From: Escherichia coli
GTDB lineage: Bacteria; Pseudomonadota; Gammaproteobacteria; Enterobacterales; Enterobacteriaceae
Strand: one strand, 5' to 3'
NCBI RefSeq assembly: GCF_036507355.1
Contig: NZ_AP027877.1
Length of the DNA: 64,000 nt
The number at the start of each line of letters is the position of its first letter. The stretch's first letter is position 1. The notes under the pieces were generated by a model, which saw only the letters and a list, made by a program, of their open reading frames with translations, made no database searches and had not been told where the DNA came from. Shown here piece after piece: positions 1 to 64,000 of the stretch. The position numbers and the translations under genes were made by a program.

Positions 1-27071: not shown

Positions 27072-28589
27072 ATGTGCGGTATTGTCGGTATCGCCGGTGT
27101 TATGCCGGTTAACCAGTCGATTTATGATGCCTTAACGGTGCTTCAGCATCGCGGTCAGGATGCCGCCGGCATCATCACCATAGATGCCAATAACTGCTTC
27201 CGTTTGCGTAAAGCGAACGGGCTGGTGAGCGATGTATTTGAAGCTCGCCATATGCAGCGTTTGCAGGGCAATATGGGCATTGGTCATGTGCGTTACCCCA
27301 CGGCTGGCAGCTCCAGCGCCTCTGAAGCGCAGCCGTTTTACGTTAACTCCCCGTATGGCATTACGCTTGCCCACAACGGCAATCTGACCAACGCTCACGA
27401 GTTGCGTAAAAAACTGTTTGAAGAAAAACGCCGCCACATCAACACCACTTCCGACTCGGAAATTCTGCTTAATATCTTCGCCAGCGAGCTGGACAACTTC
27501 CGCCACTACCCGCTGGAAGCCGACAACATTTTCGCCGCCATCGCTGCTACAAACCGCTTAATCCGCGGCGCGTATGCCTGTGTGGCGATGATTATCGGCC
27601 ACGGTATGGTTGCTTTCCGCGATCCAAACGGTATTCGTCCGCTGGTACTGGGAAAACGTGATATTGACGAGAACCGCACAGAATATATGGTCGCTTCCGA
27701 AAGCGTAGCGCTCGATACGCTGGGCTTTGATTTCCTGCGTGACGTCGCGCCGGGCGAAGCGATTTACATCACTGAAGAAGGGCAGTTGTTTACCCGTCAA
27801 TGTGCTGACAATCCGGTCAGCAATCCGTGCCTGTTTGAGTATGTATACTTTGCTCGCCCGGACTCGTTTATCGACAAAATTTCCGTTTACAGCGCGCGTG
27901 TGAATATGGGCACGAAGCTGGGCGAGAAAATTGCCCGCGAATGGGAAGATCTGGATATCGACGTGGTGATCCCGATCCCGGAAACCTCGTGTGATATCGC
28001 GCTGGAAATTGCTCGTATTCTGGGCAAACCGTACCGCCAGGGCTTCGTTAAAAACCGCTATGTTGGCCGCACCTTCATCATGCCGGGCCAGCAGCTGCGT
28101 CGTAAGTCCGTGCGTCGTAAACTGAACGCCAACCGCGCCGAGTTCCGTGATAAAAACGTTCTGCTGGTCGACGACTCCATCGTCCGTGGCACCACTTCTG
28201 AGCAGATTATCGAGATGGCACGCGAAGCCGGAGCGAAGAAAGTGTACCTCGCTTCTGCGGCACCGGAAATTCGCTTCCCGAACGTTTACGGTATCGATAT
28301 GCCGAGCGCTACGGAACTGATCGCTCATGGTCGCGAAGTAGATGAAATTCGCCAGATCATCGGTGCTGACGGGTTGATTTTCCAGGATCTGAACGATCTG
28401 ATCGAAGCCGTTCGCGCTGAAAACCCGGATATCCAGCAGTTTGAATGCTCGGTGTTCAACGGCGTCTACGTCACCAAAGATGTTGATCAGGGCTACCTCG
28501 ATTTCCTCGATACTTTACGTAATGACGACGCCAAAGCAGTGCAACGTCAGAACGAAGTGGAAAATCTCGAAATGCATAACGAAGGATGA
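27072..28589 (+). CDS. purF: amidophosphoribosyltransferase
   Basis: 505 aa ORF starting MCGIVGIAG (N-terminal Cys nucleophile). Confidence 0.96.
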
Positions 28590-28683
28590 TGCCTTCGCTC
28601 AGGGTGCCGGTCTGGCACCCTGACTTGCAACTCCCGCCGAAATCCTGCAAAGTCTGCCTGCAAGTCTGACAGGGCAACTATTT

Positions 28684-29253
28684 ATGAAACGACTTATTGT
28701 GGGCATCAGCGGTGCCAGCGGCGCGATTTATGGCGTGCGCTTATTACAGGTTCTGCGCGATGTCACAGATATCGAAACGCATCTGGTAATGAGCCAGGCG
28801 GCGCGCCAGACCTTATCCCTCGAAACGGATTTTTCCCTGCGCGAAGTGCAGGCATTAGCCGATGTCACGCACGATGCGCGCGATATTGCCGCCAGCATCT
28901 CTTCCGGTTCTTTCCAGACGCTGGGGATGGTGATTTTACCCTGTTCAATCAAAACCCTGTCCGGCATTGTCCATAGCTATACCGATGGTTTACTGACCCG
29001 TGCGGCAGATGTGGTGCTGAAAGAGCGTCGCCCGTTGGTGCTCTGCGTGCGTGAAACACCATTGCACTTAGGCCATCTGCGTTTAATGACTCAGGCGGCA
29101 GAAATCGGTGCGGTGATTATGCCTCCCGTTCCGGCGTTTTATCATCGCCCACAATCCCTTGATGATGTGATAAATCAGACGGTTAATCGTGTTCTTGACC
29201 AGTTTGCGATAACCCTTCCTGAAGATCTCTTTGCCCGCTGGCAGGGCGCATAA
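28684..29253 (+). CDS. ubiX: flavin prenyltransferase UbiX
   Basis: 189 aa ORF MKRLIVGISGASGAIYG flavoprotein fold. Confidence 0.94.
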   Translation: MKRLIVGISGASGAIYGVRLLQVLRDVTDIETHLVMSQAARQTLSLETDFSLREVQALADVTHDARDIAASISSGSFQTLGMVILPCSIKTLSGIVHSYTDGLLTRAADVVLKERRPLVLCVRETPLHLGHLRLMTQAAEIGAVIMPPVPAFYHRPQSLDDVINQTVNRVLDQFAITLPEDLFARWQGA

Positions 29254-29434
29254 CTCCGCTGTTGCCCTGTTTCAGGGCAATTTTGCAACCGCGATCAAAT
29301 CCTCGACATTTTGTTTCTGCCATTCAATCGAAACGCTGCGATTCAACCGCTATACCTGCTATCTTCAACTTTAGGACAATAATGCAACGTCTTGTTAACA
29401 TATTTAACGTTAAATGTTACTGTTGTCGTCAAGA

Positions 29435-29450
29435 TGGCATAAGACCTGCA
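29435..29450 (+). promoter_or_regulatory. sigma-54 (-24/-12) promoter upstream of argT
   Basis: tGGcataagacctGCa matches the TGGCAC-N5-TTGCA spacing, about 70 bp upstream of argT. Confidence 0.6.
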
Positions 29451-29517
29451 TGAAAGAGCCTGCAAACACACAACACAATACACAACATAAAAAGCCATTT
29501 TCACTTGAGGGTTATGT

Positions 29518-30300
29518 ATGAAGAAGTCGATTCTCGCTCTGTCTTTGTTAGTCGGTCTCTCCGCAGCGGCTTCCAGCTATGCGGCGCTACCGGAGACGGT
29601 ACGTATCGGAACCGATACCACCTACGCACCGTTCTCATCGAAAGATGCTAAAGGTGATTTTGTTGGCTTTGACATCGATCTCGGTAACGAGATGTGCAAA
29701 CGGATGCAGGTGAAATGTACCTGGGTTGCCAGTGACTTTGACGCGCTGATCCCCTCACTGAAAGCGAAAAAAATCGACGCCATTATTTCGTCGCTTTCCA
29801 TTACCGATAAACGTCAGCAGGAGATTGCCTTCTCCGACAAGCTGTACGCCGCAGATTCTCGTCTGATTGCCGCCAAAGGTTCACCGATTCAGCCAACGTT
29901 GGATTCACTGAAAGATAAACATGTTGGTGTGCTGCAGGGATCAACCCAGGAAGCTTACGCTAACGAGACCTGGCGTAGCAAAGGTGTGGATGTGGTGGCC
30001 TATGCCAACCAGGATTTGGTTTATTCCGATCTGGCTGCAGGACGTCTGGATGCTGCGTTACAAGATGAAGTTGCTGCCAGCGAAGGATTCCTCAAGCAAC
30101 CTGCTGGTAAAGATTTCGCCTTTGCTGGCTCATCAGTGAAAGACAAAAAATACTTCGGTGATGGCACCGGTGTAGGGCTACGTAAAGATGATGCTGAACT
30201 GACGGCTGCCTTCAATAAGGCGCTTGGTGAGCTGCGTCAGGACGGCACCTACGACAAGATGGCGAAAAAGTATTTTGACTTTAATGTCTACGGTGACTGA
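29518..30300 (+). CDS. argT: lysine/arginine/ornithine-binding periplasmic protein
   Basis: 260 aa ORF with signal peptide; paralogous to hisJ downstream. Confidence 0.94.
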
Positions 30301-30520
30301 TACGTCGCTGGGAAGCTGTACCTGATGGAATGATCATCATGGTGCACGCCAGGTTTGTTGCACTATCGTGGTGCATTGAGATGCATACTTAAGCATTTTT
30401 AATGAAAAATAATACGTCTAACGGGGCGGGGTATTTTGCCTTGATGGTCAATTTTATGGCACGATAAGTGTAACAAACCTGTAAATATTCCCTATAAAAA
30501 GACTGTCAGTTGAGGACATT

Positions 30521-31303
30521 ATGAAAAAACTGGTGCTATCGCTCTCTCTGGTTCTGGCCTTCTCCAGCGCAACTGCGGCATTTGCTGCGATTCCGCAAAA
30601 CATCCGCATCGGTACCGACCCGACCTATGCGCCATTTGAATCAAAAAATTCACAAGGCGAACTGGTTGGCTTCGATATCGATCTGGCAAAGGAATTATGC
30701 AAACGCATCAATACGCAATGTACGTTTGTCGAAAATCCGCTGGATGCGTTAATCCCGTCCCTAAAAGCGAAGAAGATTGACGCCATCATGTCATCGCTTT
30801 CCATTACGGAAAAACGTCAGCAAGAAATAGCCTTCACCGACAAACTGTACGCTGCTGATTCTCGTCTGGTGGTGGCGAAAAATTCTGACATTCAGCCGAC
30901 AGTCGAGTCGCTGAAAGGCAAACGGGTAGGCGTATTGCAGGGCACCACCCAGGAGACGTTCGGTAATGAACATTGGGCACCAAAAGGCATTGAAATCGTC
31001 TCGTATCAGGGGCAGGACAACATTTATTCTGACCTGACTGCCGGACGTATTGATGCCGCGTTCCAGGATGAGGTCGCTGCCAGCGAAGGTTTCCTCAAAC
31101 AACCTGTCGGTAAAGATTACAAATTCGGTGGCCCGTCTGTTAAAGATGAAAAACTGTTTGGCGTAGGGACCGGCATGGGCCTACGTAAAGAAGATAACGA
31201 ACTGCGCGAGGCACTGAACAAAGCCTTTGCCGAAATGCGCGCTGACGGTACTTACGAGAAATTAGCGAAAAAGTACTTCGATTTTGATGTTTATGGTGGC
31301 TAA
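30521..31303 (+). CDS. hisJ: histidine-binding periplasmic protein
   Basis: 260 aa ORF with signal peptide, first gene of hisJQMP. Confidence 0.94.
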
Positions 31304-31392
31304 TCGCCATCGGTGAAAGAAAGCCCGCTCCCTTCGGGTAACCGGAGGGAGACAAGAGGCGGTAATTCACCACACACGACAGGACAGGCAGC

Positions 31393-32079
31393 ATGTTGTA
31401 TGGGTTTTCAGGTGTTATTTTACAGGGTGCGCTCGTCACGCTGGAGCTGGCTATCAGCTCTGTAGTGCTCGCTGTAATCATCGGTTTAATTGGCGCTGGC
31501 GGTAAGCTCTCGCAAAATCGGCTTTCGGGGCTGATTTTCGAAGGGTACACCACGCTGATTCGTGGCGTGCCGGACTTAGTGTTGATGCTGCTGATTTTCT
31601 ACGGTTTGCAGATTGCGCTAAACACGGTGACGGAGGCGATGGGCGTCGGGCAGATTGATATCGATCCGATGGTCGCTGGTATTATCACTCTCGGTTTTAT
31701 CTACGGTGCTTATTTTACCGAAACGTTCCGTGGTGCTTTTATGGCAGTGCCGAAAGGACATATAGAGGCGGCGACGGCGTTCGGTTTTACTCGTGGGCAA
31801 GTGTTTCGGCGGATCATGTTTCCGGCGATGATGCGTTACGCCCTGCCAGGCATTGGCAACAACTGGCAGGTGATCCTCAAATCTACCGCACTGGTTTCGT
31901 TACTCGGCCTGGAAGATGTGGTCAAAGCCACGCAGCTGGCAGGCAAAAGTACCTGGGAACCGTTCTATTTCGCCATCGTCTGTGGCGTGATTTACCTGGT
32001 TTTCACCACCGTTTCCAATGGTGTGCTGCTGTTCCTTGAGCGCCGCTACTCCGTGGGTGTGAAGAGGGCTGACCTGTGA
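31393..32079 (+). CDS. hisQ: histidine ABC transporter permease HisQ
   Basis: 228 aa membrane ORF. Confidence 0.94.
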   Translation: MLYGFSGVILQGALVTLELAISSVVLAVIIGLIGAGGKLSQNRLSGLIFEGYTTLIRGVPDLVLMLLIFYGLQIALNTVTEAMGVGQIDIDPMVAGIITLGFIYGAYFTETFRGAFMAVPKGHIEAATAFGFTRGQVFRRIMFPAMMRYALPGIGNNWQVILKSTALVSLLGLEDVVKATQLAGKSTWEPFYFAIVCGVIYLVFTTVSNGVLLFLERRYSVGVKRADL

Positions 32080-32792
32080 TCGAAATCTTACATGAATACT
32101 GGAAACCGCTGCTGTGGACCGACGGTTATCGCTTTACTGGTGTGGCGATCACTCTGTGGCTGCTTATTTTGTCGGTAGTGATAGGCGGAGTCCTGGCGCT
32201 GTTTCTGGCGATTGGTCGTGTCTCCAGTAATAAATACATCCAGTTTCCAATCTGGTTATTTACCTATATTTTTCGCGGTACGCCGCTGTATGTTCAGTTG
32301 CTGGTGTTCTATTCCGGCATGTATACGCTGGAGATTGTTAAGGGGACCGAGTTTCTTAACGCCTTTTTCCGCAGTGGCCTGAACTGTACCGTGCTGGCGC
32401 TGACGCTTAACACCTGCGCTTACACTACCGAGATTTTTGCTGGGGCAATCCGTTCGGTTCCGCATGGGGAAATTGAAGCCGCCAGAGCCTATGGCTTCTC
32501 GACTTTTAAAATGTATCGCTGCATTATTTTGCCTTCTGCGCTGCGTATTGCGTTACCGGCATACAGCAACGAAGTGATCCTGATGCTGCACTCTACTGCG
32601 TTGGCATTTACTGCCACGGTGCCGGATCTGCTGAAAATAGCCCGCGATATTAACGCCGCCACGTATCAACCTTTTACCGCCTTCGGCATTGCCGCGGTGC
32701 TCTATTTAATCATCTCTTATGTCCTGATCAGCCTCTTTCGCAGAGCGGAAAAACGCTGGTTGCAGCATGTGAAACCTTCTTCAACGCACTGA
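32076..32792 (+). CDS. hisM: histidine ABC transporter permease HisM
   Basis: 238 aa membrane ORF overlapping hisQ by 4 bp. Confidence 0.94.
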
Positions 32793-32799
32793 GAATACG

Positions 32800-33573
32800 A
32801 TGTCCGAGAATAAATTAAACGTTATCGATTTGCACAAACGCTATGGCGAACACGAAGTGCTGAAAGGGGTGTCACTGCAAGCGAATGCCGGAGATGTAAT
32901 AAGCATCATCGGATCGTCGGGATCGGGGAAAAGTACCTTTCTGCGCTGCATTAACTTCCTCGAAAAACCGAGTGAAGGGTCGATCGTGGTCAATGGCCAG
33001 ACGATCAATCTGGTGCGCGACAAAGACGGTCAACTCAAAGTCGCCGATAAAAATCAACTGCGCTTACTGCGCACACGCCTGACGATGGTATTCCAGCACT
33101 TCAATCTCTGGAGCCATATGACGGTGCTGGAAAACGTCATGGAAGCGCCGATTCAGGTGTTGGGCCTGAGCAAGCAGGAAGCGCGCGAGCGGGCGGTGAA
33201 GTATCTGGCAAAAGTCGGGATAGACGAACGTGCACAGGGGAAATATCCGGTGCATCTTTCCGGCGGTCAGCAACAGCGTGTTTCTATCGCGCGGGCGCTG
33301 GCGATGGAACCGGAAGTTTTACTGTTTGATGAACCTACCTCGGCGCTCGATCCTGAACTGGTAGGCGAAGTGTTGCGTATTATGCAGCAACTGGCAGAAG
33401 AGGGGAAAACCATGGTGGTAGTGACTCACGAAATGGGCTTTGCTCGTCATGTTTCTACTCACGTCATTTTCCTCCATCAGGGGAAAATAGAGGAAGAAGG
33501 CGCGCCGGAGCAGTTATTTGGCAACCCGCAAAGCCCTCGTCTGCAACAGTTCCTTAAAGGTTCGCTGAAATAA
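32800..33573 (+). CDS. hisP: histidine ABC transporter ATP-binding protein HisP
   Basis: 257 aa ORF with Walker [10 protein letters not shown] and ABC signature LSGGQQQR. Confidence 0.95.
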
Positions 33574-33578
33574 TTGCC

Positions 33579-33609
33579 TCTCCGGTGGCTAACGCTGCCG
33601 GAGTATTTT
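33579..33609 (+). terminator. rho-independent terminator after hisP
   Basis: Hairpin ctccgg...ccggag followed by T-rich tract. Confidence 0.6.
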
Positions 33610-33769
33610 CAAGGGGAATTTGCGAGTCAGCTTCCGCTGAAATGTAAAAGTTGCAGTCCGCTAAAAATACTTCTGAATTCGCTGTCCAAAGATAAAAACT
33701 GCTTGCTGCATTGGGTGTTAATCGTGGTTATTGTCGCGTCATCTTAAATTTGAGGGGTGACGGAACGCC

Positions 33770-34660
33770 ATGACAATATCGACAACTTCCACGCCGCATG
33801 ATGCGGTATTTAAATCTTTTTTACGCCATCCAGACACCGCGCGGGATTTTATTGATATTCATCTTCCCGCGCCGCTGCGCAAACTGTGTGATTTAACGAC
33901 GCTTAAACTGGAACCAAACAGTTTTATTGATGAAGACCTGCGGCAATATTATTCCGACCTCTTGTGGTCTGTGAAAACGCAGGAGGGAGTGGGTTATATT
34001 TATGTAGTGATAGAGCACCAAAGTAAGCCGGAAGAATTAATGGCTTTTCGCATGATGCGTTATTCCATTGCGGCAATGCAAAACCATCTTGATGCGGGCT
34101 ATAAAGAGCTTCCATTGGTGATCCCGATGCTGTTTTATCATGGTTGCAGAAGTCCTTATCCTTATTCACTCTGCTGGCTTGATGAATTTGCCGAGCCTGC
34201 GATTGCCCGTAAAATATATTCATCGGCTTTTCCGTTGGTGGATATTACCGTGGTGCCGGATGACGAGATTATGCAACATCGCAAAATGGCGCTGTTGGAG
34301 TTAATTCAGAAACATATTCGTCAGCGCGATCTGTTGGGATTAGTCGACCAAATTGTTTCGCTGCTAGTTACAGGGAACACTAATGACAGACAGCTAAAAG
34401 CCCTGTTTAATTATGTATTACAAACGGGAGATGCCCAGCGTTTCCGTGCATTTATTGGTGAGATAACAGAACGCGCACCACAAGAAAAGGAGAAACTGAT
34501 GACCATTGCTGACAGATTACGTGAAGAAGGCGCAATGCAGGGCAAACACGAAGAAGCTCTGCGTATTGCTCAGGAGATGCTGGAAAAAGGATTTGACCAC
34601 GAAGTCATCCTGACGCTGACCCGACTTTCACCAGACGATCTTATCGCGCAAAGCCACTAA
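33770..34660 (+). CDS. rpnB: recombination-promoting nuclease RpnB (transposase_31 / PD-(D/E)XK family)
   Basis: 296 aa [30 protein letters not shown]...; matches recalled YfcI/RpnB. Confidence 0.88.
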
Positions 34661-34707
34661 CCCTGTAACACCGGGAGTTAACTGGCGGATGTTTGCAGTA
34701 AACCACA

Positions 34708-35601
34708 TCAGCGAACGACATCCGCCAGCGCCTCTTCTAAATCGTACCAGCGAAACGCAAAACCCGCTTCTTCCAGCCGTTTAGGCAGCGCGCGTTGTCC
34801 ACCTAATACCAGTACTGAAGATTCGCCCATTAACAGCCGAATGGCGGTTGCGGGGACGCGCAAAATAGCCGGGCGATGCAGCGCATGACCGAGCGCATGG
34901 GCAAATTGTTCATTGCGTATCGGGTAGGGCGAAACCATATTAAATGGCCCGCGCAGCTCGTTATCCAGCAGCCAGAGAATGCCGTTGACCATATCATCGA
35001 TATGAATCCAGGCCAGATACTGCCGACCGGAACCAATCGGCCCGCCCAGGCCAAGACGAAACGGCGGCAGCATTTTACCGAGAATACCGCCATCCGGTGC
35101 CAGCACTACACCGGTACGCAGCAGGCACACTCGCGTTTTGTCACTTTGCGCCCGGCAGGCAATTTCTTCCCAGCGGGCGCAGAGTTTATGGGTAAATTCG
35201 TTATGCGGCGGTTCCTCTTCGGTAACCACCACTTCGCCTAAGTCGCCATAATAGCCCGTTGCCGAGCCGGAAATGAGTACCGACGGTGGCGTGTCGCTGG
35301 CATTAATCAAATCGACCAGTTTTTGCGTGATATTCCAGCGGCTTTGGCAGAGACGCTCTTTTTGCTCGTGAGTCCAGCGTTTATCAGCAATCGGTTCTCC
35401 GGCGAGGTTGATTACCGCATCAACGCCGTTGAGGTTGCTTTGATCGGCAAGCCCTTGCCATAGCGTCACCTGCGGCCCGAGCACGGAACTGGCTTTCTGC
35501 GGGTTACGCGTCATTACCGTGATTTGATGGCCCAGCTCCAGCAAACGTGGAATCAAATGGCGACCAATTAATCCCGTCCCTCCGGTGATCACTATGTTCA
35601 T
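34708..35601 (-). CDS. yfcH: epimerase-family NAD(P)-binding protein YfcH
   Basis: 297 aa [19 protein letters not shown]ossmann motif. Confidence 0.9.
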
Positions 35602-35621
35602 GCAGCCTCCCGATATGGCGG

Positions 35622-35984
35622 TTAACGCTGCCAGCTTAAGGTCATGGATACCGAATCGGCGTAGCGCAGCGCGTGCAGTTTATCGATCTCCACTTCAGCA
35701 TACGTCACCCAGTGATGTTCACGTGCGATATCGAGCACATCCTGAGTTAATTTTTCCAGCAAAGAGAAACGGTTATTCTCTACATGCTGAATAATGTTTT
35801 TCGTTACGGTGCGATAATTCAGCGCATCGTTGATATCTTCGCTGGTGCGCGCTTTATCGGCGGGGTAGTGGATCGTCACATTGATAACAATATCCTGACG
35901 GTTGTTAATTTCTTCTTCCTTAATTCCGATAAACGTACGTAAACGAAGGTTCTTTATACGAATAATAGCGGCAGGTTGTGCCAT
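35622..35984 (-). CDS. folX: dihydroneopterin triphosphate 2'-epimerase
   Basis: 120 aa [28 protein letters not shown]. Confidence 0.92.
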
Positions 35985-36040
35985 TGCAGGTTCTCCGTTG
36001 TTTTACTTAGGATGAAATAATACACGAGAACCTGTTTCTG

Positions 36041-37517
<1,477 letters not shown>

Positions 37518-37520
37518 TGA

Positions 37521-38075
37521 GTGATGAAACTGATGTTTGCATCGGACATTCATGGGTCGTTACCGGCGACGGAACGTGTTCTGGAGTTGTTTGCCCAAAG
37601 CGGTGCCCAGTGGCTGGTGATCCTTGGCGACGTGTTGAATCACGGCCCGCGTAATGCTTTACCGGAGGGTTACGCGCCAGCCAAAGTCGCTGAACGGCTT
37701 AATGAAGTGACACATAAGGTTATCGCTGTGCGCGGCAACTGCGACAGCGAAGTGGATCAAATGCTGCTGCATTTCCCGATAACCGCGCCGTGGCAACAGG
37801 TATTACTGGAAAAACAACGTCTGTTTTTGACGCATGGTCATCTTTTGGGCCCGGAAAATCTGCCTGCTTTAAACCAGAACGATGTGCTGGTGTACGGCCA
37901 TACCCATCTGCCAGTGGCAGAACAGCGGGGGGAGATTTTCCACTTCAACCCCGGCTCGGTGAGTATTCCGAAAGGCGGTAATCCGGCGAGTTATGGCATG
38001 CTGGATAATGACGTACTTAGTGTAATCGCACTCAATGATCAAAGTATCATTGCGCAGGTCGCGATTAATCCGTAA
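37521..38075 (+). CDS. yfcE: metallophosphoesterase YfcE
   Basis: 184 aa ORF with DIHG and GDVLNHG metallophosphatase motifs. Confidence 0.92.
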   Translation: MMKLMFASDIHGSLPATERVLELFAQSGAQWLVILGDVLNHGPRNALPEGYAPAKVAERLNEVTHKVIAVRGNCDSEVDQMLLHFPITAPWQQVLLEKQRLFLTHGHLLGPENLPALNQNDVLVYGHTHLPVAEQRGEIFHFNPGSVSIPKGGNPASYGMLDNDVLSVIALNDQSIIAQVAINP

Positions 38076-38132
38076 TTTACCCACAACTCAAAATGCGCCG
38101 TAAGAGCGCCAGAAAAAGAAGGTTTCCTGATA

Positions 38133-38675
38133 ATGGAACAGCGTCGTTTGGCAAGTACTGAATGGGTGGATATTGTCAATGAAGAGAACGAAGTCATTGC
38201 ACAAGCCAGCCGGGAGCAAATGCGGGCACAGTGTCTGCGTCATCGTGCAACTTACATCGTCGTGCATGATGGCATGGGCAAAATTCTGGTCCAGCGTCGT
38301 ACCGAGACAAAAGACTTTTTACCCGGCATGTTAGATGCGACCGCAGGCGGTGTAGTCCAGGCCGATGAGCAACTGCTGGAATCCGCGCGTCGCGAAGCGG
38401 AAGAAGAGTTGGGCATTGCCGGTGTCCCCTTTGCCGAGCACGGGCAGTTCTATTTCGAAGATAAAAATTGCCGTGTCTGGGGCGCGTTGTTCAGTTGCGT
38501 CTCTCACGGTCCCTTCGCCCTACAGGAAGATGAAGTCAGTGAAGTTTGCTGGCTGACGCCGGAAGAAATCACCGCACGCTGCGATGAGTTCACTCCAGAC
38601 TCGCTGAAAGCGCTGGCGTTGTGGATGAAGCGCAATGCCAAAAATGAAGCCGTAGAGACTGAAACGGCAGAATGA
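38133..38675 (+). CDS. yfcD: Nudix hydrolase YfcD
   Basis: 180 aa ORF with Nudix box (REAEEELG). Confidence 0.9.
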
Positions 38676-38678
38676 AAA

Positions 38679-38700
38679 AAGAGCCGCAATTGCGGCTCTT
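38679..38700. terminator. bidirectional rho-independent terminator between convergent yfcD and yfcC
   Basis: Perfect hairpin agagccgcaattgcggctct flanked by A/T runs on both sides. Confidence 0.65.
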
Positions 38701-38707
38701 AACATTT

Positions 38708-40228
38708 TTAGTGGTAGCCCATCAACTGAGCGCCGATCACCACGACGCTGGACATAATAAACAGCAGTCCAAGCAGGGTCGCGCCCACCTTCAGCCAGTT
38801 ACGGAAGTCCACCCTGCACACACCGAGCGTCGCCATTAACGAAGCTGAGGTCGGGTAAATGATGTGACTGAAGCCATCACCAAACTGGAACGCCAGCACG
38901 GTAACCTGACGGTTAACACCGACCAGATCGCCAAGCGGTGCCAGTAACGGCATGGTTAACGCCGCCTGACCAGAACCGGACGTCACGAAGAAATTAAATA
39001 CCGCCTGGAAGAGCAACATAAACCAGGCCGCGACCGCGTTGTCCAGACCGCTAATGGCATTGGCAATGCTGTTGAGGATAGTATTTAACACGCTGGCATC
39101 ACCTGCTTCACCATTACCGACCAGCAGCAAAATCCCTTTGGCGAAACCCACCAGCAGGGCAGGGGCGATCATCATTCGCGCCCCTTCGGTAAAGGATGAA
39201 GCCATGGTATTAACCGTCATGCCGTTAAGGCGGAAAACAACGCCGATGATGCCAATCACCAGACCCATGGTGAAGAACTGGCTGGCAATTTCTGGAATAA
39301 ACCAGGCATTAACGATCACGCCCCAAATCACCCAGACCATTACGGCGGTCAGGACAATCAATACCAGCCAGTCACCAAAGGTAAACGGACGTTGTTCAAC
39401 ATCCGCCTGCTTTTCACGAAAGAAGCGGTCGGACTCATGCACGCGTGACAGAAGAGGATTCTTTTTCACTCGTGAGGCGTACACCATGGTAAAGATCAGG
39501 CCAATCAGAGTGGCGATAACCCACACCACGATGCGCAACCCGGAGCCAGAAAGCACCGGAACGCCGGCAATCCCCTGAGCAACAACCACACAAAACGGGT
39601 TCATCCACGAACTGGCAAAACCGATTTGCGTGGCAATATAGGTCACCAGGACGGTGGTAATACTGTCATAGCCCAGCCGGACCATTAGCGGTGCGATGAT
39701 AATGGCAAAGGCGACGGCCTCTTCCCCCATACCAAATACCGCGCCGCCAAGTGAAAACAGAATAAACAGCGCAGGAATAAAGAGAATTTCATTCCCGCGG
39801 GTATGGCGAATAAGCGCCAGGATACCGTTATCAATGGTTCCTGTACGCATCACAATGCCAAACGCGCCGCCAATCACCAGCATAAACATGATGATGCCAA
39901 CGGCTGTCCCGTATTTCGATCCTGAGGTTAACCCTTCAAACGGGAAGTTCATCAGGCCCGGGCGTTCATCGCCCGTCGTGAACAGCTGTACGCGGTGATA
40001 CTCAGGTTCGCCTGCTTCGTTAGTCAGAATGCGAAATGAGTGTGGATCTACGACTTTGCGTGTTTTTGTTTGACCATCAACCTGATACTGCACTTCCTGA
40101 CTGTCAAACATCCCCACCGGAACTACCCAGGTGGCAAGACTGGTTAAAATAGCAACAAAAAAGATAATCACCAACGTATCGGGCATTGCCCATCTTCTTG
40201 TTGGTTTGGATTCAGTGATTGCGGACAT
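38708..40228 (-). CDS. yfcC: putative transporter YfcC (C4-dicarboxylate anaerobic carrier family)
   Basis: Multi-helix membrane ORF; start placed at MSAITESKPTRRW (506 aa); ORF track extends 7 codons upstream. Confidence 0.9.
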   Translation of the reverse strand: MSAITESKPTRRWAMPDTLVIIFFVAILTSLATWVVPVGMFDSQEVQYQVDGQTKTRKVVDPHSFRILTNEAGEPEYHRVQLFTTGDERPGLMNFPFEGLTSGSKYGTAVGIIMFMLVIGGAFGIVMRTGTIDNGILALIRHTRGNEILFIPALFILFSLGGAVFGMGEEAVAFAIIIAPLMVRLGYDSITTVLVTYIATQIGFASSWMNPFCVVVAQGIAGVPVLSGSGLRIVVWVIATLIGLIFTMVYASRVKKNPLLSRVHESDRFFREKQADVEQRPFTFGDWLVLIVLTAVMVWVIWGVIVNAWFIPEIASQFFTMGLVIGIIGVVFRLNGMTVNTMASSFTEGARMMIAPALLVGFAKGILLLVGNGEAGDASVLNTILNSIANAISGLDNAVAAWFMLLFQAVFNFFVTSGSGQAALTMPLLAPLGDLVGVNRQVTVLAFQFGDGFSHIIYPTSASLMATLGVCRVDFRNWLKVGATLLGLLFIMSSVVVIGAQLMGYH

Positions 40229-40348
40229 AGCGCAAATATTCCCTTGCACAAAACAAAGTGGTAAGTATGCAAAGTGAGATGGCGCAATTCATTGATGCAG
40301 CGCAGTTAAGCAAGATAATCAGAAAGGATTAATGCAAATTAAGAGAAT

Positions 40349-40379
40349 AAAAAACCGGAAATAGTGACTATTTCCGGTT
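40349..40379 (-). terminator. rho-independent terminator after pta
   Basis: Hairpin ccggaaatag/ctatttccgg followed by TTTTT on the minus strand. Confidence 0.6.
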
Positions 40380-40417
40380 CAGATATCCGCAGCGCAAAGC
40401 TGCGGATGATGACGAGA

Positions 40418-42562
40418 TTACTGCTGCTGTGCAGACTGAATCGCAGTCAGCGCGATGGTGTAGACGATATCGTCAACCAGTGCGCCACGGGACAGGTCGT
40501 TAACCGGCTTGCGCATACCCTGCAGCATCGGCCCGATGGAGATCAGGTCGGCAGAACGCTGTACCGCTTTGTAGGTGGTGTTACCGGTGTTCAGATCCGG
40601 GAAGATGAACACGGTAGCGCGACCTGCAACCGGAGAGTTCGGCGCTTTGGATTTCGCAACGTCAGCCATTACCGCAGCGTCGTACTGCAGCGGACCGTCG
40701 ATCATCAGGTCAGGACGTTTTTCCTGCGCCAGACGAGTTGCTTCGCGAACTTTTTCTACGTCGCTACCTGCACCAGAAGTACCGGTGGAGTAGGAGAGCA
40801 TAGCAACGCGCGGTTCGATACCGAAGGCTGCAGCGGAATCAGCGGACTGAATCGCGATTTCTGCCAGCTGTTCTGCGGTCGGATCCGGGTTGATCGCACA
40901 GTCACCGTAAACGTAAACCTGTTCCGGCAGCAGCATGAAGAACACGGAAGATACCAGGGAGCTGCCCGGTGCAGTTTTGATCAGCTGCAGCGGCGGACGG
41001 ATGGTGTTTGCGGTAGTGTGAACAGCACCGGAAACCAGACCATCAACTTCATCCTGTTCCAGCATCAGCGTACCGAGCACCACGTTGTCTTCCAGCTGTT
41101 CGCGGGCAACGGTTTCGGTCATGCCTTTGTTCTTACGCAGCTCGACCAGACGACCAACATAGCTTTCGCGAACCACTTCTGGATCAACGATTTCAATGCC
41201 TGCACCCAGTTCTACACCCTGAGACGCTGCAACACGGTTGATCTCTGCCGGATTACCCAGCAGTACGCAAGTTGCGATACCACGTTCAGCACAGATAGCG
41301 GCTGCTTTAACGGTACGCGGTTCGTCACCTTCCGGCAGTACGATACGTTTGCCCGCTTTGCGCGCAAGTTCAGTCAGCTGATAACGGAACGCTGGCGGAG
41401 ACAGACGACGGCTGCGCTCAGAAGTGGCAGTCAGAGAATCGATCCAGTCAGCGTTGATGTAGTTAGCAACGTATTCCTGAACTTTCTCGATACGCTCGTG
41501 ATCGTCAACTGGAACTTCCAGGTTGAAGCTCTGCAGGCTCAGAGAAGTCTGCCAGGTGTTGGTGTTCACCATAAATACCGGCAGGCCGGTAGCGAAAGCA
41601 CGTTCGCACAGTTTAGAAATGCGCGCGTCCATTTCGTAGCCGCCAGTCAGCAGCAGGGCACCGATTTCTACGCCGTTCATGGCAGCCAGGCAAGCGGCAA
41701 CCAGCACGTCAGGACGGTCTGCGGAAGTCACCAGCAGAGAACCGGCACGGAAGTGCTCCAGCATGTGCGGAATGCTGCGTGCGCAGAAAGTGACGGATTT
41801 AACGCGGCGAGTATTGATGTCGCCTTCGTTGATGATGGTCGCATTCAGGTGGCGAGCCATATCGATCGCACGAGTCGCGATCAGGTCAAAGCTCCACGGC
41901 ACAGCGCCGAGAACCGGCAGCGGGCTGGATTCTTGCAGCTTCGCCGGATCAACATTGTTTACTTTAGCTTTGGAAGAGTCGTCGAAAATCTCGGACAGAT
42001 CCGGGCGAGTACGACCCTGTTCATCAACCGGTGCGTTCAGTTTGTTAACGATAACGCCGGTGATGTTGGTGTTTTTGGCACCGCCGAAGCTGTTGCGGGT
42101 CAGTTCGATACGCTCTTTCAGCTGTTCCGGGGTGTCAGTGCCCTGAGACATAACGAAGACGATTTCCGCATTCAGCGTTTTAGCGATTTCGTAGTTCAGA
42201 GACTGGGCAAACTGGTGCTTACGTGTCGGGACCAGACCTTCAACCAGAACGACTTCAGCGTCTTTGGTGTTAGCGTGGTAGTTTGCGACGATCTCTTCCA
42301 TCAGCACATCTTTCTGATTGCTGGAAAGCAGACCTTCAACGTAGCTCATTTTCAGCGGTTCAGCGGCCGTCGTGGTGGAAGAGTTCGCACGCACGATAGT
42401 CGTAGTCTGATCGGGCGCATCGCCACCGGTACGCGGCTGAGCGATAGGTTTGAAAACGCTCAGACGAACGCCTTTGCGTTCCATTGCACGGATCACGCCA
42501 AGGCTGACGCTGGTCAGACCGACGCTGGTTCCGGTAGGGATCAGCATAATAATACGGGACAC
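40418..42562 (-). CDS. pta: phosphate acetyltransferase
   Basis: 714 aa [35 protein letters not shown]...; matches recalled Pta. Confidence 0.96.
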
Positions 42563-42636
42563 GGTTTATCCTCTTTCGTTACCGCCGATTTGGCGGGTTA
42601 CAAAACAGCACCGCCAGCTGAGCTGGCGGTGTGAAA

Positions 42637-43839
42637 TCAGGCAGTCAGGCGGCTCGCGTCTTGCGCGATAACCAGTTCTTCGTTGGTTGGGATAACCATC
42701 GCAGGACGGGTACCTTCTTTGTTGATGAAACCAGATTTGCCGAAACGTGCAGCCAGGTTGCGTTCATGATCAACTTCAAAGCCCAGCACGCCCAGTTTGC
42801 CCAGAGACAGTTCACGAACCATCGCGGCATTTTCACCGATACCACCGGTGAATACAACAGCGTCCAGACGACCATCCATCAGCGCAGTGTAGGCACCGAT
42901 GTATTTCGCCAGGCGGTGGCAGTAAACGTCCATTGCGCGCTTCGCGTCTTCTTTCGTCGCGTAGTTGTCTTCAACATAGCGGCAGTCGCTGGTCACTTCG
43001 GTCAGACCCAGCAGGCCAGACTCTTTGGTCAGCAGTTTGTTGATTGCGTCAACGCTCATGCCCAGGGTGTCGTGCAGGTGGAAGATGATCGCCGGATCGA
43101 TATCACCAGAACGGGTACCCATGACCAGACCTTCCAGCGGGGTCAGGCCCATAGAGGTGTCAACGCATTTACCGTTGCGGATAGCAGAAACGGAACCACC
43201 GTTGCCCAGGTGGCAGGTGATGATGTTCAGTTCTTCTACCGGTTTGTTCAGCATTTTTGCCGCTTCCTGGGTTACATAGAAGTGGCTGGTGCCGTGCGCG
43301 CCGTAACGACGGATGCCGTGCTCTTTGTACAGGTTGTACGGCAGGGCGTAGAGGTAAGACTCTTCCGGCATAGTCTGGTGGAACGCGGTGTCAAATACAG
43401 CAACGTTTTTGTCTTTCAGCTGTGGGAAAGATTTCAGAGCTTCTTCGATACCGATCAGGTGAGCCGGGTTGTGCAGCGGTGCAAAAGAAGCTGCATCTTT
43501 GATACCCTGAATAACAGACTCATCGATCACTACGGAGCTGGTATACTTTTCGCCGCCGTGTACGATACGGTGACCGATAGCAGTCAGCTGCGCAGACAGT
43601 TCTGGTTTTTGTGCCAGAATAGTATTAACGATAAAGTTGAGCGCTTCGCTGTGAGCGGCGCCTGCACCTAAAGCCGCTTCCTGTTTATTGCCGTCCATTT
43701 TCCATTTGATACGTGCTTCGGGCAGGTGGAAACATTCGGCTAAACCAGAAAGGTACTCTTCACCATTTACTGCATCGATGATGGCAAATTTCAGTGAAGA
43801 ACTACCGCAGTTCAGAACCAGTACTAACTTACTCGACAT
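42637..43839 (-). CDS. ackA: acetate kinase
   Basis: 400 aa [26 protein letters not shown]...; matches recalled AckA. Confidence 0.96.
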
Positions 43840-44176
43840 GGAAGTACCTATAATTGATACGTGGCTAAAAAAACGTCAGGGAGCCATAGAGCGTAGCGCA
43901 TGATGACACCGACATTTATGATTAACATCATGCACTGCAAATTTTTTTTGCATGATGGAAGAAATATCTTGAGTCTATGCCATTTTGCGTAATTTTCAGC
44001 CAATGGCATAATGTATATGAATTTGACGACTCAATGAATATGTACTACTTAGGCCTTCAGGCTGCTAAAGGATACCTGATAGTGGGTATGGAAGACAAAA
44101 TGTTTTGAACGTTGTCCCGCTGAGTTGTGAATTTGCACAAATTTTTGAATCTTTATATGTGAAGTTGAGGTGAAGC

Positions 44177-44632
44177 ATGTCAACGCCGGATAATCGTTCT
44201 GTTAATTTTTTTAGCTTGTTTCGCCGGGGACAGCATTACTCAAAGACGTGGCCGCTGGAAAAACGCCTTGCCCCGGTCTTTGTCGAAAATCGCGTTATCA
44301 AGATGACGCGTTATGCGATCCGTTTTATGCCGCCGATCGCCGTATTTACTCTCTGCTGGCAGATTGCCCTGGGCGGTCAGCTTGGGCCGGCAGTTGCCAC
44401 TGCGCTGTTCGCCTTAAGTTTACCCATGCAGGGATTGTGGTGGCTGGGCAAGCGTTCTGTCACGCCATTACCCCCTGCTATCCTCAACTGGTTTTATGAA
44501 GTTCGCGGTAAATTGCAGGAGTCTGGACAGGTGTTGGCACCCGTTGAAGGCAAGCCTGATTACCAGGCATTAGCTGACACGCTTAAGCGCGCCTTCAAAC
44601 AACTGGATAAAACTTTCCTTGATGATTTGTAA
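44177..44632 (+). CDS. yfbV: UPF0208 inner membrane protein YfbV
   Basis: 151 aa ORF divergent from ackA. Confidence 0.9.
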
Positions 44633-44636
44633 TTGA

Positions 44637-45209
<573 letters not shown>

Positions 45210-45219
45210 GGAGGCCCGC

Positions 45220-45870
45220 GTGCGGTGCAAAGGTTTTCTGTTTGATCTTGATGGAACGCTGGTGGATTCCCTGCCTGCGGTAGAACGGGCGTGGAGCAAC
45301 TGGGCCAGACGTCATGGGTTAGCGCCGGAAGAGGTGCTGGCTTTCATTCACGGTAAACAGGCGATCACCTCTCTGCGCCATTTTATGGCGGGCAAATCCG
45401 AGGCTGATATTGCCGCCGAGTTTACGCGTCTGGAGCAAATCGAGGCCACGGAAACCGAAGGTATTACCGCGCTTCCCGGGGCAATCGCCTTACTCAATCA
45501 TTTGAATAAAGCAGGTATTCCGTGGGCCATTGTGACTTCTGGCTCCATGCCGGTAGCGCGAGCGCGCCATAAAATAGCGGGGCTTCCCGCACCAGAGGTG
45601 TTTGTAACCGCTGAGCGAGTGAAGCGCGGAAAACCAGAACCTGATGCGTATCTGTTAGGCGCGCAGCTGCTGGGGCTTGCGCCGCAGGAGTGTGTGGTGG
45701 TGGAAGATGCTCCCGCTGGCGTGCTTTCTGGCCTGGCGGCGGGTTGCCATGTCATTGCGGTTAACGCTCCGGCAGATACCCCGCGCCTGAATGAGGTCGA
45801 TTTGGTCCTCCACAGTCTGGAGCAAATTACTGTGACCAAACAGCCAAATGGCGATGTTATTATTCAGTGA
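45220..45870 (+). CDS. yfbT: HAD-family sugar phosphatase YfbT (HxpA)
   Basis: GTG start; HAD motif I FLFDLDGTLVDS; 216 aa. Confidence 0.9.
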   Translation: MRCKGFLFDLDGTLVDSLPAVERAWSNWARRHGLAPEEVLAFIHGKQAITSLRHFMAGKSEADIAAEFTRLEQIEATETEGITALPGAIALLNHLNKAGIPWAIVTSGSMPVARARHKIAGLPAPEVFVTAERVKRGKPEPDAYLLGAQLLGLAPQECVVVEDAPAGVLSGLAAGCHVIAVNAPADTPRLNEVDLVLHSLEQITVTKQPNGDVIIQ

Positions 45871-45956
45871 AACACCTGATCATGATTTAGCCCCGTCTCG
45901 TCGGGGCTTTTTTATGGCAGAATCAAGTCATCCCCCTCAATTAACAAGGATAAGTT

Positions 45957-47789
45957 GTGAACGGTGAATTGATTTGGGTTCTTTCATTACTGGCCGTTGC
46001 CATCGTCTTGTTTGCGACGGGCAGAGTGCGTATGGATGCGGTCGCTTTGTTTGTTATTGTCGCGTTTGCATTAAGCGGAACGCTGACAGTCCCCGAAGTA
46101 TTTTCCGGCTTTTCTGATCCTAACGTTGTCCTGATTGCCGCCTTGTTTATTATTGGCGATGGTTTGGTCCGTACCGGTGTTGCTACCGTAATGGGGACAT
46201 GGCTGGTCAAAGTGGCGGGCAACAGTGAAATCAAAATGTTGGTTTTGTTGATGCTGACCGTCGCGGGGCTTGGCGCGTTTATGAGTTCAACCGGCGTTGT
46301 CGCTATCTTTATTCCCGTGGTGTTAAGCGTTGCCATGCGTATGCAAACGTCGCCGTCACGTCTGATGATGCCGTTAAGTTTTGCCGGGCTGATAAGCGGC
46401 ATGATGACGCTGGTGGCGACGCCGCCGAACCTGGTAGTCAACAGTGAATTGCTGCGTGAAGGCTATCACGGCTTCAGTTTCTTTAGCGTAACACCTATTG
46501 GCCTGGTCGTGCTGGTGCTGGGTATTTTGTATATGTTAGTGATGCGTTTCATGCTGAAAGGGGATACCCAGACCCCGCAGCGCGAAGGCTGGACGCGTCG
46601 AACCTTTCGCGATCTTATCCGTGAATATCGACTGACCGGGCGTGCGCGACGTCTGGCTATTCGCCCCGGATCGCCAATGATTGGTCAACGGCTGGATGAT
46701 CTCAAATTACGTGAGCGTTATGGCGCTAACGTCATCGGTGTTGAACGCTGGCGGCGTTTTCGTCGCGTTATCGTGAACGTTAATGGGGTTTCTGAATTTC
46801 GCGCGCGTGACGTTTTGCTTATTGATATGTCTGCGGCTGATATCGATCTCCGGCAATTTTGTAGTGAGCAATTGCTGGAGCCGATGGTACTGCGCGGCGA
46901 GTATTTTTCTGACCAGGCCCTTGATGTGGGCATGGCAGAGATTTCATTAATTCCTGAGTCAGAACTGATTGGTAAATCGGTGCGCGAAATTGGTTTTCGT
47001 ACCCGCTACGGACTGAATGTGGTGGGGCTAAAGCGGAATGGCGTGGCGCTGGAAGGTTCTCTGGCGGATGAGCCTCTGCTGCTGGGCGATATCATCCTGG
47101 TTGTGGGTAACTGGAAACTGATCGGTATGCTGGCCAAACAGGGCCGCGACTTCGTAGCGCTGAACTTACCGGAAGAGGTGAGTGAAGCATCGCCCGCGCA
47201 CAGCCAGGCACCCCATGCCATTTTCTGTCTGGTGCTAATGGTGGCGTTAATGCTGACAGATGAAATTCCTAATCCTGTTGCCGCTATCATCGCCTGCCTG
47301 CTGATGGGGAAATTCCGCTGTATAGATGCTGAAAGCGCCTATAAATCCATTCACTGGCCGAGCATTATTTTGATCGTTGGGATGATGCCGTTTGCTGTGG
47401 CATTACAGAAAACGGGAGGTGTCGCGCTGGCGGTGAAAGGGCTGATGGACATTGGCGGTGGTTACGGGCCACATATGATGCTGGGTTGTTTGTTTGTCTT
47501 GTCGGCGGTTATTGGGCTATTTATCTCTAATACCGCGACGGCGGTGTTGATGGCTCCGATTGCGCTGGCTGCTGCCAAAACGATGGGTGTGTCGCCTTAT
47601 CCATTCGCGATGGTCGTGGCGATGGCAGCATCCGCCGCCTTTATGACACCGGTTTCTTCACCGGTTAACACCCTGGTTTTAGGTCCGGGAAATTACAGCT
47701 TCAGTGACTTTGTGAAGTTGGGGGTACCGTTCACCATTATCGTGATGGCGGTTTGTGTGGTGATGATCCCGATGCTGTTTCCGTTTTGA
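45957..47789 (+). CDS. yfbS: putative transporter YfbS with TrkA-C domains
   Basis: 610 aa ORF with hydrophobic N- and C-terminal domains and a central soluble domain. Confidence 0.9.
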
Positions 47790-47793
47790 CAAG

Positions 47794-47842
47794 AGCCTGA
47801 TGTCGCATCCGGCGCTTATTGCCTGATGCGACGCAGACTCCA
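47794..47842. repeat. REP-like palindromic unit between convergent yfbS and yfbR
   Basis: gcctgatgtcgcatccggc...gcctgatgcgacgc motifs. Confidence 0.6.
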
Positions 47843-47847
47843 GCTGC

Positions 47848-48447
47848 TTACAGCGGTGAATCCTGGCTAATCTCATCGAGCGAAAGATGGAAGCTGGGAA
47901 TAAATACTTCCATGAAGTAGTCCATCTCCTGGCTGCGGCGCGCTTCAAGCGTCGCTTCCAGTCGCGTTTTTGCCAGCAAGAATTCATTATTTCCCGCCGC
48001 GAGTTCTTCCAGACATTTCAGATATGCACACAGTGCATCTGCCTGTTTCACCAACGATTTTTCTTCATCGCTATATGCATGCTCGTCAATTAACGGCGCA
48101 AAGATATCCTGCAGCTCTTCCGGAACCATATCGACCAGTTTTTGCTGAGCGATTTTTTCAATAGCCTTGTATTCCTGAGCGATTTGCGAATTGAAGTATT
48201 TCACCGGAGTAGGGAGATCGCCGGTGAGCACTTCTGAAGCATCGTGGTACATCGCCAGTAAAGCGATACGTTCGGCGTTGACATTACCGCCAAATTTACG
48301 ATTTTTGATAGCTGCCAGCGCATGGGCGACCATCGCTACCTGCAAACTGTGTTCGGACACATTTTCCGTCCGCACGTTGCGCATTAGCGGCCAGCGGTTA
48401 ATGAGTTTCAGGCGGGAGAGATGGGCAAAAAAATGGCTCTGTTTCAT
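47848..48447 (-). CDS. yfbR: 5'-deoxynucleotidase YfbR (HD domain)
   Basis: 199 aa ORF with HD motif ([22 protein letters not shown]). Confidence 0.92.
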
Positions 48448-48530
48448 AGTGACCTTACGTATGATGACATCATCAGGTCATTGTGGCGGGATAACACTGC
48501 CGGATGCAATCTCCGGCAGTGAAATTAAGA

Positions 48531-49748
48531 TTACAGCTGATGATAACCAGAAAGGAAACGCGCGAACTTGCTCAAAGACAGCTCGATATCATCGACACGC
48601 GGTAGCGTGACAATGCGGAAGTGATCCGGCCACGGCCAGTTGAATGCCGTCCCTTGCACCAACAGAACTTTTTCCTGCAACAGGAAATCCAGCACCATTT
48701 TCTGATCGTCGTGAATGTTAAAGCGTTTGGCGTCGATTTTCGGGAACATGTACAGCGCACCACGAGGTTTCACGCAGGAAACGCCCGGAATATCGTTGAT
48801 CAATTCCCACGCGCGGTTACGCTGCTCATAAAGACGACCGCCAGGGGTAATAAATTCACTGATGCTCTGATAACCACCCAGCGCGGTCTGAATGGCGTGT
48901 TGCGCAGGAACGTTAGCACACAGGCGCATTGAAGCCAGCATTTCCAGACCTTCGATGTAGCCTTTGGCGTGTTTTTTCGGCCCGTTCAACACCATCCACC
49001 CCTGACGGAAGCCTGCAACGCGGTACGTTTTCGACAGTCCATTAAAGGTAATGGTCAGCAGGTCAGGTGCCAGCGGCGCAATTGAGTGATGCTCAGCGTC
49101 GTCGTAGAGAATTTTGTCATAAATTTCATCGGCGAAGATAATGAGATTATGCTGACGTGCAATCTCCACAATCTCCATTAAAAGCTCTTTGGAATATACC
49201 GCGCCGGTTGGGTTATTTGGGTTGATAATAACGATCCCACGCGTACGAGGCGTAATTTTAGCGCGAATATCATCGAGGTCCGGGAACCAGTCAGAGGATT
49301 CATCGCAAAGATAATGCACCGCTTTACCGCTGGAAAGCGAAACCGCCGCGGTCCATAGTGGGTAATCTGGTGCAGGAACCAACATTTCGTCCCCGCTGTT
49401 CAGCAATGCCTGCATTGCCTGAACGATAAGCTCCGATACACCATTGCCGATGTAAATATCTTCCACGGTAACATCACGCATGCCACGAGCCTGATAGTGC
49501 TGCATGATGGCTTTACGCGCGGAGTAAAGACCTTTGGAATCGCAATACCCTTGAGCGGTAGGCAGGTTGCGTATCACGTCAACAAGGATTTCATCTGGCG
49601 CGTCAAAACCGAACGGGGCTGGGTTGCCGATGTTCAGTTTCAGTACCTTGTTACCTTCTTCTTCCAGGCGTTTTGCTTCTTTCAGCACCGGACCACGGAT
49701 GTCATAACAGACATTCTCTAATTTGCTGGATTTTTCAATGGGGGACAT
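48531..49748 (-). CDS. alaA: glutamate-pyruvate aminotransferase AlaA
   Basis: 405 aa PLP aminotransferase ORF MSPIEKSSKLENVCYDIRGPVLKEAKRLEEEGNKVLKLNIGNP. Confidence 0.94.
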   Translation of the reverse strand: MSPIEKSSKLENVCYDIRGPVLKEAKRLEEEGNKVLKLNIGNPAPFGFDAPDEILVDVIRNLPTAQGYCDSKGLYSARKAIMQHYQARGMRDVTVEDIYIGNGVSELIVQAMQALLNSGDEMLVPAPDYPLWTAAVSLSSGKAVHYLCDESSDWFPDLDDIRAKITPRTRGIVIINPNNPTGAVYSKELLMEIVEIARQHNLIIFADEIYDKILYDDAEHHSIAPLAPDLLTITFNGLSKTYRVAGFRQGWMVLNGPKKHAKGYIEGLEMLASMRLCANVPAQHAIQTALGGYQSISEFITPGGRLYEQRNRAWELINDIPGVSCVKPRGALYMFPKIDAKRFNIHDDQKMVLDFLLQEKVLLVQGTAFNWPWPDHFRIVTLPRVDDIELSLSKFARFLSGYHQL

Positions 49749-50664
49749 GAATCTTGACCTTTTTTGCTGTTATCGCCACTCCCTGCCGTGGAAGTCAGCT
49801 TAGAACAATGTACTCCCCCAGGACGGTGTTTTGAAGGTCTGCAGAATAAGATTTTGCCAGAGGGGAAGGCTCGATTGTGCTGTTAATAACTTAATAATGA
49901 CAAAATAATGAGGTGTATATGCTTTACATGCAATGTTATATAGTGAATTGTTCTGATTCTTAATTGTAAGTCTGGTTTTTTTATCTGTAAGATAATTGTG
50001 TGAAAATGCCTCATTTAAGAATTCACTAATGAAACGCGATGATGATATTTCCGCATTACGGAGAGTTTAACAGCGTGATGATTTCCGAGGTGTCGCAATG
50101 GGGGCAATGTGTGAAACTATTGTTAAGCGGAATTAATGAATGAGGATGATGCTAATTAATTATTATTTAATATTCAAAAAGGTTTTGATGTGCTTATTAA
50201 TAATAGAAGATTACTTTGCCTAACATAACATAACTTTGCATCAGATAATTCGCAATGACCCTTATAAATAAAAGGTTTTTGGGGTAAAATGCTCGCATAA
50301 ATGACGGATCCCTGCTCTTGATGCCGCCTCACCATTGCTGTTTGTACGTGTTCGCGTATGACCAGCGATGCTGCACGAGAGTGGAACAAGGACTCACATT
50401 TACATTTATACAAACACGCGCATGTCATAAATAGAAAAGAGTGAGTAACTTAATAGATATGCGATCCCTGAAGATATATTCTGTGATCTACTTCAGGCAT
50501 TATAACGGAACAATGTGAGTCGCTTTTTTAGTGCAACTCATATGCATTTTTACTTTCGTCCGGGTTCCGGATGAAACTGCCAGGGAGGCACATTACAAAT
50601 GGAATTGCTTGTTTGTGTGTGCACAGCATTAACCAGCTCAGTATGAGCCGCCAGTAAGTGATAA

Positions 50665-51606
<942 letters not shown>

Positions 51607-51650
51607 TCGACGGACGATAGATAATTCCTGAGACAATAGTGTAAAAAACG

Positions 51651-51689
51651 AGCCGCTGGGGGTGTTTTAAACCCCAGCGGCTTTTTTTT
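51651..51689 (+). terminator. rho-independent terminator after lrhA
   Basis: Hairpin agccgctggggg...ccccagcggct followed by a T8 run. Confidence 0.7.
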
Positions 51690-52236
51690 AGTAAAGAACC
51701 TTCTTCACATCGTGCAGAACGTACAAAACTGTTCATTTTTCAATCACCAGAGATTCACGCCCCGTACGCACAAATAATCGCCTGAAAAAAATCACCTGCT
51801 ACAATGATGTTAAAAAATACGTAAATTTGTTGCTGCGTTTTTGTTATGGAATGACAAAAGCGTGTCACAGATCAAGAAAATACTCTCTTTTGGGGGGAGG
51901 AATCGACACAAATTCCTGTCAAAATAGACCCGTATTTTTTCCATTGCTTCACAACGGACACGATTCAACAACATCTAATTATCCTGGAGTCGTCAAGGAT
52001 CTGGGGTGAAAGGGCATTAAATGCTAATGGTGTTGATATTATGTAAACTAATGTGAAGAAACTTTTGTTAAAGTTGACAAAAGGTTATAGAAAGGAGTAA
52101 AAGACCACATCAATTAGCTGTATAAAAGAATTTCTACAGTGATTGTAAGGTTTTTTTTATTCCTCCCCATGAATCGATGTGGCGTCCATCTGCCGTGAAG
52201 AGCAGTGAATCTGGCGCTACTTTTGATGAGTAAGCA

Positions 52237-52680
52237 ATGAGTATGTCAACATCCACTGAAGTCATCGCTCATCACTGGGCATTCGCTATCTTTCTTATCG
52301 TTGCCATTGGCCTGTGTTGCCTGATGCTGGTAGGCGGTTGGTTTTTAGGCGGTCGCGCACGCGCGAGGTCGAAAAACGTGCCGTTTGAATCCGGTATCGA
52401 CTCGGTCGGCTCCGCCCGCTTACGCCTGTCCGCCAAGTTTTATCTGGTGGCCATGTTCTTCGTTATCTTCGACGTTGAAGCGCTGTATCTGTTCGCATGG
52501 TCAACCTCTATCCGCGAAAGCGGCTGGGTAGGCTTTGTGGAAGCTGCAATTTTTATTTTTGTGTTACTGGCAGGTCTGGTTTATCTGGTGCGTATTGGCG
52601 CGCTGGACTGGACGCCCGCGCGTTCACGCCGCGAGCGTATGAACCCGGAAACGAACAGTATCGCTAATCGTCAACGCTAA
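52237..52680 (+). CDS. nuoA: NADH-quinone oxidoreductase subunit A
   Basis: 147 aa membrane ORF, first gene of the nuo operon. Confidence 0.96.
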
Positions 52681-52695
52681 CCGCGAGGCATTAAG

Positions 52696-53358
52696 ATGGA
52701 TTATACGCTCACCCGCATAGATCCCAACGGTGAGAACGACCGTTACCCCCTGCAAAAGCAGGAGATCGTAACCGACCCTCTGGAGCAAGAAGTTAACAAA
52801 AACGTGTTTATGGGCAAGCTCAATGACATGGTTAACTGGGGTCGTAAAAACTCAATTTGGCCGTATAACTTCGGTCTTTCCTGCTGTTACGTTGAGATGG
52901 TGACTTCGTTTACCGCGGTGCATGACGTGGCGCGTTTTGGCGCAGAAGTATTGCGTGCTTCGCCGCGTCAGGCTGACCTGATGGTGGTTGCAGGAACCTG
53001 CTTTACCAAAATGGCACCGGTTATTCAGCGTCTGTATGACCAGATGCTGGAACCAAAATGGGTTATCTCAATGGGTGCCTGTGCCAACTCTGGTGGTATG
53101 TACGATATTTATTCCGTTGTGCAGGGCGTCGATAAATTCATCCCGGTTGATGTGTATATCCCGGGCTGCCCGCCGCGTCCTGAAGCGTACATGCAGGCAC
53201 TGATGCTGTTGCAGGAATCTATCGGCAAAGAACGTCGTCCGCTCTCCTGGGTGGTTGGCGATCAGGGCGTTTATCGCGCCAATATGCAATCAGAGCGCGA
53301 ACGCAAGCGCGGTGAACGCATTGCCGTAACCAACCTGCGTACACCTGACGAGATTTAA
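52696..53358 (+). CDS. nuoB: NADH-quinone oxidoreductase subunit B
   Basis: 220 aa ORF with Fe-S cysteine motifs (CCYVEM, GCPPRP). Confidence 0.96.
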
Positions 53359-53463
53359 TTTGCGCCTGTCGGCAAAGGGATTTTTCTTCGCTTATTCCTA
53401 AATCTATTTCGCGAAGCTTACTGCGCCGACAGTCACCACGGACCATTTGCAATGGTGAACAAT

Positions 53464-55254
53464 ATGACCGACTTAACCGCGCAAGAACCCGCCTGGCAGA
53501 CCCGCGATCATCTTGATGATCCGGTAATTGGCGAACTGCGCAACCGTTTTGGGCCGGATGCCTTTACTGTTCAGGCGACTCGCACCGGGGTTCCCGTTGT
53601 GTGGATCAAGCGTGAACAATTACTGGAAGTTGGCGATTTCTTAAAGAAACTGCCGAAACCTTACGTCATGCTGTTTGACTTACACGGCATGGACGAACGT
53701 CTGCGCACACACCGCGAAGGGTTACCTGCCGCGGATTTTTCCGTTTTCTACCATCTGATTTCTATCGATCGTAACCGCGACATCATGCTGAAGGTGGCGC
53801 TGGCAGAAAACGACCTGCACGTACCGACCTTCACCAAACTGTTCCCGAACGCTAACTGGTATGAGCGTGAAACCTGGGATCTGTTTGGCATTACATTCGA
53901 CGGTCACCCGAACCTGCGCCGAATCATGATGCCGCAAACCTGGAAAGGTCACCCGCTGCGTAAAGATTACCCGGCGCGCGCTACCGAATTCTCGCCGTTT
54001 GAGCTGACCAAAGCCAAACAGGATCTGGAGATGGAAGCCCTGACCTTCAAACCGGAAGAGTGGGGGATGAAGCGCGGCACCGAAAACGAGGACTTCATGT
54101 TCCTCAACCTCGGTCCGAACCACCCGTCGGCGCACGGTGCTTTCCGTATCGTTTTGCAGCTCGATGGCGAAGAGATTGTCGACTGCGTACCAGACATCGG
54201 CTACCACCACCGTGGTGCGGAGAAAATGGGCGAACGCCAGTCCTGGCACAGCTACATTCCGTATACCGACCGTATCGAATACCTCGGCGGCTGCGTTAAC
54301 GAAATGCCTTACGTGCTGGCGGTAGAGAAACTGGCCGGGATCACCGTGCCGGATCGCGTTAACGTCATTCGCGTAATGCTCTCCGAACTGTTCCGCATCA
54401 ACAGCCACCTGCTGTATATCTCGACCTTTATTCAGGACGTCGGCGCAATGACGCCCGTGTTCTTCGCCTTTACCGATCGTCAGAAAATTTACGATCTGGT
54501 GGAAGCGATCACGGGTTTCCGTATGCACCCGGCGTGGTTCCGTATTGGCGGCGTAGCGCACGACCTGCCGCGCGGCTGGGATCGTCTGCTGCGTGAGTTC
54601 CTCGACTGGATGCCGAAACGTCTGGCGTCTTACGAGAAAGCGGCGCTGCAAAATACCATTCTGAAAGGTCGTTCCCAGGGCGTTGCCGCCTATGGCGCGA
54701 AAGAGGCGCTGGAGTGGGGCACCACTGGCGCGGGCCTGCGTGCTACCGGGATCGACTTCGACGTGCGTAAGGCGCGTCCTTATTCTGGCTATGAAAACTT
54801 CGACTTTGAAATCCCGGTTGGTGGTGGTGTTTCTGACTGCTACACCCGCGTAATGCTGAAAGTGGAAGAGCTGCGCCAGAGTCTGCGCATTCTTGAGCAG
54901 TGCCTCAACAACATGCCGGAAGGCCCGTTCAAAGCGGATCACCCGCTGACCACGCCACCGCCGAAAGAGCGCACGCTGCAACATATCGAAACCCTGATCA
55001 CCCACTTCCTGCAAGTGTCGTGGGGGCCGGTGATGCCTGCCAATGAATCTTTCCAGATGATTGAGGCGACCAAGGGGATCAACAGTTACTACCTGACCAG
55101 CGACGGTAGCACCATGAGTTATCGCACTCGTATCCGCACGCCGAGTTATGCGCATTTGCAGCAAATTCCGGCGGCGATCCGCGGCAGCCTGGTGTCTGAC
55201 CTGATTGTTTATCTGGGCAGTATCGATTTTGTTATGTCAGATGTGGACCGCTAA
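53464..55254 (+). CDS. nuoC: NADH-quinone oxidoreductase subunit C/D (fused)
   Basis: Start placed at [12 protein letters not shown] (596 aa); ORF track starts 4 codons upstream. Confidence 0.95.
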
Positions 55255-55256
55255 TT

Positions 55257-64000: not shown

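Follow-up and report, generated by a model that had tools for sequence, protein, structure and literature searches.

At glnAp2, the textbook example of a sigma-54 promoter activated by NtrC, two high-affinity NtrC boxes lie at about -140 and -108, and NtrC enhancers can act from upstream or downstream and at distances of kilobases. An upstream NtrC box is typical of promoters of this type and not strictly defining, with low-affinity sites or activation from solution as known alternatives. The argT promoter of Salmonella Typhimurium (STM2355) was historically called 'argTr', and the hisJ-proximal regulatory region is the 'dhuA' of the old Salmonella literature. The original mutational work in Salmonella is reportedly that of Schmitz et al. 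in 1988 and of Ames and Nikaido in 1985.

In E. coli K-12, sigma-54 ChIP-seq produced peak OS22 upstream of argT (b2310), with an enrichment of 12-fold above threshold and a predicted start 58 nt before argT (PMC4591121 Table 1). The status of this site in EcoCyc was 'predicted' (flag P) when that study was written, and its supplementary conservation table gave the argT site good scores in roughly a dozen relatives (PMC4591121). In vitro gSELEX with the RpoN holoenzyme showed a peak in the ubiX-argT spacer (PMC8743547). NtrC ChIP-seq with nitrogen-starved cells showed a 5.4-fold peak (peak 13), and argT was listed as up-regulated (PMC4066584). A 198-bp K-12 fragment produced the highest GFP among the sigma-54 promoters tested, with the argT promoter (argTp) and glnAp2 outperforming the other reporter fusions, and argTp activity was reported to rise in stationary phase (PMC7045595). 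An ectopic argTp-lacZ fusion increased by 2.4-fold in a glnK mutant, which has higher NtrC-P activity, and the native gene increased by 3.2-fold (PMC4958250). NtrC-activated sigma-54 control of argT has also been stated directly and contrasted with the sigma-70/ArgR control of hisJQMP (PMC6640053). For Salmonella, ChIP-chip placed the site of STM2355 argT at the 18-mer TGGCATAAGACCTGCATG, the WT/delta-rpoN expression ratio of argT was 3.5 when a constitutive activator was supplied, and argT was included among four experimentally established sigma-54 operons with NtrC as the activator (PMC3844500).

The window (the whole stretch of 64,000 nucleotides of DNA that was analysed) was a segment of the E. 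coli chromosome, and its 264-bp ubiX-argT spacer containing the motif matched 5425 of the 5426 complete E. coli genomes. The gene order, taken from the RefSeq annotation of a 99.6% identical genome, was folC-dedD-cvpA-purF-ubiX followed by argT-hisJ-hisQ-hisM-hisP-rpnB, with all genes on the + strand. Comparison of the spacer with K-12 MG1655 showed four differing positions, none of which was in the core promoter; this strain had T instead of C at 29372, G instead of A at 29394, A instead of G at 29412, and a run near 29490 that was one A shorter. The promoter core and the adjoining sequence from about -26 to +30 were identical to K-12, and an identical 40-mer with the promoter was present in 4768 of the 5426 complete E. 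coli genomes. The coordinates of the features are as in Table 1.

Table 1. Features of the ubiX-argT-hisJ region, with positions counted from the first letter of the window.
Feature	Position	Strand	Sequence	Remarks
Hairpin	29262..29285	+	TTGCCCTG-TTT-CAGGGCAA then TTTTG	Read in the sequence; directly after the ubiX stop codon
Invariant block	29356..29367	+	CTGCTATCTTCA	-104 to -93 from the predicted start; identity 0.96
Second conserved block	29383..29400	+	TGCAAC...TTAACA	-77 to -60; identity 0.77 vs 0.44-0.53 in the flanks
Sigma-54 core promoter argTp (very probable)	29435..29450	+	TGGCAT (-24), 5-nt spacer AAGAC, CTGCA (-12)	
Predicted transcription start (+1)	29460..29461	+		Inferred from the rule of PMC4591121 and the 58 nt to argT
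argT 5' leader	29461..29517	+		C/A-rich stretch 29461-29486; Shine-Dalgarno GAGGG 29507-29511
argT coding sequence	29518..30300	+		ORF list and RefSeq; 260 aa, lysine/arginine/ornithine periplasmic binding protein
Canonical NtrC box	30359..30375		TGCACTATCGTGGTGCA	argT-hisJ spacer; about 900 bp downstream of argTp
hisJ look-alike	30457..30472	+	TGGCACGATAAGTGTA	Sigma-54-like, TGGCAC-N5; 12.9 bits, matrix rank 4 in the window

The hairpin next to ubiX is probably the intrinsic terminator of that gene and the upstream boundary of the argT control region. It was invariant in Escherichia, Citrobacter and Salmonella, and the stem in Buttiauxella differed in sequence yet still paired. A simple terminator scan missed this hairpin, and Rfam showed no family in 29200-30600 at E ≤1. 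The dyad TGCCCTGTTTCAGGGCA (29263-29279) had an NtrC-like geometry with 5 of 13 mismatches, key A/T positions among them; it was rejected as an NtrC site on account of these mismatches and of the other, still-pairing stem in Buttiauxella and was read as the ubiX terminator.

The 16-mer at 29435-29450 on the + strand was tGGcataagacctGCa (the same as TGGCATAAGACCTGCA), with GG at 29436-29437 and GC at 29448-29449, and the motif started 83 nt and ended 67 nt before the argT ATG (29518). The original prediction had placed a motif with GG-N10-GC spacing at these positions, about 70 bp upstream of argT; on reading the sequence, the coordinates and the spacing were exact, and the distance was a fair description of that from the 3' end of the motif. 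The sigma-54 class is defined by a GG and a GC doublet with a spacing of 10 bp within TGGCAC-N5-TTGCW, found here as TGGCAT-N5-CTGCA, and the element was intergenic and oriented towards its gene, with the predicted start about 11-12 nt past the GC.

A search of the window for the bare GG-N10-GC pattern showed 680 matches compared to 652 ± 22 in shuffles, and the pattern was rejected as evidence since its frequency was that of chance. The stricter TGGCAY-N5-YTGCW was present 3 times with 0.46 expected. A position matrix was built from 41 ChIP-seq-verified intergenic E. coli sigma-54 sites (PMC4591121 Table 1) with argT excluded; the argT 17-mer ATGGCATAAGACCTGCA scored 14.8 bits, which ranked first among 127,968 positions on both strands of the window and fell within the range of the true sites (8.7-21.7). 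Mononucleotide-shuffled windows contained 0.57 sites per window with a score equal to or above that of the argT site, because of which the site was marginally above chance on sequence statistics alone and is a good candidate rather than proof. The second rank in the window was held by ATGGCATTACCCTTGCT (17742-17758, + strand, 14.3 bits), inside yfcJ in the sense orientation. Two other published RpoN gSELEX peaks from in vitro work mapped upstream of cvpA, at about 26259 (K-12 2429072), and to the yfbV/ackA spacer, at about 43899 (K-12 2411432); the matrix showed no strong sigma-54 site at either position, and none was present there in the high-stringency ChIP-seq either.

The weight for argTp is carried by its position and orientation, its conservation across species and the published binding to the identical sequence. 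For the comparison across species, loci were fetched from species-representative genomes with a degenerate pattern for an ArgT coding motif and were hence unconditioned on the promoter. A total of 29 loci were obtained, from Escherichia (5 species/lineages), Salmonella enterica arizonae, many Citrobacter, Buttiauxella (2), Cedecea, 'Klebsiella sp.' and an Enterobacteriaceae MAG, and the ubiX-argT-hisJ synteny was present in all loci where it was checked. The 270 bp upstream of argT were aligned with MAFFT, and identities were expressed as the mean pairwise values among ten representatives. TGGCA and TGCA were invariant in 29 of the 29 distinct orthologous sequences, and substitutions in argTp fell only in the spacer and at the sixth position, which was T or C. 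The identity of the argTp 16-mer was 0.88, compared to 0.44 in the immediate upstream flank and 0.49 in the downstream one, which is the pattern of purifying selection on the -24/-12 bases relative to their flanks. Among the 29 species representatives, argTp was located in the sole non-coding blocks that stayed conserved upstream of argT.

Comparison with the described promoters showed that ATGGCATAAGACCTGCA is letter for letter the sequence of peak OS22 of K-12 (PMC4591121 Table 1) and that the Salmonella 18-mer is also identical (PMC3844500). The locus (the ubiX-argT spacer), the 17/18-mer and the distance to the gene are common to the K-12 (b2310) and Salmonella (STM2355) promoters and to the window, and nothing of substance differs. 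NtrC ChIP-seq peak 13 mapped to about 29390-29470 of the window, and the primer sequences of the 198-bp reporter fragment (PMC7045595) showed it to be the K-12 equivalent of 29263-29460. Published work on the identical sequence has demonstrated that sigma-54 occupies it, that NtrC associates with it, that expression depends on rpoN in Salmonella and that the isolated fragment is active as a promoter. With the K-12 and Salmonella sites identical and the conservation and the NtrC and RpoN data in agreement, the predicted sigma-54 promoter of argT was confirmed, and we hold with high confidence that 29435-29450 is argTp, a sigma-54 (RpoN)-dependent and NtrC-activated promoter of the Ntr regulon.

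The exact start site of argTp and the place from which NtrC acts on it were inferred. The papers examined gave no mapped transcription start for argT. By the rule of PMC4591121, which counts 19 bp from the centre of the motif to the start, the predicted +1 would be 57-58 nt before the argT ATG.

Generally, argTp resembles glnAp2 in its -24/-12 architecture, in closed-complex occupancy and in its dependence on NtrC-P under nitrogen limitation. Unlike glnAp2, argTp had no recognisable NtrC box within 200 bp upstream, and its NtrC ChIP signal was 5.4-fold compared to 71-fold at glnAp2 (PMC4066584). The consensus TGCACC-N4-TGGTGCA with up to 3 of 13 mismatches was absent from the ubiX-argT spacer of the window, and in none of the 30 sequences searched did the stretch from the ubiX terminator to the -24 element contain a canonical box, with up to 3-4 mismatches tried, even though argT is accepted as an NtrC target. 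The canonical 17-bp NtrC box or boxes that members of the Ntr class carry about 100-150 bp upstream of the promoter were therefore lacking at argTp.

Two blocks of the upstream region were well conserved. The identity of CTGCTATCTTCA among the ten representatives was 0.96, compared to 0.47-0.53 in its flanks, and exceeded the conservation of the promoter itself. This block lies within the 198-bp fragment that is sufficient for reporter activity, and comparison with the NtrC, IHF and sigma-70 consensuses showed no match; it is a candidate upstream activating element. The second block may serve in DNA bending or bind an activator with low affinity. Inspection of the second block by eye for the IHF consensus showed a single near match, on the minus strand, which this strain shared with neither K-12 nor other species. 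A perfect 14-bp palindrome, ATTTAACGTTAAAT (29402-29415), in the gap that separates the conserved blocks from the -24 element, was rejected as a regulatory site since it was strain-specific; the same position reads GTTGAAT in K-12 and most relatives. An argTp that works without a conventional upstream NtrC enhancer in the examined lineages, with activation via CTGCTATCTTCA and/or via shared NtrC boxes on the hisJ side about 900 bp downstream, is in our judgement unlikely.

The NtrC boxes of the argT-hisJ spacer spanned 30339-30375. Of all sites in the 64 kb, TGCACTATCGTGGTGCA alone matched TGCACC-N4-TGGTGCA with no more than 1 mismatch. It was located about 80-110 bp upstream of the sigma-54-like element of hisJ, was kept in Escherichia, Salmonella, Citrobacter and Buttiauxella, and coincided with NtrC ChIP-seq peak 12, which was 23.7-fold compared to 5.4-fold at argT (PMC4066584). 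NtrC binding in this locus is strongest in front of hisJ, and argTp alone therefore does not fully explain the nitrogen-regulated expression of argT-hisJQMP with which the original prediction had found the motif consistent.

The hisJ-proximal region adjoins argT, and hisJ and argT are paralogues with 70% identity (PMC6640053). It has the classic arrangement of an NtrC box ahead of a TGGCAC-N5 element. In all Escherichia lineages examined the -12 part of this element was GTGTA, that is, GT for GC, with a matrix score of 12.8 bits, and the NtrC boxes upstream were kept. The orthologous element was ATGGCACGATAACTGCA in Citrobacter spp. (18.2 bits, with NtrC boxes upstream), TTGGCATGAAACATGCA in Buttiauxella (17.8 bits, with two or three NtrC boxes upstream) and a sequence with GATAGCCGCA in Salmonella arizonae (12.4 bits, with NtrC boxes upstream), and in the Cedecea-type clade both the element and the NtrC boxes were absent. 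Since the Citrobacter and Buttiauxella orthologues are well formed and have NtrC boxes, the hisJ element appears to be what a genuine NtrC/sigma-54 promoter has become in Escherichia after loss of the GC at -12. It differs from argTp in its GTGTA at -12 in Escherichia, in having no reported sigma-54 ChIP peak and in the sigma-70/ArgR control described for hisJQMP (PMC6640053). The main-text tables and the text-form supplementary files of the K-12 sigma-54 ChIP-seq study do not list hisJ (PMC4591121). The original prediction had set this element aside as a weaker look-alike, which is defensible for E. coli given the GT at -12 and the missing ChIP listing; the resemblance is not one of chance, the element being orthologous to the Citrobacter and Buttiauxella promoter. 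An AT-rich sequence, TGCATACTTAAGCATTTTTAATGAAAAATAATA (30382-30415), that lies downstream of the NtrC box and ahead of the hisJ element was conserved in Escherichia, Citrobacter and Salmonella, and this is where the literature places the ArgR control of hisJQMP.

The position of these boxes allows an arrangement in which the sigma-54 promoter is real and the boxes at 30339-30375 serve as a shared enhancer, with loops that reach argTp in one direction and the partly decayed hisJ element in the other. The 198-bp fragment ends at +1 and produced the strongest GFP without those boxes, and deletion of glnK had a similar effect on the ectopic fusion and on the native gene (2.4-fold compared to 3.2-fold), both of which argue against such a dependence, as do the two conserved blocks upstream of argTp, which suggest a local control region. 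In addition, the clade of Cedecea, BIGb0407 and the MAG had a strong argT site (18-19.5 bits) and no NtrC boxes in the argT-hisJ spacer. The shared enhancer would agree with the lack of a canonical box upstream of argTp in the 30 sequences and with a sole consensus box in the 64 kb at 30359-30375 that has a much stronger NtrC ChIP signal and is conserved across four genera, and we consider it quite unlikely overall.

The argT leader is also a target of the small RNA GcvB. The predicted duplex of the leader with K-12 gcvB had an energy of -67.8 kcal/mol, compared to -37.2 ± 4.3 kcal/mol for 300 shuffled leaders, none of which (0 of 300) was as good. The C/A-rich block at 29461-29486 was complementary to GcvB region R1 and showed an identity between genera of 0.83. 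This pairing is the known interaction of GcvB with argT, which is listed as an R1 target (PMC9299463). The pairing begins one nucleotide past the predicted +1, a position that is consistent with the predicted start without proving it.

The same GcvB interactome data showed that argT mRNA is abundant in LB (PMC9299463), and since the mRNA is abundant in rich medium an additional start that does not use sigma-54 may be present. Together with the reported rise of argTp activity in stationary phase, this would suit a reading in which sigma-54 binding is non-productive or minor and argT is transcribed mainly from a nearby sigma-70 or sigma-S promoter that has gone unrecognised. We regard that reading as highly improbable: Salmonella argT was rpoN-dependent with the constitutive activator, the motif is intergenic, correctly oriented and at a typical distance from argT, the -24/-12 bases are invariant across genera as the neighbouring bases drift, and a consensus scan of the region found no sigma-70-type promoter on the + strand. 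That the motif is a chance GG-N10-GC match without function, as the chance rate of the pattern and the approximately 0.6 equally good matrix matches expected per window would permit, has next to no probability, being refuted by ChIP-seq and conservation, with the binding and expression data also against it.

For an NtrC-activated argTp, the proposed mechanism would start with sigma-54 RNA polymerase, which is expected to form a stable closed complex on TGGCAT-N5-CTGCA under all conditions and would be unable to open the DNA alone. Under nitrogen limitation, the AAA+ enhancer-binding protein NtrC in its phosphorylated form would contact this complex via DNA looping, and ATP hydrolysis by NtrC-P would open it so that transcription would start at about 29460-29461. 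The leader has its C/A-rich GcvB target at the first nucleotides, and translation is repressed by GcvB when amino acids are plentiful.

Overall, argTp is an already known promoter that has been experimentally documented in two species. It is present in resources of the EcoCyc/RegulonDB type, two species have genome-wide sigma-54 maps that include it, and it is used as an engineering part. As a positive control, it showed that a reading of the raw sequence alone placed a true sigma-54 promoter with single-base accuracy.

Follow-up and report, generated by a model that had tools for sequence, protein, structure and literature searches.

A conserved control region with a structured leader RNA between lrhA and nuoA of Escherichia coli

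NADH dehydrogenase I is a major site of electron entry to the respiratory chain, and its 15-kb nuo operon is under the control of oxygen, nitrate, growth phase, iron, and envelope stress. The operon is preceded by an unusually long, AT-rich intergenic gap, and we asked what this DNA does. The gap was analyzed within a 64,000-nucleotide stretch of E. coli chromosome (hereafter the window), whose orientation is reversed relative to MG1655. The upstream neighbor of the gap is lrhA (50668-51606, 312 aa); nuoA occupies 52237-52680, with nuoB starting at 52696. The identity of lrhA and nuoA was confirmed in 5421 of 5426 complete genomes and in the K-12 annotation, which also gives nuo as a 13-gene operon.

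The full lrhA-nuoA gap measures 630 bp (51607-52236), or 547 bp (51690-52236) when counted after a terminator-like hairpin of lrhA that forms the upstream edge of the shorter interval (51650-51689, + strand; GAGCCGCTGGGG ... CCCCAGCGGC followed by T8). GC content is 38.0% in the shorter interval and 38.9% over the full gap, compared with a window value of 51.9%, and the first-pass annotation of an AT-rich gap of roughly 550 bp ahead of a 13-gene nuo operon thus proved correct. The lrhA hairpin was missed by a consensus terminator scan, probably through a loop above the 8-nt limit of that scan, and the "primary" lrhA 3' end by Term-seq falls upstream of it, at 51637. Among 46 intergenic gaps in 49 kb of K-12 annotation, the lrhA-nuoA gap ranks second in length after alaA-lrhA (919 bp) and is the longest between co-directional genes. 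Its length is identical to that in K-12, with nine base differences, eight of them at 51696-51765, and neither the RefSeq nor the K-12 annotation places any feature inside it.

The data collected below make it very probable that the gap is the control region of the nuoA-N operon, acting in three layers: upstream regulator-binding DNA, promoters, and a leader RNA. The seat of nuo control in this gap was already recognized in the 1990s, and as stated the finding is not new; the regulator sites, promoter, and structured leader are real but ordinary components of an already known control region. Beyond the accessible literature lie only the conserved leader structure with its 3' end and a discrepancy in the start site.

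Conservation of the lrhA-nuoA gap

A NuoA scan of species-representative genomes yielded 80 Enterobacteriaceae loci, which were aligned with the window (81 sequences in total). An lrhA orthologue lies upstream of nuoA on the same strand in 80 of 80 species representatives, and the gap measures ~619-664 bp in 76 of them, even where LrhA is only 64-70% identical. Overall, identity to the window reaches at least 95% in 35% of the columns of 51690-52236. The first 116 bp (51690-51805) form a variable spacer with no detectable constraint, having a mean identity to the window of 0.31 and only 2% of columns at least 95% identical. From 51806 to 52236, near-invariant blocks form a mosaic in which the distances between blocks are also kept. 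These blocks are 51806-51850, 51849-51887, 51892-51903 together with 51912-51927, 51954-51972, 52012-52030, and 52042-52112; 52159-52239 is also conserved over much of its length. Within 51806-52112, 42-77% of columns are conserved across the 80 species. By the same measure of at least 95% identity to the window, the core promoter (52074-52112) reaches 77% and the nuoA coding start 83%, compared with 6% for the end of lrhA. Synteny, gap length, and sequence blocks are all kept across species, and the gap is neither chance nor junk.

Conservation extends beyond the Enterobacteriaceae. Loci from Yersinia, Serratia, Dickeya, and Erwinia carry an lrhA-like LysR gene followed by a 640-720-bp gap. 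The promoter, including its spacer, is almost identical in Yersinia, Serratia, and Erwinia (TTGACAAAAGGTTATAGAAAGGAGTAAAA) and only partly kept in Dickeya, while hairpin 1, the U tract, the CU box, hairpin 2, and UUUUGAUGAGUAAGCA of the leader described below are present in all four. Leminorella has no lrhA upstream of nuoA, no leader elements, and only a partial promoter match; the element therefore does not extend to every family of the order. What our analysis adds here is the conservation of promoter and leader over several Enterobacterales families, down to the promoter spacer.

Such constraint could in principle reflect an unannotated small protein or an independent small RNA gene hidden in the gap. 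The list of open reading frames does contain gap ORFs of 37-60 aa and, in the leader, two short ones, and two of the blocks (C and D, below) exceed the end of lrhA in conservation. The gap ORFs, however, are intact in only 0-8 of 80 species, with aligned lengths that are mostly not a multiple of three, and those in the leader either lose the start codon or shift in frame or length; none of the six candidates tested was conserved. There is also no Rfam match, no start site between lrhA and nuoA besides that of the main promoter, and no K-12 annotation. The hidden-gene explanation is thus largely refuted, and we regard it as very improbable.

The opposite explanation, that the gap is mostly a non-functional AT-rich spacer (for instance a horizontally acquired or H-NS-silenced remnant) with only the last ~60 bp acting as promoter, draws on the low GC content and the unconstrained first 116 bp. 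Against it stand the conserved gap length and the conserved columns of 51806-52112, together with occupancy by ArcA, FNR, and sigma-70 that reaches 300 bp upstream of the start site; in addition, the lrhA-nuoA spacer appears without an H-NS mark in the RpoD SELEX table. For 51806-52236 this explanation is refuted by the conservation and ChIP data, and for the gap as a whole we give it hardly any credence. The last 125-128 bp of the gap are transcribed leader RNA and not promoter DNA.

Promoters, start sites, and upstream regulator sites

To place published data on the window, coordinates were converted as w = 52237 - (c - 2403094) for NC_000913.2 (v2) and w = 52237 - (c - 2405072) for NC_000913.3 (v3). 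The resulting single coordinate map, which reconciles several public data sets, is a further addition of this work.

The main sigma-70 promoter, P1 (52074-52112, + strand), has a -35 hexamer TTGACA (52074-52079), an 18-bp spacer, and a -10 hexamer TAAAAG (52098-52103), which reads TAAAAA in K-12 and other genera. Genome-wide mapping of 5'-triphosphate ends during exponential growth gave nuoA start sites at v2 2403222 (4218 reads) and 2403219 (1744 reads) (Kim 2012), corresponding to A52109 and A52112. P1 thus has the hexamers, the 18-bp spacer, and a start, at 52109, 5 nt downstream of the -10 that are expected of a sigma-70 promoter. RpoD holoenzyme bound this spacer in vitro by SELEX, with TTGACA-18-TAAAAA predicted inside it (Shimada et al.). 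A simple promoter scan did not find P1 because its -10 lacks the final T, and the sole terminator-like match from the promoter and terminator scan (52316-52338) falls within nuoA and is no better than chance.

In vivo, sigma-70 ChIP peaks were reported at v2 2403231 (aerobic 2886 versus anaerobic 373) and v2 2403389 (aerobic 1576 versus anaerobic 2485) (Myers 2013). These convert to 52100 and 51942, two separate peaks with opposite oxygen preference. The second falls in a candidate upstream promoter region, P2 (51942-51975, + strand), which also contains conserved block E (51954-51972) and ends at the database start site, which we place at 51975 below. No convincing -10 or -35 hexamers could be assigned to P2, and the exponential-phase mapping detected no start in the P2 region, nor any other between P1 and the start of lrhA (Kim 2012). 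The first-pass annotation had suggested multiple promoters: the two sigma-70 peaks of opposite oxygen preference speak for this, and the exponential-phase mapping showed a single promoter, P1, with starts 3 nt apart (52109 and 52112). That nuo has more than one promoter is supported, with the number and positions provisional. Under the proposed scheme, the promoter layer would consist of P1, with its perfect -35, 18-bp spacer, and weak -10, driving aerobic starts at 52109 and 52112, and of a second RNA polymerase binding region ~160-170 bp upstream that persists anaerobically.

The start site implied by later papers is a different one. Mutations G86C and C87G, which affect RyhB pairing, were numbered from the nuo +1 (Chareyre 2019). 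As G52234/C52235 is the sole GC dinucleotide of the ribosome-binding and start-codon region, that +1 would be 52149. Positions in Table S6 of Park 2013, given relative to two start sites 174 bp apart, fit a +1 at 52149 and a second at 51975. From the mutation numbering and this table, we infer 52149 and 51975 to be the database and literature start sites. Both disagree with the genome-wide starts at 52109 and 52112, and the aerobic sigma-70 peak at 52100 fits the latter better. Position 52149 adjoins the 3' base of an extended form of leader hairpin 1, just 5' of a run of eight U residues; its position at the base of the hairpin suggests that the classical +1 may be a processed end or a reverse-transcriptase stop. 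This mismatch of the +1 in common use with the genome-wide starts, which we add here, has a practical side. The fusion of the RyhB study starts at the stated +1, and fusions starting at 52149 lack 37-40 nt at the 5' end of the natural leader and, with them, the whole of hairpin 1, a truncation that becomes consequential if the leader hairpins prove regulatory.

Upstream of P1, binding sites for global regulators, as anticipated by the first-pass annotation, were borne out by two ArcA ChIP-seq sites, an FNR peak, the listing of IHF, NarL, and Fis, and reports on CpxR. The distal ArcA region, "nuoA2" (51808-51850; v2 2403481-2403523; TGTTAAAAAATACGTAAATTTGTTGCTGCGTTTTTGTTATGGA), contains three direct-repeat elements, and the proximal region, "nuoA1" (52030-52060; v2 2403271-2403301; GTGTTGATATTATGTAAACTAATGTGAAGAA), contains three direct repeats 11 bp apart; both come from ChIP-seq, and nuo was 2.7-fold derepressed without ArcA (Park 2013). 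The TGTTA/TGTTG repeats of the distal region and their spacing are kept in 80 species. In vivo occupancy, TGTTA-type direct repeats at 11-bp intervals, and arcA-dependent expression, which together define an ArcA-regulated promoter, are all found at nuo.

Next to the distal ArcA region, block C (51849-51887, consensus AATTAACAAAAGCGTGTCNCAGATCAAGAAAATACTCC) is near-invariant and lies beneath an FNR ChIP-seq peak at v2 2403450, equivalent to 51881 (Myers 2013). For FNR it offers only an ATCAA half-site (51871-51875), and a scan for TTGAT-N4-ATCAA with two mismatches gave no match. A NarL-like heptamer at 51881-51887 reads TACTCTC in E. coli and TACTCCT or TACCCCT in part of the other species, which fits TACYYMT, and NarL is on this pattern a candidate binder. 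A TGACA-N6-TGTCA palindrome at 51853-51867 was rejected as a conserved feature: it is specific to E. coli, and other species, including E. albertii, have TTAACA. Block D (51892-51927) consists of GGGGGGAGGAAT, eight variable bases, and ATTCCTGTCAAAATAG; its inverted-repeat arms are kept and the spacer is free. The Shine-Dalgarno-like GGAGG in this block is followed by no start codon and no conserved ORF. Block F (52012-52030; GGGCATTAAATGCTAATGG) is recognized by its conservation and contains the palindrome GCATT-A-AATGC, a possible site for Fis or another factor. A CpxR-like box, GTAAA-N5-GTGAA (52043-52057), overlaps the proximal ArcA region with one mismatch to consensus and a mean conservation of 0.88, and binding of CpxR to the nuo regulatory region has been reported in the literature.

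Sites for NarL, IHF, and Fis would be expected to match TACYYMT heptamer pairs, WATCAANNNNTTR, and the Fis core, respectively. Consensus scans of the gap gave no match for FNR, IHF, Fis, CRP, or PdhR, and the CpxR-like box was the only one of its kind. For NarL, scanning found a perfect, conserved heptamer on the minus strand across the -10 of P1 (52093-52099) and two further heptamers near the ribosome-binding site and start codon, one at 52226-52232 and a well conserved one at 52237-52243. IHF, ArcA, NarL, and Fis are tabulated as known nuoA regulators, alongside two promoters (Myers 2013). The protein assignments for blocks C to F are thus putative, and of the regulators concerned ArcA and FNR occupancy alone can be placed from data.

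Collectively, the ~270 bp of upstream DNA (51806-52073) would form the first layer of control. It holds the global-regulator sites, with ArcA at two places and FNR at one, in addition to IHF, NarL, Fis, and CpxR as reported in the literature, and these factors would make transcription responsive to oxygen, nitrate, growth phase, and envelope stress. Deletion analysis by Tran and colleagues in 1997 is said to have located sites for control by fumarate, nitrate, and oxygen near -309, near -277, and downstream of -231. Counted from a +1 at 52149, these fall on the conserved blocks described above, at ~51840, at ~51872, and beyond 51918.

The leader RNA and its possible roles

Transcripts from P1 carry a leader of 125-128 nt that folds into two hairpins. 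Hairpin 1 (52111-52145, + strand) sits at the extreme 5' end of the mRNA, beginning 0-2 nt from the mapped start sites, and is followed by UAAGG and the U8 run (52151-52158). Its sequence drifts among genera, and in each genus tested, Yersinia and Serratia among them, the hairpin folds with an energy of -8 to -19 kcal/mol. Changes on both sides occur in 9 of its 11 pairs, and 73% of cells in the alignment are paired, compared with 25-43% in slid controls. Downstream, an invariant pyrimidine box, AUUCCUCCCC, and the adjoining AUGAAUCGAU (52159-52178, + strand) are predicted to be single-stranded between the hairpins.

Hairpin 2, or T2 (52179-52220 with a tail to 52227, + strand), has a lower stem GUGGCGUC/GGCGCUAC (52179-52186 with 52213-52220), an invariant upper stem CUGCC/GCAG with an invariant AAGAG loop, and a following UUUUGAU; it ends 17 nt before the start codon. 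In the consensus fold, 98-100% of cells are paired, and compensatory exchanges are seen at three pairs, with AU replacing GC in 15 sequences, UA replacing CG in 14, and CG replacing UA in 20. Its folding energy is -15.3 kcal/mol in the window and ranges from -10 to -17.5 kcal/mol across 74 distinct leaders, in all of which three to six of the eight nucleotides after the hairpin are U.

RNA 3' ends map to this tail. In the supplementary tables of Adams et al. 2021, a dominant 3' end is given at v3 2405086 (52223) for LB at OD 0.4 and at v3 2405082 (52227) for at least one other condition, both positions being 10-14 nt before the nuoA ATG. Their Term-seq scores (282,730 and 475,924) are well above most neighboring entries among those listed, with a Rho score of 0.82 ("No") and an intrinsic-terminator score of 11.56, where values above 3 are predictive. 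The main text of that paper does not mention nuo, and no discussion of the leader structure or the 3' end was found in the literature accessible to search.

Directly 3' of these RNA ends begins the translation initiation region (52228-52247, + strand; GAGUAAGCAAUGAGUAUGUC), in which AAGCAATG is near-invariant; ATG 52237 is the annotated start codon and ATG 52243 is more widely conserved. RyhB pairs here over 21 nt covering the ribosome-binding site and start codon, with G86C/C87G abolishing the interaction and compensatory RyhB mutations restoring it (Chareyre 2019), so that nuo has published compensatory-mutation validation as a RyhB/Hfq-regulated mRNA. We predict a duplex of RyhB nt 37-58 with 52228-52247, which contains the mutated G52234/C52235; the prediction was confined to the RyhB core, as a full-length prediction over-extended. 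A separate 10-nt complementarity between GGGGAGGAAT (51894-51903) and ATTCCTCCCC (52159-52168) was rejected as a potential long-range RNA pairing: its upstream copy is not part of any mapped or database transcript, and we estimate that a 10-mer inverted repeat in 630 bp would arise by chance about one time in five. The third layer of control would thus consist of the 5'-terminal hairpin, the U/C-rich single-stranded stretch, the second hairpin with its U residues, and the RyhB pairing site across the ribosome-binding site and start codon. The positions of these features and their conservation are observed; what the two hairpins do can be proposed from them. The leader could be an attenuator, a stabilizer, or a decay remnant.

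The reading toward which we lean, while holding it short of probable, is one of stability and processing without any switch. The 5'-terminal hairpin would shield nuo mRNA from 5'-end-dependent decay and hairpin 2 would block 3' exonucleases, and the abundant 3' end would be a decay or cleavage remnant bounded by the two hairpins, possibly generated by an RNase E cut in the AU-rich stretch beside the RyhB/Hfq site. Hairpin 1 begins 0-2 nt from the mapped starts; the derived end at 52149 falls at the 3' base of extended hairpin 1, before U8; the 3' ends lie directly 5' of the RyhB duplex; and both hairpins are kept as structures despite the sequence drift of hairpin 1. Most 3' ends in 5' UTRs have also been ascribed to processing (Adams et al. 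2021). The stability reading has to contend with the high intrinsic-terminator score and with a position, 52149, deduced from the numbering of mutations and one table. In iron-replete rich medium, RyhB levels are expected to be low, yet the 3' end is abundant there.

Alternatively, hairpin 2 and its U tract could act as an intrinsic terminator at which some transcripts end 10-14 nt short of nuoA, leaving operon expression dependent on regulated read-through, and the terminated leader of ~115 nt may act as a small RNA. Hairpin 2 does have the properties of an intrinsic terminator, namely a stable G+C-rich hairpin, a U tract, and 3' ends within that tract. The ends at 52223 and 52227 are strong and not Rho-dependent, the compensatory changes preserve the stem while all 74 distinct leaders retain the U-rich stretch, and the element persists in Yersinia, Serratia, Dickeya, and Erwinia. 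The remaining signs of attenuation are missing. We found neither a competing antiterminator fold nor a conserved upstream ORF in the nuoA leader, which folds as a whole no better than shuffles (z = -0.72); as these features of regulated attenuation were tested for and are absent, the leader is not classed as an attenuator. Attenuation by a leader peptide, as in trp, his, or pyrBI, likewise does not apply: the ORFs at ATG 52169 and ATG 52177 are unconserved in start, frame, and length and are preceded by CCUCCCC, not by a Shine-Dalgarno sequence. In addition, UUUU makes a short U tract, which is degenerate in Kluyvera, Pluralibacter, and Trabulsiella (reading CUAUUU, UAAUUU, and CACUUU, respectively); hairpin 2, with its length of 42 nt and its interruptions, does not resemble a typical terminator; the nuo operon is well expressed; and the 3' ends appear in supplementary tables only, without discussion by the authors (Adams et al. 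2021). We therefore consider attenuation possible but rather unlikely.

A third, partly compatible reading sees the leader as a platform for Hfq and RyhB. More speculatively, the nuoA leader could be an unrecognized cis-regulatory RNA conserved across several Enterobacterales families, built from the 5' hairpin, a platform rich in U and C, and a hairpin resembling a terminator beside the RyhB site, in which hairpin 2 would serve as a conditional terminator or as the source of an abundant ~115-nt leader RNA. We offer this as a tentative proposal that is more apt to fail than to hold; if true, it would add an extra, post-initiation layer to nuo control. In a related reading, the full hairpin 1 with U8, including bases upstream of the P1 start, would terminate only transcripts reading through from P2 or lrhA, and P1 transcripts, which begin within the 5' arm of hairpin 1, would escape.

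Comparison with known systems

The DNA analyzed here and the previously described regulatory region of E. coli nuoA-N (Bongaerts et al. 1995; Wackwitz et al. 1999; RegulonDB/EcoCyc) are the same locus, for which ArcA, FNR, NarL, IHF, and Fis and two promoters are listed (Myers 2013). It differs from that description in the genome-wide starts at 52109 and 52112, where later papers imply a +1 at 52149, and from the K-12 sequence in the -10 (TAAAAG in the window, TAAAAA in K-12).

Like cydAB, sdhCDAB, and cyoABCDE, multi-factor respiratory operons controlled by ArcA and FNR, nuo has a long upstream region in which several direct-repeat sites for ArcA overlap with FNR and nucleoid proteins, and transcription is served by more than one promoter. 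Unlike in these operons, both nuo ArcA sites lie upstream of the -35 (at -79 to -49 and at about -300 from 52109) and not over the core promoter, and the core promoter spacer of nuo is near-invariant across the order.

The leader, for its part, carries a putative terminator that resembles the intrinsic terminators and derived RNAs that Term-seq places in 5' UTRs, such as that of ispU, in having a dominant 3' end that is not Rho-dependent, a high intrinsic-terminator score, and a hairpin with U residues (Adams et al. 2021). It differs from them in that its 3' end is only 10-14 nt from the start codon, beside a small RNA pairing site, and in that no ligand, leader peptide, or antiterminator is apparent. 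Within the same operon, the nuoG RNA motif (Rfam RF01748; 57094-57136 in the window) is likewise a conserved RNA structure and is the sole Rfam match of the whole window; a search of 49500-52700 gave microRNA noise only (E of at least 0.25). Located upstream of nuoG, that motif is distinct from the nuoA leader, which differs from it in sequence and position and matches no Rfam model.

Promoter P1 and the leader hairpin

P1, the main sigma-70 promoter of nuoA (TTGACA 52074–52079, TAAAAG 52098–52103), differs from its K-12 counterpart in the last base of the −10. At 52103 the window carries G, shared with E. albertii, versus A in K-12 and all other genera, and neither allele is the usual T of a −10. 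Most E. coli probably carry G: of 5355 E. coli genomes matched by a 43-mer that covers the promoter, 4279 show 99% identity or more to the window over its length. The 18-bp spacer between the hexamers, AAAGGTTATAGAAAGGAG (within 52074–52103), showed conservation equal to that of the hexamers themselves, Yersinia, Serratia, and Erwinia included (loci L084, L085, and L087), which suggests that it is read by something beyond RNA polymerase. By sequence match, a perfect NarL heptamer, TACTCCT, overlaps this spacer on the minus strand (52093–52099).

Sequence 5′ to the P1 start, ACC for E. coli and GCCCACA for the Yersinia and Serratia loci L084 and L085, can pair with the GG(U) that precedes the U run downstream of hairpin 1, the 5′ leader hairpin at 52111–52145. 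Such pairing, within 52104–52158, would lengthen hairpin 1 into a terminator-like shape bordered on one side by an A tract (the −10 itself) and on the other by a U tract; for Yersinia and Serratia the predicted energy of this longer form is −18 to −19 kcal/mol. Only a transcript arriving from upstream can adopt it. Term-seq (Adams et al. 2021) lists no 3′ end in this stretch (52104–52158).

Transcript ends and starts around lrhA

Upstream of the nuo control region, the "primary" Term-seq 3′ end of lrhA falls at 51637, 31 nt past the stop codon and upstream of a strong terminator-like hairpin at 51650–51689; the Term-seq rows around the lrhA-nuoA locus list no 3′ end at that hairpin. Eight of the nine differences from K-12 in the 630-bp lrhA-nuoA gap are clustered within 70 bp of unconstrained spacer (51696–51765, ~11% divergence), and this cluster may represent a different allele or a recombination patch.

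On the other side of lrhA, the gap separating it from the divergent alaA measures 919 bp (49749–50667) and is very AT-rich, with 30–34% GC across 49800–50300. An lrhA start site has been placed at 50297, giving a 371-nt 5′ UTR (Kim 2012), within which Term-seq 3′ ends occur at 50376 and at 50618, the latter 50 nt before the ATG. Also within this gap are a sigma-70 peak seen anaerobically (about 50210) and an entry in the FNR table (about 50186; Myers et al. 2013).

The nuoA start codon and features within the operon

Conservation of ATG 52237 (MSMSTS...), at which nuoA is annotated to start, is incomplete: this codon is absent from Serratia, Dickeya, and Erwinia and replaced by TTG at three Kluyvera/Pluralibacter loci. 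A second ATG at 52243 (MSTSTEV...) was, in contrast, found in all loci compared, and for this reason it is a candidate for the genuine or ancestral initiation codon.

Start-site and promoter calls have also been reported inside the operon: a minor start site of 40 reads within nuoA at 52255 (NC_000913.2 position 2403076), assigned to nuoB (Kim 2012), and internal RpoD-binding "promoters" marked between nuoB and nuoC and between nuoG and nuoH (Shimada 2014). Directly upstream of nuoG, the plus strand carries the nuoG RNA motif (Rfam RF01748; 57094–57136), which scored 50.3 bits (gathering score, 33) and was the sole Rfam family to reach its gathering score across the whole window.
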